In this document: positions 1 through 64,000 of the stretch, piece by piece | How the letters are laid out: the number at the start of each line of letters is the position of its first letter | Position numbering within the stretch: the stretch's first letter is position 1 | Origin: a virus | Taxonomy: Duplodnaviria; Caudoviricetes | Virus record (IMG/VR): IMGVR_UViG_3300031949_001696 | Length of the DNA stretch: 64,000 nucleotides | Strand: one strand, 5' to 3' | Notes under the pieces: model-generated | Seen by the model: only the letters and a program-made list of their open reading frames with translations | What the model was told of the DNA's origin: nothing | Database searches by the model: none | Translations under genes and position numbers: made by a program

Positions 1-947
1 GAGAAGAAAGAGCCGCGCTCGAAATGACACTGACCTGGGAACCCATGACGATGGCCGCGTGCGACGGTGCACACGCGCCGCCGATCTGCGGCGCTATGTG
101 CCGCGCCGTACGCAGCCCCTTCGAACTTGCGCGTCTCTTCTTGAAAGGGCTTGAGCTTTCAACAGCGAGAAGCGAGAACGGCCTCGTCGAATGGGTGAAT
201 CAGTGCGCGGATCACCTCGCGCGGGGTGACGACGGTAACTACTGGTGCCATGAACTTGGATATCCCAGGAAGGCGCCGTTGTCGTGACCACCGAGACTGT
301 GTCGACGGCAGACGATGAGGATCCACCGCCGAAGAAGCCGCCGAAGTTCTGCCCCTGGTGCGGCGCGGAGGTCGCCAAGCGCTGGGTACCGAGCAAGATT
401 CGATCTCTTCACGACAGGATCGGCGCGCGCGTCGCATACGTCTGCTTCGCGTGCAAGATCGGCGTGCGCGCGTTCGCGTTCCCGTCGCGGCCTCTGTCCA
501 CGACCAAGAAAGCCGCGCGCACGGAGGCGCAGCGCGATTACGACGAGCTGGAAGCGAGCGGGTTCTCCGACAAGTATTCGCGCGAGCAGTACGCGAAGGG
601 GAAGTGTTCGTGCTCGCGGCCGTATCGGCAACCGTACGGAGTGTCGGTCCCGTGCCCGATCCACAACCCACTGCGAGAGAAACGCGCATGAACGAGGACG
701 AGATCCACTGGTGCTGCAAGAGCTGCGGGCGTCCCGTGATCGATCGCGATCCGTACGCTCTCGATCGTCGCATCTCGCCGTTCGCGACGATCGGCGACCT
801 CATGGGTGGGGCACCCGTGCCGTCCGTCTGGCGCTTGCTCGCACGTCGCCGATGGATCCAGCGCCTGGAAGAGCGGATCGCGCGAGAGCTGCGAAGGCAT
901 CGCGACTTCGAGATCGAAATCGGTATCCACCAAGAGGAGCACGTGGC

Positions 948-1217
948 ATGAGCATCGAGTCGATCCTGGCGTTCAAGCTGCGTGTGCCGTGCGTCGAATG
1001 TGCCGATGCCGTCGAGTCGCCGCTGCCGATCGAGCGCGACCCCTTCGCGCGGCTCTTGGCCAAGAAGGGCTGGTACTTGTCCGTCTTGACCGAGCCAGGG
1101 CAGGGCGCAAACGTGCCCATCGTGTTCGGCGCGCTCTGCCCACGCTGCGCGAAGCGGGTCTATCCGCCCGAGGTGCTGAAGGCCGCGGAAGAAGCGCGGG
1201 AGCGGCTGCTGTCGTGA
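948..1217 (+). CDS. Zinc-binding hypothetical protein, paralog of 9026..9349
   Basis: CVEC...ESPLPI...GW...ALCPRCA...YPPEV; ATG overlaps the upstream stop. Confidence 0.7.
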   Translation: MSIESILAFKLRVPCVECADAVESPLPIERDPFARLLAKKGWYLSVLTEPGQGANVPIVFGALCPRCAKRVYPPEVLKAAEEARERLLS

Positions 1218-3867
1218 GCGGCGAGATCTCTTGCGGGGCGGGTATCGAACTACCCAGTTCCGTCGTGGCGCGAGTCCAGCTACAACGAGGAGACCTGTCA
1301 TAACCGCAGCGCAACTGTTTTTGATGTCCAAGGAGCCCCAATTGAGTGAAGTGTCGACGCAAGAGGAATCAGATCAGCGCGCTCAAGAGGCATGGGCAAC
1401 CGTGCCTGCTGACCTCGAACGACTAGCCGAACAATGTTGCGACGAGTACCACGGCGAGATCGGGACATTTCAAAACTTCTCCGACGATCGCCGTCGCTGG
1501 CGTGAGTTCGCGAAGTTTATTTGGGGACTCGGTGCTCGGCCGCACCTCGAAGGCTAGGCAGGGGTGACTCGATGAGCGCAGATCCCGACGTGCTTGGACA
1601 ACTCGTGCGCGCCACGTTCGCCGATCAGTGGTGGTACTCGCCGCAGATGCCCATCGACGAGGTGCTGATTCGCGCTCGCACGCGGCTTCGGCATGATCAT
1701 GAGGAGAAGTGTAGCGTCGTCGTGGAGAACTTACGTCAGCTGCGCGCCGATCGCGGCTTCACGCTTTCTGAGTCGCGCGCGATCCTCGTCGCCGACGAGG
1801 CACTCGGCGTCTCCTACGACGCCCGCCTATCTTCCGGCCACGTGCTCGGTATCGAGGAGCGCGAGGCGTGGGTAAAGCTCGTCGAGTTAGCACAGGTGCG
1901 CGTCACCGCGCACGCACGTCTAGCCCAGCCCACGAGGCCGATGATCAACGGCCGGGCACACTGCATGATGGGACCGCCAGGTTACCGCTGTTCATGTGGC
2001 ACTACGTTTGATGACTATTACGGCTTGGCAGAACATGTGCGGCGGACGATCGATTGTCCACGCTGCGGCGCGTCACCTGCCGACCTGGGTGACGGCGAGG
2101 GCTGCCGCTGGACGTGCGGTCACTGGATCGCCGCGCGCGATCCATTGGCGACGCTGCGCGGTGGAGACTCGGCGTGATGCGAAAGCTACGCTTGGTCCCG
2201 CGTCCCGCCGTCCTCGAACTCGGCGGCCTCTCCTTGGATCCGGGGTTCTCGGGGAGCGTGACGGCTCTCGCCCCTGGTAAGATGCGCGTGGTCGAGGCCC
2301 GCATCGCGGCCGATTTTCAGCATTCCAGTGTCGGGCAGTGGGTGCGTCGTCGGGTTCCCGGCGCGCGGCGACTCCTCGGCGGCTACGACGCTTACCAGCG
2401 CAAGCACGCGACTGCGCGAGCCCGCATCGATTACGTCTCCGTTGACTCGCAGAGCTGCCTGCCGGACTGCTGCGACGAGCTGCCGATCGCCATCAGAGGA
2501 CGCGAGATCTCGGTGAGCGTGACCAACACCGGAACGCGATCGCTCGTCGCGCGCGTTATCGTCGAGGTGGAGGGACCGTGGTGACTGAGCCGCGGAAACA
2601 AAAATGGGTCCGTGCGAAGTCGATGGGCATCGGCCGGTACGTGCGTTGTCCGTACTGTCCCGATCTCCGCGAGATCGCTCTCAACGAGAGCATGCCCTGG
2701 TGCGCGTCGTGCGGCTGCGAGTACCGCATCACGCCGCTCGGCGCGACGTTCGATCCGGCGCTGAAGACACCACGCTACGCGTGGGGCAAGGCGCTCAACT
2801 TGTCCGGCGGCATGCGGATTGGAAAGGCAAGCAGATCGTGAGCCGGCCCCGTCACCTGACCCGCGCGGAGTTCTGCCGCGATCGCGATCGCGATCGTCCG
2901 ACGCGGCGCCTGCCAGGACGCGGCTGACGAAGGTCGCGCCCTACTACCACCCGAACGTCGATCGGCCGGTGAACGCATCCGGTTAGCGCCCAAGGAGTAA
3001 CTTGATGAAGAGCAAGTGTGAGATTCCAGCGATGACGCTGCCGCCGTGCGACCTCGAATGGGGCCACGACGGTGACATGCACGCCAACGGTGGCGATGGG
3101 TTCTACGCCGAGCAACATCTCGACGAGCATCGCCATCGACAAGACGAACGAGCACTCGAAGACGCGCGGGCTGCCGGCCGCGCCGACGCCATCGCAAGTT
3201 GCGAGGCCGTGGAACGTGCACATCAGCTCGTCGAGTTGACGGATTTACGCTCCGAGGTCGCGCGCCTTCGGTCGGAGAACGGTGAGCTGCGCGTAGCGCT
3301 TGAACAGATGAAGAAGGTGAAGTCACTCCTGGATTTCTGGCCACCACCGGCCGATCTACCCAGCGCCGAGGAGTCCGTCGGCATCTGGTACGAACTCGAA
3401 TGTGCGTTGGAAGGTAAGAACGGCTACGGCGGCGACGTCGCCGAGATCTACGCCTACCGGCTCCTGTCGGGAGGCGCCACGGCCATCCGCGATATGATGA
3501 CGACTCCGTCAACGGAAGAAGAGGCGCGCGTGGCCGAGATGCACGTGGCATGCGTGGCGGCGAAAAATCTGACGTGGCTCGTACGCCGCTTCGTCGAGCT
3601 GCACGCTGGAGTCGAGATCGGAATCGAGACCGATCCGCGGCAGTTCCACATGATCGATCCGCGCGCGGAGGAGTTCCCTCCGTTCTCGCATCGTGTACAT
3701 GTACGCGTGTCGCGCAGAGCCCAGGTCCGACGTGCACTCGCGGGTGAGCTGCGCGCTATGTGGGAAGGCGCGAAGGGCACACGCGCGATGCTGCCGGAGG
3801 CCGACTTCGCGCGGTGGTCTTTCGCGACCAAGGACTTGCTCGCCGTGCTCGACGACGAGACGAGTCT

Positions 3868-4167
3868 ATGAAGAAGCGCGCGTGCCTCGACTGCGGCAAG
3901 CCGATGATGAAGACGCAGGGCGACCACGCCTACGGCTACGATCACGGCAAGAAGATCCTGCTGCGCGGGATCACCATCCAGCGGTGCGCCTGCGGCTACT
4001 ACGAGGTCGAGATCCCGCGGATCGATCCGCTGCACGAGACCATCGCGGAAGCGCTGAACGTGCTGCGAGTCCCGCGCGAGAAGTTGAGCTTCTTCTTCGA
4101 GCGCGGTCCCAAGGGTGTCGAAGATGGCGCGTGGGGCGTGGCGCTTCATTCGGGCGGTGTGCCGTGA
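3868..4167 (+). CDS. MqsA/YgiT-type zinc-finger protein lacking the C-terminal HTH
   Basis: CLDCGKPM...ILLRGITIQRCACGYYEVEIPRIDPLHETIAEAL resembles the N-terminal Zn domain of MqsA-family antitoxins. No XRE HTH follows and no toxin is adjacent. Confidence 0.6.
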   Translation: MKKRACLDCGKPMMKTQGDHAYGYDHGKKILLRGITIQRCACGYYEVEIPRIDPLHETIAEALNVLRVPREKLSFFFERGPKGVEDGAWGVALHSGGVP

Positions 4168-4277
4168 CCCGCCGCAGCAGCGCCGGCAGCAAGGTCATCA
4201 AGATGAGCGTGAACTTCTCGGCGGATGTAGTGGAGGTTCTCAAGGGCAAGATCCTCGTCGAAGACAAGAGGGGATGA
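4164..4277 (+). pseudogene. Internally deleted paralog of the CopG/RHH gene at 36808..37020
   Basis: VIKMSVNFSADVVEVLK-GKILVEDKRG versus VIKMSVNLPTDAVKVLK...GKVLVEDKRG; DNA GTCATCAAGATGAGCGTGAA is shared. Confidence 0.7.
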
Positions 4278-4409
4278 GTCCGGCAACTGGTCTTCAGATA
4301 AACGAGTCGCGAGTGGGTGTCATGGCAACCGTTTGCTTAGGCCGTTTCCCCCGTCGTCACCGTAACGACGTCGGCATGCCCGGGAGTGATCCCGTCTGCC
4401 GGTACTGAC

Positions 4410-4445
4410 TTGACAGGTGTAGCCACAAAGTGGCACCGTCCGTCG
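4410..4445 (+). promoter_or_regulatory. Putative sigma70-type promoter of the RHH gene
   Basis: TTGACA at 4410-4415 in an intergenic gap ~30 bp upstream of GTG 4446; the -10 element is weak. Confidence 0.4.
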
Positions 4446-4604
4446 GTGGTCAAGAAAGACGTCACCGTACGAATGCGTGTAGCGGCTTCCGAGGCGAAGC
4501 GCTGGAAAGCGGCGGCGCGCCGGGCCAAGCGCTCGCTGAGCGATTGGATGCGGTTGATGCTGTCGGATGCTGCGGATCCACAAGAGGAGCAGCGGACGCC
4601 ATGA
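4446..4604 (+). CDS. Ribbon-helix-helix DNA-binding protein
   Basis: DVTVRMRV (beta) - AASEAKRWKAAARR - SLSDWMRLML; paralog of 19609..19794. Confidence 0.7.
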   Translation: MVKKDVTVRMRVAASEAKRWKAAARRAKRSLSDWMRLMLSDAADPQEEQRTP

Positions 4605-5369
4605 GCGATGGATCGACCGAGCCGACCGAGCCGACCGAGCCGACCAAGGCCGAGCAGCTACGCGACCTCGACGCGTACCTCGCCGAGTCGGGCTTCGTTC
4701 GCATCGGCCGCGTCGATGACGCTATCCGGCGCGCGCTCTTCCTCAAGGAGGAAGACGGCGCGTTCGAGCTGCGCGTGGGACGCGAAGGCGATGACAGCTG
4801 TGTTCGTGTGACGCGCGACAATCCGCAGTTCAAGGAGCTGAGCGAGGTGAGGGGGCGCGCGCGATACGCGGCAGAGTGGGAAGATCCGCGCTGCCTCGCG
4901 CTCGACTACGCAGTGCAGATCGCGGCGCTTCAAGCGGCCCTTCGCGAGACGCTCGACGCGATCGACAAGGGTTGCGACATGCAGTACGGCGACTGCATCG
5001 GGCCGATGTCGTCGGATCGCGCAGACGAGTTGCGGAGGCTCCTGTCGTGACCGACGACCTCGTTCGCCGCGGCCTCGACCTCGAACGGTTCGCGCAGGAC
5101 CTGCGCGTCGCGCACTGCGCGCGGGGCGCGGCAGATCATCCGTGCGTCGGCACCTGTACGATCACGCCGACCGGCGTCGAGCTTCAGTGCAAGATTTGCG
5201 GGAACGGCTCCGAGCCGATCGCACCGTCCGAGACGCTCGACGAGGTGAGGGTCGCCAAGGCCGTGCTCGCCGGGCTCGGCGTCGACTGGAGCACGCTCGC
5301 TCCGAGCGCGCAGCGCACGATCTACTCCATGGTGAAAGCGACCGACCTCGTGAGGCGCCGAGGGATGCC

Positions 5370-6008
5370 GTGAGCAAGAAGAAGAAGGAGGAGGCTGCTG
5401 TACGGGCAGCACTTGCTGCGGCAGCTCGCGCCGTGCTCCACGTCGAAGCCGTGGCGGCCGAGCCCGAGCGAACGCTACGCATGCAGGCACTCGACCGCAC
5501 CAAGGGCAAGCGCGTCGAGCGCGAGGAAGCGATCGCCATCCTCGCCGACTTCTACGAAGAGCGCGGTCAGTCGTCGCGCGCCGCACTGTGGCGCGAGCAA
5601 CTCTTGCCCAGTTCCGAGCGGCGGCGCCACGTGCTGGATGAAGTCCCCGATCTCCTGACGCGTCCGCATCTGCCACAAGCGGCCGATTGCCGCCGCAATC
5701 AGATGATTTGGTTACTCCGCACGCAGGGCTTGAGTTCTCGGAAGACCGCCGCCGCGTTCGGCCTTTCCTCGACGCGTGTGGAACAGATCGTCGCGGTCGA
5801 AGATCGCCGCATCGGGATGCACGCCAGGAACGAACAGCTGCGACCGACCTTGAAGGCCACCGAGCGGCTCGTGGCCGCCGACGCGCTTCCCGGCGATCGC
5901 CCGACGCGGTACGGCTACCAGGAGCCTTGGTTCGAACTCGGCGCCGAGCTGCCCCAGGACTGGCCGGCCGTCTGCGATCTTGAACGAGACAAGCGGCGCG
6001 GAAAATAG
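5370..6008 (+). CDS. Protein with a sigma-region-4-like HTH, paralog of 20534..21034
   Basis: RNQMIWLLRTQGLSSRKTAAAFGLSSTRVEQIV; shares ILADFYExxGQxSRAALWR with the paralog. Confidence 0.55.
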   Translation: MSKKKKEEAAVRAALAAAARAVLHVEAVAAEPERTLRMQALDRTKGKRVEREEAIAILADFYEERGQSSRAALWREQLLPSSERRRHVLDEVPDLLTRPHLPQAADCRRNQMIWLLRTQGLSSRKTAAAFGLSSTRVEQIVAVEDRRIGMHARNEQLRPTLKATERLVAADALPGDRPTRYGYQEPWFELGAELPQDWPAVCDLERDKRRGK

Positions 6009-6083
6009 GCGTGATGCAAATTCTCCACTTCACGCAATTGCTCAGGCATCTCGCTGATGTGCGGCAGCACCACAGCTGCACAT

Positions 6084-6640
6084 CTGTACGCGCCCGCCGA
6101 TCGTCCTCTGTACAGGGGGCCAAACCGGAGGTCTACACGGGAGAGATACACGCGCAGCCCGGCCGCTCGCTCACCTCCGAGACGTTACTCGTCGCTAGAC
6201 CTGTACATTTCCACCGATCGTCCTCTGTACAGGGGACAGAATGGGATACCGGTTTCGCATTCTGTCCCTTTCAGCAACACGCCTTCTCGCCTGTACAGGC
6301 GGAAACGTCAGCGTGTCGCAGCGGCTCGAAATGCAACCGATTCTCCCTGTACAGTGGGCAGATCGGGGGCTCTGTGCAGGCTGCACACCGAAAGTACCCA
6401 CGACAAGACCACTGTACAGGGGAGAAGAAGTCGGCTTTCGGCCTAGTTATTCCCCTCAGAGTTGAGCCGACTTGGCCTGTACAGAGGACAAATTGGGCTT
6501 CAGAAGCCCTGTTTTGTCCACGACAAGACCACTGTACAGGGGAGAAGAAGTCGGCTTTCGGCCTAGTTATTCCCCTCGGAGTTGAGCCGACTTGGCCTGT
6601 ACAGAGGACAAATTGGGCTTCAGAGGCCCTGTTTTGTTAC
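6084..6640. repeat. Origin-like non-coding region with CTGTACAG palindromes and a 120-bp tandem duplication
   Basis: Perfect CTGTACAG at 6108, 6225, 6291, 6347, 6412, 6477, 6532 and 6597. Units 6398-6517 and 6518-6637 differ at 2 positions. Near-perfect ~40-bp palindrome at ~6231-6270. GC is lower than in the flanks. Confidence 0.85.
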
Positions 6641-9025
6641 TCGACAAAAGCCGCCATTTTAGTGTCGCACGTGATTTCGAATCCTAGGAGGGGTGATGTC
6701 GGATAGCCTTCGCATCCCCGACGGCTGGTCGCTGGAGCCGATGAGCGGCAGGCGCGACGTCTCTGTCCTGACGGCGCCGCAGATCGGCGCCGCGACGATC
6801 GACTTCCGTCTGCGCGGCTTCCGCGGCGGAGCGTTTGTGCTCTCCGGCAAGTTCCTCGGCGAGAAGCTGACTCGGAGCGGCAACGTGCGAAAGCCGTACG
6901 AGGGCCGCGGCTGGAAGCAGACCCTCGTCGACGATGCGGCCGCGTGGCTCCAGGAGGTAGCGCGATGAAGCCTACGCAGATAGCTCGCGGAACCTGCGAG
7001 TGCTGCGGTGTCCCGGTCATCGGAGCACGCGCTGACGCGCGCGCGTGGGCGCACTGCGTCTGTGTCGGATGTCTTCCGCCGCCACCACGATTGCCGATCG
7101 TTTCGTTCGGCACGCGTCGAGGTGTCGCATGAAGCACACGTGCGCGACCAGTGGACGCTCCAGCTGTGAGCTGTGCCTGTTGCTCGAAGTCGACTTGTGG
7201 GACGCGATCAACCGCTACGCGATCGCCGTCGGTGGTGATCCGCGCAAGCACGTCCACGGCAACGTGCCACGCATGCAGGCCGTCGCCGACGTTGGCAAGA
7301 TCGTCGCGAAGGTGTCTTCCCAGCAGCAGATCGATGATCTCGTGGTGGAGGACCTCGTGAAGGGGAGTAACGCAGCGGCAGCGCGTGCCTGTGAGCTGCA
7401 AGCAGCTAACGAGACACTGAAACAAGAAAACGCGAGGCTCGTGGCAGATCTCAATCTCGCCGGGCCCGACAGTGCGTGCTGTCGAGCACGTCATCGGACC
7501 GAGGAAGAGCGGGACAAGCTTACCGCCGATGTCGGACGGCTACGCTCTGCCTTGCGCGAGGCGCGTGTATTTCTTCGCGGCGTCGCGCTCCGTCCCGAGC
7601 TGGGACAAGGGGCCAAGGACCTACTCGACGAGGCCGACGCGATCGATCGCGTGCTCAACGGGGAGAGCGTGCTCAACAGGGAGATGTGGTGAAAGAGCCC
7701 GAGATCAAGGTGGTCAAAGATCCTGCCGTCTCGGGTTATGCCCACGCGTACGTGCTGGTCAAGCCGTGGACGGTCTTCGTCGATCGCCAGCAGCTGCTCG
7801 ACAAGAGTGGTGGTCCTCGGCGCTTCTCGACGGAGCGCGCTGCGATGGCTGCGGCGAGGAGGTCGATCGCGTGAGCGAGACACGACAGAAGGAGATCGTG
7901 ACCTGGGTCGCGGTTCCCGATGATGGAGTGCCTGGCCACACGGTAACGTGGCACGCCACGCGTGAACCCGTTCGGCTCGACGGGTGGTCCAGCATTGTTT
8001 CGCCGACGATGATCTCGACGCTCTGTCGCGAGACGCTCGCCCGGCATCAGATCTCGCGGGCGTCGCAACTCTCGCCGGAAATCTACGCGAACGATCGTCG
8101 TTGTACGGGATGTGTCGTGCTCACCGTCGACGATTCCGACGACAAGAAGAAGCTCGCCACGCTGATCGTACAGATCGGCGACGACCGGCAGACCCTCATG
8201 GTCGATGTCATCCGGCAGACGCTCCGCATGTTCGCCGACGGCGCCGCGCAGCTCGTCGAGCACTACGAGCACGACGCGAGGGCGCGCGAGTGGGTCGACT
8301 TGGTCAAGCGCGCGGCGGCGGATCTGCGTGCCGCCGAAGCGCGCGTCCAGATCCAGCAGCTGACGCTGCACGGCGGGGTGCCGTCGTGACGACCAAGACG
8401 AGGAAGCTGACGACTCCCGAGTCCGCCGCCGCGCTCGGGTGCCGTCACGTCTGCCAGTGGTGTGCCCCGCACTTCCTTGCCAGGCTCGAAGGCCGATCGT
8501 CTGACCACACGCGGTGCGACGACTTCGAGTGCGGTTGCCACTGTCAAGATCGCACGAAGGTGAACTAGGAGGAGATGAGACGATGCTCGACCGAGAACAA
8601 GATCATGTCGCGGCCGGCTGGGACGGCGCGTTCCGCTGGATCGAAGCTGGCAACGTGCGCCTGGCGGAAGACGACAAGAGCGCCTTCGTGACGATCCAAG
8701 CGCGTCCCGATCCGACGCTCCTCTCGGAAGGATTCCCCTCGGAAGGAATTGCTTCGATGGCGATCGAGACGCGGCTGTCCGCCACCGAGCTCCTCGGACT
8801 GGTTCGCCATCTGGCGGCGTGGTTCGACGACGATCCGACCGACACGATCCAGCAGATCGAGACCTGTGCGACGTACGTCCAGACCGAGCTGGAGGCGTGG
8901 AACGCGCGCGCGCGGATCGACGAGGAGCACCCACCGTACGACAAGCTGACCAACGCGCTCGACACGCTGATCGGCAAGTGCCGCGACCTTCGCGAGGCCC
9001 TCGGCAAGTTCACCGAAGGCGAAAA

Positions 9026-9349
9026 GTGAGCGTGGCGCCCATGAATCCTGATCCGAACTCGGTTCCCGCGCCGATCGAACCCACGTTCGCGCTGCTCGTG
9101 ATGTGTGTCGAGTGCGGTCAGGGCATCGAGGCGCCGCTGCCGATCGACTACCGCTCGTTCGTGTATTTCTTGGCCACGCACGGCTGGTTCCCGGCCGCGC
9201 TGTCGCCGCCTGATCAGGGACCTGAAGTCCCGATCCTCTGCGCCGCGCTGTGTCCGAGCTGCGCGCAGCAGAAATATCCACCCGAGGTCTTTCAAGTCGC
9301 TGAGGAGCGTCGACAGAAGATGCTGCAAGGCATGCAGGAAGTGCGATGA
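9026..9349 (+). CDS. Zinc-binding hypothetical protein, paralog of 948..1217
   Basis: CVEC...EAPLPI...GW...ALCPSCA...YPPEV. Confidence 0.7.
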   Translation: MSVAPMNPDPNSVPAPIEPTFALLVMCVECGQGIEAPLPIDYRSFVYFLATHGWFPAALSPPDQGPEVPILCAALCPSCAQQKYPPEVFQVAEERRQKMLQGMQEVR

Positions 9350-11141
9350 GGAAGGGCGATGAGTAGCAACGAAGAAACTGCCGCGAGTCAAGTCGTCCAG
9401 CACCTGCGCGACGTATACGGGCCAACAATGCCGTACGACGGCTTGCCCGAGGGCACCACGGTTGGAACGACGTTTCAGTTCGCGGGACTCTCGATCGGCT
9501 ACAACCGCGAGCACCTGCTATTGCCCGACGAGGACAAGCTCGCCGACCTCCTGCGTGAAGCAGCGACCAAGTGCCGCTCGATCACGGAGGCCGAGAAGCG
9601 CGAGCACGCGGCCGAACTTGCCGACGAGCGCGAAGGCTAACGAGCATGGCTTTCACCAAGGAGCAGCCCAAGGTGGGCGCTACGATCATGCACTGCGGTC
9701 ACCTCGACCGCGGCGCGATGCACTGGTTTCAATACGAAAAGCCGATTGGTTTTTCGCGACCTGATCAGACCCGCGGGACGGCCGAGTGGTTCGCGGCGTG
9801 CGAGCCGTGCTTCATCAAGCACGGCAAGAAAGTCGCGAGCATCGTCCGTGGCGATGCCATCTGGACCGGCGGCGCGACCATCGAGAAAGAGGAGAGCTAG
9901 ATCATGCCCAGTGCCATCGACCAGCGGCGGCTACGCGACGGAGCGCACGCGCTCGACGTCTCTAGCCGGGTGCCCGTGACGATCGACGAAGCGCGCAGCC
10001 AGTTAGAGATCGTCCACGCAGGTCTCGCGGCGCTTCAATCTCTCGACGATCTGGGCGAAGAAGCGAACGCGCGCGCAGAGTGCGATCAGCAGGTGCTGTG
10101 GAAACGCTACGAGGAGCTGAAGAAGCATCTCAAGCGCCTCGAAGGGAAGGAGATCTCGTGAGCAGTGATCAAGAGCAGGGGCTGCGGATCCTCGACAACG
10201 CGCTGTGGCGCATCGCGCGCCGCGGCGACTGTGAATACTACGACGACGAGAAGAGCCGTCCCAAGCCGTGCGATTGCCCGCGGTGCGTGGCGACCGCCGC
10301 GCTCGAAGCCGCCAAGAACTGGCGCTTTCACGGCTCGCACCACGAGCGGGTGCAGAGTGGTAATTGGCCACGCGAGACCAAGATGCAGGCAGCGTGGATG
10401 AAGCTTGCCAGCGGGCACGGCCGCGATTCGGATCAGTTGCTCGCACAGATCCTCAAGGACGATCGCGTGCCGAGCGTGCGTGACTGGTACGTCGCGACGA
10501 GCGTCATCCAGTGGCTCGCCACCAACGTCGGGATGACCGTGCTCGAAGCCGCGGGCTTCAAGTACCAGCAGTGGGAGCAGGACATGGCCGACGGCCCATT
10601 GTTCAACCGCCGCCAGGAGCGCGAGGACAACGACAAGAAGCGCGCGGAGGCCAAGCCGTGACCGCCGCCTCCGATGATCGCGAGCTGCGCGACGACAAGG
10701 GCCAGCTCTGCGTGAAGCGCGGCACGAATTTCAAGTACCAGTACCTCTACGACGACCATCTACCGTGCCGCGTGGACCGGTCGACCACTGCCGGCGGCTG
10801 CTCCGCGTGCGGCGCGACGCTCTCGGAGGACCACGCCGCGCGGGGGGTTACCATGTGCGTAGTCTGCGTGGTGCGTACGCTGCGGGAGGCGCGATGACTT
10901 CGATCCTCGAACCGGATCCGCTGCCCGGCACCGTCGAACGTCTCGAACGCGCGCTGGTGGCGGCCTACACAGACGTCGAGGTCCTGACGGCCGATCGCGA
11001 TCGGCTGTCCAAGCTCTCTGACTCGATGTTCGAGAAGGGATACGACCAGGCGGTTCGCGAGATCCGCGATCACTTCAAGAAGCTGCGACAGCCCGACGTC
11101 GTGACCGAAGTCGAGAAGATCTGGCTCAAGGAGAAGCACGC

Positions 11142-11633
11142 ATGAATGACCGAACCCCCTTCCCGAAGTTCATGGACGATCGAACGCCCTACCCGAAGTA
11201 TCAGAGTTGTCCGTGCGGCTCCGGGCAGAAGTACAAGTTCTGCTGCTACACGAAGGGCTTTCACTACTATCTCGATGATGTCGACGAAGTATCTAGAGCC
11301 GTGCCGATGTCCAAAGAGACCAGTGAGCTGCTCGCCCAGCACCGTGCGAACGTCGAGAAGAAGCTCGGTCGTCCGGTGCGCCCCGACGACCCCGTCTTCC
11401 CCGAACTCGTGACTCTCAGTCCAGAGGACCTCAAGAAACAGATGATCGCTGATTTTCGGAAGGTTGGGATTCGTTCTGAGCTGATCTACGCCTTCGAGAA
11501 GACCGGCCTGATGGTGACCGATCAGAACAAACACCTCATCCCAGACATCGATCTCGCGGCGTGGAGCGCCGCTGTCGAGGAGTATTACGAGTATTACGAG
11601 CTGCATCCCGAAGACGATCCGAGGACCACGTGA
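11142..11633 (+). CDS. SEC-C motif protein
   Basis: CPCGSGQKYKFCC motif near the N-terminus. Confidence 0.8.
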   Translation: MNDRTPFPKFMDDRTPYPKYQSCPCGSGQKYKFCCYTKGFHYYLDDVDEVSRAVPMSKETSELLAQHRANVEKKLGRPVRPDDPVFPELVTLSPEDLKKQMIADFRKVGIRSELIYAFEKTGLMVTDQNKHLIPDIDLAAWSAAVEEYYEYYELHPEDDPRTT

Positions 11634-14600
11634 CAACCGCCGCCCACTATCACGTGTGGTGTCTGTCGTGGGACGACGAGGAGGAGTACGGATCCGACGT
11701 CGTCGGCTACGACATCTTCTGCCACGACTTCAAGACCGAGAAGCGCGGCATCGTCTACGTCCCGAGCACCACGCTCTACGACGCGAAGGCTGCGGCGGAG
11801 GCATACGCCGACTACGCGTATAGACAACGCGACGGCTGGGAGTCGACCTGGCCGCTCGTGTTCCGCGTCCGTGGCTCGGATGGACAGGTCACAGACTTCG
11901 ATGTCGACTGCCAGCACGTCCCCGAGTTTTCTGCGTCGCCGCTCGAACGACCTGCCGACCTGTGCGCCGACTCATGCGAGCGCTGCGATGCTACGTGCCG
12001 ACAAGTCGAGGACGCCGTGCGTCGGGTCCCGTGCCCGAAGCACGGCACCACGCGCTGGCAGCGCGAGCTCGACGCGATCGCTGCGGGAGAGGCTCTGTGA
12101 AGCTGACGAAGGACATGACGAGGGGAGAGCGTGCGAAGACGGTACTCTTGCTCCGCTGCGCTGCCGAGGTCGCTGTCACGGGTGATCACGTCCTCGGGCC
12201 CAGTCGGCACACCGCACCGCGCCTGGGTCTCGACAAGCACGTGTGCGCTCTCGCGACTCGGGCCGTGAGGTACGTCGCGAGGGAGACGGGACGAGATCCC
12301 GACGCCGCAAACGATCTCGACGAGTACGTCAGCGTCGTGCTCGAAGCGGCGCAGTGCATCGAGGAGAGATCGTGGCCATGAAGAAGTCGAAGAAGATGAA
12401 GCCACGCCCCCTCGCGCCCAAGCAGCGCGAGGTGCTCGCTCGCTCCGCCGTCGGCGAAGATCGCCAGCTGCCCGCGCGCTACGATCCGGGACCGCCGCCG
12501 TTCATGCGACCGGCGATGCGCTGGTTCGTGCCGCCCGGGCTCGTGGTCCCTAGTGGATCGGTCGAGTATCAGGCTGCGCGAGCGCTAGCCGCGCGAGGGC
12601 TGCTCAAGCTTGGCAGTGTTCCGCCGTCGCCCGAGCTGCCGTACGGTCAGGGTGGGTACCTCATCACGAAGAAAGGAAAGTCGGCACTTCGATGAAGAGC
12701 TTACAGATCGACGGCAAAGTCATGGGCGTCATCCACGCCAAGAAGACCGAGGGTCAGTCGAGGATCTGGCTGACCGCGAAACCCGACGCGACGTGGTGGA
12801 TCGTGGTCGAGGGACCTGATCAGCGGATCCGCGAAGTAGGCTTCGTTCGACCTCCGCAGGAAGCGCGCGCTCGGGACACCTACGCTTCCTTGAGCAAGCC
12901 GCACGTGCTCGAAGCATTCCTGGAGGGGAAGGATTCTTGATGACCACTCCGCGCGAGTTCATTGACGATGAGTTCTCGTTCACCGTCTGGCCGAAGGACG
13001 GATCGGACGACGACGCGCTCGACGTTCACGCGCTAACTCCGAACCAGGCCGCCGAGCTGCGAGCGAAGACCGACTACACCGGCGATCCCGACTGGCGGGC
13101 CAGCTACTGCGTCCGCAACAACTTCACGGGGACGCTCTACGTGATCGACGTCGGTGTCGTTCCGCAGCCCTCGTTCGTGGCGCTCCTCGCGCGCGAGGTG
13201 CCCATACCGGCCGCTACCCACGTGCTGTGGGGAGGCCACGTCTTGTGCGAGGACAAGCGACTGCGCGGCGTCCCACGCGACTGGCCCCAAGATCAGCGCT
13301 GGATCTCGCTCCAGGATGTCGCCGACGGAACCGAGGTTCCAGCAAATCTTCAGTGCGAAGCGTGCTTCGCCAAGGCGCCCGGGCTCGTGGCCGGCATCCG
13401 CCAGATCGGAGTGAAGGCTCGATGAAGAAGGTCGCGAGGACCGCACGACTCGTCGTCGTCGAGAACTGTGTCGGCTGTCCGTTCTCGTACGAGTGCGACA
13501 ACGAATGGACGTGCACGACCGCGGAAGACGACGATGGTCATTACAAGACGATCATGCGTACGCAGAAGCGCCGCGGCGGACCGTGGCTGCCGCCACCGAA
13601 GTGGTGTCCCCTGCGCGCCGAGATCGTCGTCGTTACTCTCGGAGAAAAGGCAAGATCATGAAAACCGTCGACGTCGAGTGCTCCTGCTACGGCTGCACGA
13701 TCAAGCGCCAGCGCTTGGGCATCGTTCCGCCCGATCGCTCCGCCGAGCCGTGTCAACCACCGGGCGCATGCGCGAGCCACGGCCAGTGCTGGACCCACAG
13801 TGAGTGGGTCGATGAGGCGCGCTGTGATCCTCCGAACGCGTGCGTCACTGGATCGCACTGCGCGACGCATGCTGCACGCAAAGAGGTGTCGTGACCGAGT
13901 CGTACTCGCTACTCGACGACAACGACGGTCGTTGTGAGCAATGCAACGACCCGAAGACTGTCGAGCAAGTCCAACAGACGTATCCGATCAAGCCGCGGGG
14001 TGATTTGCAATGGGGGACGCTGTGGCTCTGTCCGCTTTGTCTGGCCAAGGCCAAGCTCCGCGATCAGGACAAGAATATCCCGGCGATCGCGAGCGCGACG
14101 CGGGGTGAGACCAAGCCACTTGTCCTCCAGGATGCAGGCTGGCGCGATGTCGCCGCCGACTTTCTCCGAATTGGCCGACTCAGCGAGGCCGTCGATCTCA
14201 TCCACCGCCACCTGAGCGATGGTTGGCTTAAGCTCGTGCCCGGAGACTTCATCTCTTTCGACGAGCAGGGCGTCTCTACGACGTTGAGAAACGACGGCCA
14301 GGTTACGGCGCGCATCAAGCTCGTCGTTCTTCATGACCTTCGGGACCCGATCACAGATGCGATTGCGGAAAGCAGGCCGCGTTATGAGTAATCCATTCTC
14401 CTGGTACCGCATGCTGTACTGGCGGTTCCGCTGGCACGTCTTCCCGCGTCGGCGCTACACCACGCGCTGTCAATACTGCGCCGCGATCACCGGCCGCACG
14501 ATGCACGTGTGGGCGACCGAAGACGTGTGCGCGAGCTGCGCCGCACCACTTCTGGAAATGGAGAGCGTGAACGGATGACCTACGATCAAATGCTCGACCA

Positions 14601-15164
14601 CTGCAAGAAGCTGCTCGCGGCGAATCAGCACGCGTACATCGATCCAGACACGCTCGCGATGGCCAAGTTCATCGTCGACACGCTCGGGGTGGTGTTCCCG
14701 TGCGGCTTCCCTGAGCCTCGCGTCGGAACCGCGCCTGACGGCAGCACGAACGTGATGATCGAGGACATCGTGTTCGGCACGCGTGACGAGGCTCTCGGTA
14801 TCGCCGTAGCGATCATTCGCCATGCTCTTGAGCTACCAGAGAACTAACCATGCTTATCCGGTTGACACCCAAGGACTGCAATGAAGACCAGATGGCAAGA
14901 CGGCAAGCGCTTCACCGTCCATGTTGAAGACTACAACGGGCATCGTTTTGAAGCGGTCGCCCGTGTTGTCGACGCTTTCAAGATCGGCAACGCAATCCGC
15001 GCGCAGTTGGAACTAGAGACTCCGTGCCCGCATGGAAACTGCTTCATCGGACGTGTGCGCGTAATGTCGCGACCCTCGCAGAGAGCGCATCCCATTCGAG
15101 TGCTTCGTAACGGGTGACAAACGGATAGGCACGGAACTAACTATCCACGACAAGGAGATCCGAC

Positions 15165-15491
15165 ATGCAGGAATTATCGCTCACCGTTCCGATCACGCTC
15201 TTTGGCGCCGCACAGCTCTTGCGCGACCGCGGCTGGACGACCCGTCAGATGGAGCATCCCGATGGGCGCATGTGCCTGGTCGGCGCGATCCAGCGCTACG
15301 TGGCGGAGAGCGGCATCAGCGATCCAGTTGTTGCGGATAATCTTGCCACCGACGCGGTCAACGCGGTCACTCGGATCCTCTGGGTGATCCGGTGCGACAA
15401 GCCTCATCCGACAGCATGGAACGATCGGTACTGTACTTCGGTCGAGGACGCGATCGACGTCCTTGAACGCGCGGCGCGGGTGGTGGCGTGA
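15165..15491 (+). CDS. Phage hypothetical protein (DUF6197-like)
   Basis: AAQLLRDRGW...GRMCLVGAI...AWND...DAIDVLERAA; SD AAGGAG upstream. Confidence 0.55.
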   Translation: MQELSLTVPITLFGAAQLLRDRGWTTRQMEHPDGRMCLVGAIQRYVAESGISDPVVADNLATDAVNAVTRILWVIRCDKPHPTAWNDRYCTSVEDAIDVLERAARVVA

Positions 15492-17143
15492 ACGCCGACG
15501 TCCGCCGCTCGTCCCAGGTCCTCGCGGCGCTCAACCACGCCGCGTACACCTTTCGTTCGTTCACGGCCGCGGACTGGCAAGACATGGCCAAGGAGTGTCA
15601 GCGCCAGGCCGACGAGCGTACGTGCGTTGACTGCGGCAAAGATGTTCTCACGGCGCGCCATGCCGTGAAAACGCAGTTGGAGACGCGTGAGCACCGGCGG
15701 CGCGATGATCGGTGGTCGTGTCGATGAGCGGCCCGAGCAAGAAAGCATTGGTCGGGCACCACCTGACGGAGGCGATCCGGCATCTCTACGCCGCCGCGGA
15801 GTTCGTGCGCGAGCTGGTCGATGACGATCCGAACGATCTGGCGATGACCCTCGTGCGCGCGGCCGAGACCGCTCGCGATGTCCGCGGCGAAGTCGAAGGA
15901 AGCTCGAAGTGAACATCCACGAAGAAGCCTTCCTCGCCGATCTGCGCCGCGCGCTCGCGGAGCGGACCGACTTGACCGAGCAGGAGCGCTATCTGATCAC
16001 GAACCAGATCGCCTTCGTCGAGGAAGGGACGATCGGACTGACAGGTCCTGATACGGCGAACGATTTCATCGAGCGCTACAGGAACCACTACCCCTGAGGT
16101 TTTTATGCCCCGCACGAAGAAGAGTAAGGAACTCACCGAGACACCACCGAGCTGCTCCGTCTGCGACGAGCGGCTCGCGGATGGATCGCTGTACGTGAGC
16201 TTCAGTCCGTTTGCCGAGCAGCGCGAGAGCTTGCGACCCCGCAAGTACGACGATCCGCCCGCGATGAATCGCGGCTGGTCGCTGCACCTGCCGATCTGCG
16301 GGCCATGCGTCCGCGCGTCGGTGTCAGTGTGCGTCAAGATGGAGCTGAAAAACGAGAAGGGAACGTGGGCCCACATATCGAGCGAGGTCCCGCGATGAGT
16401 GCTGATCCCGAGGAAAGGAAGCGCCTCTTAGCCAACGCAGGGATTGGCCCTTTGCCGATCGAGCGCATCGCCGAGATCGCCGCGCTACGTGGCTCGCAAG
16501 GCCGTGTTGTCTCGGCGTCGGAGATCGACGCGATGGCCTTCGAGCTTCTCGACGCTCGAGATGCGGCGAAGCGCGGCGAAGGCGGCTCGATACCGATGCG
16601 GCTGCCCTGTCCTGAATGCGGCACGTTGCATATCGATGAGGGCGAGTTCGCGACGAAAAGTCACCATACGCATGCATGTCAAAACTGCGGGATGGTTTGG
16701 CGACCTGCGGTCGTCCCGACCGTCGGCGTCCGCTTTCTCCCCGGTTTCAAGAGCGAGGTCTAGATGACTTTCAAGATCGACCTGCGGCCCGGGACGAAGC
16801 TCTCGGAGCACTTCACCAATCGTCGTGACTGCTACAAGGTCGTCGAGGTCGACAACGTCCTCGGCTACGTCGTGTCGGGCGGAGGGCGCGATAGCGCCGC
16901 GCACATCTATCCATTGTATCACGCCGACATTCACATCAAGGCCGGGAAGACGTGGCGTCTCGTGTCGTCGTACGAGCAGGGAGATCGATTCAACGCCTTC
17001 ACGTTCCACACCGACTACGAAGGCTGCACGTTCGCCTCGATTGCTTCCCAGGCGATCCGGGCACTCGAAGACCGGCGTCACGTACGCGAGCTCTCGAAGA
17101 AAGCCGCGGCAGCGAAGCGTCCTCGACGAAAGGCGCGCGGGTG

Positions 17144-17420
17144 ATGAGCGCTTCAGCGATCATCGAACAACAGGCCGAGATGCTTCCGTTCGTCGCGGCT
17201 AAGCAGATGGCAGTCGCCGCGTTCGAGCGCGAATATCTTTCACGCGCGCTGACGCTGGCGAACGGATCGGTGACCGACGCTGCTCGCATGACAGGTCTCG
17301 ATCGTGCGAATCTTCGGAAACTGCTCATTCGCAATGGCCTCCGCGCGCCTGGACGAAACACGCGAGAGTTCGCGAAGAAGGCCGCGAAAGCGTCCTCGAC
17401 GAAAGGCACGCAAGCAATGA
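17144..17420 (+). CDS. Stand-alone Fis-type HTH resembling the C-terminus of sigma54 enhancer-binding proteins
   Basis: FVAAKQMAVAAFEREYLSRALTLANGSVTDAARMTGLDRANLRKLL. As assembled it reads through into the XRE gene; removing one A near 17387 gives a ...KRPRRKARKQ* end at 17420. Confidence 0.7.
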
Positions 17421-17737
17421 CGGTATTGAACCGGTCGCGAAGGGCGCGCGAGAGCGCCGGGCTCGGCGTCGGCCAGGCCGCGCGTCTGCTCGGCGTGACG
17501 ATCGACCAGCTCCGCCGTGTCGAAGAGAACGACAGCGCGTACGCGGACGCGTATCCCCCGCGACTCGCGGATCTGTACGGCGTGAACGTCGACTGGCTCT
17601 CCGGTCGCAGCGAGTTGCGTGACTACGAACCCTTGCGGAATCTTCAAGGTGCGGACGAGTTGTCGTTCTGCGATCGCGACATGCTCGCCGAGCTGTACGC
17701 TTCACTGCCTCGAAAGGGCAAAGGCTTGGGGCGCTGA
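17417..17737 (+). CDS. XRE-family HTH regulator
   Basis: RRARESAGLGVGQAARLLGVTIDQLRRVE...RLADLYGVNVDWLSG. Confidence 0.8.
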   Translation: MTVLNRSRRARESAGLGVGQAARLLGVTIDQLRRVEENDSAYADAYPPRLADLYGVNVDWLSGRSELRDYEPLRNLQGADELSFCDRDMLAELYASLPRKGKGLGR

Positions 17738-18138
17738 GCCGCAATTCGGGAGGTATGCATGACCGAACCTGTGAAGAGTCCCGTTCCCTTGCAAGCCGTC
17801 GTGACCGTGATGTGCGATGTGCTCGCTGAACTTCAAATGGATGACCAGGCACGCGCTCTCGAAGCTGTGCGGATCACGCTTGGAATCTTCCCGAGACATC
17901 GAGTTGGACTTGCACCGGAGACGAGCGGACCCAGATCGGCCTTCGAGAGGATGTCGGAAATTAGGGAGCTTCCCCTAGCGAACGCTGGCGTTCGAGGCGC
18001 TGAAGATTCCCAGATGGAAATCGTCGCTGAATTTTGCCGGTCGCTGCGTCCTGAACAGGTGCAGGTGCTCACGCAGACATTAGATATGGCCCAGAAAATC
18101 ATGTTCATGGAGATCGTAAACTTTTTGAGGCCGCCCAC

Positions 18139-18861
18139 ATGAACCGTATCGTCGACGTCTTCGGCTCCTTTCACGTGCTGTTGCCGGTCATCCATCCGGT
18201 CAGCCGCGACGTGGCACTCACGAGCATTCGTACGGTTCACGACGCCGGTGTGAAGGGCGTGTGGCTGATCGATCAAGGCATGCGCGAGCGCGATGTTCTC
18301 GCGCTCGTACGCGAAGTCCGCACGCTCTATCCGGCGCTGTGGATCGGCGTGAACCTCTTGTCACGCATGCCCGCCGCCGCGCTCAAGACGGCGCTCGCGG
18401 CGGACGTTCGCGTCGACGGCATCTGGTCCGACGACGCCGGTATGGACGCGCGCGAAGCGCCGTCGTACCCACGGGCAGAGGCGATGCTCGGTTGGCGCCG
18501 CGAGGCGTGCTGGGAAGGTCTCTACTTCGGCGGTGTCGCGTTCAAGTACCAGCGCGAAGTAGCGCCTGAGGACCTCGGACCCGCGGCCACCGCCGCCGCG
18601 CCGTACGTCGACGTGCTCTGTACGAGCGGCCCGGGCACGGGACACGCGGCCGGCATCGAGAAGATCCGGGCACTGCGCACGGGGCTCGGCGATCACGCGA
18701 TGGCCCTCGCTTCTGGGGTCACTGCCGAGAACGTGCGCAGCTACATGCCGTACGTGCAGGCGTTTCTCGTCGGCACGGGGCTCGAGTCGCGGCTCGGCGT
18801 GATCGATCCTGGCAAGCTCGAAGTGCTGACGCGCGCGATGAGCACGTTCACGGTCTCGTGA
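18139..18861 (+). CDS. BtpA/SgcQ-like TIM-barrel protein
   Basis: LLPVIH, IGVNLL, FGGVAFKYQ, DVLCTSGPGTG, ALASGVTAENV, AFLVGT. Confidence 0.7.
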   Translation: MNRIVDVFGSFHVLLPVIHPVSRDVALTSIRTVHDAGVKGVWLIDQGMRERDVLALVREVRTLYPALWIGVNLLSRMPAAALKTALAADVRVDGIWSDDAGMDAREAPSYPRAEAMLGWRREACWEGLYFGGVAFKYQREVAPEDLGPAATAAAPYVDVLCTSGPGTGHAAGIEKIRALRTGLGDHAMALASGVTAENVRSYMPYVQAFLVGTGLESRLGVIDPGKLEVLTRAMSTFTVS

Positions 18862-19132
18862 TCGACGAGGAGCCGTCTCGTCGCCCCGTCAGGAGCATCC
18901 CGCCCAAGAATGCGATCGAGTCTCCGACGTGGTTGCGCATCGACGTGTCTCGATGCTCGACGGGGAAGATCTTGCCTTCCACCATCTCGTAGAGTGTGTG
19001 GACGGCCATGCCGGTCCAGAAGCGGCGCGGGAAGACGGCGCCCCACAGCGCGCCGGTCGTGATGTGGAGGATGGTCCACTCGTTGAAGAACTGCGGGCCG
19101 GGCGTCTCGTGAAACCAAGGCAGCTTCTTCAT
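18848..19132 (-). CDS. Small membrane protein with H/E/N/D motifs (possible metal-dependent hydrolase)
   Basis: WTILHITTG...HTLYEMVE...NHVGD within hydrophobic segments; TATGAT lies 6 nt upstream of the ATG. Confidence 0.55.
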   Translation of the reverse strand: MKKLPWFHETPGPQFFNEWTILHITTGALWGAVFPRRFWTGMAVHTLYEMVEGKIFPVEHRDTSMRNHVGDSIAFLGGMLLTGRRDGSSSITRP

Positions 19133-19156
19133 GATGCGATCATAGCGCGAAGGTCG

Positions 19157-19510
19157 TCACCGCTGTGCAAGTGCCCGTTGCAAGAGCAGCGAGCACTCTG
19201 GTGTCCAGACGCCGTGCTCCCGGACGTAGTGCTCGGCCTTCTCAGGCCACACGAACCCGAACGCGGTGAGATCTCCTGTTCCGAGCTGGGCGCCGCAGAT
19301 CCGGCAGTTCGCCCAGCCCATCGCGCCGGTGCCTGGGTGCGCGTCCTGACCGTTCTGGAGAAGAAACGCGACTTGCTGGCGAGCTAGGTCAGGCACGTCG
19401 CGCCGGACGTGATCGTGCGGCCTCTCGCCAGGGGCGCCGCCCCAATACAGCATGCGGCGCAGATGCGGCGACGCTGGATAAGCCGGGTAAGCCGGATCAG
19501 ACGTTTTCAT
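19157..19510 (-). CDS. Hypothetical metal-binding protein
   Basis: GWANCRICG...WPEKAEHYVREHGV; TATGAT lies 6 nt upstream of the ATG. Confidence 0.6.
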   Translation of the reverse strand: MKTSDPAYPAYPASPHLRRMLYWGGAPGERPHDHVRRDVPDLARQQVAFLLQNGQDAHPGTGAMGWANCRICGAQLGTGDLTAFGFVWPEKAEHYVREHGVWTPECSLLLQRALAQR

Positions 19511-19608
19511 GGACGGATCATAGCGTGGCAGCGGGAGTCGAGATCTCGCCGAGCGGCCATGAACAAACAGGCTGGACAGAATGTGAACACACGGTGTACA
19601 CAAGTCAC

Positions 19609-19794
19609 GTGGCCCGCCAGCGCTCGACGGCAGATCTTCACATTCGACTTCCACCTAGAGAGTTACGGGCCTGGAAGGCGGCGGCGCGTCGCAATAACGA
19701 GACGCTGACCGAGTGGATGCGCTCTCAACTCAACTCGGTTGCAGCGTCTTCAACCGCGTTGGCCGCCGCCGCAAATCCAGAGAGCGCGCGGTGA
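19609..19794 (+). CDS. Ribbon-helix-helix DNA-binding protein
   Basis: DLHIRL-PPRELRAWKAAARR-TLTEWMRSQL. Confidence 0.7.
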   Translation: MARQRSTADLHIRLPPRELRAWKAAARRNNETLTEWMRSQLNSVAASSTALAAAANPESAR

Positions 19795-20041
19795 CCCGCT
19801 ACACCTTCGAGGAGGTGTGCGCCGCGCTCCACGAGTATTGGGGGCTGGCGCTTCACCGTGGCAGCCGCGACAGAGCCGACGGTCCTCGTGACGGTCGTTG
19901 GGACACCTATCACAGCACGACCGGATTCATCGTCGGTGGTCAACTACCTCGCCGCGGCTATGGCCACCAGCGGTATCGATCTCTCGTCGACGTGGTGGAC
20001 GCCTGGGAATTGGAGAAAGTTCTCATGGAAGTGCGCTGCTG

Positions 20042-20284
20042 ATGGCCACGCCACTCTACGAGGCCGACAAGTACACGTATCGCGTGCTGTGGTCCGAGGA
20101 GGATCATCAGTACGTCGGCGTGTGCACGGAGTTTCCGTCGCTGAGTCATTTGGACAACGGACACGACGACGCGCTCGCCGGCATCGTCGCGCTCGTTCGC
20201 GACGTGCTCGCGGACATCGTTGCGAAGAAAAACGAGCCCCCTGTGCCGCTCGCGATCCAGCGTTTCAAGAAGGACGCTCGATGA
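20042..20284 (+). CDS. HicB-like antitoxin N-terminal domain, orphan and truncated
   Basis: KYTYRVLWSEEDHQYVGVCTEFPSLSHL...DALAGIVALVRDVLADI...EPPVPLA; ends where the RHH domain normally begins. No hicA is adjacent. Confidence 0.75.
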   Translation: MATPLYEADKYTYRVLWSEEDHQYVGVCTEFPSLSHLDNGHDDALAGIVALVRDVLADIVAKKNEPPVPLAIQRFKKDAR

Positions 20285-20533
20285 CGCGCCTTCTGACAAG
20301 AGAAGCGTCGCCAGGAGACGGCGAAAGACTGATGTGCACACGCGCCGTCGATCTCTCGCGCGAGCTGGTGGGTGTCCGCTGGCATCCGCGGCCTCAGCAG
20401 GAGACGTCGTGGGGCATCGTGTGCGCCTTTCTTGGCGTGCCGTGCGAGTTCGGCCGCGACTGCACGTACCCGGGACTCGGCTGGCGCTGCGGTCATCTGA
20501 GGGCTCGATGAAGGTCGGCGTGAAAGGTCGGAA

Positions 20534-21034
20534 GTGATGACCGCGCAGGATTACCAGTACGAGCAATACCTTCGCGCGCAGACGCGCGAGAAGGGTGCGA
20601 GGGACGCTGCTCAAATTCTGGCGGACTTCTACGAGCAGCTCGGGCAGCCGTCGCGGGCGGCGCTGTGGCGAGGGGCTACACGCGTGTACGCGCGGCGAAA
20701 AGTCCCCGCTGATCTGGTTGTCCAGGATCCGCAGTGGCAGCGCAAGGTGATGATGTGGCTCTTGGGTCATGTCACGAGCTACGCGAACGTCTCTCGCGCC
20801 TTCCGGTCGACCTACCTAGGCCACGATGTCGAGCAGAAGATCTGCTCGACCGCGAACGACGAGCGTCATCATCCAACGATGGCTGCAACGCTCCGCCTAC
20901 AAGCAGCCGGCGCGCTGCCCAAACCGTACGTGCAAGGCTCCTTTACGCTCGGTGAGTGCCCACCAGATCACTGGCCACACACGCGACTTCCACGCGACTG
21001 GCGGGCCCGCGATCAGAGGGAGTGGGCACGATGA
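20534..21034 (+). CDS. Hypothetical protein, paralog of 5370..6008
   Basis: ILADFYEQLGQPSRAALWR, PTMAATLRLQAAGALP, FTLGECPPDHWP. Confidence 0.6.
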   Translation: MMTAQDYQYEQYLRAQTREKGARDAAQILADFYEQLGQPSRAALWRGATRVYARRKVPADLVVQDPQWQRKVMMWLLGHVTSYANVSRAFRSTYLGHDVEQKICSTANDERHHPTMAATLRLQAAGALPKPYVQGSFTLGECPPDHWPHTRLPRDWRARDQREWAR

Positions 21035-24000
21035 AGAAGACACATTGGCTGTACGGACGCGGTCCCGACAAGATTCTCGACTTCAAGAAAGAGATCGACG
21101 AGGAGAGTGATTGCTCGAAGTGTATCCATCGCGAGGTGTGCAGCTTCGACATGAGCAAGCGATGCGAGAACTATACGTGGGGGACGTCCGAACATGCGTC
21201 GACGAGCTGTCACAGCTGCTCGCGTAGGTTCACGCGTTTCGACGAGCACAAGGTTCCCTGCTTCACGTGTCCTTGGTTCGAGGCGCGAAAAGAGGATGCG
21301 GTGGCCAAAGACGGTGCACAGTGACAGAGCAGGTGTTGCTCCGTGAGCGGCTCGCCGCCATCGCTCGTCGCGGTCGTGTTCCGCTCGCCAGGGTCGTCGA
21401 GGAGCACTTCGAACGATCCGCGATCCGCGAGTATCTCGGCGAGCTGCCGCGCGAAGAGGCGGAGGCCGCGGCGGTGGACGACACGCGCGACGTGCTGGGG
21501 GTGCCTCGGTGAGCGATCAGCCACAGCCCCAGGTGGAGCTGGTCGGGCGTCAGTTCCGCCTGCGCCGCGATCACCACCCCAAGACGCGCGGACGCATCGC
21601 TGTCGTCCTGGATGTCCGCCCATCGCGTAGCACGGGCTGCGGTGTCCGCCTGACGTATCGCTACGAGGACTCTCCTCCGAAGGCGACGCGCCGAGTCTCG
21701 CAGCGCTGGTTTCTGGAGAGCTTCACGCCGATCGTTGAAACAATCGACGAAACGCCCGTGGAGGCACAGTGACTGCCCGTGGTCCCGGATCGAAGACGGT
21801 GCCGCGCCCACGCAGCAAGAAGAGCGAGCTGGACGGGCCCATGCGCGACGTGGTCTACATCTTCGAGGGCGAGGGCAATCGCGGCGGCGGACACTGGCGT
21901 CTCGTCCTCGAGTGCGGGCACTTCGTCGCACGCAAGCGCTACGTGCCTCGGAAGGACACGGCGCTGGTGCACATGATGTTCCGGCCCTTGTCCGAGAAGC
22001 TCGCGCCCAAGCGCGTGCAGTGCCACTACTGCGGATCTGGTTCTCCGAAGCAAGATCCGTGGATCATGGTCAAGGCGCTCGGTGGAGAGGTACCGTGAAG
22101 ATCTTGACAGAGCTGACGCCGTCCGGTGACCTCGTAATTAAGAACTACTACGGCGGCATCACCCAGGATGTGCTGCGTGTCGAGCATTTCCTCGTCGGTG
22201 ATCTCATCCAATCCCTACGCTCGACGCTGTCGGATCGTTATCAGGAATCGATCGAGCACACGAAGCTCGCGCTCGCGTCGTCCCTGCGCCCCGATGTCCT
22301 GGCGACCGTCCGGGACGCGTTCTTGAGCGGTAATGACGTCGAGGCCCTCGCGTTGCTCTCGCACGAGCTGGGGCTCGTCAAAGTCGCATCGCCGCACCCG
22401 GAGTACCGACCGCTCCAGGTCGGTGATCCCGTCGTCGTGATCGCCTACGGCAGGATCCGCAGCTTGGCTGCCGTCGTGAACATCGACGACACGACCCTCT
22501 GTCGCGCACCCTATGTCATCGGACTGTTCAGCGGTGGCCTCGGATACGACGGTCCCAACTGGGATCCTGGTGCCGACGCGTCGGACTACCGCAGCTTCGA
22601 CGCGATGGCCGACGAGGTTCGCTACTGCGATCCACCAGCGCACCTCGAAGAGCGCGCCCGTAAGGACGACGAGGAGGATCCGCGACCATGAAGATTGGGG
22701 TCTATGTCACCGTCGATCATTTCGGCAAGGCGCCGCTGGCCTCACGCCCGCTCTGTCAGGGCTGCACGCCACCTTCCGTCGACGGGCGATCGGAGTCCGC
22801 GATCGTCCCTGAGCGTGCCGAGTACCAGGTCGTCGGCGCCTCGGGCACCCTCGCGCTCTGCCGCGACTGCGCGATCCACGCGATCAAGTCGCTCGCCGCG
22901 CGCTTCATGCTGTTCGACCCGAGCGCGACGCGCGATCTCATGAGCTTCTTCGCGGCCGAAGCGGGCAAGAAGCGACCCGCTGCCCGCAAGAAGCGACGCG
23001 CGCCCAAGCGCGTGATCGACGTCGCCGCGCCGCTCCTCCTGGAAGAGAAGAAAAGGTCCTCGTGACCATGGACCTCGCCGTCCTCCGCGATCGCCTACGC
23101 GCGGAGCTGTCCCAGCTCACGTACGAGATGGTGGAGCTGATGCACCCAGAGACCCGTGCTCAGCACGCCGCGCTGTCGATCGAGTCGTCCGAGCGCGTGA
23201 AGGACCACGTCTATCGGATGACGATCGCGGTCATCGACGGCGAGGTCAACTTCTTCGTGCACGTGCACGGCGCCAGCAAGGACTTCACCACGCAGGGAAC
23301 GCAGCGCTTTCGCAAGGTATGCACGAGTCTCGACGAGGTGTTCACCATCGTGCGCAGCTGCTGGACGGGAAGGGCGCCCTCGTGAACCTCCCGGCCGCTC
23401 TCCGCAAGGCGCTCGCCGTCGTCCGCGACGAGAAGCGCGCGGCGTACCTTCAGAGTTCCTCATCGCGCTACCGGTTGATCCCGGAGCAGCACCACCGGTT
23501 CGGAGTCGACGACAGCCTTTGCGACAAGTGGAGCCGCGCGTGATGCCCAAGATTTTCGCGCGCAGGTGCCACGCGACGTGGCTGCTCGTGAACGGACGTG
23601 CTGCGCTGGGCACGATCGGACTTGCGGTGCTCACTTTCGGTGGCCGGAAGTGAGCTGCCCGCGCGGCCCGCGCACCATTATCACCGAGAGAGATGTGCAC
23701 CGCATGGCCCAACGCTACCGGATCGCCATGAAGAAGACGAACAGACAACTCGACGCGGAGAGCCCGATGACACTACCGAAGAAAGAAGCGGAAGCTGCGA
23801 CGGCCGATGACCTCTCGCTCGAGCAGCTAACGGACCTGGTGGGCGAGGCAAGTGGCTGGAACGACCGCGCGAACATCACGTTCCGGCGCGAAATCGATCG
23901 GTCCAGGGTGCCGCACCGATCCTACGTCGCGGTGAGCGTCGAGATCTGCGGCGGCAAGGCGTCGGTGAGTGCGGGCGGTGCTGATCATCGTAAGGCGCTC

Positions 24001-27000
24001 GTCGCGCTACTCCAGAACATCGAGATGCACCATCGCGAGATCGCGCGCTGGCACAAGCAGCGCTGCGTACGGACGCGAGAAATTCTCGACGCCCACGGCA
24101 TCTACCACGTGAAGGAGGATCTGTAGATGCGCGCGGACGTGGACGGAAGGCCGATTCGAAGAAGCCCGCACGATGGCACCTGCGTCGACGCACGGGGCTG
24201 GGTGACCTACTCCGACGACATGACCTGGAGCATCCCGCGTCTCGACATGCCGTGCCCGCTGCGTCGCGGGCTGCCGTGGTCACCCGCGGAAGATCACGCG
24301 CTGCTTCGCCGCACCCGCCAGCTTGCCGAGGATCCGTGCGTCCGCGACGCCGCAGGCGTGCTCGCAAAGGAGCATCAGCGAACCACGTGCTCGATCGCGA
24401 TGCGGCTCAACTCGCTGCGCGTGGGACTCCGGCTCGCCGCGATTGGCAAGCTCGCCGAGGGCATTGGCCATGGATGACAACAGAAGACCGCGGCGGTGCG
24501 AGTGCCCACACTGCGTCGTGCGTAAGCGGGTGGTCGACGGCAAGCTCGAAGAGCACGCCATCACCGTCGTGCAGATCGCGGACGACCAGCGATCGACGTG
24601 CTCGCTGACGTACCGTTGCCCCGCGAGCGGCGCGGAAGTCAGCGAATGGAAGGACATTGGCCGTGGATGGTGATCTGGACAGCGTGCCCGAAGAGCACGA
24701 ACGCGAAGATCCCGAGCTGACCGCCGTTGAGCGGGAGGCGCTCCTGGCCTTCCTGCGCGAGACCAACCTGACCTCGTGCGACTTCTGCGGTGACAGTGGA
24801 TGCAGCGATCCCGACTGCTGGCGCTGCCACTCACCCGTCGGACCGGAGAACCTGCGCGCTCTAGCCAAGAACCTCGCGACCGCCGCGATGCTGTGCAGGT
24901 CCTGGCAACTCGGTTGGACCGCAGGTTCAGATCCGCGCATGGACGACGGCGCGCCGGAGTGGCGCCCCGGCTGCGGGACGGAGGCGTCGTGAAGACAGGA
25001 GATGGCTCATGACCGTCGATATCGCCAAGTTGCACGCGTTGTTGGATGCCGTGCCGTGCGCAGAAGGTTGGACGTACGGCGGCGTAAGCGGAATCATTGA
25101 GACGTCGCAACGCGCGAACAATGGCGACATCTATGGCCGAACGTGCTTCGTGCCGGATGATCAAGACCAGCGTGAATACGACGATCGCGCCACCGAGTCC
25201 GTAATCGCGGAAGCCGCGCTCGCCGTGGCCGCCGTCAACGCGTTGCCGGAGCTGTCGGCGGAAGTGGAAGTCTGGCGTGCCGCGATCAAGGCAGCCCGCA
25301 CGGCGCTGTCGTCTAACGGGCACTGCGGCGAGGGCAGCCTTGCCGAGATGATCGCGCGAGCGCTCACCGAGGCAAGGCAAGCCGGTCGCGACGAGATGCA
25401 CGAAGTCGCGCGCGCGCTGATGGATGCTGATCGCGCGTTCGACGGCGCGCTGACGCGTGACTGGACCGGCGCCATCGCGGAGAGAGTTCGCCCCCTCGTA
25501 GCGGTGTACGAGGCAGCCAGTGCGCACGTCGACAAGTTTCGGCACACGCACGATCCCCTTCAAGGCGCGGCACAGCTGTTCGATGCCGTCGATGCCGCTC
25601 GAAAGACAGGCGCATGAGCGGCATCTTCATCGTCGACTTGAGATGCAACTGCGGTTGGACGAAGGTGCTCAGCTTTCATCGCAACGGCGACACGCCTGCG
25701 CAGTTTCAATCACGCATCAACAGCAGCAGGGCGCGATTGTACGATTGCACGTGGGCACCATGAAACGACCGATCCACGAAAGCCACCGAATGGGCAGGTC
25801 GTTTTCGGACGTGCGTGCCCCCGCCGGCACGCCGCGCTTCTACAGCGTGCGTCGCTGCATCGGCTGCGAGGGAGAGGAGATCGAGCACGCCGCGGGGCAG
25901 TTCACCGACGACGACCTGGTGCGACCGTGCTCGGTGCCACCGTCAGAGGGGAAGGCTAAGATCCGTTCCACTCCGAAGTCCAAGCGCCGGAGGTCCCGCA
26001 CGTGAGCATCCTCAAGACGCCCTTCTACACGCTCGACGAGGCCGGCGATCCGGTCCCGTGCGAGGACATGCTGACGTGGGCCACCTGGTTCGCGAAAAAT
26101 CACGAGGCCCGTGTTGTCGTGAAGACAGAGCTTGCCTCCGGCACCACCGTGTCGACGGTTTTTCTCGGCATTGATCATGGTTTCCGCGACGGCGATCCGG
26201 TGCTCTGGGAGACGATGATGTTCGGCGGCGCCTACGACCTCGCGTGCGATCGCTATCGGTCGCGAAAGGACGCTCTCGTCGGCCACGAGATGTGGGTCCT
26301 GGTTGCCAAGGGCGAGATGACGCCGATCGACGCCCGACAGCTCAAGGCCGGTTTTCCGACGTTGCAGCCCGGCGGTCAGGTTCAGGACCTGAAGAAGCAG
26401 AAGAAGGAGCAGGCGTGAGCGCCGTGAAGCTACTCCCCATGAGCACCGATCCCCGCGGCGGCTGGCCACTCCGCGGCGACGGTCGCCAAACGCCTCCGTC
26501 GGAACCCGGCGAGGCCGTGCTCGTCGAGTCGGCGTTCGCCGGTCCGAAAGCATTCACCGGCCTCCGCGTCGGACCAGATCACCGCCTCTGGGAACTCGGA
26601 CCCGGCGGGCTCACCCGCGTCACGACGGCTGGTATCTGGCGCGTCGACGAGGTCACGATCGACGGGGGCGTGATCGAGCACGTCGTCGCCACCCTGGAGG
26701 CCGAGGCTTTCGTCTGTGCGGATCGGAGTGTGCTCGTGGTGCACGGTGCGTTCGGCGTCGGCTCTCGCGTCGCGATCCGGGCCACGAATATCGGCGGCAC
26801 CGCCGCGTACTTCTACGCCACGTGGGAGCTGGAGGACGTCGACGCGGATCGAGCCGTGGCCGAGACGGAAGGCGAAGTGATGAATTCGCCACTCGTCCGT
26901 CTCTTCACGCCGGAGCAGGCCCATCCGTATGAGGGGATGATCATCTGCCGCGATCACCTGAGGCAGGTCCTCCCCGGCGACGGGCCTCCGTTCATCCTGG

Positions 27001-28622
27001 AAGAGATCGCCGTGGATCAGGCCGCGTTCTGGAACCACCGCTGCCTCATGTGCGAAGTCGAACCGGCTCCGGGACGGTTGTGCGAGAACGAGGACTGTCG
27101 TCGGCCGCTGCACCCCGAGTGGCCCGCGGTCTACTGCTGCAACGACTGCGCCCTAGAGGACGCGTGATAGAGCCATGCACGCCGAGGCCATTCCCGAACC
27201 CATCGACGACGACTGCGCGCTCGTGCCCGTGCGCTGGACGTCCGAGGAGCTGCATCGAGAGAAGGATCGCCGCTTGGCCGCCGATCTCGTGGCGCTCGGC
27301 CGGCGTCCCCGCTGGTGGCGCTTCCGGGCGCGGCGGTGCTACGACCGATCGGCACGACGGCTCAGGAAGGCGCGCATGTACGAGCTTCAAGTGATCCTCG
27401 CTGCGCAGGATCCGAGACTCCGCGCAGAAATGGTGGTCTATGTCGGGTGGATCCTGTCGAGGAGGGACCGATGAAGGTCAAGCGCGCATGGAGACCACCG
27501 CGCGACCTCGACACCGCGTGCCACAAGCTCTGCGTCGAGCTGAACAAGCTGCCTGGGATCACGACGGACTCGAGCTGCGAGGGGCACGGCAGGCAGCCGC
27601 CGTGCATCTGGTTGCACGCCGCGTCGATCCGCGCGCTCGAACCGATCGCGCGCGCGGTCGATCCTCGCTACTACGGACAGCCCAAGAATCCGTGGCGCCT
27701 TGAGCTGACCGAGAGCGACTACTGCCACGATCGCGTGATGTTCCTTCTGACCTGCGAGGGCATTCCTCGCAGACGACAGAAACACCTCGATTTACTCGCA
27801 CGCTGCCTCGCAGACGCGACGCTCGTGCTCGATCGCTGGACGAAGGAGCACTGGTGCAGCACGTTGTGGTGGGATCCGAGCTGTCGTGAGAGCGGCTACG
27901 CGGACGTCCCCGCGGCACCCCGGCGCCGTCGCATGCCGCTCGGTCAGCTCATGATCTTCGGCGCGAAGATCACGCGCCGTCGCGCGGGTCAGTGGGACGT
28001 ACGGCGCGGCAAGACCGTCGAGACCTTCCGTACGCGAAAGGCGGCGTTTCAGCATGCGCACGGCGGTATTTCACGCATCTCGACAGAGGACCGATGAAGG
28101 CTAGCGACTACGAGATCGAAACGGGCCGCCGCGATCAATCCGGGCCTCACGAGATCTCCTTGATCCGCCGCTTCCTCTGCTGGCTGCGCGGCCACGCGTG
28201 GGACAAAGGCCACGCGCATGGCTGGTCTGGTTACGTCACCTACCGGTGTCAGCGCTGTCGGCGCACCACGTGGACGCAGTTCGACTTCTAGGAAGGAGCA
28301 TCACCATGAGTCTCTTCTGCACCGCTTGTGGCTGCTCGTACGGGACCCCGCGCGAGGCTGGCGAAGCCTGCGGCGATCTCTCGTGCTGGTCGAGGATCGC
28401 CTGTGCAGGTGTCCTGCGCGATGTTCCCTACGACGATGACGTGCGGAGGTTGCAAGAAACAGCACTCGCTCGAGACATCGAAGGCGAGCTGCTCGCGAGC
28501 GTTTTGGCCGGCAAGCGAGGTCTCGATGATGTCGCACTGCACCGCGCTAGAACCGAGGCCGCTGAGAGGGCCCGAGAACTCGCGGCAGAGCGCGCTCGCA
28601 GGATCGCGAAAGCGGAGGGACG

Positions 28623-28859
28623 ATGAGCGACGAAGCCCCCCACGAGAGCAGCCCCAAAGCCGCACGTCCCACGCACTACAAGATCGTGTGTCTCTCGATT
28701 TACACGACCGATCTGAGCGAGCTCGACCGTAAGGTCGATGCACTGAAGCAGCTCGGATGGTCGAGGGCGAACCGTTCGCACCTGATCCGGATCGCGCTGT
28801 CTCGGTTGACCGACGACGAGCTGGACGCGATCGCCGACGAGCAGCGAGGGTGCCATTGA
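28623..28859 (+). CDS. Putative RHH DNA-binding protein
   Basis: YKIVCLSIY-TTDLSELDRKVDALK-NRSHLIRIAL. Confidence 0.6.
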   Translation: MSDEAPHESSPKAARPTHYKIVCLSIYTTDLSELDRKVDALKQLGWSRANRSHLIRIALSRLTDDELDAIADEQRGCH

Positions 28860-29579
28860 AGGAGAGCTGCGACTGTCCCCACTGCGGAGAGCCGTGCGAT
28901 CGCGAGGAGGTCGACGTCGGTGTTGGCGTGATCCACGGCCCGTGGGGCTGTGCGGGTTGCGGATGGTCGAGCGACGAGGTGTATGACTGTCGTGACGGCG
29001 TCCGCCGCGACGGTGATGACCGAGTGTTCGATCAGTACGGGGTCTCCCACCACATCGACCGGATCGGCGGCAAGGCAGTGCTCGCCGGAATCAACGTCAA
29101 CGACCGCGGAGTAGGTCGAGAAAAGGACACGCCATGATGGACATGATGGTCGCGGTGCTGGGAATCCTGCTGTTCTTATCGTTCGTGTGGGCGCTGAGCG
29201 AACGCGCCCGCTGTCAACTGCTCGCCGAGGATCGAGACTTTTGGCATCGGCTCTATCGTGACACTGACGAGCAGAAGCGCCGCCTGTTCGAGCGCATGCT
29301 GGAGGTCGATCACGACTGCCCAAGAGCGACGCGGTCGTGACCGACGCCGAGTGGGAAGCGCGGCGCAAGCGCGCGATCTTTGCCGCGTTCCAGACGGGCC
29401 GACCGGTGTTCGCCGATTCCGACGGGGAGATGCGCTTCGCCGATGGGGATCACGAGCGGCTTGCCGAAGGCGCCGGCATGCCCAAGACTGCCGTCCCTCA
29501 GCAGGCGACAGTTTCGTCCACCTGGCGGTCGCGGGTGAAAAGCTGGTTCGGAGGTAGGTCGTGAAACCAGCATCGTACG

Positions 29580-32500
29580 ATTTCGGTCGTTAGCAGGCAT
29601 GTTCACGTTTTTTGCCGACGTGTCGATCCCAGCCCACGTCTCCGTCTCGGCCGTCAACCAAACCGAGCAAGTAGTCTCGGCCGTCAACCAACCGAGCAAG
29701 CACGATCACACGCCGACGAAACGCAACAACGGCGACGTGAGGCAGTCTCGGCCGTCAACCGACCGAGCAAGTACGATCACGTAGGCTGTCGGCGTGTCGG
29801 CGTGCAGCTCGGCGAGCTGCAACCGTCTCGGTCGTCAACCAACCGAGCAAGCACGATCACCTCAACCACGATCGCGTCAGCCGCGACGCGACGACGCGAC
29901 GCTAGTCTCGGTCGGTCGTCAACCAACCGAGCAAGTATCACCCGCCAAGGATCTGGCTGACCTCGCGCTCTGTTGGGAGTCTCGGTCGTCAACCAACCGA
30001 GCAAGCACGATCACTTTTCACTTTGGTCCTTGATCAATCACGAAGCTCTTTGTCAGAGTCTCGGTCGTCAACCAACCGAGCAAGCACGATCACACCAGGC
30101 TCCAGGCTCGGTGATCAACCTCAGCGAGCGCTCCACGTCTCGGTTGTCAACCAACCGAGCAAGTACGATCACAAGGGGCATGCGCCGCTCTCGCTCGAGC
30201 TGCTCAAGGTCTCGGTCGTCAACCAACCGAGCAAGTACGATCACAAGGGGCATGCGCCGCTCTCGCTCGAGCTGCTCAAGGTCTCGGTCGTCAACCAACC
30301 GAGCAAGTACGATCACCGTCTACCCTCGGTGCGTTGCTGCGCGACTTGCCGGTCTCGGTCGTCAACCAACCGAGCAAGTACGATCACATGACGTAACTGT
30401 GGACCCAACAACCTAGTCCGGGTCTCGGCCGTCAACCAACCGAGCAAGTACGATCACATCGCTCGTCGGGTGCTAACCTCCTAGCAAAGGGGAGTCTCGG
30501 TCGTCAACCAACCGAGCAAGTACGATCACACGATCCTCAAGGGCGACAACCGCGCCATGACGAAGTCTCGGTCGTCAACCAACCGAGCAAGTACGATCAC
30601 AGACCGAGGCTTCGTTGCAATTGCGGCGTGACCTCCGGTCTCGGTCGTCAAGTACGATCACCCATGTACCGCCCGCACGAGCACGGTGACGGCGAGGAGT
30701 TTTTCCACGTCTCGGTCGTCAACCAACCGAGCAAGTACGATCACGTTCCGTACGCGCTCTTGCGGTCAGCGGTGTCACTGTCTCGGTCGTCAACCAACCG
30801 AGCAAGTACGATCACGAGACCACTGCGTTTCCGCTCGTCGAGGATGCTTTCGTCTCGGTTGTCAACCAACCGAGCAAGTACGATCACTTTTGGTTTCCTC
30901 GTCACAGACTGCGTAGACACTGTCTCGGTCGTCAACCAACCGAGCAAGTACGATCACGCGCAGCGGTGGGGCGGGAAGCTGCCGTACGACGAGTCTCGGT
31001 CGTCAACCAACCGAGCAAGTACGATTACATGGGGCATGCGCCGCTCACAGCTGCGCGCGCTCGTCGAAGCGAAGAACTACGCCCTGTCTCGGTCGTCAAC
31101 CAACCGAGCAAGTACGATCACACAGGAGTCGGCCCAGTGTAGACCCTGGCGGATGGTCGTCTCGGTCGTCAACCAACCGAGCAAGTACGATCACACGCTC
31201 GCGAGCGCGTCAATCGCCGCCGAATGCGTGCAGGGTCTCGGTCGTCAACCAACCGAGCAAGTACGATCACGTGCCGCCTGATACGGGGCCCGCTCGTCGC
31301 GCTTGTCTCGGTCGTCAACCAACCGAGCAAGTACGATCACCCAAGTCCGCCACCTCCAACTGCCGCACGAGGTCCACGTCTCGGTCGTCAACCAACCGAG
31401 CAAGTACGATCACCAGCATCGTGGGCGTCGACGGCGCGACCGCTCACTGGTCTCGGTCGTCAACCAACCGAGCAAGTACGATCACGCTGGACTTGCGCGA
31501 TCCCGCCGTTCGTGTCCGCGAGTCTCGGTCGTCAACCAACCGAGCAAGTACGATCACCTGGCGGGCAGAGACACCTCTGCCTTGGAGGTCTGGTCTCGGT
31601 CGTCAACCAACCGAGCAAGTACGATCACCGCCGATGCCAAGCGCGCGAGCGACAGAACTCGTCGTGTCTCAGTCGTCAACCAACCGAGCAAGTACGATCA
31701 CCGCGCTCTGCCTGCTGCTGCGCAAGCGAATGACTGTGTCTCGGTCGTCAACCAACCGAGCAAGTACGATCACCTGGCGTCGGTCGGTGCCGCCGCCGAG
31801 GAACCGATCGAGTCTCGGTCGTCAACCAACCGAGCAAGTACGATCACTGCGCGAATACCAAACGCGCATGCACGCCCTGTGTGTGTCTCGGTCGTCAACC
31901 AACCGAGCAAGTACGATCACGCGTCGGTGCCTCGGGCGACGATCCGCGGCTCACCTTGTCTCGGTCGTCAACCAACCGAGCAAGTACGATCACCCGGGTG
32001 CAACGCCACGGAGAGTGGACAAGTGTCTTGTCTCGGTCGTCAACCAACCGAGCAAGTACGATCACCTTCTGCTGTCGTCTTGGCCCGGGAACACCATGCC
32101 GGTCTCGGTCGTCAACCAACCGAGCAAGTACGATCACGCTCGTGCGCCTGCGATAAGACGCCTCTCGTACGCAGTCTCGGTCGTCAACCAACCGAGCAAG
32201 TACGATCACCCAGCCGGATTGAGAGTCAGAAAGCTGACCCTGAAGTCTCGGTCGTCAACCAACCGAGCAAGTACGATCACAATCACGGTTACAACTGGGT
32301 CAGCCCGCGTACGATAGTCTCGGTCGTCAACCAACCGAGCAAGTACGATCACCACGGGGTGGGTGACGTCGATACTCGCCGCGCTGGTGGTCTCGGTCGT
32401 CAACCAACCAACCGAGCAAGTACGATCACATTCGGCATCAACCTGCCGACGCTGCAAGAAGCCGAGTCTCGGTCGTCAACCAACCGAGCAAGTACGATCA

Positions 32501-33146
32501 CACCGCCCGGTCGTCTCGTACCGCACCGCTAGATCGTGTCTCGGTCGTCAACCAACCGAGCAAGTACGATCACGACCGAAGACGTTGGTGGGTACCTTCG
32601 CGTCGCGTAGTCTCGGTCGTCAACCAACCGAGCAAGTACGATCACAACCGATGCGCTGCGGATCCACGAGGGCTTTCGCGAGTCTCGGTCGTCAACCAAC
32701 CGAGCAAGTACGATCACACCCGCACACGGGCGAAGATGTCGGCGAGGTACTGGTCTCGGTCGTCAACCAACCGAGCAAGTACGATCACTCGCAATCTCGT
32801 CGCCAGCGAGGCGCCGTTTTCCTGTCTCGGTCGTCAACCAACCGAGCAAGTACGATCACTTCGCGCTGCTGTGGCGTTCGGGTCGCTCGCAGCGTCTCGG
32901 TCGTCAACCAACCGAGCAAGTACGATCACGCAACGTCACGCCTTCGCCGGGCGGCGGTTGGGACGTTGTCTCGGTCGTCAACCAACCGAGCAAGTACGAT
33001 CACGCTGGCGGGCAGAGACACCTCTGCCTTGGAAATCTGGTCTCGGTCGTCAACCAACCGAGCAAGTACGATCACCCCTCCATGCTCGTGGCCGCGTCCT
33101 CGACCTCCGGGTCTCGGTCGTCAACCAACCGAGCAAGTACGATCAC
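29580..33146 (-). CRISPR. CRISPR array of ~50 repeats and ~48 spacers; 36-nt repeat GTGATCGTACTTGCTCGGTTGGTTGACGACCGAGAC (crRNA sense)
   Basis: Manual count gave 49 recognisable copies of GTCTCGGTCGTCAACCAACCGAGCAAGTACGATCAC from 29644 to 33146, plus a very degenerate copy at 29580-29606. Spacers are mostly 34-38 nt. Degeneration at the left end and the cas gene at the right end indicate minus-strand transcription. The repeat forms a 3' hairpin CTCGGTTG-GTTGA-CGACCGAG. Confidence 0.98.
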
Positions 33147-33210
33147 CGTCTTCAACTATTCAGTTGTCATCTCGCAATCTTATACAGCTCGATCGCGAGC
33201 ACCTACCGTC
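33147..33210 (-). promoter_or_regulatory. Short CRISPR leader
   Basis: 64 bp of lower GC between the effector stop and the first repeat; -10-like TATAAGAT (33177-33184) and a small inverted repeat CAACT-N4-AGTTG. Confidence 0.6.
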
Positions 33211-35511
33211 TCAGCGTTGTTTGCCGAGCGCAGCAACGGCGTTAGATCCCGCAACCGAGCGCGATGCCTTCGGTTTGACGGGCGCAAGTACCTGCGGGGC
33301 AGGTGTCGTCGGCACGGGCGGCACCGGTCCGTTCGAGTGACCGTGTCGATGCAGGAGGTTGCGGCACGCGTTCGCGTCCTGATCCCAGGTCTGACTGCAC
33401 GACGAGCAGGTGTGCTCGATCGCGGCTTTCGCGTCGAACACCTCGATCGAAGTGCACCACGCGCATTCGCGCGTCGAGTCCGCGGTCTCCTCGACCTCGA
33501 CGCGGGCACCGCGCTTGGGGGCGGCTTTGATGATCTCGGCGCGCAGCTCGCCCGGCGCGGCCAGCCGGCTCATCCGGCGTTGCTCTCGGCCCTCGGACGG
33601 GTCGCCGTCCTCGGGCTCTGGGCGCTCCCAGCCGTCGATTTCAGTTAGCTTCATCGTACCCCCGACCGATCCGCCGCCACCGCCCGCGTGGTCCGGGGAT
33701 CGGTTCGCACCGCCCTCAATCAAGATCATCGCGTAGGTATTCGTCAGCTCGGCGGCAAGCACGCGCCACGTCTCGCGACGGTGGGCGATCAGCCGATCGC
33801 GCTGGTGCTCCTGCCAGTTCTGGAGGTGGCGATCATGGCGCGCCCACGCCTGGAGTGCGGCGAGGATCTCGCTGTCGCCGGTGATCCTGTTCGCCTTCGA
33901 GCTGAAATCCGACGGGTTGCACTGCTTCTTCCCCGCAGCGCGCGCGGTACGCCAGGCATCCCAGTCGATCCCGGTCCACGCGTCGACGAGTGCCTGGAGC
34001 TTGCGCGGCGCGCGCCACTGCGCGAGGCCGGCGAGGCGATCTGTCAGGCCTGACGGCGTCTCCCGGTCGCGCAGCCACGTGACCAGCCGATCGCGTGCGG
34101 TCTCGAATTCCTTGTCGCGGGTTCCCGCCAGGTCGTAGACCTTGTCCATACCGAAGAGGAGCTTGTTCGGCACGCGGATCTCGCGCTCGCGCCCCGTGTC
34201 GTCGACGAGATAGCCGACGCGTAGGCCGATCTGGTTACCCTCGTCGTCGAACAGCCGCCGCCAGCTCAGGTCGATCGCGCATGCGCCCGTGCCGATCGCG
34301 TCCGGGCACGCGCGGAAGATCTCGCTCTCGATCGTGACCTGAAACCGCCACTCGTAGTGGCGGCCAACGCGCTTGCGCACGACGTACGCCCATTTGATCA
34401 CGGCGTCCTTCGGCAGTGGCCGATGAAGAGTGACCGGAAAGCGCGCGAAGATCGGTGATCGATCTGGGTTAGAGCCGACGCGGAGGTCGACGTATGTCCG
34501 TGCCGCGTGACGCCGTAGGTTGCGCGAGAGTTGAGGGACAGCTGCCCACGCCTCCTCTCGTGGCGGATGTTTAACTGCGCGGGAGCCGGGATCTTGCCGC
34601 GACAAGAGCTCGGGGACGGTGTCTCGATCGTCATCGTCACCTGATCGAGCAAAGATTTCGACTTCTGGACGCGGATGTTTGTCGCTCGCTCCAGGAGCAT
34701 GGATGCGAAGACGAGGATCCATGCACGAGAATGCCTCACGCACCGTCATGCCGCCGATGACCTGCGTACCGATCGATCCGGTACCGTCGCAGCGCTTGAA
34801 GTGCGGCGGATGCTTGGTCGACGCCGCGGCCTGCTTGAGCGCGGTTTCGACGCGGTCGTAGGTCCCGGTGCGCAGTCCTCGCGCGGAGTAGTCTGCACGG
34901 GAGGCGAGCCGCTTGGCGTGGGCTTGATCCCTCGCGTTCTGGTAACCCGCCGCGAGGGCGAGATCTGGTTCTACGGATTTGTGCAGTGCCGCGAACAACG
35001 TGCGCTTGGCCGCACTTAACTCGGCCTTGATCCGTTCGTGATCCTCCTTGGAGATCTCCGGATCCTTGAGGCGGCGCATCCTCGGACCGATCTCGGGATG
35101 CGCGAGAAGCACGTCTTGGAGATGCGCTCCTTGCGCGCGCTTCGCCTCGCGCAGATCGGACGCGAACAGCGCGCGAAGCTCCTTGGCGGCAGCGAGGCGG
35201 AGACGGTGCTCGGTCAGGTCGGGATCTGCCACGCCCGACTTCGCGGCGCGGAGGTCCTCGTACGCGTTTCCGACGTCGCCGTCCGCGCCCTCGTAGAGCT
35301 GGAGTGCCTTGCCGATGATCGGATGATCGAGTTGGACGCCGCGGAAGTGCTCTCGAAGGCGGATCTCGATCTCGACGAGGGCGTTGCGGTACTGCCCCGC
35401 GAGCCAGAACTGATCTTCGACGCGCTTGCCCTCGGTGATCGGAGGCAGGCAGCGGTACGAGTAGATCCGGGTGGGAACGTCGGATGTCTTCTTGCGGCGG
35501 GCGCGTGGCAT
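33211..35511 (-). CDS. cas12m: Type V CRISPR effector, Cas12m (V-M/V-U1)-like, ~766 aa
   Basis: Motifs in Cas12m order: QFWLAGQYRNALVEIE, FKRCDGTGSIGTQV, RVGS...FPVTLHRPLP, AIDLSWR (RuvC-I), QWRAPRKL, ILIE (RuvC-II), AAPGELR, CAWC...CSSC, WDQDANA (RuvC-III). Directly abuts the array. Start chosen at ATG 35511; alternatives are 35517 and 35553. Subtype is assigned from recalled motifs, not from a search. Confidence 0.85.
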   Translation of the reverse strand: MPRARRKKTSDVPTRIYSYRCLPPITEGKRVEDQFWLAGQYRNALVEIEIRLREHFRGVQLDHPIIGKALQLYEGADGDVGNAYEDLRAAKSGVADPDLTEHRLRLAAAKELRALFASDLREAKRAQGAHLQDVLLAHPEIGPRMRRLKDPEISKEDHERIKAELSAAKRTLFAALHKSVEPDLALAAGYQNARDQAHAKRLASRADYSARGLRTGTYDRVETALKQAAASTKHPPHFKRCDGTGSIGTQVIGGMTVREAFSCMDPRLRIHAPGASDKHPRPEVEIFARSGDDDDRDTVPELLSRQDPGSRAVKHPPREEAWAAVPQLSRNLRRHAARTYVDLRVGSNPDRSPIFARFPVTLHRPLPKDAVIKWAYVVRKRVGRHYEWRFQVTIESEIFRACPDAIGTGACAIDLSWRRLFDDEGNQIGLRVGYLVDDTGREREIRVPNKLLFGMDKVYDLAGTRDKEFETARDRLVTWLRDRETPSGLTDRLAGLAQWRAPRKLQALVDAWTGIDWDAWRTARAAGKKQCNPSDFSSKANRITGDSEILAALQAWARHDRHLQNWQEHQRDRLIAHRRETWRVLAAELTNTYAMILIEGGANRSPDHAGGGGGSVGGTMKLTEIDGWERPEPEDGDPSEGREQRRMSRLAAPGELRAEIIKAAPKRGARVEVEETADSTRECAWCTSIEVFDAKAAIEHTCSSCSQTWDQDANACRNLLHRHGHSNGPVPPVPTTPAPQVLAPVKPKASRSVAGSNAVAALGKQR

Positions 35512-35552
35512 TGACATCCTGTTAGCTGTTTGATAGACGTTTTGCAAGACCA

Positions 35553-35717
35553 ATGTTTGAACCGAAGCGATCCAGCCGAGAGAGCCTAGCCAACTACATC
35601 GGCGCGCGCGTGACGAACTCCGAGGAGGCGTGGCTGCGCACCGAGATGAAGAAGCGGAAGCTTACGATGAGTGACTTGATTCGTCTGGCCCTCGGCCGAC
35701 TCAAGGAAAAGGTGTGA
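35553..35717 (+). CDS. 54-aa RHH (CopG/MobC-like) regulator divergent from the cas gene; absent from the ORF track
   Basis: Hand translation: MFEPKRSSRESLANYIGARVTNSEEAWLRTEMKKRKLTMSDLIRLALGRLKEKV. Confidence 0.7.
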   Translation: MFEPKRSSRESLANYIGARVTNSEEAWLRTEMKKRKLTMSDLIRLALGRLKEKV

Positions 35718-35724
35718 ATGCCCA

Positions 35725-36762
35725 GTGACGAAGCTCCTTACACGCAAGCAATTCAGTGATGGGTGTCTCGCACGTGATCGTCATCGTTGCGTGATGTGCG
35801 GTAGCACCGACAGCATTCATGTCCATCACATCGTCGAACGAAAGCTTTGGCCCAATGACGGTTTTTTCCTCGACAACGGCGCATCGGTCTGCGAGCCCTG
35901 CCACCTCCGAACCGAGTCAACGGAGATCTCGTGCGACGAGCTGAGGAAGCGCTGCGGCATCGACCGCGCGCACCTGCCCGATCACTTCTGTCCCGATGAA
36001 GTTATCGACAAATGGGGCAACATTCTCCTGCCTAACGGCCAGCGGCTGCGCGGCGAGCTGTTCGACGACGAGGGAGCGCAGAAGATCCTCGCACCCGTGC
36101 TCCATCTGTTCACGTCACGCGTGAAGTACCCGAGGACTTTTCATTTACCGTGGAGCCCAGGCAAGACGAGCGACGATCGGACGATGGACGACCCGGACGC
36201 AGCGTTCGGCGGTGCTGAGATCGTCGTGACCGAGAAGGTCGACGGTGAATGTTCGACGCTTTATCGCGACTACCTCCACGCGCGAGGCATCGACTACGCG
36301 TCGCATCCTTCGCGTGATCGTCTGCGCGCACTCCACGCCACCATCGCCCACGACATCCCTGAAGGATGGCGCGTGTGCGGCGAAAACATCTACGCCGTGC
36401 ATTCGATCGCGTACGACGCGCTCCCCGCGCACTTTCTGGTGTTCTCGATCTGGAACGAGCGAAACGAGTGTCTGTCCTGGGACGAGACGGTCACGTGTGC
36501 GCAGCTCCTGGGCCTTCACACTGTTCCTGTGATCGCGCGCGGGACGTGGAACGAGGAGCACGCGCGCCTCTCCGACGGCGAGGCCAAGAGTCAGCTCGGC
36601 GGCGATCGCGAGGGCTACGTCGTTCGCCTCGCGGGGGGCTTCCATTACCGCGCGTTCCGGCGATCTGTCGCCAAGTACGTTCGCAAGAATCACGTCCAGA
36701 CCAACGATCACTGGAAGACGCAGGCGGTGGTCGCGAACAAGCTGCGAGAGATCGCACCCTGA
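35725..36762 (+). CDS. HNH-domain / ATP-dependent RNA ligase fusion
   Basis: N-terminal RDRHRCVMCG...VHHI...NGASVCEPCH; C-terminal KYPRTFHLPWSPG, TEKVDGE (motif I Lys), GEN, REGYVVR, AKYVR. Confidence 0.85.
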   Translation: MTKLLTRKQFSDGCLARDRHRCVMCGSTDSIHVHHIVERKLWPNDGFFLDNGASVCEPCHLRTESTEISCDELRKRCGIDRAHLPDHFCPDEVIDKWGNILLPNGQRLRGELFDDEGAQKILAPVLHLFTSRVKYPRTFHLPWSPGKTSDDRTMDDPDAAFGGAEIVVTEKVDGECSTLYRDYLHARGIDYASHPSRDRLRALHATIAHDIPEGWRVCGENIYAVHSIAYDALPAHFLVFSIWNERNECLSWDETVTCAQLLGLHTVPVIARGTWNEEHARLSDGEAKSQLGGDREGYVVRLAGGFHYRAFRRSVAKYVRKNHVQTNDHWKTQAVVANKLREIAP

Positions 36763-36807
36763 TGAACGTCAGCGCACCTGTATGGAATGCGTATATACTG
36801 TTTGCGC

Positions 36808-37020
36808 ATGGCCGACAACGTCATCAAGATGAGCGTGAATCTTCCAACCGACGCCGTGAAAGTGTTGAAGAAGTTGGCCAAGAAGCGGGGATGCACGATG
36901 ACGGAAGTACTGCGGCAGGCAATAGGCACCGAAAAGTTCATCGAAGACGTGAACGAAGCTGAAGGCAAGGTTCTCGTCGAGGACAAGAGGGGCCGCGTTC
37001 GGCAGTTGGTTTTCAAGTGA
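36808..37020 (+). CDS. CopG-family RHH regulator
   Basis: IKMSVNLPTDAVKVLKKLAKKRGCTMTEVLRQAI; TATACT lies 8 nt upstream of the ATG. Confidence 0.8.
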   Translation: MADNVIKMSVNLPTDAVKVLKKLAKKRGCTMTEVLRQAIGTEKFIEDVNEAEGKVLVEDKRGRVRQLVFK

Positions 37021-40000
37021 CTCTCCCAACGCACGTCGAAAACTTGCTCGCCAAAGCGCGCTGGCGACAAGAACTCAACAAGCGCGGCTACGAAGGAAGG
37101 CTACCCGTGGCATCTGAGCGTCTCGCAGAAGCACTTCGCACGGAACTCCGCGCGATCCTTGATAACGACGGCAAGCCGTTCGATCTTCAAGTTGCGCGGC
37201 ACGTCTACGACTTCGCGATCGCTGCAAAGGACTTGCTCACGGTGTCCGTGAAGACCGTCGAGGACGCGATGCGCGTGGTCGCCGACAACAACGGAGCCAT
37301 GGAATCCTTGACGGGAGCCGGCGATCCGCTGCCCCCCGAGGTCGCGAGCGAGACATTCGGTGCGCGCATCATGCGAGAGCTATTCGCCTTGATGCCCTCG
37401 GTCCTCCGCAAGAACAACGAGGATCCACTCGCGATCGTCGCCGCGATCGCCGACGCGCGCGAGCGCGGGATGCACGACGTGGCCGCCAAGCTCGAACAAA
37501 GGCTACTCGGCACGCCGCTCGAGCCGCCTAAGGTCACGATGACCGAGGTCGTCGACGACAGCTACGAGCACGGTTTCATCGACGGATCGATGCAGGACAA
37601 CTTCGACCGCGGCACCATCAACGGTCACGTGGCACGCGATCTGCGGCAAGCGTCGCCAGCATATCGTGAGGGCTTCGAGGCCGGACGAGAGCGTCGCGCG
37701 CTCAAAGATGCCGTCCCGCCGCCGGCTGTCACGCCATCGTCCATACGCGGAGTTGATATCTGCGCGGGCTGCGGCAATCGCGAATGTTTCAATGTCTGCT
37801 GTCATCCGTCGAACAAACTGCGTGCGTCGTCGAACGGGCAGCACAGCCTGCCCAATGGAGACTCGCCGTGAGGGCCTGGTATGTGCCGAGCTGGAACGGC
37901 GATTTCCGGCTCACGCCCGGCGACGACGACGGCACGTCCAAGCTCCTCATCATGGCGCCGACGCCGCACGAGACGCAGCTCCTCGCGTCGTTCATGACGG
38001 TGGCACGCAAGAAGAAATGGTCGAAAGAAAAGCTGGCCAAGGACGAGGCGATCGACACTCGAACGATCATCCTTGACGCCCCGCTGACGAAGGTGGGACC
38101 AGCGCTCGTCAAGATCACCAAGCCGGTCGATCGCACGCTGACGGCGGTTTCATTCAAGAACGGACAGCTTGAAGTCGCCGAGACGGGCGCGATCGAGACG
38201 ATCATCGCCAAAGCGGATCCAGAATCTAAGGCCGTCAGCGTCGCGCGGCCGACGCCGTGCTGCCCATCGTGCGTACCCGGCTCCGTCGAGCCCGCTAGCG
38301 ACGTCCTGCTCTCGTTTCTCTCCGATCAGGAGCACGCCGACTGGGCGAAGCATCGCGCGATCATGGTGATGGGTGGCCGATCTGGGCATCGCTACCTGAT
38401 CGCGCACCGCCACTCACGGACGGCGGTGCTCAACCGCAAGATCTGTTACGACGTCGACGACCGCTGCGTGCTGCACTTCCACGACTGGACAGTGCCGCCC
38501 GAAGAAGAGGTCCTCGCGACCAAGCTCATCCTGGAGCACCGCGAGGCGTGGTTGCGCAACGAGGCGACCGTCTTGCAGCAGGACGGCAAGGGCGAGTGGC
38601 ACGATCTTGGTATTATGCGTTACAAGAACCCGTTCGGTGACGCGAGCGACGGCCGGGACGACGCCGCATTGACGGCGCTGCTGGGGGCTGTCCTCGCGGC
38701 GGCCTTCAACGGAGACGTGCCGCGGGGAGAGCGCCGATGAAGCCGCGACTGCCTTCCGTATCGTCGGACGCACGCACCGTGCTGCCTGGGCGCGAAGTCA
38801 CCTATCACGAGGTGCCAACGAAGCCCGAGGTCAAGCGTGACCGTGGGAGCCCTGCGCATGACATGCGGCTGATCGTCATCAACGTCCTGACCGGCGTGCG
38901 TGCGCGCTGGGGTCGACTCTCCGTCACCGACAAACGGAAGATCGTCTCCCACCTGCGATCGGTCGCCGACCTCATCGAGAAGGCGATCGGAGGCGACGCT
39001 CCGTGAAGCCTCCCGCGCCGCAGCGCCTCCTCTGCCAGCGCGTGCGCGACACCTTCCCGCAGCGCGATGGCGTGAAGAGCGGCCTCGATCATTGCTCCCA
39101 GTGCGGGGAGCGCGTACGCGTCGCGGACACGTCGCGCGACGCCATCAAGATCTACGCGCAGGCAGAGATCTGGTGCCTCGACTGTTGCGCCCAAGATCCG
39201 CCGCCGAGCGGCATCGAGTGGGAATACACCGACGCGCAGATCGCCGAGATCGCTCGCGTGACGGGCAAGCCACCTGCTGAGATCGTCGAACAGCTCACGG
39301 CAGTTCTACCGTCGCTACGAAAGCAGAGGCCCCAAGACACATGATCGATCGCGCGACCGGCGAGCAGCTCTATCCGTGCTCCGACTGCGGTGTGCTCCGC
39401 ACGAAGGCGGAGGGCGGCACCGTGTTCACGGTGTGCGACGACTGCTGGGACAAGCATCATCCACCATGCGAGTCCATCGGCGCGAAGCTTCTCTCGGCAA
39501 CGCGCGAGCAGCTGTCCCGAACGTCAACTGTTCAGGCAAGTTCAAAGGCTGAGCGTCAACCGCCCAAGGGGCGCATCATGATCACACCGCGCCCCTTCGT
39601 GCTCGATCCCGGAGAGGCATGCTGGTGCAACCGCGGCAAGGACTGCGACGGTAACCACGAGATCTACCTCGACGAGCCTGTTCACCGCTGCGGGTTTTGC
39701 GGCAAGACGTTCGAGATCAAACCCGACGATCCGCACTGGTCGACCGGCCGGGGACCTCTCTGCCCGACCAGAGGACGCTTGCGTACCTGGCTCACCCAGA
39801 CGGGCCGCTTGAAGTCCGTGCCGCAGTTCGTGTCGCCGCCGAGAACCAAGGACAAATCGTGACGCAGTCGAAGCAAGACGACACGCAAGAGCTTCGCCGC
39901 CAAGCGTTCCGGCTGATCACGCTCTCGTACGCGTTGATGATCGCGATCATCCTCGGCGTGGCTGCCGTGATCGTCGCGCGGACGTTGGCACCTGAGTGCG

Positions 40001-41661
40001 TGTGTCCGACCGCGGAGAAGGGGTGATCGATGGGCATGTACGATACCGTCACGGTTCCCTGCCCTACGTGCGGCGAGAGCGGGGAGTTTCAGTCCAAGTC
40101 CGGTGACTGCAAGCTGGAGACGTATTCGCTGGACGACGCTCCCGACGACGTGCTCCTCGGCGTGAATCGACACACGCGCCGATGCGCTGCCACAAGTGCG
40201 GCACGCGCTACTCCGTCGAAGTCGGCGGATCACGACCGCGTCGGTCGCTCACCGCGCGATCGGTCAAGAATGAAGGGACTCGCGCTGACTCGCGCGCTGG
40301 TGAGCGAGGCGATCGAGCAGGTCTCGTTCGTGAACGCCGTCATCCCGACGAGCGTGTCCACGACACGGAAGCAGCTGCGCGTGCTGATCTCGACGCGTGA
40401 TCGGGACAACGGCTCCGCGATGACACTGCAAGCGGGCTGGAGCTTTCCGCGTGAGGGCGTCTCGACGCGCGAGCACGCGATCTCGTGGGTCGTCGCTTGT
40501 GTGCGCGAGACGTGGGTCCACGAGCTCCACGAGTCGATCTTCTTCGACGGCACGCGTTGGAACGACTTGCACGAACCTGGAATGGCGACGATAAGACCAC
40601 CGCCGCGCGACCTCGCGGATCCTTGGTGGATGTGGAAGGTGCAGCAGGTGCAGCAGGCGCGCTCGGCGCGCGGGCGAGGTAAGGCGAAGGTCCGTCGTGC
40701 CGAGCCGCACTCCCACGAGGAGGCGATGCGTGCCTTCGCGCTGCCGGATGGGTGGACCTGGGAGCCGTCCCCGTTCAAGCAGTCGGCGTGCGTCGTCAAG
40801 GCTCCGGCCGGATCTGCGACGATCGACTTCGCTGAGCGTAGCTTTGATCTCGTCAGTCAAGTGCCGGTGGTCCAATACACGGGCCGGAACTGGCGCAGGA
40901 TGCTCGTCGCGGACGCGATCGAGGCACTACTCGTGCGGATGCCGAGGCACTCATGAATGAACCGATCCCTCTCGCGATCAGGGCCGACTTGCCGTGCCCG
41001 TTCTGCGGCGGTCGCGCGGAGCTGCACAAACAGCTGCGTGGCGGACACGAGCCGGACGAGACCGAAGCCTACGCGTACTTCTACATCTGCGATTCCTGCG
41101 CGTGCGCCGGAGGCTGGGGCAAGTCGGAGGCGGCGGCCTTGCGCATGTGGAGCATGCGAGGAAACGTGGCGGACTGGAGATTCTGCCGCGGTGAAGGGTG
41201 TCCGCGCGCCGACCTCTGCCGTCGCCACATGGACGCCGTGAGGGTGAAGGATCCGACCTACTTCAAGAAGGCTCCGTTACTCGTCGACGGACAGTGCGGC
41301 GAGTTCGTCTCGAACGGCTGCATACGAAAGGATCCGAATCGCTGTGGCGGTGCCCATCCGCCTCCGTGCTGCGCCTGGCAGTGCGAGATCGAGCTTCATC
41401 GCTGGGAGAAGCGCGGTGAAGAATGGATGTGGATCGACGGAGGAGTGCACTAGGTGGCCTCGGTGCCCAACCCTGAAAAGAAGTACCGTCTAGCGCGTGA
41501 CGTGTTCGGGCGTTGGATCATCGTCCATCCAGAGCACGCTTCTCGGGCGTGGTCCGGTTCATGCTGGGTTCCTCACTACAGAGGCGTCGGCAAGATCGCC
41601 CAGGTCTCGAACTTCGACACCCGGCCGCCGACGAGACAGCCAGGGAGCAGATCGCGTGACG

Positions 41662-42423
41662 ATGAAGGCCGGTAAGGGCGATATTCGCAGCCAGCACCAG
41701 CGCCGTCGCGATCGCTACCGCGGCTGCCGCGTATGCGGCGTGCGGGGCGAGCACTGCACCGAATGCGATCTCGGGGCACAGATCGTCGCGATCCAGGGCT
41801 ATGCGAGCCTCGCGCTCGTGGTCGACGGCTCGTTCGTGGAGTCCCGGCACGACGATCTCGGTCACGGCGGTGCCGGTCTCGTGCTCGTGTGCAGAGAAAA
41901 AATCCTGGCCTCGCGCGCGTGCGGCTTCCGCGCGTCGAGCAGCTCGGACGCCGAGTTCCACGCAGTCATCCGGGCCAGTCGCTGGGCGCCGGGCGTCGCG
42001 ATCTACACCGACGCGCAGGATCTCCCCAACAAGATCCTTCGCGGAAGTCCCGGGCTCGTCGTGAGCTACTTGCCGCCCCACGAGCGCGGTGAGGCACATC
42101 AGATCGCGCACCGTCTGAGCGTCGAGGGGCGCTGCCGCGAGGCCCCGGAGACGATTCCGGCGCTTGGTATCGAGTTCGCCGGCGCGCGCGGCACCCTTAC
42201 CAAGTCTCAGCGACTCAAGAAGGGCGCGGAGCTGTTGCTCGAACATGCGCGTAAAGATCCTGCCTTCGATGGCGACTTCACCGCGCTCGCCGAGCGCCTG
42301 GGCTGGACGTCGGGTCGGCTCTGGCGTAACAACCCGGCGATCCGGATCGCTAGCGATCGGTGGCGCACGACGACGACGACGACGACGACTACTCCGCCGC
42401 CCTACCCTGAAGAGACTCCATGA
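41662..42423 (+). CDS. RNase HI-like protein with an N-terminal zinc ribbon
   Basis: CRVC...CTEC, then LVVDGSF...GAGLV...SSDAEFHAV...IYTDAQ...IAHRLS. Confidence 0.7.
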   Translation: MKAGKGDIRSQHQRRRDRYRGCRVCGVRGEHCTECDLGAQIVAIQGYASLALVVDGSFVESRHDDLGHGGAGLVLVCREKILASRACGFRASSSSDAEFHAVIRASRWAPGVAIYTDAQDLPNKILRGSPGLVVSYLPPHERGEAHQIAHRLSVEGRCREAPETIPALGIEFAGARGTLTKSQRLKKGAELLLEHARKDPAFDGDFTALAERLGWTSGRLWRNNPAIRIASDRWRTTTTTTTTTPPPYPEETP

Positions 42424-42554
42424 ATCCAGACAACCTCACGGGCTGGGATCTACTGTTCCCTCGTCATCCTCTTCACCACGTCATCTGGCTTCTAACGGGG
42501 CTGCTGCTTGGCTGGATGATTCGATCGTGGTGGATTGGAAGGAAGCGCTAGATC

Positions 42555-42887
42555 ATGGCCCGCACGTACAAGACGCTCGCGCTCTCGCTGCGGCCTGATG
42601 TCTTCAGGGCACTCCATGCGATCGGCAAGAAGACCGGCCGCACCGGTGCGCGCGTCGCGGCCGAGATCGTGCTTTGCGAGATCGCGAAAACACCGGAGCC
42701 GAAGGACGAGGCCCGCCGCAGGTCGTGGTGCTGCCACGGGCGTATCGTGCCCGTGCAGGGTCAGCTCGTGGTACCGGAGACCTCCGACGGCAAACGCCGC
42801 TGGGTCCCGGTGATCGTGCTTTTGTGTGCGACGCGCAAGAAGCAGATGCACAGGCGCGAGTACGAGGGATGGATCGTCGATGCGTGA
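42555..42887 (+). CDS. Putative RHH-containing protein
   Basis: YKTLALSLRPDVFRALHAIGKKTGRTGARVAAEIV. Confidence 0.45.
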   Translation: MARTYKTLALSLRPDVFRALHAIGKKTGRTGARVAAEIVLCEIAKTPEPKDEARRRSWCCHGRIVPVQGQLVVPETSDGKRRWVPVIVLLCATRKKQMHRREYEGWIVDA

Positions 42888-44535
42888 TCGAGGTTCTCAA
42901 GGAACGCTGCCGGGGTTCGCGCCCCCCGCACCACCGTCGATCATCAAAACGCCGACCATCGAGCAGACCACGATCATCGACGAAATCCGATCTGGAACGA
43001 GACACGTGCTCGTCGAGGCACTGGCGGGGACCGGCAAGACCAGCACCATCTTGAAGAGTCTCGAAGGATCTACCGTCAAGCGCGCCCTACTGTGCGCCTT
43101 CGGTCACAAGAACGCAGAGGACCTCAGGGCCAAGATGCCGAAGGCTCCGCCGAGACACACGTGGAAGGCAAGCACGCTCCATGGTCAAGGATTCGGCATT
43201 CTGCGCAGCTACGGTTGGAAGCCCGATCTTGACGATAAGAAGGAGGGCATTCACAACGACGAGAGCGAGAATCTCGTGAACGACGCGGCCGATGTGATCG
43301 CGGAAGTCGTCTCCGCAGAGGAGCTTCACGGCCACGAACTCTGGTTTTCGCACCTTCCCACCGCCGCGGTTGGCAATGTGAAGTACATGATTTCGAATGA
43401 GGTCCGGCGTGCAGCACGCGACCTGCTCCACTACTGGAAGGATAGGTGTCTCGGGCAAGACGACGCCGACAGCGACGATCTCGAAGCCTTCGACGACCTC
43501 GGCGCGGAGGAAGACGCGAACTTGGCGTACACGATCGCGCACTTCGCCTACCTGGCGGGGGCTCGCATTGATCGCCCCAAGATCGAACAACGCGACATGA
43601 TCTGGCTGCCATTGGTCCTCGATCTCATGCCGAAGTGGTCTTACGACCTGGTGATCGTTGATGAGGGACAGGATCTCTCGCGTCCGCAGTTCGAACTCGC
43701 AAAGCGCCTCATGAGTTCTGGCGCGAAGTTGGTGGTCGTCGGTGATCTCCGACAGAGCATCTACGGCTGGCGAGGCGCCGTCGGAGACGAAGTGTGGGAG
43801 GAGATGGGCTCCATGAAGGCGGTTACGCTGCCGTTGACGGTGTCGTTTCGCTGCGCGCGCGCTGTGGTTGAGGAGGCCAACAGCCTTGTTTCAGATCTTC
43901 AGGCTTGCGACGACGCGCCGGTTGGCGCGGTTCACACGTGCACGCTTGCTCGAATGATCGAGGGCCTGCCCACAACGACCATCGATTCGTTCATCTTGTC
44001 TCGAAACAACGCGGTGCTGTTTAACATCGCGCTCCAGCTGTGGAGCAGGAACGCGACCTTCAGTTTCAGCAAGGGCAAAGAGCTGGCAGTGGGTCTGCAC
44101 GCGCTCGTTAATCAGCTCAACACCAACGACGCTGAGAGCTTCCGAAAGTCACTCGACGAGTGGTACGAGCGGACCCTCGCGAAGGCGGAGGAGAAGTCGG
44201 CCATCAGCAAGATCGAGCGCATCAAGCAGCGGCGAGCCACACTGCTGGCGCTGCTGACGTGCACCGAGCCGAAAGGACTTCACGCACTTCTCCAGCGGCT
44301 CACGACGGAGCGGGATAATGCAGTAGTCAAGCTCGCCACCGTACACGGGGCCAAAGGACTGGAGGCCGACCGCGTATATCTCATGCGCGAGACGTTCGCC
44401 CGATATCAGGAGAGGCCACCAGATCCGATCCCACCGGAAGAGCTGAACCTCGAGTACGTCGCGATCACCAGGGCTCGCCGCGAGTTGGTTTGGGTCGACC
44501 TCGGCGAGCCAGAGGACGACAATGACCGCTACTGA
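42880..44535 (+). CDS. UvrD/Rep-like superfamily 1 helicase
   Basis: ALAGTGKT, IVDEGQD, VGDLRQSIYGWRGA, LTVSFRC, TVHGAKGLE, YVAITRAR. Confidence 0.92.
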   Translation: MRDRGSQGTLPGFAPPAPPSIIKTPTIEQTTIIDEIRSGTRHVLVEALAGTGKTSTILKSLEGSTVKRALLCAFGHKNAEDLRAKMPKAPPRHTWKASTLHGQGFGILRSYGWKPDLDDKKEGIHNDESENLVNDAADVIAEVVSAEELHGHELWFSHLPTAAVGNVKYMISNEVRRAARDLLHYWKDRCLGQDDADSDDLEAFDDLGAEEDANLAYTIAHFAYLAGARIDRPKIEQRDMIWLPLVLDLMPKWSYDLVIVDEGQDLSRPQFELAKRLMSSGAKLVVVGDLRQSIYGWRGAVGDEVWEEMGSMKAVTLPLTVSFRCARAVVEEANSLVSDLQACDDAPVGAVHTCTLARMIEGLPTTTIDSFILSRNNAVLFNIALQLWSRNATFSFSKGKELAVGLHALVNQLNTNDAESFRKSLDEWYERTLAKAEEKSAISKIERIKQRRATLLALLTCTEPKGLHALLQRLTTERDNAVVKLATVHGAKGLEADRVYLMRETFARYQERPPDPIPPEELNLEYVAITRARRELVWVDLGEPEDDNDRY

Positions 44536-46186
44536 TTCAAGCGAGCACGACCTCGGCGGCATCGTGATCCGCTGGGATGAGGACGGCCAGGGCTTCGCAT
44601 GGCGCCACCCCACGTGCCGTGCGTGGGCCACGCTCCGGTTCTGGCCAGATCCGGCGTCGACGGGACACCGCCTGATGCGTGGAGGATCCAAGGACGTCGA
44701 TAAGCTCACCGTCGTCGGTTCGCTTTTGTGCCCGATGGGCTGCGGGACGCACGGCGTGATCGAAGACGGCCGGTGGAGGGTCGTATGACCATCGTGATCC
44801 TCGTCTACGCGGTCGTGAGCCTCCTCATCGGCGGCGCCGCCATGACGTACGAGATCTGGCACCGTCCCGCGATGCTCGATCGCGCGGATGCGCGCGGCAC
44901 GTTTCCGTCGCCGAAGATGGCACTCGGAGAGCTGATCTTCTTCGGCATGGTCGTGGCGGCGTGCTGGCCACTGCTTGCGGGGGCGGCGATCAGCACCGCT
45001 TGGAGTGCGAGGTGAAGATGACGAGAAGGAGACTCCGACCGAGCGCGCGGCATCACCAGGGAGCGGAAGGCTCTGGGCACACATCTAAGAAGGAGGCTGC
45101 GATGTTTGACCATGCCGATCACTGCGACGACTACATCGACGACCCGGCCGCACCCGAGCCGCTGCGGAAGTTCCTCGCGTTTGCCCGCGCGCCGGCCCAC
45201 GGCCAGCTCTTGCCCGAGCCGCATCCCGTGCTGTTCGCCGATCACGCGGGAACACGCGTGCGGGTCACTGGGGCCTCACGCCTGGGCGACGTCGGCATCA
45301 CGACCGATCTCGATGCCGAATTTGGCTACGAGCAGCGTGTTCTCGTCAGCGCGCTCTCCAACTTTTCGGAGACACCGTGAGTGCTAGCCAGAAGCGCGGT
45401 GACGTCATGAACGAACGCGGTGGATCCTTGATCCTTCCGTGGCCAAATACGCTGGCGAACATTCGCAAGACAGTGCGTGAACTGCGCGCAAAGGGTTGGA
45501 CTGCCAAGATCGAGAAGACAGCCCACGAGACGTACGTGTGGACAAACGCGCCGATGGCGAACCGTGGCTGCTAACCAAATGGTGCCGCTACGACTCGCGA
45601 GGAGGATAGGTCGATGATGGAAGATCACGTGCGGGAGCTACTCGACAAGAGCCTACGCTCGTACACCGAGCGCGAGCGGGCGTGGTGGAAGCAAGATCGC
45701 CGAGGGCGCTGGGTCGTGCTCGAGCCCGGTCCCGGGCGGCTCCTCAAGGACTCTCCGCAGCGCATCCGTGACTACGTCGACGCGATCACCGAGCAGCGCG
45801 GGCGGCGTTTCAGCTCGCTCTCTCGTGCCCGTGCGTTCGCGCGCGAGGTCGACGGCGTAGTCCGCCGATGGAAGCGGCAGATGCCGGGTCGCGGACCGTG
45901 GCGGCGGACTACCAACCCGTGGGAAGGGGCCACCCGTTGCCTGCCGCTGTGGATCTACACCTCACCGAGGGCCGTCGCCCAGGGTGCCGCGGCGCAGGAG
46001 ACCGCACCATGAAGCTCGAAACTCCGAAGATTCGACATCGTAACGGGGAGCAATGCTCGTGCGATCCTCGTTGCACGTGCCGTCCCCCAGAGCGGATGGA
46101 ACCTGGGGAGGACATCGCAAAGCGCGGCTCTTTCCATCTCCTAACATGTCAGGCATTCGGAGAAACCAAGCAAGACTGAACGAACG

Positions 46187-46447
46187 TTACGCGGCGGGCG
46201 CCCCGACATCCGCCGGTGCCGCAGGCGCGGCGGTAACAGCAGCCTTGGGCTGCTTTGCGGCAGACGCGTCGACGTGCGCCTGCGAGATCGTCGCCACGCC
46301 GAGCGGTGACACGAGCAGGAGCGCGTCCTGGACGCTGACCCCGAAGTACAGGTGGAGCACGCTGGCGGCGGCGGCAGCGATGAAGCTGTATGCCGCCTTC
46401 TTGCTATCGAGGATCTCGGTGATCGTACGCTGGAGAGCTTTCAACAT
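46187..46447 (-). CDS. Putative holin
   Basis: 86 aa with two hydrophobic helices after SKK; same strand as, and downstream of, the endolysin. Confidence 0.5.
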   Translation of the reverse strand: MLKALQRTITEILDSKKAAYSFIAAAAASVLHLYFGVSVQDALLLVSPLGVATISQAHVDASAAKQPKAAVTAAPAAPADVGAPAA

Positions 46448-46652
46448 GCGGCGATCCTAAGTCGCGACGCTGTGAAGGTCTGCTTTCTTGCAGTGGTGTC
46501 CCGCAAAGCTGCGAAGAACCTCGATTCACGTCGCGCGGTGATAGCTCGCTAGGTTGCTTCGTAGGTAAGGACGAGGTGACCCGTGGCAGCGGTGCCTGGC
46601 GAGCATATCGTCGAGACGTCGCGCCGAACCGCTTTCTTGACCTCGACTCATC

Positions 46653-46934
46653 TCATCTATAGATCACCCGACGCGTTGGATGCTCTTCGGTCACCGTCTC
46701 ACCGGCACGAGTCATGGTCACCCACGTGACGTATTCGTTCGACTCGGGATAGTTACCGCCAGAGCGCACGCGGCCGGTTCCGATCTCATCTCCGAGGTAG
46801 TCCAGCACGGCGACACGCTGGCCATTCTCGTATCCGTATCGACCTGCCTTCGCGGTACCGCCGCCATGCTTGGTTTTTGCGAGGACCTCGGCGATGTCGC
46901 GACCTAGTTGAGCAGGAGACTTTTTGCGACGCAT
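46653..46934 (-). CDS. Hypothetical protein with N-terminal KKSPAQLGRDIAEVL peptide and an SH3-like remainder
   Basis: ORF translation; the N-terminal motif is shared with the 60359 and 61366 proteins. Confidence 0.6.
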   Translation of the reverse strand: MRRKKSPAQLGRDIAEVLAKTKHGGGTAKAGRYGYENGQRVAVLDYLGDEIGTGRVRSGGNYPESNEYVTWVTMTRAGETVTEEHPTRRVIYR

Positions 46935-47000
46935 GACTTGAGCTTCGAGTCTACCGCCTCACAGGACAGAATGGTTTCGAACCGATCCCTTGACCGCGAC

Positions 47001-48011
47001 TCACGTCTCGAAGACGACGTCCGCGATCGGCCGCGTCTGATCCCCGTACGTGCCATCGACGGTGTTCACGCCGTAACAGCGGTACACGCACGCCGCGAGG
47101 TTTCCGACGTTTTGGTCGGTGATTTCGACGTACTGCATCGGCTGCCCAGACCAGCGACCGTTCGCGTAGCGTCCGTCTGCTGCGATCCGATACAGGCGGT
47201 TTTCCCAGACCACGAAGAGCCCTGTGTGATGCCACCACAGCCACTTGCCGTTGATCAGCGTCGACTGACCGAACACGACGAAGGTGGGCAAGGTGCCCGC
47301 ACGTGCCCGCGCGAGCAGCTCTTTGGCGTCGATTACCTTCGAGATGCCGGCGCGCTTCGTCGTGCTGCCGTCGGTCAAGATCGGCGAGCACATGTCGCCG
47401 TAGCCGCGGTATCGAAGCACCCAGCCGTCCTGCGGCACGACATGCTCGTCGGCCGATGCTTCGCACAACGTCCACAGCTCCGGGACATTGCCAGCATGTG
47501 TGTAGTCGCCGTTGCGGCGACCGAGCCAGCCGAGGACGAAGTTCGTGAACGCGGAGCAGTGGAACGACGGGAACGTCTGGCCGCCGTTCCATGCCTTCGC
47601 GCCAAGCGCTCCGGGCCCGTGGGTGACGACCCACTTGTCGCCGACGAAGAGCCCGCGTCCCGGTCCGTAGCGAACCGGTTTGCCCGTGATCGCTCCGACG
47701 ATCACGGCGATGAACCGCTGGAACGCGGCCCACGTCACGGCGTTGCACGGCACGATCGCGATCGGACTCGGCGGTGGCGGCGGGCTCGGATTCTTGATGA
47801 CGAGGGCCTGCGCGATGCGCGCCTGGGTCAGAGGGCCTGCGATCTCGTCGTCGACGAGCTCCTCGTACGCCTGCTGGAACGCGAGCACAGCAGCCGCGGT
47901 TTTCGGACCGAAGTCGCCGTCGATGTCACCGTCGTAGTAGCCGAGCGCCCTGAGCCGGATCTGGAGCTGCTCGACCTCAGCGCCCTGGCTTCCTCGCTTG
48001 AGAATGCTCAC
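47001..48011 (-). CDS. Endolysin: peptidoglycan-binding domain, Pro linker and putative Cys/His (NlpC/P60/CHAP-like) catalytic domain
   Basis: LKRGSQGAEVEQLQIRLRALGY...DGDFGPKTAAAVLAFQ...GPLT; PSPPPPPSP; FHCSAFT ... HHTGL. Confidence 0.8.
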   Translation of the reverse strand: MSILKRGSQGAEVEQLQIRLRALGYYDGDIDGDFGPKTAAAVLAFQQAYEELVDDEIAGPLTQARIAQALVIKNPSPPPPPSPIAIVPCNAVTWAAFQRFIAVIVGAITGKPVRYGPGRGLFVGDKWVVTHGPGALGAKAWNGGQTFPSFHCSAFTNFVLGWLGRRNGDYTHAGNVPELWTLCEASADEHVVPQDGWVLRYRGYGDMCSPILTDGSTTKRAGISKVIDAKELLARARAGTLPTFVVFGQSTLINGKWLWWHHTGLFVVWENRLYRIAADGRYANGRWSGQPMQYVEITDQNVGNLAACVYRCYGVNTVDGTYGDQTRPIADVVFET

Positions 48012-48238
48012 GGCACGTCGTCTTTCGAGGAGTCGAACTTGCGATCGAGGGCGTCGTCGGCTTCCTTGCGATCTGCTGCGAGCTGATCGCGCATCTTCTC
48101 GGCTTCGGCGAGCGCCTGCTTGAGCTGCGCGGTACCGGCCTCGAGCGCTTGTTTGGCCTTATCGATCGTGCTGGCGAGACCCTCGGCGGTTGCGATCAAG
48201 AGCTTGGCGACGTCGATCGCATGGTTGATGTCGATCAT
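48008..48238 (-). CDS. Small coiled-coil protein of the lysis cassette (possible spanin component)
   Basis: Helical 76-aa ORF overlapping both the lipoprotein and the endolysin genes by 4 bp. Confidence 0.45.
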   Translation of the reverse strand: MIDINHAIDVAKLLIATAEGLASTIDKAKQALEAGTAQLKQALAEAEKMRDQLAADRKEADDALDRKFDSSKDDVP

Positions 48239-48660
48239 GGCTTCGCCTCCTTGGGCGGTGACGCGGGAGTCTTGAGGTCCTTGAGGTCCTTGAGGTCCTT
48301 GAGGTCCTTGAGCAGGGAGAGCGCCTTCTTGACCGCGCTAGCTGCCTCGCCCGCACTCTTTGCGTCGGAAAGGAGTGCTGCGTCGTGGATGGCGCGGTAG
48401 GCGACGTCGATCGCCTTGGCGACGACATCGACTTTCGCGCGCCACGCGTCGAGCTGGGTGCGGCCCTCCTCCTTGGAGGTCGCCTTCTCGACGATCTGCT
48501 CTTCGCGCTCCCTGCTGACCGTGAGCAGTGTGTCGCGCGCGACGTTGAGCCCGACGAGGCTGCCGCGGAGCGCCTGGACGCGGGCGCTCGCGCCGCAGGC
48601 AGCGACGAGGCCGACGAGGCAGAGGAGCACCACGAGCCTGGCGGCGGATTGCGCGAGCAT
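48235..48660 (-). CDS. Lipoprotein (possible spanin)
   Basis: Signal peptide with lipobox LVAA-C and a helical body; first gene of the lysis cassette. Confidence 0.65.
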   Translation of the reverse strand: MLAQSAARLVVLLCLVGLVAACGASARVQALRGSLVGLNVARDTLLTVSREREEQIVEKATSKEEGRTQLDAWRAKVDVVAKAIDVAYRAIHDAALLSDAKSAGEAASAVKKALSLLKDLKDLKDLKDLKTPASPPKEAKP

Positions 48661-48669
48661 GAAAAACCC

Positions 48670-48777
48670 TACTCCGAAGCTACCCGCGGGTCCAAAAACC
48701 CGCAGTCGCGGTCGAGCTGACGCGCTTTACTCCAAAGCGGCGAGCGGGTCCAAAAACCCGCAGTCGTGGTCGAGCTG
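48670..48777. repeat. Two ~50-bp direct repeats (period 58), each with a GCGGGT-CCAAAA-ACCCGC hairpin
   Basis: TACTCC(G/A)AAGC...GCGGGTCCAAAAACCCGCAGTCG(C/T)GGTCGAGCTG at 48670-48719 and 48728-48777. Confidence 0.85.
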
Positions 48778-48834
48778 CCATCGCGAACTTGCAGATCTCA
48801 CGTGAGGACGGGTGTTGCGTTAATGTCTTAGAGC

Positions 48835-49485
48835 ATGTCTTTCGATCCGCAGACGTCCGATCTCAAGCGACTGTTCATGGATCCGCACATGTTTGATTCG
48901 GCCGAGGATTGGCATGACGCGGGCTTCAAGATCGTTCGCGACAGCGAGACCAAGATCCTCGTTGCCAGACACAAGGCGGCGGACGGTTACCTGTTCAAGA
49001 AGTACACGAACCGGATCCCGCTGAACGAGCAGCTTGCGAAGTTCAAGCGCCGCGTCGAGGGCGCGCGAAAGCTGCGATCGCTCATCGCCGAGAAACATCT
49101 CCGGCGAATCGTCGTTCCGCAGAAGTGGCTCCGCGAGCTTCCCCGCGAATTCTCGCGCGGAGGAGTACCTTCCTACGTGCTCATCGTCGAGAAGTTCCCG
49201 ATCTTGGACAAAGACGACTCCGAGTACGAGCACGAAGAGATCGACGAAGATACGCTGCGCGAGCTGTGCGTTGTCGTCTACGCGTGCACGCACCTCGACT
49301 TCACGGCCAGAAACGCTCCCTTCACGAAGCGGGGTCAGATCGCCTTCATCGACACGGAATATCTGGACTGGAACGTCACGAAGAGCTGGCAGAAGTACCT
49401 GGAGAATGTCGGCAAGTACGTGTCCAGCCGGCGCCTGGATTTTGCGAAGAGGTTGTGGAACGAGTTGGGCGGTGGCGGCGCGTGA
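48835..49485 (+). CDS. Protein-kinase-like (atypical/APH-fold) protein
   Basis: YLFKKY, IVVPQKW, LIVEK, LDFTARN (catalytic-loop-like DxxxxN), IAFIDTE (DFG-like). Confidence 0.6.
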   Translation: MSFDPQTSDLKRLFMDPHMFDSAEDWHDAGFKIVRDSETKILVARHKAADGYLFKKYTNRIPLNEQLAKFKRRVEGARKLRSLIAEKHLRRIVVPQKWLRELPREFSRGGVPSYVLIVEKFPILDKDDSEYEHEEIDEDTLRELCVVVYACTHLDFTARNAPFTKRGQIAFIDTEYLDWNVTKSWQKYLENVGKYVSSRRLDFAKRLWNELGGGGA

Positions 49486-49525
49486 TGGCCGACGACGCCA
49501 ACGATTTACGGCATCCTGCGCGCTA

Positions 49526-50023
49526 CTACCGCTTGGCTCTGCGATAACTCGCAAACCGCGCAGAAGCGTGCACTGGAGCGGCGGCGTCGCCAGGTCGAGC
49601 TGTCCAACGCCTGCGGTGGCCGTCGACGACGGCGGCGCGGATGCTGTCGGCACCCAAGATGAAGAGTGCGAGCGATCGATGATTGCCGCCGGCGATGTAG
49701 TACGTCCGGCCGGGACCTAGGATCACCCGGATGTCGTCCTTGAACTGGTACATCGCCTCGGCACCCTTGTCGACGAGCCACTTGAGCGCTTCGCGCTGAG
49801 CCGGCCAGCCCTTGTGCTTGGGCACGTCGTCGCCCACGTAGGCGGCCCTGACCTTCTTCGCCAGCTTGGCGAACGGCAAATCTCGCAGCGTCCTGAACCC
49901 GAACACGTCTCGGAAGCCGTACTTGCGGCCACGATGGATACCGATCTCAGCGTGTGCCAGGACGAGGTCGTCGAACGGTATCGTGACCAGGTCATCGGGT
50001 GCTTTCTGCTTCTTGCGTGACAT
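49526..50023 (-). CDS. ParB/Srx-like domain protein
   Basis: IRVILG...YYIAGGNHRSLALFILGADSIRAAVV. Confidence 0.55.
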   Translation of the reverse strand: MSRKKQKAPDDLVTIPFDDLVLAHAEIGIHRGRKYGFRDVFGFRTLRDLPFAKLAKKVRAAYVGDDVPKHKGWPAQREALKWLVDKGAEAMYQFKDDIRVILGPGRTYYIAGGNHRSLALFILGADSIRAAVVDGHRRRWTARPGDAAAPVHASARFASYRRAKR

Positions 50024-50095
50024 GGCTGCGAGATCGACGTGCTTATTTTGCCACTACGCGGCTACGCCGTGGTGACAGCGTGGCGAGGTCGAGAT

Positions 50096-50683
50096 CTACA
50101 TCGGGCGAACGGTCGCCGACGTCGGTTTCGCCCAGGCGAGTGCCGCCTCTTCAAGAGCGCCGAGCGCGCTGGTGCGGAGCGTCGGATCGGCGACCGCGAG
50201 CGCGCGGGCCGCGTCGAGCAGGGCGCTGAGCTCTGGATGTTGTTTCTTCGGAGAAGCACCGAGCAGCCACTTGTCGCGACGCTCGGTCCGTGGGTGAAAC
50301 TTGGAGATCATCTCGTACGCGCGCTCGATCGAGGGAGCGGCGCCGGACCATACGAGGTACCAGACAGCAGTCAAGGGGGAGCGCTCTTGCGCGTGGATGC
50401 AGTGAACGAGGACCTTCTTGCCGATCTGGAGCTTCCACCAGATCGTCTCGGCGATCAGGTCGAGCTTGTGAGGATCGGCGTGCCAGCCGTCGGGCCAATC
50501 GGCCATAAACGGCAGATCCAAGGAGCCGACGGGCTCGCGCGGCAACTCTTCCGTGCGCTTGTACCTCGACCGGTATTCGGTCACCGAGATGCAGACCCAG
50601 TCGTCCGGGACGTGATCGCCGAGCGCCTCGGCGTCCTCGCGTGTGCCGAGAAAGAGGTTCGGGAGAATCTCGCTAGCCGTCAT
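50096..50683 (-). CDS. Dual-specificity protein phosphatase
   Basis: SEILPNLFLG ... KVLVHCIHAQERS (CX5R). Confidence 0.85.
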   Translation of the reverse strand: MTASEILPNLFLGTREDAEALGDHVPDDWVCISVTEYRSRYKRTEELPREPVGSLDLPFMADWPDGWHADPHKLDLIAETIWWKLQIGKKVLVHCIHAQERSPLTAVWYLVWSGAAPSIERAYEMISKFHPRTERRDKWLLGASPKKQHPELSALLDAARALAVADPTLRTSALGALEEAALAWAKPTSATVRPM

Positions 50684-50803
50684 CGCGTCCGCCGCGCCTT
50701 ATTGTGTCACGAAGGCACACGCGGAGAGCGCGAAGGAACAACGGCTTAGATCGTCGGCGCGACAGTTTTTGGCCTTGTTCCAAGGAAACGCGTAGGTTGG
50801 CGC

Positions 50804-51988
50804 ATGACGATCATCGGTGGCCTCTGCTGTGGCGGTTGCGGCTGCGGTGATTGCGAGGGCGAGTGTGGTGAGCGGGGCAAACGTGGCAAGCGCGGTCACC
50901 GTGGTCACGATGGACTCGACGGCGCGACAGGACCGACGGGACCGACGGGACCGACGGGACCGACCGGCGCAACCGGCGTCGGTACGACCGGACCCACAGG
51001 ACCGACGGGGCCGAGCGACGGACCGACGGGCCCGACGGGTCCGACAGGTCCGACAGGTCCGACAGGAGCGACGGGTCCGACAGGTACCACGGGCGTCGGC
51101 AGCACGGGTCCGACAGGTCCGACGGGGCCGAGCGACGGACCAACGGGCCCGACGGGCGCTACTGGCTCGCCAGGAACGCCAGGCGGTCCCACGGGACCGA
51201 CGGGACCGACGGGATCGAACTCGGGAATTCTGGCAGCGCTCACGCTCACACCACCGATCACGGCAGCGCTCGCGGGCGGCGACAACAACGACTTTGCTCC
51301 GGCCGGTGGCGGAACTTCGAGCGTCTGGCGTCTGACCGGTGGTGGGATCAGCGGATCGACCATCACCGGTATGTTGACCGGCGGCGCGAACACCGATGGG
51401 CGGGTCGTCGTCGTCGAGAACGTCGGCATACTCAACATCTCGTTCACGAATCAAGACGTGAACTCGGTGGCAACGAACCGCTTTGTTTTCCCTGCGGCCG
51501 CGAGCTCGTTCGTGATTCCGAGTGGGGGCACCGCCGCGTTCATCTACGACGGGACGACGGCACGCTGGCGAATGCTGGCGATCGTTTCGCCGACACTACC
51601 CCTCACCACCATCAGCACCGCACTGGTCGTCCAAAGCTCGATCACCGCCTTTGGTGCGATCACGGGGCAGTCCACGACGGTGGCCGCGGCGGGCGCGCAG
51701 AACGACTACAACCCGGCCGGTAACTGGCCCGGGAACCAGAACCTCTTCCTCGCGGCAGGTGTCGCGCTCAGCATCACTGGTTTCGATGCGACGGGCGTCA
51801 ACGCTGGACAGGTCATCAATCTCATCAACACGAGTGCGGCGGACTCGTGCACGCTCGTGCACAACAGTGGCGCGTCACTCGCAGCGAACCGGCTCTTCTT
51901 GCCCAACAGCGTGAACTTCGTGGTGCCGCCAAACGGTGCCGTCAGCCTCGTTCGTACGTTCACGGGCGTCTGGCAAGTGATCGGCTGA
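50804..51988 (+). CDS. Collagen-like fibre protein
   Basis: Cys-rich N-terminus, long Gly-X-Y (GPT) run, then two tandem ~100-aa beta-rich domains (NDFAP...NRF...W and NDYNP...NRL...W). Confidence 0.85.
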
Positions 51989-52097
51989 TCACAGCCAATA
52001 AAATGGAGAGGCACTTTTTTGGAGCCAAAGCCGTGACGATGTCCTCCCCATTACCAGTGATATCGAGTCGTGGCTCGATATCCAGAACACGTGATCT

Positions 52098-53273
52098 ATG
52101 GCCGTAGGATTCTTCCGACGAGCCGGCGCTGAAATCTTGCGAGTCCTCGCGAGCGCGGCCGATCCCGCGTCCGCGGCCGGCGAGGTCCAGGGCTACAGCA
52201 AGTCGGTCGCGACGATCGCGCAGCTGTTCGCGCGCGCCGGCGGCGGCGTGATCTCGCAGCTGACCCCGCTGGTCACCGTGTTCGACGACTCGGTCGCCGG
52301 GACCTACTCGAACATCCGCGGCAACCAACTCGCGACGCGGTCGCCCATCGATAATACCAAGGCGCGCATCGTCAACCTGTCGTCGAAGACGGGGACGGTG
52401 AACGCTGGCGCGACCGGCGCCACGGCGAATGGCGCCACCATCGGAGGTGGCGACGACAACTCAGCGACTGGGACGAATTCCTGTGTCCCGGGCGGTCAAG
52501 GAGGCACAGCCAGCGGCTTTGGCGCGCTGGCATGCGGATCGCTATGCTTGGCTTCAGGTACCGTGGCGATTGCCGGCGGCAATCAGTGCACGGCATCTGC
52601 TGACTATGCCGTCGCACTGGGCTCACAAAATCTGTCGAGCGCACCACAAGCCTGCACCATCGGCGCGGGATGTACTTCATCGGGCGCTGGAGCCTTCGCT
52701 CTTGGCCAAGCATGCTCGGCACAGGCTGACAACGCCTTTGCAATGGGACTTAGCTGCGTTTCGAGCGCCGTCAACGCGCATTCCCGCGGTCTGCTCGCGA
52801 AAGCGTCTCGTGTTCAGGACACGTTCGCCGCAGGTGCCTTTGATGATGTGACCGCAGGCCAAGCACAGACGACCCATCTCGTCTATCGAGGCACAACGCC
52901 CGGCGCTGCGGCCACCGAGTCGGTCGTGCTGCTCTCAAGTACGGGCGGCACGCAAATCGGACCGGTACTTGAAGACAGCAAGGCCTACGCGTTCGTGATT
53001 ACCTGCGTGATTGGAGGCACCCAGGCAGGCCCGACGCAGATCTCGCAGACGATCATCATCAAATTCACAGCGCAACGGATCGCCGGTACGTCGGTGATCA
53101 CCGGCTCTGGCGTAGGAGAGCAGTTCGGCAGCGTCGGAGGCGCGACCTGGACGTTGGCACCGACCGTCGGCGCGGGACCAGATCGCCTCATCCTGACCTT
53201 TACTACCGGCCTCGTCGCGACTGCTTGCAAAGTTGTCGCGCGCATCGAGATGACTGAAGTTGCCGCGTTCTAA
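52098..53273 (+). CDS. Tail fibre/adhesin-like protein with YadA-head-like repeats
   Basis: ~14-residue repeats such as ASGFGALACG, ASGTVAIAGG, ASADYAVALG, SSGAGAFALG. Confidence 0.7.
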   Translation: MAVGFFRRAGAEILRVLASAADPASAAGEVQGYSKSVATIAQLFARAGGGVISQLTPLVTVFDDSVAGTYSNIRGNQLATRSPIDNTKARIVNLSSKTGTVNAGATGATANGATIGGGDDNSATGTNSCVPGGQGGTASGFGALACGSLCLASGTVAIAGGNQCTASADYAVALGSQNLSSAPQACTIGAGCTSSGAGAFALGQACSAQADNAFAMGLSCVSSAVNAHSRGLLAKASRVQDTFAAGAFDDVTAGQAQTTHLVYRGTTPGAAATESVVLLSSTGGTQIGPVLEDSKAYAFVITCVIGGTQAGPTQISQTIIIKFTAQRIAGTSVITGSGVGEQFGSVGGATWTLAPTVGAGPDRLILTFTTGLVATACKVVARIEMTEVAAF

Positions 53274-53282
53274 GGAGCCGAG

Positions 53283-55034
53283 ATGCCTCCCACCAGACAA
53301 ATGAAATTCGACCCGGCGTCCGGCGAGCTCGTCGCGGTGAACGCGGCTGGAGTCGCCTACGCGCTGACGCCGACTGGGGAGTCGCCTTCTACTTACGTCG
53401 CCACGACCTACATGTTCACAGGCTCAGAGGGGACCGACTTCTTCGTTGCCCTCAGCGCGGAGATGCTCAACGCGAACTACGCGCTCACGTGGGCTCCCAA
53501 GGGATGCCCGGGCGGCGTGCCGGTCATCGATCTGCCGAACGGTGCCGGCGACCGAACGATGAGCCAGTTTCGAGTACAGACCGACATCCAACAGGACGCT
53601 GGAGATCAAGTGGAGTTTGTCGCCTTCGCGCGGGCGCCAAGCATGGCGATGCGAGTGATGATCCTGAACGGTCAGTCAAACTCTGTAGGACTCTGTCAGG
53701 CGTCGGCGGTAACAAACTATCCGAGCGCGGATCTGACGTTGCCGTTTGCAGACGTGATCATGTTCGATCACGTGGCCTACAGCAACGGCGCGCCACCGGC
53801 GTACACCGATCAGGGGCCGCAGACTCTGCGACCGCGCACCAGCAATGCAGGCGGCTACCTCGCCGGGATGGGCGGCGTCGAGCTGGTGATGGCGCGTGAG
53901 TTGGTCGCGAACACTTCCAACGGGTGGCGTTTCGGTAAGAGTGCCGTCGACGGATCAACGATCGCGCAATGGAATGACCCGGCTCTTTTACGAGACCTGT
54001 TCATCACGTTCATCGCAGCGCAGATGACGGCGGCTGGCGTCACCGATTCGTCGCTTGTCACCGTTCAGTTCGATCAAGGTGAATCTAACGTCGGATCGGG
54101 CTACGCTACCTACCTCTTGGCACTCCAAGAGCTGTTCGCAGCCATTCGCGCCGCGTTCCCTGGCTGCGGAATCCTTATCAATCGCATCTCGAACCAGGTC
54201 GACACAACTGGCGACGTCCGAGCAGCGCAGGAGTCGCTCGTACGTTCGACCATTGGTGCGCTGATCGTCTACGCAGATGACTTGGCACTGCGTGACACCG
54301 CGCACTACACCGACGATTCCTATGTGACGCTTGGCGAGCGGCTCGCAGCTCGGCAAGCGTCCGCCATCGCGGGCACGCCGGCAACCAATCCTCAATACAC
54401 GGGTGCCGGGCCGATCGTCTCGGCCGATTCGGCGAGTTCGCTGACGCCGACAATGCCGCTGCATCAGGCCGGGGACTGGCTCTACGTCGTGCTGTTTGCC
54501 ATCGGCAACAACGACTACACGCTGACGACAGCCAACGGGTTCGTGGAGGCCGTAACGCCGATCCATGATGGCGGAAGCGCGCTCAATCCTCGCCTTCAGG
54601 TCTGGAAGCAGCAAGCTACGTCTGGCGCGACGTTATCTCCCGTCATTGCCGATGCTGCTAGTGACGACTTCAAGTTCGCGTTCATCATCGTGGTCCGGGG
54701 TGGCGACGCCACCGAGGCGATCGAAGATTCCGACGCTTCGACGCCGGCGACATCGACGGCGGTCTCGTTTCCGGCCGGTGCTTCTTCGGGCCCTGATCGC
54801 CTCGTGCTGAACGTCATGGCCTTCGCCAACGACGCGATCGGCCAACGGGTGACCGCGCTCGCGAATGGGGGCTTGAGCGACCTCACCCAGCACGTAAATT
54901 TTTCGACCACGGCATCTGTCGGATACAGTTGTTTTCTGTCTGCTGGCCGTGTCGGAACCGGGCCGACTGGAAACACGACGGCGCTGCTCACTGGAACCTC
55001 TCCGCAGGCGTTGTTGACGTTGGTGCTCAAGTAA
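53283..55034 (+). CDS. Virion-associated SGNH (sialate O-acetylesterase/CE6-like) protein
   Basis: ILNGQSNS, FDQGESN and DTAHY motifs, flanked by beta-rich domains; follows the fibre genes. Confidence 0.8.
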   Translation: MPPTRQMKFDPASGELVAVNAAGVAYALTPTGESPSTYVATTYMFTGSEGTDFFVALSAEMLNANYALTWAPKGCPGGVPVIDLPNGAGDRTMSQFRVQTDIQQDAGDQVEFVAFARAPSMAMRVMILNGQSNSVGLCQASAVTNYPSADLTLPFADVIMFDHVAYSNGAPPAYTDQGPQTLRPRTSNAGGYLAGMGGVELVMARELVANTSNGWRFGKSAVDGSTIAQWNDPALLRDLFITFIAAQMTAAGVTDSSLVTVQFDQGESNVGSGYATYLLALQELFAAIRAAFPGCGILINRISNQVDTTGDVRAAQESLVRSTIGALIVYADDLALRDTAHYTDDSYVTLGERLAARQASAIAGTPATNPQYTGAGPIVSADSASSLTPTMPLHQAGDWLYVVLFAIGNNDYTLTTANGFVEAVTPIHDGGSALNPRLQVWKQQATSGATLSPVIADAASDDFKFAFIIVVRGGDATEAIEDSDASTPATSTAVSFPAGASSGPDRLVLNVMAFANDAIGQRVTALANGGLSDLTQHVNFSTTASVGYSCFLSAGRVGTGPTGNTTALLTGTSPQALLTLVLK

Positions 55035-55235
55035 TTCGGCTGTCAAAATTCGACTCGGCGGCGGCGACGACGAGCCTACTTGTTTACGAACGGCACGTAG
55101 ACCACAAGGAGAGTGATCTCCATCATCAGCTCTCCAGTCCTGGAGGTAGTACGCGCTCCTCGCTCGCTTCCTGACTAGATATGGGCGCGAGTGCCGCCGA
55201 AATTGCAGAGTGCTGCGCTTATTTTTGCCTTCGGC

Positions 55236-58200
55236 TCAAGCGCGGGGCGCGAAGCCCGCTGCGAGTCCATGCACCTTGCAGACGAACAGCGCGCCCTCGG
55301 GGTTCTCGCCGACGTACGTGACCCTGAGTCGGAGATCGCAGTCCGGTGGCACCGTTTCGAACATGAAGGTAGCGGACTCCTCCACGAAGACGGCGCCCGG
55401 AACTCCAGACGTGTCCTCCTTCGACCGCTTGAACAACTTTTTGGGCTTCACCTGGGAACGGTTGGCGACGAGCACGTCGAGCACCAGCCAGTGGGTGGCG
55501 TTCTCGATCTCGAACCGTCTCGGTCCGAACGTCGTTTCCGCGCGCTCACAGATCTCCACAAACATGCCCTTGGTGATGCGGTCGTCGGACTTGAGCATCA
55601 TCGAGGACTCGTGCGTCGCGAACGCGCCGATGTTCTCGCGCGCGACGCCGGGCAAGAAGTCCGCGAGCGCGCCGATGCAGCGATCGCAGAGGTGAACGCC
55701 TTCGATCGAGTATCCGCGTCCTGAAATCCCCAGCTGTATCCATGCCGCGAACTCGTGGTGTCCCTTCGAGTCGGGCCCATCGTCGATGGGGGCTGCGCGC
55801 TTGCAGTGATCGCACGAGGTCAGATGTTTGGTTGACATGGCGACGTTCTATCACGCCGTGTCACAGCTAGACGATCGTGCCGATCTGCCCGAGATCTCGT
55901 CGGGGTTGTGTGGGTGCAGCGTGGTGCGGTAGTTGTGGGGTCAGGAAGTCATGGATCAGCTGTATGTGCACTCCTCCGCGGCATTCTCGCTCATTTGCGG
56001 CGACCCGAGACCAGGACCACGCTGCCGCACTGAAGGCACACGCGCTGGTGCTTCCGTAAGCCGCCGTGCGTGCCGAGGCGATGCGCGGGATGCGGGCAGG
56101 GCGGGGATGGTGCGTCGACGTCGACGTCGACGTCGGCCTCGGCAGTGGTGTTGACGTCAGGTTTCTTCGCCACGAACATGCCCTCCTAGTTGCCCCACAT
56201 CGCCACCTTCGGGAGAACCTTGCCGCGGTTCGCGACTACGTACTCCTTCGCAGCGCGCATCGCGTCCTTCGCGGAGTGCGTGGGCCGGTGGCTGATGGGG
56301 ACTACTCCCTCCGACGTCACGAGGCGCGCGTACCATGCCTTGCCCCCAGGGAACGACGCGCGGAACACGTGGATCTCGGCGGGTGCCCCGGTGTCGGTCA
56401 AGATCGGCCACGTCTGTAGCAGTCGTTCTTTCATCAGCTAGGCGACGAGCCAGGGCCGCGGTCCTGACAGCTTTCTTTGCGGGATCTCGACGAACGTCCA
56501 GGCGCCGCAGCAGTCGAACAGCGCGGCGGTCATTCCCACCGGCCGATCGTGGGGATCCACTGGACGCGCGTGTCCATCTGCCAGTCTTCCGCCCAGATGT
56601 CACCCGCGGAGCCGACAAACAGCTCCCAGAACATCGTCTGCGCCTCCGTGAAGGTCATGAACGCCTCGTAGGCCCGGGCATCCCGCGTCCGCAACTCGTC
56701 GAGAGTCAATCGCTGCCGCTCGACGCGATGGTGCTGGCGCTTCACGACAGCTCCCCCTGCGGGATCTCGACGAACGCCCACACGCCGCCGCAGTCGAACA
56801 GCCAGAGGTCACCGTCGGGCGTGGCCTGGAGCTTGGCGGTCATCACGTAGGCGTCGGCGATGCCCGCCTTGCCATGCACGCGGACCTGGCGGTCGTCGAG
56901 CACCGTGTAGTGCTTCTCGTCGCCCAATTCGAGGAGAATGTCCAGGACGCGCCGGAACTCGGCGAGCGGCAGGTGCGGGCACGCAAAGCCGTTCCAGCGC
57001 CGGTCGTCGGTGTAGCCGGAGAACGTCCGGCCGGAGTCGTCGTCCCTGAAGCGTACGACGATGGATCGAAACAGGAGGACTTCAGACAGTGCCATCGCTA
57101 TCCTTCCTTCCGCAGCTCGCCGCGAGCGAGCCGCTTCTCTATGGCGACGATCCATCCCTCGTCGGCGAAGTTGTACGAGAGATGGCCGTCGCGCGCATCG
57201 ACGAACTCGACGCGGCCATCGGCGTAGAGCGTGAACGACTTCCACGCGTGATGCTCACCAGTGACGACGTAGGTGCCGGGCGCGATCACGACGTTTCCGC
57301 CAGTCGTGATCGCACCTCACACTGTCGACAGACGCCGGTGCGCGTCATCGGATGCTCGGTCCTTTTCCGTCCAAGAGATCCCACGCGGGCGATCCGTGCT
57401 CGGCACACCACCGACCGAGAGCGTCGAGATACGGCTGCATTCCCATCGACTGCTCGTAGTGGCGCACGAGGACCGTCTGCACTCCGCTCGGCGCGATGTC
57501 GACGAGCGGCATCTCGTGCTGCGCCGGCCGGCAGTTCGGGCCAAGGAAGAAGTCGACGTAGCCCGGATCGAGGCAGCGGCCCTCGATCTGCTCGAAGCGG
57601 CGGACGACGTCGCCGGCCTCGGAAAGGAGCGCGAGCTGGAGCCGCTCACCGCGGGGGTTACCGCTCGGGCCGAGCGAGAGCACCCACAGCCCGAGGTGCC
57701 CGTAGCGCGGAGACGGTCGGCCGGTGGAGGGAAGTTTTCGCGTCATTGGTTAACGCTCCTCTTGGGCATGCTCGTCTCTCGCGGCGATCGTCAGTCCCTG
57801 ATCGTCGAGGAGGCGCTCGACGAACCTCAGACTCAGCGCCGGTTCGAACACGCGGATTTCGTACATGCCGTCCTTGGTCTGAATCGGAAGGCCGTCGGGG
57901 GCGACGAATGCGGCGGTGAACCGCATGAGGAGCGGTTCGACGCGCTGTAGCTGCTCGGGCGTGCGCTCGGTCTTGATGTAGAGCTGCACCCACGCGATTT
58001 CTGTCGGCATCACTGGTCTTCTTTCGGGTATTCGATATTGGCGTGTCTGAGGAGCCAGTTGAGCAGCGCGCCGGCCTGGCCCGGTCGCAGCTCGAAGATC
58101 AGGCGCTCGGCGCCGCGTTCGTCGATCGGCACGGAGAACTGAAGCTCGCCGGTCATCGAGACGCGCACGACCAAGAGCGGCGCGTGCAGCTCTCCATCGG

Positions 58201-59807
58201 CACGCACCGGAAACGTACACGCGGAAAGCTCGGCGGCATTCATGCTACGGACCTGGTCACTTGGGACTCGATGCCCACTCGATCATGGTCCGTGCTGCGT
58301 GATCGATCGCTTCGCGCAGCGTGTCGGGATCGTGGGGCTGCGCGATCTCTTCGCTGCGAATCGGATCGACCCACTCCTCGGTGTCGTACTCGCCGAGGTA
58401 GAGCGGACCGTCCATCGCGGTCGCGACGATCTCGCGGTTCGCGGGCGTGACGGTCGTGGTCATGATGAGCGCGGCGCACATGCCACCGGTCTGCGCTAGG
58501 TGGCAGCCGTGCGGACCTTCCCAGGCCAGTTCGGAGATCCGGTAGTGGAGGCGCTGGAGGATCGCGACGTCTGCACGGATCCAGCAGGGCTCGCGGCAGG
58601 TGTCGCACATGGCGAGTAGGTCGCCCTTGGGACAGTCGACCAGCGCTTCGACGTCGAGCGTGCGGAGCTTCGTGAGCCGCTTCTCGTAGTGCGCTCCCTG
58701 CCCCGGAGACTCTTCGAGCTTCTTCTTGTCACAGCCGAGACAGACGATCGCCGCCCACGGCGTGAAACACCCTTGCTTGACGTTCAAGCTGTTCATGGCT
58801 CTCCTCGCGTTTCCAAGATCTCGATCTCGATGCCGGCCCCGATCCCCTGGTAGTAGCGGCGCTCTTTCTCGGCGAGCTTCTCGGCGAGCTGGAGAGAGCC
58901 ACAGAAGCCTGCGAGACACCACTTGCCGTGATGGTGTTTGCATTCGTAGCCATGGTTCGCCTCGTGCGCGGCGGTGAACGTCGGACGGAAGGCCACCACG
59001 TGCGAGTAGACGCGCGCGGTCCCGCGCTTGATGATGCGACCGTCGGGCAGCGTGGCGTAGTAGGTGGTCTTCTTGGTCGACATGGTCGTCACGGCTCCAG
59101 CGTGATGGCGAGAGCGTGCCCGGCGTCGGTCAGCTCGCACGTCCAGCGCTCGCCATCGGATCGACGGCCCAGCTCTCCGTTGTCTTCGAGCTTCACGAGC
59201 CCGGCGGCTTCGAGCGATCGCGCCACCCGGACGTCGGAGCCGGTGACGTAGAAGCCGCGGCCGAGCACGTACTTGAGGAGGGCGCGCCGGGCCGGCGTGA
59301 GGAACTTCGCGAGTTCGGCCGCTGGTGTGGTCTCGGTGATCTTGGCGGACGTCTTCATGGAACCTCCGCCGTCGTCGTCGTTACCGTCGCGGGCGCCACC
59401 TTCGCGACGACCTGCCCCTTCCCTTCGACCAGAGACTGTTTCGCCCGCGCGGCGCGGATCGCTTTCTTGGCCGCGCGCAGCGTAGAAAATGCCTTGTCGG
59501 CCTTGTCCGAGAACAAGCCGCCGATGTGCGCGACGTCGTCAGCGCCCTCGGTGATCACGATGCCGCGGTGCTGCCGTCCCGGACGAGGATCTTGCACGAA
59601 CGCGACGTACGAGTCTGGCCGGCTCGTGCCCTCACCGCCGCGTCCGCTATAGAAGCGCGTGCGGTCGTACGCGATCTTGACCCACGCGACCGCGGCGTCG
59701 GTGTTGAGATCGCCGTCGGCGTTCCGCTCCTGATCGACGGGGATCAGGTACAGGTCCTCGTGGGGATCGTAGCCCTCGCGGAACCACTTGAGCTTCGGCT
59801 TCGTCAT
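55236..59807 (-). other. Minus-strand block of small hypothetical genes
   Basis: Abutting ORFs including 55236..55838, 55991..56179, 56186..56434, 57345..57746, 58010..58243 and 59089..59358. Confidence 0.7.
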
Positions 59808-60358
59808 GCCAGTAGGTAGAGCAGGGAGCGTGCCCGAGCGCGGCCGAGCTAACTCCAGCAGTCGCCAGCTGGGTAGCGGCATACCCGTCTTCCGGTCGTC
59901 ACGATCGTCACGAGCAGCGTGGTCCTCAAGATACTGGGTCTCGGGTACCCGGGCAGTGGCGACCGCAGCGACGACGCGAGCTTGCTCGAACATCCGCCGC
60001 GGTAGGTAGGTCGCCGATCCGACGTGCCAGGTCGTGGAACGCCGACTGCAACCTCGTCGGAGCATGCATGACGACAAGCAATATGTCCTGGTCATCAAGA
60101 ACAAGGGGATCGCCTTCGGTCCGCTGCTAACACGCGACGCTGCGGAGTACGCCGCGCAGGACTACTACGGCACGGCGATCACGGGTGCGAGCGTGAAGGA
60201 CGAGTTCCTGATCGTCGAGCTGCGGCCTGTCGATCCTGTCGCGCTATCGCGCGAGCACGTCGCACACGTGGCGGCCCTGTTGGTCCGCGATGACGAATGA
60301 CTGGTTCGTTCGCGGCTCGCAAGAGATCACCCGCGCAAGGTAAGCTCGACAAAGGACA

Positions 60359-61063
60359 ATGCCGAAGAAGACCGCCGCCCGACTAGATCGCGAGATTGCG
60401 GAAGCGCTCAAGCCTCGCCCACGCAGACACCACGCGACGATGAGTGACTCGTGGAACGTCGCGATGGACGCTCTCTTCGAGCGCGATCCCAAGAGGGCCG
60501 CCGACATCGTGCGGCAGATCCGCGAAGAGCATGGAGCCGCGGTGAAGACGCCCGAGACGTTCAAGGATGCGATGCGCGACGTTCCAGACGCCGTGCGGCA
60601 GCAGTTCAGTTCCGAGCTGCTACGTCCACGCACCGCACGCAACATTGACGTGGGGTCTCACGTCGAAATTCCAACGCATCGCTCGCATGGCGAGGTCATC
60701 AAGATCTATCAAGACAAGGCGTTGGTGCGAATGGCTTCGGGCCTCACGGATCGGTTCAAGCTGGCCGACCTCAAGCTTGCCGGTGTTCGAGGATCACGTT
60801 CAGCGCGACACCATTCAACGAAAGGCTCGGAGCAGATCCACGCGCTTTCGGCCGATCAGCTCGAAGCGCTGCGCGCGTTCGCTGAGGAAAACGGTCGCTC
60901 CTGGAAGTCCAAGCTCAACACCGCGTGGTCGACCGGCCGTTACGACGACTATAGCGGCACCGACGACTACGGCAGCTTGCAGCAGGTCCGCAACAGGTTC
61001 GGACCGGCATGGCTCTCCAGATTCTCATTCGACCGCATCAAGACACACAGCGTGCAGGGCTAA
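60359..61063 (+). CDS. Modular protein: KKTAARLDREIAEAL N-terminus, SH3/KOW-like domain, C-terminal helical domain
   Basis: Modules separated by RRHHAT / RHHST linkers. Confidence 0.65.
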   Translation: MPKKTAARLDREIAEALKPRPRRHHATMSDSWNVAMDALFERDPKRAADIVRQIREEHGAAVKTPETFKDAMRDVPDAVRQQFSSELLRPRTARNIDVGSHVEIPTHRSHGEVIKIYQDKALVRMASGLTDRFKLADLKLAGVRGSRSARHHSTKGSEQIHALSADQLEALRAFAEENGRSWKSKLNTAWSTGRYDDYSGTDDYGSLQQVRNRFGPAWLSRFSFDRIKTHSVQG

Positions 61064-61365
61064 TCGAGAAGACACCTGGCGAGTGACGCATCGCGCTGAT
61101 TATTCGTGCGCTCCGCGCTCGACCGGCTCAAGCGCAGAAAGCTCGTCGTGACCACGCGAGGCATCGATGATCGTGGGCACGAGACGACGTTGTGGGAGCC
61201 CGCGACCTAGCTGGCGGAAGAGGAAGCGGCTCGCACTCCGTGTTAACGTCGAAGCATCCAGTGACAATAAAGAAGATCCACGTGGTCGCCGCAGGGGGCC
61301 TCTTCGGCGTCGGCCTACTCATATGGCGTGCCGCCCGACAAGCCGATCAAGAGAGGAACACTCCG

Positions 61366-61611
61366 ATGGCGAAGAAGACGCGCGCGCAGCTCGATCGCGA
61401 AATCGCCGCGCACCTGCGCCGGTACGGACTACCGAATGGTCGCGCCAAGGGCCGCCACCCCAGCGAGTTCGACCCGGTCCAGCTTCGTCGCGGAATCCAG
61501 GTCGAGCTGGAGCACACGAGGGACCCCGAGATTGCCGCGCGGATCGCGATGGATCACCTGGTCGAAGATCCGCTCTACTACGTGAAGCTCGCGACGATTC
61601 ACGTCGACTGA
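61366..61611 (+). CDS. DUF5661-like protein with KKTRAQLDREIAAHL N-terminus
   Basis: QLRRGIQVELEHT...IAARIAMDHLVEDPLYYVKL; SD GAGAGGA before ATG 61366. Confidence 0.7.
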   Translation: MAKKTRAQLDREIAAHLRRYGLPNGRAKGRHPSEFDPVQLRRGIQVELEHTRDPEIAARIAMDHLVEDPLYYVKLATIHVD

Positions 61612-63199
61612 ACTGAAGAACTTAAAGGGTGAGCTAGATGATGCCATCAATACTACGCTGGAAGAAGGTTGCGGCCGGCGTCTACCACGCGACCTCTCCG
61701 TGGGGCCTCTACACCATCGACGGTACAGGCAGCTACGGGCGGAATCGCTGGACGGTGACCTATCCAGACGGCGACTACGGGATGGCCGACGCACTCGCAG
61801 AAGCCATGCTGTGGGCCGAGTCGGATGCAGAGGAGCGCACTCGGCAACGCGGCTCCGCAGCGCACGCCACGAAGAAGATGCCTGTTGTCGGCCGCAGGTC
61901 CGCGCGCCGCCACGCGGTGATCACCGACGTCGCCGATGACGACAAAGAGCGGGTGATCGCGCTGCTCGGCCAGCGAGACGCGAGCGCGCGTCAAGTGGCG
62001 CGCGACCTACTGCTCCAGCGGGGCATGATCCAGACGGGGCGGGTCAAGCAGCTGATCCCGATCGGCGATTCGTTTTCTGGTTGGATCTTCATGGCCGAGA
62101 TCACGGGACTGGGCCGCTTGGCGGGACCTTCCGGCCATCGATTCTGGGTGGTAGCGCCGTCCTTCAAGGTCGGAGACGTCGTCGACTTCACGACCACGCG
62201 AGAGCCTCCGCCTACGGGCAAGGGTACGAAGCCCAAGCCCCCGACGCAGCAGCTTCATCCAGTCGGGATCTTGACCACGAGCGCGGTCTTTCCCGAGTCA
62301 GTGATTCGGCGTTGGGTCGAGAAGTGGTGGATCGAATGAAGAAGTCATGCTGACGGTATCGAAGGAAGGTCGTCGCGTTGCCGCGATGGTGCTGAACAGC
62401 GCCGTGAAACGGTGTGCGTGGCACAACTCCCCGGGAATCGAGAATCGGATCGTGCAACCCGCGGCCCGCGGCCCAACCAGAACGCGGACGGTCGATCAGG
62501 CGCGCAAGTTGGCTTCAGGCAGCGACGTCGCTTAGAGGTGATAGAGTTTGATCCTTTGGGGCCGGCTACGGGGTGGGCAGCGGTGGCCTCGGCGGACGCG
62601 AGCTGACGGGACGAGAGGTCGTTGTCTACGGCGGCTTGTTGCTGGCCGTTGTCTACTTCGGCCTCAAGGCACTCCCCGACAAACCACCGCAAAGGCCAAC
62701 ACCGCAGCCTTCCCGGCCGACACCGGAACAAAAACCCGTCTCGGTAACATCGGGCCGTGGCATCTATCGATAGCGTGCGTGTCAGATCCAGCCTCGTTCG
62801 GCGTCATGGAGCTAGAGATCCATGTCCATTACCATCAAGCTGCGCGTCACGGTCATCGATGCCACGAACTACCTGTTCGAACTCGTCGATCACGGCGATC
62901 CAAGTTTCACTGCGATCTGCACTGCCTTCTTCGAGGGGCTACAGACCCACGGCGAGGTAAAGCGATGTCCCGAAACAATCGGCGCGATCAGAACGGCGTT
63001 CGTGAGGACCGATCTGTCTAACCATGAATTTCTGGCGAAGGCCGACGAGCTTTTTCGTGACAATGCACGCGCATTCGATCGCGGGCATCACCACATCAAG
63101 AGCTGGGGCGGCGAGAGGCTATTCAAGGAACCATCATCAGGTCCCGCGGAGCTGCTGCCGTCTGCCCGTCACCTTTTGAAGTTGTGGTGACGTGCGCAG

Positions 63200-64000
63200 T
63201 TAAGCAGCGACGTCGTCTTCGATCTCGTCGAGCGCTTGCCGCAGGACCGCCAGGGCCTTCTTCTCGAGCTGCCGGATGCGCTCGCGCGAGAGCCGCATGG
63301 CCTTGCCGACCTCCTTCAGCGTCTCGGGTTCGGAACCGCCGAGCCCGAAGCGCCTCTGCACGATCTGGACGAGCAGCGGCGGTAGACGAACGAGCACCGC
63401 CGCGAGCTGGTCGCCTTCCTCACGCGTCGACAGGATCTCGTCGGCGAGGGCGTCTTCGCTGGCGAGGTAGCTGGGAGTCTCTCCCTCCTCGCTGCCGACC
63501 GAGTCAAACGCGGGAAGCGTCTCGCGGTGCTTGAGCCAGTCGCTTTCCAGCGTCTTGAGGCTCTGCTCGGAACCTTGATCGCGCTCGCGAGCTCGCGGCG
63601 ATCCGGATCGCGGCCGAGCTTCTTACGCAGCTCGACCTTCGCACGCCGGACCTTGGAAGAGAGGTCGTGCAAGTGGACGGGCACGCGCACCTCACCGCTG
63701 TTCTGCCGCGCGCGGACGAGGTAGTGGCGGATCCACCAAGTCGCGAAGGTCGAGAAGCGCAAGCCCCGACGGTAATCGTAGCGTGAGATCGCCTTGAGCA
63801 GACCGAGGTTTCCCTCCTGGATGAGGTCGCTCATCGCGAGGTTCGTCTTGAGGTGATAGCCGTGTCGGCGGATCGTTGACGGCACCAGGCGCAGGTTGCA
63901 GATCGTGAAGCGCTCGCGGATCCGGTCAGCCTCGGCGGCGATCGTGCGCAGCGCGGCGAGTTCGGGAACCAGGCGCTTGTCCTTGGGATCGGCGCTCTCG
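63200..64000 (-). CDS. Sigma70-family sigma factor (5' end outside the window; apparent frameshift near 63570)
   Basis: NLRLV, DLIQEGNLGLLKAISRYDYRRGLRFSTFATWWIR (region 2) and VRVPVH; TLKEVGKAMRLSRERIRQLEKKAL (region 4) lies in another frame. Confidence 0.88.

Follow-up and report, generated by a model that had tools for sequence, protein, structure and literature searches.

A phage-associated type V-M locus with an enlarged Cas12m-family effector and a 49-repeat CRISPR array

A gene encoding a 766 aa protein (P0002) is found on the minus strand at positions 33211–35511 of the window, i.e. the whole 64-kb stretch of DNA analyzed here. Its stop codon lies 64 nt ahead of the first co-oriented repeat of a long CRISPR array. 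A sequence-only reading had described a ~766 aa RuvC/Zn-finger protein 64 bp from an array of ~50 repeats; gene, gap and array were all recovered, with 49 repeats counted. It had also placed the three catalytic codons at the positions given below, with exact agreement. Residue numbers are counted from the ATG at 35511. The features of the locus are as follows.

33211..35511, minus strand: cas12m-family effector gene (PADLOC Cas12u1, PDB Cas12m sequence matches, AF2 model fold)
34270..34272, minus strand: RuvC-I Asp414, motif CAIDLSWR (alignments to MsCas12m, MmCas12m2 and the clade)
33715..33717, minus strand: RuvC-II Glu599, motif MILIEGG (PDB, clade and MsCas12m alignments)
33397..33465, minus strand: TNB zinc ribbon, CxxC...CxxC, C683/C686/C702/C705 (Pfam Cas12f1-like_TNB, E-value = 6.5e-6)
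33376..33378, minus strand: RuvC-III Asp712, motif WDQDAN (clade alignment)
33147..33210, minus strand: 64-nt leader that separates stop codon and first repeat, with the conserved motif TGAcAACTGAATA at 33157–33169
29644..33146, minus strand: CRISPR array of 49 repeats (36 nt) and 47 spacers, in the direction of the effector strand
34621..34662, minus strand: handle-like hairpin in the effector open reading frame, in frame and sense, encoding VEIFARSGDDDDRD (aa 284–297) (covariance model)
39514..39585, minus strand: solitary repeat-like unit (39514–39549) abutting a degenerate copy (39547–39585), antisense within the plus-strand open reading frame 39341–39862

The open reading frame extends to 33211–35553 (minus strand) and to 780 aa if read from an upstream in-frame TTG at 35553. 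The ATG at 35511 is the preferred start on the basis of the database gene call and the N-termini of homologues (MPRxRRKKTSDVPTR). A scan for consensus promoters and terminators over positions 29300–36000 found none, and no tRNAs are present in the 64-kb window. A hairpin proposed to overlap the stop codon is not recovered with the repeat covariance model at E-values up to 1.

The 36-nt repeat is present in 45 copies with three or fewer mismatches, where none are expected in shuffled sequences. Three further copies carry indels (29905–29941, 30638–30661 and 32390–32429) and the terminal copy, at 29644–29673, is truncated. Repeats at the far end of the array (29644–30172) are degenerate. Spacers are mostly 34–38 nt in length. 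At its 3′ end the repeat forms a 7-bp stem with a 7-nt loop, followed by an AC tail. Among seven repeats from six loci all 49 of 49 stem cells pair, and three of the pairs show compensatory changes. Judged from sequence, this 3′ hairpin with AC is built like a type V 5′ handle. Complementarity to the repeat, searched for as an anti-repeat, never exceeds 13 nt in the 64-kb window outside the array, and the guide is predicted computationally to be a single crRNA without a tracrRNA. The repeat pattern was not found in IMG/VR or in 185,579 species-representative genomes.

The order of effector, ~65-nt leader and co-oriented array is also found in related loci L001, L006, L007, L008, L009, L015 and L019. 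In an alignment of five related loci the leader motif TGAcAACTGAATA is invariant at 12 of 13 positions and is situated ~10 nt before the first repeat. Every clade member examined has a large array next to the effector gene and no Cas1, Cas2 or Cas4 nearby; the arrays of clade relatives consist of 20 to about 100 repeats. L001, a 461-kb relative, carries two effectors, one D-E-D and one H-D-D, with a separate array and a separate repeat for each.

Spacer 2 (newer) and spacer 22 (older) represent the same site and differ at positions 5–6 only. In type V guides these positions belong to the PAM-proximal seed. Spacers 40 and 41 are duplicates of each other and spacer 29 overlaps both. The same repeats bracket other spacers in three metagenomes, i.e. 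in the run from the source soil and in two from freshwater. Because of the seed variants and the different spacers found between the same repeats in these metagenomes, the array looks active and under turnover. No protospacer was found in the 64-kb window outside the array, in the plasmid collection or in the related loci fetched. JGI metagenomes scanned for exact copies of the spacer 2/22 core yielded nothing, nor did IMG/VR scanned for the spacer 40 core. The sole phage match, that of spacers 40/41 to gene 45 of Gordonia phage Easley, is weak (30/32, E-value = 0.09) and was taken as chance. Thirty of the 47 spacers appear coding-sense-like on the window plus strand, which is not significant (p = 0.08), and the accuracy of orientation in the control was only 71%.

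The effector is a member of the Cas12m family (type V-M, formerly V-U1) by profile, sequence and fold. The PADLOC Cas12u1 profile gives an E-value of 9.7e-73, a sequence search of the PDB gives Cas12m chains at 2e-51 (23vw), 3.5e-16 (8hhl) and 6.2e-11, and BLASTP with MsCas12m gives 4e-38. The AF2 model (pLDDT 84.4) shows a WED domain, a helical REC lobe, a RuvC domain with a helical insertion and a zinc-ribbon TNB, as in the Cas12m fold. With Foldseek, the top four PDB matches are all Cas12m (8hhl, 8hio and 8hhm, which are Cas12m2, and 8pm4, GoCas12m; E-values 1e-25 to 1e-19). Fold matches to Cas12f are at ~1e-9, or 10–16 orders of magnitude weaker. In a tree of 218 rows, with a median length over all rows of 637 aa, the effector falls inside a clade with 100% support. 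The clade contains ~80 representatives (median ~690 aa, range 562–824 aa), is known from metagenomes only, is carried on phage-like contigs that reach 461 kb in length and is absent from the 185,579 species-representative genomes. It is a distinct, larger and apparently phage-restricted Cas12m branch. Profile, sequence, phylogeny and predicted fold all uphold the sequence-only assignment to the Cas12m/V-U1 lineage, with any novelty at the level of the clade only.

The compact size of ~540–600 aa, typical of Cas12m but not defining for it, is not shared by the effector, which at 766 aa is larger than characterized members, as had been pointed out earlier. The surplus of ~170–190 residues consists of extended REC helices and disordered loop and tail insertions, without a new domain. 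PDB 23vw chain A (577 aa, "CRISPR-associated DNA-binding protein Cas12m") is the closest solved sequence, and its D, E and D motifs (AIDLGWR, IVLE, WDQD) match those of the effector. It is ~190 aa shorter, the extra residues of the effector being approximately 125–247, 286–342, 527–553, 614–642 and 735–766. MsCas12m, encoded on plasmid pMESIL02 of the bacterium Allomeiothermus (Meiothermus) silvanus (WP_013159911.1), shares 30% identity over the WED-RuvC-TNB half; its D-E-D triad matches position for position and it uses a single crRNA guide. However MsCas12m is a plasmid-borne protein of 536 aa, the REC lobe of the phage effector is much longer with several loops inserted, and no tandem array was detected in the ~1 kb fetched after the MsCas12m gene. 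MmCas12m2 (8hhl, 8hio, 8hhm) and GoCas12m (8pm4) give TM-scores of 0.61–0.64, by target, with the effector. They share its domain order and RuvC helical insertion, and their 36-nt repeat likewise has a hairpin at the 3′ end, but these proteins are H-D-D, ~600 aa in length and chromosomal in actinobacteria, with an identity of only ~19–20%.

Two other families with related cores were weighed. TnpB of IS200/IS605 elements shares the RuvC and zinc-ribbon core with the effector, a core that reflects the common ancestry of all Cas12 proteins. TnpB is ~400 aa in length, takes its omega-RNA guide from the transposon end and has no array. If the effector were an ordinary IS200/IS605 or IS607 TnpB, the transposon would merely adjoin the repeat array. 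Some database relatives do carry a "transposase" label, and the last ~80 residues (656–741) give weak NCBIfam matches, at 24.3 bits for IS607_TnpB and at 21.6 bits for guided_TnpB. These scores, however, fall far short of the respective NCBIfam cut-offs (350 and 100 bits), over its full length the protein matches Cas12m in profile and fold, and every related locus examined keeps the effector-leader-array order together with the covarying handle. The TnpB reading is effectively refuted and its probability is negligible. A form intermediate between TnpB and Cas12m, as once proposed for this protein, does not fit either; the effector branches from within the Cas12m radiation and exceeds typical members in size, rather than falling short of them. 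A PADLOC model that bears the name Cas12f gives an E-value of 2.4e-70. Type V-F (Cas12f/Cas14) proteins are expected to be 400–550 aa dimers that depend on a tracrRNA. This assignment was rejected, as the fold match is 1e-9 against 1e-25 for Cas12m and there is no anti-repeat.

Genes of phage type surround the locus. An HNH-RNA ligase neighbor has its best relatives in jumbo phages of 312–485 kb, and the window also carries a UvrD-type helicase, an endolysin-like peptidoglycan-binding protein, a collagen-like fiber gene and a SASA esterase. The window open reading frames scanned yielded no capsid, portal or terminase gene. Related loci show strings of small unannotated open reading frames along with collagen, endolysin, AcrVA2-like and Lar genes, and two relatives sit on IMG/VR viral contigs. 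The carrier is probably a soil phage of roughly 333 kb. This assignment is drawn from non-structural genes, which on the same basis support the earlier description of a phage-embedded locus, in the sense of a phage-like element. Virus Rctr197k carries the only relative of the effector in GenBank phage records (27.5% identity); blastn of the effector gene and megablast of the window flanks against GenBank phages gave nothing relevant.

The locus had been described as without cas1 and cas2. In agreement, Pfam Cas1 has no match in the 20 window open reading frames scanned, which include all of at least 249 aa and cover the smaller, Cas2/Cas4-sized ones in part. Cas1 was also not found in two incomplete IMG/VR records that carry distant relatives. 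Type V-U variants and CasPhi of huge phages have no Cas1, Cas2 or Cas4 and are presumed to act against phage competitors (Al-Shayeb et al., 2020; PMC7162821). The same is presumed of viral V-U1-like effectors from landfills, which are phage-borne, single-effector and also without Cas1, Cas2 or Cas4 (PMC12607003). The phage arrays surveyed in that study of huge phages have a median of six repeats (PMC7162821), compared with 49 here. Phages of this clade carry arrays of 20 to about 100 repeats that bear marks of recent spacer acquisition, but adaptation genes were not found alongside. The sequence-only reading had proposed that Cas1-Cas2 of the host may supply the spacers; the repeat was found in none of the 185,579 species-representative genomes.

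The RuvC triad and zinc ribbon are intact. In a clade alignment of 46 sequences the D414 column has D in 32 and N in 14, and D712 is D in all 46. The E599 column has E in 36 and G in 10, with the G sequences carrying E one position later. The zinc-ribbon cysteines are invariant or nearly so in the same alignment. The aligned counterpart of D414 is D274 in MsCas12m and the H in MmCas12m2. Asp is present at RuvC-I in about two thirds of 235 Cas12m-family proteins collected and is retained in 26 of the 26 nearest relatives. D-E-D is the majority state of the family and probably ancestral. With triad and zinc ribbon intact and Asp kept in the nearest relatives, the active site is plausibly under some selection.

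The favored reading, with a probability of roughly 0.65, is that of a type V-M locus on a ~333-kb soil phage whose effector would bind DNA and silence competitors without cutting. By analogy with MmCas12m2, GoCas12m and MsCas12m, the effector would load a single crRNA, the complex would bind PAM-flanked double-stranded DNA tightly, and the bound effector would block transcription or replication of the target with no cut. Targets would most likely be competing phages or other mobile elements of the same host. This reading is extrapolated from orthologues at only ~20–30% identity, and cleavage by a D-E-D lineage, in which the phage would destroy competitors rather than silence them, is the chief alternative. 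The sequence-only reading had taken the D-E-D triad as a possible sign of cleavage competence, and D414, E599, D712 and the zinc ribbon together with the conserved Asp are what such a reading would predict; the paired D-E-D and H-D-D effectors of L001 would also fit a division of labor. However none of four D-E-D Cas12m orthologues assayed cleaved dsDNA. Purified MsCas12m, with a triad that aligns to the one in this effector, left target DNA and target RNA uncut and was also free of collateral activity (Bigelyte et al., 2024; PMC11013384). In sister branches within the clade Asn takes the place of Asp at RuvC-I, yet large arrays persist (32 repeats in L008, at least 21 in L009), thus retention of the system does not depend on catalysis. 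The commonest state of the family is a weak basis for a claim of cleavage, and cutting by this effector is considered unlikely. Less likely again is a built-in CRISPRi whose chief role would be to regulate phage or host genes and not to fend off competitors. An effector that binds DNA only would make self-targets tolerable, and a handle-like hairpin in the effector mRNA and a solitary repeat 6 kb away could be read in this manner. But there are no spacer matches in the 64-kb window outside the array, and solitary repeat copies are absent from the flanks of related loci. The 47 mostly unique spacers, the re-acquisition of a seed variant and the array differences between samples look instead like an arms race.

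In the Cas12m family an intact D-E-D triad is no predictor of cutting, although it invites that reading. Jumbo phages with two Cas12m systems, such as the 461-kb relative, could supply orthogonal DNA-binding effectors for gene regulation tools.

Repeat-like hairpins are also found outside the array. The solitary unit (39514–39549) scores 33.1 bits with the covariance model (E-value = 5e-7). Outside the array it alone fits the strict handle pattern, for which 200 shuffles gave no match, and its 3′ flank has no meaningful match elsewhere in the window. The hairpin within the effector open reading frame scores 18.3 bits (E-value = 0.004). Six of its nucleotides (34627–34632) are absent in contigs of two other metagenomes, which leaves a perfect 36-nt unit with the strict handle pattern. 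The sister gene in L015 contains two in-frame copies, at 34.0 and 32.7 bits. It is a speculative idea, and probably not the correct one, that the in-frame hairpins are working sites of Cas12m binding or processing through which the effector would recognize or cut its own mRNA and thereby hold down its own level, and that repeats seeded peptide loops (ARSxDDRD) as the clade became enlarged. If functional, in-frame crRNA handles would represent a new kind of self-control.

The effector, a 766 aa Cas12m-like protein, is encoded on the minus strand together with its three active-site codons:

33211–35553, minus, maximal effector open reading frame (ORF scan)
34270–34272, minus, RuvC codon D414
33715–33717, minus, RuvC codon E599
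33376–33378, minus, RuvC codon D712

The 766 aa length follows from the ATG at 35511, which is given by the database gene call and by the conserved N-termini of homologues; codons are counted from this ATG, and residue numbers are taken from the clade alignment. Counted in this way, the three RuvC codon positions of the sequence-only reading are exact. Its observation of an effector gene beside a long array is also confirmed by the ORF, the repeat scan and the 64 nt that separate the first repeat from the stop codon.

The 36 nt repeat is found in 45 copies with three or fewer mismatches at positions 29674–33146 (0 expected from shuffles). Three double-length gaps contain indel-bearing repeats and a truncated terminal repeat is situated at 29644; in total the array consists of 49 repeats and 47 spacers, the latter mostly 34–38 nt. 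The array and the effector gene are co-oriented. Degenerate repeats are concentrated at the low-coordinate end of the array, and thus the 64 nt stretch adjoining the gene is taken as the leader. Alignment shows this leader to be common to five related loci, and it carries a short motif:

33157–33169, minus, leader motif TGAcAACTGAATA, nearly invariant in the five related loci, approximately 10 nt before the first repeat

The motif may serve as a promoter element or as a signal for integration. The 3′ end of the repeat, read in gene sense, displays a 7 bp stem and a 7 nt loop followed by AC. In seven repeats from six loci all cells of the stem pair, and three pairs show compensatory changes; with the partner shifted by 1–3 columns only 14–45% of cells pair. 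No repeat-complementary stretch longer than 13 nt is present outside the array in the whole window, and thus there is no sign of a tracrRNA. The locus is a real, well-formed CRISPR locus of a kind already known.

The effector belongs to the Cas12m family (V-M, formerly V-U1), as profile, sequence and fold matches all indicate. The PADLOC Cas12u1 profile gives an E-value of 9.7e-73, and the nearest solved sequences are all Cas12m (PDB entries 23vw, 2e-51; 8hhl, MmCas12m2, 3.5e-16; 23vu, 6e-11). An AlphaFold model built from 46 homologues (mean pLDDT 84) has Cas12m2 and GoCas12m as its best four PDB fold matches (E = 1e-25 to 1e-19), with Cas12f next at 1e-9. Pfam yields a match to the Cas12f1-like TNB zinc ribbon only. 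A TnpB identity was considered and rejected, as TnpB profiles match only the last ~80 residues with scores of 24.3 and 21.6 bits, far below their respective cut-offs of 350 and 100 bits. The protein of 23vw is ~190 residues shorter, and the effector's surplus, located by reading aligned stretches against 23vw, is spread over five places (effector residues):

about 125–247, longer REC helices
286–342, loop, partly disordered
527–553, short helical insert
603–638, glycine-rich disordered loop after RuvC-II
735–766, disordered tail

No additional globular domain is found in the alignment to 23vw or in the AlphaFold model.

A word-indexed search showed 90 relatives of 437–824 aa, all metagenomic and many on contigs of 100–461 kb; the source contig of the window is 332,853 bp. 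In an exhaustive HMMER search 2,983 cluster representatives scored E ≤ 1e-3, of which 910 reached E ≤ 1e-30. A tree built from 218 full-length proteins places the effector in a clade of ~80 rows with 100% support, whose median length is ~690 aa compared with 637 aa across the tree. Two of the relatives come from viral contigs in IMG/VR. The clade motifs and the repeat are absent from 185,579 species-representative genomes, GenBank phages show a single distant relative (27.5% identity), and plasmids carry only ordinary Cas12m (23–30% identity). The effector represents a new, larger and apparently phage-restricted branch of Cas12m. For some clade members (P0063, P0065, P0077 and P0078; 807–824 aa) the annotation joins an IS66-type transposase domain (PF03050) to the Cas12m-like part, perhaps through merged gene calls, perhaps as a genuine fusion.

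Every related locus fetched shows the effector, then a leader of ~65 nt, then a co-oriented array:

L006, at least 4 repeats, at contig end
L007, about 35 repeats
L008, 32 repeats
L002 (same place as L001, the 461 kb relative), about 40 repeats
L009, at least 21 repeats

Their flanks consist of runs of small unannotated ORFs and include genes for collagen, a PG-binding endolysin, an AcrVA2-like protein, Lar and Cpn10; no Cas1, Cas2 or Cas4 is found in them. Two close relatives have one or two additional repeats directly before the effector start, on the strand opposite to the effector (L015, 706–872, minus; L020, 261–296, plus), and these form a divergent mini-array; none is found at that place in the window.

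The sequence-only reading proposed a cleavage-competent lineage on the basis of the D-E-D triad (the residues at the three RuvC catalytic positions). This triad is typical of the family, and experiments show that it does not confer cutting. At the first RuvC position (RuvC-I) of the 235 collected family proteins, 156 have D, 46 have N and 3 have H; among the other calls a few are search-pattern mis-hits. Of eight Cas12m orthologues chosen by Bigelyte et al. (2024), four are D-E-D, and none cleaved dsDNA (PMC11013384). In MsCas12m (gene L011), D274 aligns with effector D414, and the other two triad residues, E and D, with E599 and D712; the purified protein left both target DNA and RNA uncut and had no collateral activity, and D274A did not affect pre-crRNA processing (PMC11013384).

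The triad also varies within the phage clade. Asn replaces Asp at RuvC-I in 14 of 46 aligned members, 10 of which also shift or lose the Glu, yet two of these Asn members (L008 and L009) keep the long arrays listed for them. However, all 26 nearest relatives of the effector retain Asp at RuvC-I, and some role for the site is possible. Given the Asp majority, the uncut DNA of D-E-D orthologues and the variation within the clade, D-E-D in the effector probably does not mean cutting, and a nuclease-competent effector with an intact site is unlikely.

Nearly every spacer is unique, and no spacer has a match in the window itself. Spacer 2, close to the leader, and the older spacer 22 match one site and are distinguished by positions 5 and 6 alone, which are within the type V seed; such a pair would be expected if a spacer had been acquired again from an escape mutant. 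Spacers 40 and 41 have one and the same sequence, of which 16 nt recur in spacer 29. The source soil run and two freshwater runs from other studies show different 21–40 nt inserts between copies of the repeat, although the sides of these joints are short (27–37 nt) and some may be those of close relatives. Contigs from the same runs carry effector-gene pieces almost identical to the window. A survey of huge phages gives a median of six repeats for phage arrays (PMC7162821), and those of the effector's clade are unusually large in comparison. No Cas1 is found among all window ORFs of at least 249 aa, in the relatives' flanks or in two incomplete IMG/VR records. Part of the interest of the locus lies in the large size and the evolution of arrays that have no visible adaptation genes.

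Paired orthogonal Cas12m systems are also of interest. Two are found 8 kb apart in L001:

L001 1–9557, H-D-D effector, a repeat of its own, array ~7.5 kb long
L001 10001–13196, D-E-D effector, array of 16 repeats of the window's repeat type

The H-D-D effector displays the motifs AVHIGW, ARDD and EDQD and is only 25% identical to the D-E-D effector. Gene callers place spurious ORFs inside the long L001 array.

The carrier element is best read as a jumbo phage. Features of the window in this respect are:

35725–36762, plus, HNH endonuclease domain fused to RNA ligase (PHROG 24030, E = 1e-120)
50804–55034, plus, fibre-like run of three proteins
63316–63999, minus, sigma-70-like factor gene, open at the window end, regions 2 and 4 recognised by eye

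The best relatives of the HNH-RNA ligase are in jumbo phages of 312–485 kb, with 48–58% identity in Caulobacter, Ralstonia and Salicola jumbo phages and a 485 kb uncultured phage. The fibre-like run consists of a collagen-repeat protein (394 aa), a Gly/Ala/Thr-rich protein (391 aa) and a 583 aa protein with a SASA carbohydrate esterase domain. A UvrD-type helicase and an endolysin-like protein are further neighbours; the window ORFs that were scanned yielded no capsid, portal or terminase gene.

Repeat-like units are also found outside the array:

39514–39549, minus (the array's strand), solitary unit, repeat covariance model 33 bits, E = 5e-7
34621–34662, minus, weaker hairpin in the effector ORF, sense and in frame, 18 bits
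L015 1822–1857 and 2731–2766, plus, in-frame units, 34.0 and 32.7 bits

A degenerate second copy abuts the solitary unit with no spacer between (pair, 39514–39585, minus), and the unit is antisense within a cysteine-rich 173 aa ORF (39341–39862, plus). The strict handle pattern is confined to the minus strand of the window, with 45 occurrences in the array and one at the solitary unit, and is found in none of 200 shuffles. The hairpin in the effector ORF encodes VEIFARSGDDDDRD and carries a 6 nt duplication relative to contigs from two other metagenomes, which lack these 6 nt and fit the strict pattern exactly. The sister gene L015 (67–76% identity) has two such units, each encoding (L)ARSxDDRD within the two model-disordered loops. 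Other clade members examined do not have in-ORF units, and these are thus lineage-specific insertions. Such in-frame handles within an effector gene are of interest as well; they may take part in effector regulation or be tolerated debris.

What the first reader, a model, noticed from the sequence alone, without database searches (positions are those of the whole stretch)
31558..33039. Old and new spacers against the same site differ only at seed positions 5-6
Seen, in crRNA sense: the 22nd spacer from the leader (31558-31592) is CAGACCTCCAAGGCAGAGGTGTCTCTGCCCGCCAG. The 2nd spacer (33004-33039) is CAGATTTCCAAGGCAGAGGTGTCTCTGCCCGCCAGC. They share the 5' end, differ in length (35 vs 36 nt) and differ CC/TT at positions 5-6. 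Established: in type V systems the 5' spacer end is the PAM-proximal seed. Inference: the site was independently re-acquired after the target escaped by seed mutation, implying a fixed PAM, ongoing adaptation and real selection by this system.
Basis: partly seen in the sequence, partly recalled or inferred. Interest (0 to 1): 0.82.

Follow-up and report, generated by a model that had tools for sequence, protein, structure and literature searches.

The report
Two allele-specific spacers against one site
A phage-borne Cas12m-type CRISPR array holds an old and a new spacer against the same unknown target site that differ only at guide positions 5-6 and by one base in length, which looks like two separate captures of two target variants, but the target was not found, so "escape then re-capture" stays unproven.

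Summary
Spacer 2 (33004-33039) and spacer 22 (31558-31592) of a 47-unit minus-strand array share their 5' end. They differ by TT versus CC at positions 5-6 and by one extra 3' base. No other non-adjacent spacer pair comes close.

The effector next to the array is an enlarged Cas12m (type V-M) protein. The element looks like a 333-kb huge phage. I found no cas1, cas2 or cas4 among the 40 ORFs tested within about 15-20 kb.

Best reading (0.7): two independent captures, anchored at the same 5' PAM-side end, from two variants of one protospacer. A published Cas12m loses all activity with a double mismatch in this region, so each guide probably serves only its own variant.

Intra-array duplication is unlikely. 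The true duplicate here (spacers 39/40) is adjacent, identical and of equal length.

The "escape, then re-acquisition" story is not shown. No target allele turned up in any phage, plasmid, viral, metagenome or genome collection, or in four sequencing runs. Standing variation, array recombination and strain mixing in the assembly all remain possible.

The same pattern was described for Legionella type I-C. Earlier notes of this scan cover this same locus only, not other DNA.

In passing, a relative's spacer matches a rival phage's cas12m gene.

The parts
33004..33039 (-). Spacer 2 (36 nt), the leader-proximal 'new' copy. It carries TT at guide positions 5-6 (33034-33035) and one extra 3' C.
31558..31592 (-). 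Spacer 22 (35 nt), the 'old' copy. It carries CC at guide positions 5-6 (31587-31588).
33011..33028 (-). Perfect 7-bp hairpin (GGCAGAG-GTGT-CTCTGCC) at guide positions 12-29 of spacer 2. The same hairpin lies at 31564-31581 in spacer 22.
   Evidence: minimum free energy -12.3 kcal/mol for both spacers
29644..33146 (-). CRISPR array of about 47 units with a 36-nt repeat that ends in an 8-bp hairpin plus AC. Repeats 1-29 are almost invariant. The trailer units (about 29644-30136) are decayed, with 43-48-nt spacers.
33147..33210 (-). Leader between the effector stop codon and repeat 1. It holds the motif TGACAACTGAATAG, which is kept (as TTGAMAACTGAATA) in relatives whose effectors are only 60-92% identical.
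33211..35511 (-). Effector gene of 766 aa counted from the ATG at 35511 (the ORF is open to 35553). It is an enlarged Cas12m-family protein with RuvC motifs AIDLSW / LIEG / WDQDAN (D-E-D) and a C-terminal zinc finger.
30173..30280 (-). Spacers 39 and 40: an adjacent, 36/36 identical tandem duplicate. It serves as the internal control for what intra-array duplication looks like here.
31029..31085 (-). Spacer 29 (57 nt). Its last roughly 18 nt match the last 18 nt of spacers 39/40 and end at the same point, so it is a second case of related sites captured more than once.

Best explanation
Spacers 2 and 22 are two separate captures of the same protospacer from two sequence variants of one target, probably a rival high-GC phage. 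Each capture was cut at the same PAM-side (5') end, with the usual 1-nt slack at the far end, and inserted at the leader at different times. The CC version is older and the TT version recent. The effector is a Cas12m-type DNA binder whose R-loop starts at the 5' end of the guide, so a double mismatch at positions 5-6 should make each guide work only on its own variant. Together the two guides cover both variants. Shown: the sequences, their positions, the array polarity, the effector family, and the lack of any sign of duplication. Inferred: the 5' PAM, allele specificity (taken from a homologue), and the nature of the target. Not decided: whether the TT variant arose as an escape from the CC guide or was simply a co-circulating strain.
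For: (1) Identity is far beyond chance, with the same 5' end and a 3' end that differs by 1 nt. Spacer lengths in this array run from 34 to 40 nt with a mode of 36, so 35 versus 36 is normal capture slack. (2) The pair does not look like a duplication. The copies are 20 units apart, their neighbours are unrelated, and they differ by two substitutions and one length change. Meanwhile 33 leader-side repeats (1188 nt) carry only 3 substitutions and 1 insertion. The one real duplicate (39/40) is adjacent and 36/36 identical. (3) Polarity is supported by the conserved leader beside the effector gene, near-invariant repeats at that end and decayed ones at the far end. (4) Orientation is supported because the repeat folds at -13.2 kcal/mol on the minus strand against -7.8 on the plus strand. 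Repeat variants keep the stem through G-U pairs only on the minus strand, and relatives show compensatory stem changes. (5) The effector is a Cas12m: PADLOC Cas12u1 at 9.7e-73 and PDB Cas12m 23vw at 2e-51. (6) In Cas12m the guide starts right after the repeat, next to a 5' PAM, and the R-loop grows from there (PMC10442227). In PmCas12m, single mismatches within 12 nt or double mismatches within 14 nt of the PAM abolish activity. (7) A relative's spacer (L010 14104-14140) matches a rival phage's cas12m gene (L005 11805-11838) at 34/34 from its 5' end, with mismatches only at the 3' end. L010's own gene differs at positions 5-7 and 11-12. This shows that this array family targets related phages and that its matches are 5'-anchored. 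(8) Spacer GC is 64%, close to the element's 63%.
Against: No protospacer for either allele was found anywhere, so neither the existence of two target alleles nor a PAM has been observed. No cas1, cas2 or cas4 lies among the 40 ORFs tested within about 15-20 kb, so the capture machinery is unknown. CC to TT could be a single tandem mutation, which weakens the count of 'three differences'. The array comes from a metagenome assembly, and its interior is poorly covered in the run that holds its flanks, so the phasing of the two spacers on one molecule is unverified. With only two adjacent differences, their position in the first 6-8 of 35 nt is weak statistical evidence: about 0.03-0.05 if the changes are independent and about 0.2 if they are one event.
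Confidence: 0.7

Rival explanations
1. The target first carried CC and was hit by spacer 22. It escaped by a CC-to-TT seed mutation. The same lineage then re-acquired the mutated site as spacer 2. This is a special case of the best explanation with a defined order and cause.
For: The new copy is leader-proximal and the old copy distal. The differences fall where a Cas12m is least tolerant of mismatches. Re-capture of exactly the same site among thousands of possible sites suggests that few sites are useful to a binding-only effector. The same pattern was read this way in Legionella type I-C (PMC5071653).
Against: No target was found, so which allele is ancestral is unknown. One mismatch would already be enough for escape, so a double change is more than needed. 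In one plausible reading frame the change is one synonymous change plus Val/Ile, which is typical of ordinary strain variation. Relatives of this phage differ densely from one another at homologous sites, so co-circulating variants are expected anyway.
Confidence: 0.3
2. Intra-array duplication of one spacer-repeat unit, followed by point mutation (CC to TT or the reverse) and a 1-nt indel at the spacer-repeat junction.
For: Duplication does occur in this array (spacers 39/40). Slippage-type changes are common here: a 4-nt insertion in repeat 11, a truncated repeat in unit 34, and short tandem duplications in the trailer spacers. CC to TT may be a single event.
Against: The copies are 20 units apart and no neighbouring unit is co-duplicated. 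One unequal crossover cannot produce that layout. Three differences would have to accumulate while the flanking repeats stayed perfect. The known duplicate is adjacent, identical and of equal length.
Confidence: 0.1
3. The two spacers were acquired in two different phage lineages and now sit in one array sequence through recombination between arrays, or through a metagenome assembly that merged strains. There would then be no re-acquisition within one lineage.
For: A sister contig (L001) is 100% identical over cas12m nucleotides 100-1500. It then drops to 56-94% identity through the 3' third of the gene, the leader and the array, which holds different spacers. A minor variant of the cas12m 3' end co-exists in run X1 at depth 6 against 37, and other arrays with the same repeat occur in X1, X2 and X4.
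Against: There is no change of repeat variant or any other block boundary between units 2 and 22. Each spacer has its own unique neighbours, so a k-mer path through the array is unambiguous unless strains share junctions. This rival still requires two independent captures of the same site.
Confidence: 0.15

Closest known systems
Type V-M CRISPR-Cas12m (MmCas12m2, GoCas12m, PmCas12m)
   Same: The effector is homologous. It has a single crRNA-type 36-nt repeat with a 3' hairpin, no adaptation genes beside it, and the guide's 5' end next to the PAM. In characterised members interference works by tight DNA binding and silencing (PMC11013384, PMC10442227).
   Different: This effector has 766 aa against about 577-614 aa, with insertions. 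It has a D-E-D RuvC triad, as some but not all Cas12m proteins do. It is carried on a phage-like 333-kb element with a very long array. Its PAM, processing and activity are untested, and the single in-family protospacer has the flank TTCGACG rather than TTN.
Old/new spacer pairs against overlapping LME-1 sites in Legionella pneumophila type I-C (Rao et al. 2016, PMC5071653)
   Same: Two spacers in one array are aimed at the same region. The newer one is thought to restore a match lost to a seed or PAM change. [quoted passage not shown]
   Different: In Legionella the target (LME-1) is known and the mismatches were read against it, and that system has Cas1/2/4 and priming. Here the target is unknown, the system is type V on a phage, and no adaptation genes are seen.
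CRISPR-Cas systems encoded by huge phages (Cas12j/CasPhi from my own knowledge; soil huge-phage Cas12 of about 700 aa in PMC11748809)
   Same: These are compact Cas12 genes with an adjacent array, no co-occurring cas genes, spacers aimed at other phages, and a soil origin.
   Different: The arrays reported there are short (mean 6.8 spacers). This one has about 47, and an allelic spacer pair was not described there.
Tandem spacer duplication by repeat slippage
   Same: It occurs in this very array (spacers 39/40).
   Different: The pair 2/22 is non-adjacent, unequal in length and differs at two bases.

Membership tests
Type V-M (Cas12m) CRISPR-Cas | Effector homologous to Cas12m over the WED/REC/RuvC/TNB domains | tested here: met
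   PADLOC Cas12u1 at 9.7e-73. PDB Cas12m 23vw at 2e-51, and Cas12m2 8hhl at 3.5e-16. Pfam detects only the TNB domain.
Type V-M (Cas12m) CRISPR-Cas | Compact size of about 600 aa | tested here: not met
   The protein has 766-780 aa, and relatives have 645-824 aa. It is an enlarged branch of the family.
Type V-M (Cas12m) CRISPR-Cas | Adjacent array whose repeat ends in a hairpin next to the spacer, with the crRNA read in the same direction as the effector gene | tested here: met
   (compensatory stem changes in relatives)
Type V-M (Cas12m) CRISPR-Cas | No adaptation genes in the locus | tested here: met
   40 ORFs within about 15-20 kb on either side show no Cas1, Cas2 or Cas4 in Pfam or PADLOC. 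The other 270 kb of the contig could not be read.
Type V-M (Cas12m) CRISPR-Cas | PAM-dependent dsDNA binding without cleavage | not testable with these tools
   The D-E-D motifs are present. Published D-E-D Cas12m variants also failed to cut (PMC11013384).
Escape followed by re-acquisition (arms-race spacer pair) | Two spacers from the same protospacer, captured independently | tested here: met
   Same 5' end, 1-nt length difference, non-adjacent, no co-duplicated neighbours. This is an inference from array anatomy.
Escape followed by re-acquisition (arms-race spacer pair) | The newer spacer matches the current target allele and the older one mismatches it in the seed or PAM | tested here: inconclusive
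   No protospacer was found in the phage, plasmid, IMG/VR, JGI metagenome or GTDB genome collections, or in four runs.
Escape followed by re-acquisition (arms-race spacer pair) | A conserved PAM beside the protospacer | tested here: inconclusive
   There is only one secure in-family protospacer (L010 spacer on L005, flank TTCGACG), plus one unverified flank from run X2 at spacer 6 (GACGATG).
Intra-array duplication | Adjacent copies of equal length, or a co-duplicated block | tested here: not met
   Not met for the pair 2/22. Met for the pair 39/40.

The most novel reading that the evidence does not exclude
A huge phage carries a Cas12m-type silencing system with no adaptation genes of its own, yet updates its array in real time. 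After a rival phage changed two seed bases, the same PAM-anchored site was captured again, presumably with borrowed host Cas1-Cas2. Exact re-use of one site would mean that only a few positions in the rival genome are vulnerable to a binding-only effector. Together with the relative's spacer aimed at a rival's cas12m gene, this would document a CRISPR arms race between phages.
Probability: 0.25. Interest if true: 0.7.

Novelty: new member of a known kind. Interest (0 to 1): 0.45.

Why it matters
If the pair records escape and re-capture, it would be natural evidence of four things. Cas12m-type binding-only systems would be exerting real selection on their targets. Arrays without their own cas1/cas2 would still be adapting. 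Capture would be anchored on the PAM side. Guide positions 5-6 would matter in vivo. It would also give a ready-made 2x2 test (two guides, two alleles) of the specificity of an uncharacterised, enlarged Cas12m. As it stands, it is a clean but ordinary kind of array feature whose key prediction, two target alleles beside one PAM, could not be checked.

Tried and rejected
Target searches for spacers 2/22 all came back empty or at chance level:
- blastn of spacer 22 against phages and plasmids gave only partial chance hits.
- An exact 23-mer found nothing in viral, metagenome or genome contigs.
- Amino-acid-degenerate patterns for both plausible frames found nothing in viral contigs.
- A pattern with N at every third base found nothing in metagenome or genome contigs.
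- The 18-mer hairpin core found nothing.
- The 5' 18-mer gave one hit, L004, which matches only those 18 bases in a low-GC contig and is therefore chance.

Whole-array blastn against phages and plasmids also failed. The Gordonia phage Easley hit spans the repeat-spacer junction, so it is not a protospacer, and the other hits are chance level.

I looked for self or cross targets of all window spacers in the window and in about 170 kb of relatives' DNA. Nothing rose above shuffled controls. IMG/VR record G001 gave noise only. Spacer-encoded peptides compared with 88 Cas12m homologues gave no window spacer hit.

Laying four runs on the locus gave no protospacer for 2/22. Array interior cover in the Logan contigs is too thin to say anything, and a part without cover is not evidence. 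Loose ends in X2 fall exactly at the edges of spacer 6 and may mark a protospacer, but 35-nt matches with 5 mismatches also occur inside the cas gene, so this is unverified.

An exact search for the repeat in IMG/VR found nothing. The search for related loci in IMG/VR gave only one 43%-identity relative. The window's own genome is not held, and the relatives' full contigs are not searchable.

Full report
**What is in the sequence**

On the minus strand a 36-nt repeat recurs about 47 times, from 33146 down to about 29644. Counted from the effector side, spacer 2 is 33004-33039 (36 nt) and spacer 22 is 31558-31592 (35 nt). They are identical at positions 1-35 except positions 5-6 (TT in spacer 2, CC in spacer 22). 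Spacer 2 ends with one extra C.

This is not chance. In an all-against-all comparison of the spacers the median local score was 6 and the 99th percentile 11, while this pair scored 31. The shared 29-mer occurs nowhere else in the window, and none of 100 shuffles gave a match. Both spacers contain a perfect 7-bp hairpin at positions 12-29, with a folding energy of -12.3 kcal/mol.

**Context**

Directly upstream of the array lies a 766-aa gene (33211-35511, open to 35553).
- PADLOC scores it as Cas12u1 at 9.7e-73.
- Its best solved relative is a Cas12m (23vw, 2e-51), followed by Cas12m2.
- Pfam and NCBIfam see only the TnpB/Cas12f zinc-finger end.
- The RuvC motifs align as D-E-D.

It is therefore an enlarged member of the type V-M family.

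The repeat folds into an 8-bp hairpin followed by AC on the minus strand (-13.2 kcal/mol) and folds poorly on the plus strand (-7.8 kcal/mol). Repeat variants keep the stem through G-U pairs on the minus strand only. Relatives show compensatory stem changes.

Polarity is supported in two ways. A 64-nt leader beside the gene carries a motif that is kept in relatives. Repeats 1-29 are near-invariant, while the far end is decayed.

The window belongs to a 332,853-bp JGI contig. Nearby genes are phage-like: an HNH-RNA ligase, a UvrD-type helicase, a collagen-like tail fibre and a Lar homologue. Relatives sit on contigs of 100-461 kb. This is probably a huge phage. None of the 40 ORFs tested within about 15-20 kb of the array matched Cas1, Cas2 or Cas4.

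**Duplication or two captures?**

The array contains its own control. Spacers 39 and 40 are adjacent, 36/36 identical and of equal length, which is the signature of repeat slippage.

The pair 2/22 is different in three respects.
- The two copies lie 20 units apart.
- Their neighbours are unrelated. A single unequal crossover would duplicate a whole block, not one unit.
- They differ by two substitutions and one length change, while 33 leader-side repeats (1188 nt) hold only three substitutions and one insertion.

A shared 5' end with a 1-nt difference at the 3' end is what two captures measured from the same PAM-side end would give. Spacer lengths here range from 34 to 40 nt with a mode of 36. 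I therefore favour two independent captures of one site from two variants, at 0.7.

**Would the difference matter?**

In Cas12m2 the guide begins right after the repeat, next to a 5' PAM, and an intermediate structure lacks guide positions 13-20. The R-loop therefore grows from the guide's 5' end (PMC10442227).

For PmCas12m, single mismatches within 12 nt or double mismatches within 14 nt of the PAM abolished activity, and 17 nt was the best guide length (bioRxiv 10.64898/2026.03.26.714355). By homology, a CC/TT double mismatch at positions 5-6 should make each guide specific to its own allele. This is inference and was not tested on this protein.

**The target**

I could not find the target. 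Every search was empty or at chance level:
- exact, codon-wobble-tolerant and amino-acid-degenerate patterns in the IMG/VR, JGI metagenome and GTDB genome collections;
- blastn of the spacer and of the whole array against phage and plasmid records;
- searches of the window itself and of about 170 kb of relatives.

Run X1, a soil metagenome, holds the flanks of the array at 100% identity, but the array interior is barely covered.

So the decisive prediction, both alleles beside one 5' flank, is untested. The claim that the TT allele arose as an escape from the CC guide is no more than plausible, and I put it at about 0.3.

In one plausible reading frame the change is one synonymous change plus Val/Ile. 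That would be typical of ordinary strain variation. Homologous sites in related phages differ densely from one another. The statistical weight of two adjacent changes falling in the first 6-8 of 35 positions is small: about 0.03-0.05 if the changes are independent and about 0.2 if they are one event.

**What these arrays aim at**

One secure protospacer turned up among relatives. The last spacer of the L010 array (14104-14140) matches the cas12m gene of the L005-type phage (11805-11838) at 34/34 from its 5' end, on the sense strand. It encodes the zinc-finger peptide of that phage's effector exactly.
- The 5' flank of the protospacer is TTCGACG.
- The window's own gene differs from this spacer at positions 3, 4 and 9.
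- L010's own gene differs at positions 5-7, 11-12 and others.

This shows that the array family targets rival phages, that its matches are anchored at the guide's 5' end, and that self and non-self differ mainly in the PAM-proximal part. It makes a rival phage the most likely target of spacers 2/22.

**Other routes to the same picture**

A sister contig (L001) is 100% identical to the window over cas12m nucleotides 100-1500. Identity then drops to 56-94% through the 3' third of the gene, the leader and the array, and its spacers are all different. A minor variant of that 3' part co-exists in run X1, and other arrays with the same repeat occur in X1, X2 and X4.

The locus therefore also evolves by recombination, and the sample holds several strains. 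The two spacers might have been captured in different lineages and then joined by recombination or by the assembler (0.15). That reading would still mean two independent captures.

**Comparison with what is known**

Old and new spacers on overlapping sites, with the older one mismatched in the seed or PAM, were described for Legionella type I-C against LME-1. That paper also reports spacers of 'the same or overlapping sequence' within single arrays (PMC5071653). Cas12 genes of about 700 aa with adjacent arrays and no other cas genes are known from soil huge phages (PMC11748809). The finding is therefore a new member of a known kind: a tidy natural example in a type V-M-like, phage-borne system.

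**Verdict**

Interest is moderate (0.45) until a target is found.

Noticed in passing
L010:14104-14140 versus L005:11805-11838 (also window 33391-33427, minus strand): The last spacer of a related phage's array matches the zinc-finger region of a rival phage's cas12m gene at 34/34 from its 5' end, with the 5' flank TTCGACG. The window's own gene differs at spacer positions 3, 4 and 9, and L010's own gene differs at 8 positions. This looks like phage-against-phage CRISPR aimed at the rival's effector gene.
   Followed up: partly
window 33100-34010 versus L001 6090-7000: The sister contig L001 is 100% identical over cas12m nucleotides 100-1500. Identity then drops abruptly to 56-94% through the 3' third of the gene, the leader and the array. 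This is a recombination breakpoint inside the effector gene. A minor variant of the same part co-exists in run X1.
   Followed up: partly
window 30173-30280 and 31029-31085: Spacers 39 and 40 are identical tandem copies. The 57-nt spacer 29 shares its last roughly 18 nt with them and ends at the same point. Read on the other strand, that shared part begins ATG GGG CAT GCG and may be a gene start.
   Followed up: partly
window 30601-30708, 32390-32429, 29644-30136: Unit 34 holds a repeat with a 12-nt internal deletion. Repeat 11 has a GGTT duplication. The trailer spacers are 43-48 nt long and contain short tandem duplications. The same kind of short duplications fills the old ends of relatives' arrays (L005, L010, L001).
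   Followed up: no
window 32718-32752 (spacer 6): A contig of run X2 (freshwater metagenome) matches exactly the extent of spacer 6, with non-repeat flanks on both sides. The 5' flank ends GACGATG and an open high-GC3 frame runs through it. It is a possible protospacer, but the number of mismatches is unknown and matches at this level also occur by chance.
   Followed up: no
window 14837-14870 versus L005 1960-1993 and 1709-1731: A 34-nt end of a small cassette in the window recurs, with 2 mismatches and also inverted, between the effector stop codon and the first repeat of another Cas12m locus in a 461-kb relative. It looks like a miniature mobile element shared by these phages.
   Followed up: no
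L005 1-9900 and 10001-15000; L010 5826-7049: The 461-kb relative carries two Cas12m-like loci with different repeats, one followed by roughly 8 kb of array-like DNA. L010 has an AcrVA2-like gene (PF26125) 2.5 kb from its cas12m gene.
   Followed up: no
window 23062-23385 (+): A 107-aa ORF shows weak similarity (30% over 60 aa, E 0.002; PADLOC Cas12u1 at 0.001) to the N-terminal helical part of Cas12m homologues. This may be only coiled-coil composition.
   Followed up: partly
window 29644-33146: By codon likelihood, 28 of 43 spacers read better as coding on the strand opposite to the crRNA and 15 on the same strand. This is a weak bias. Mean spacer GC is 64%.
   Followed up: yes
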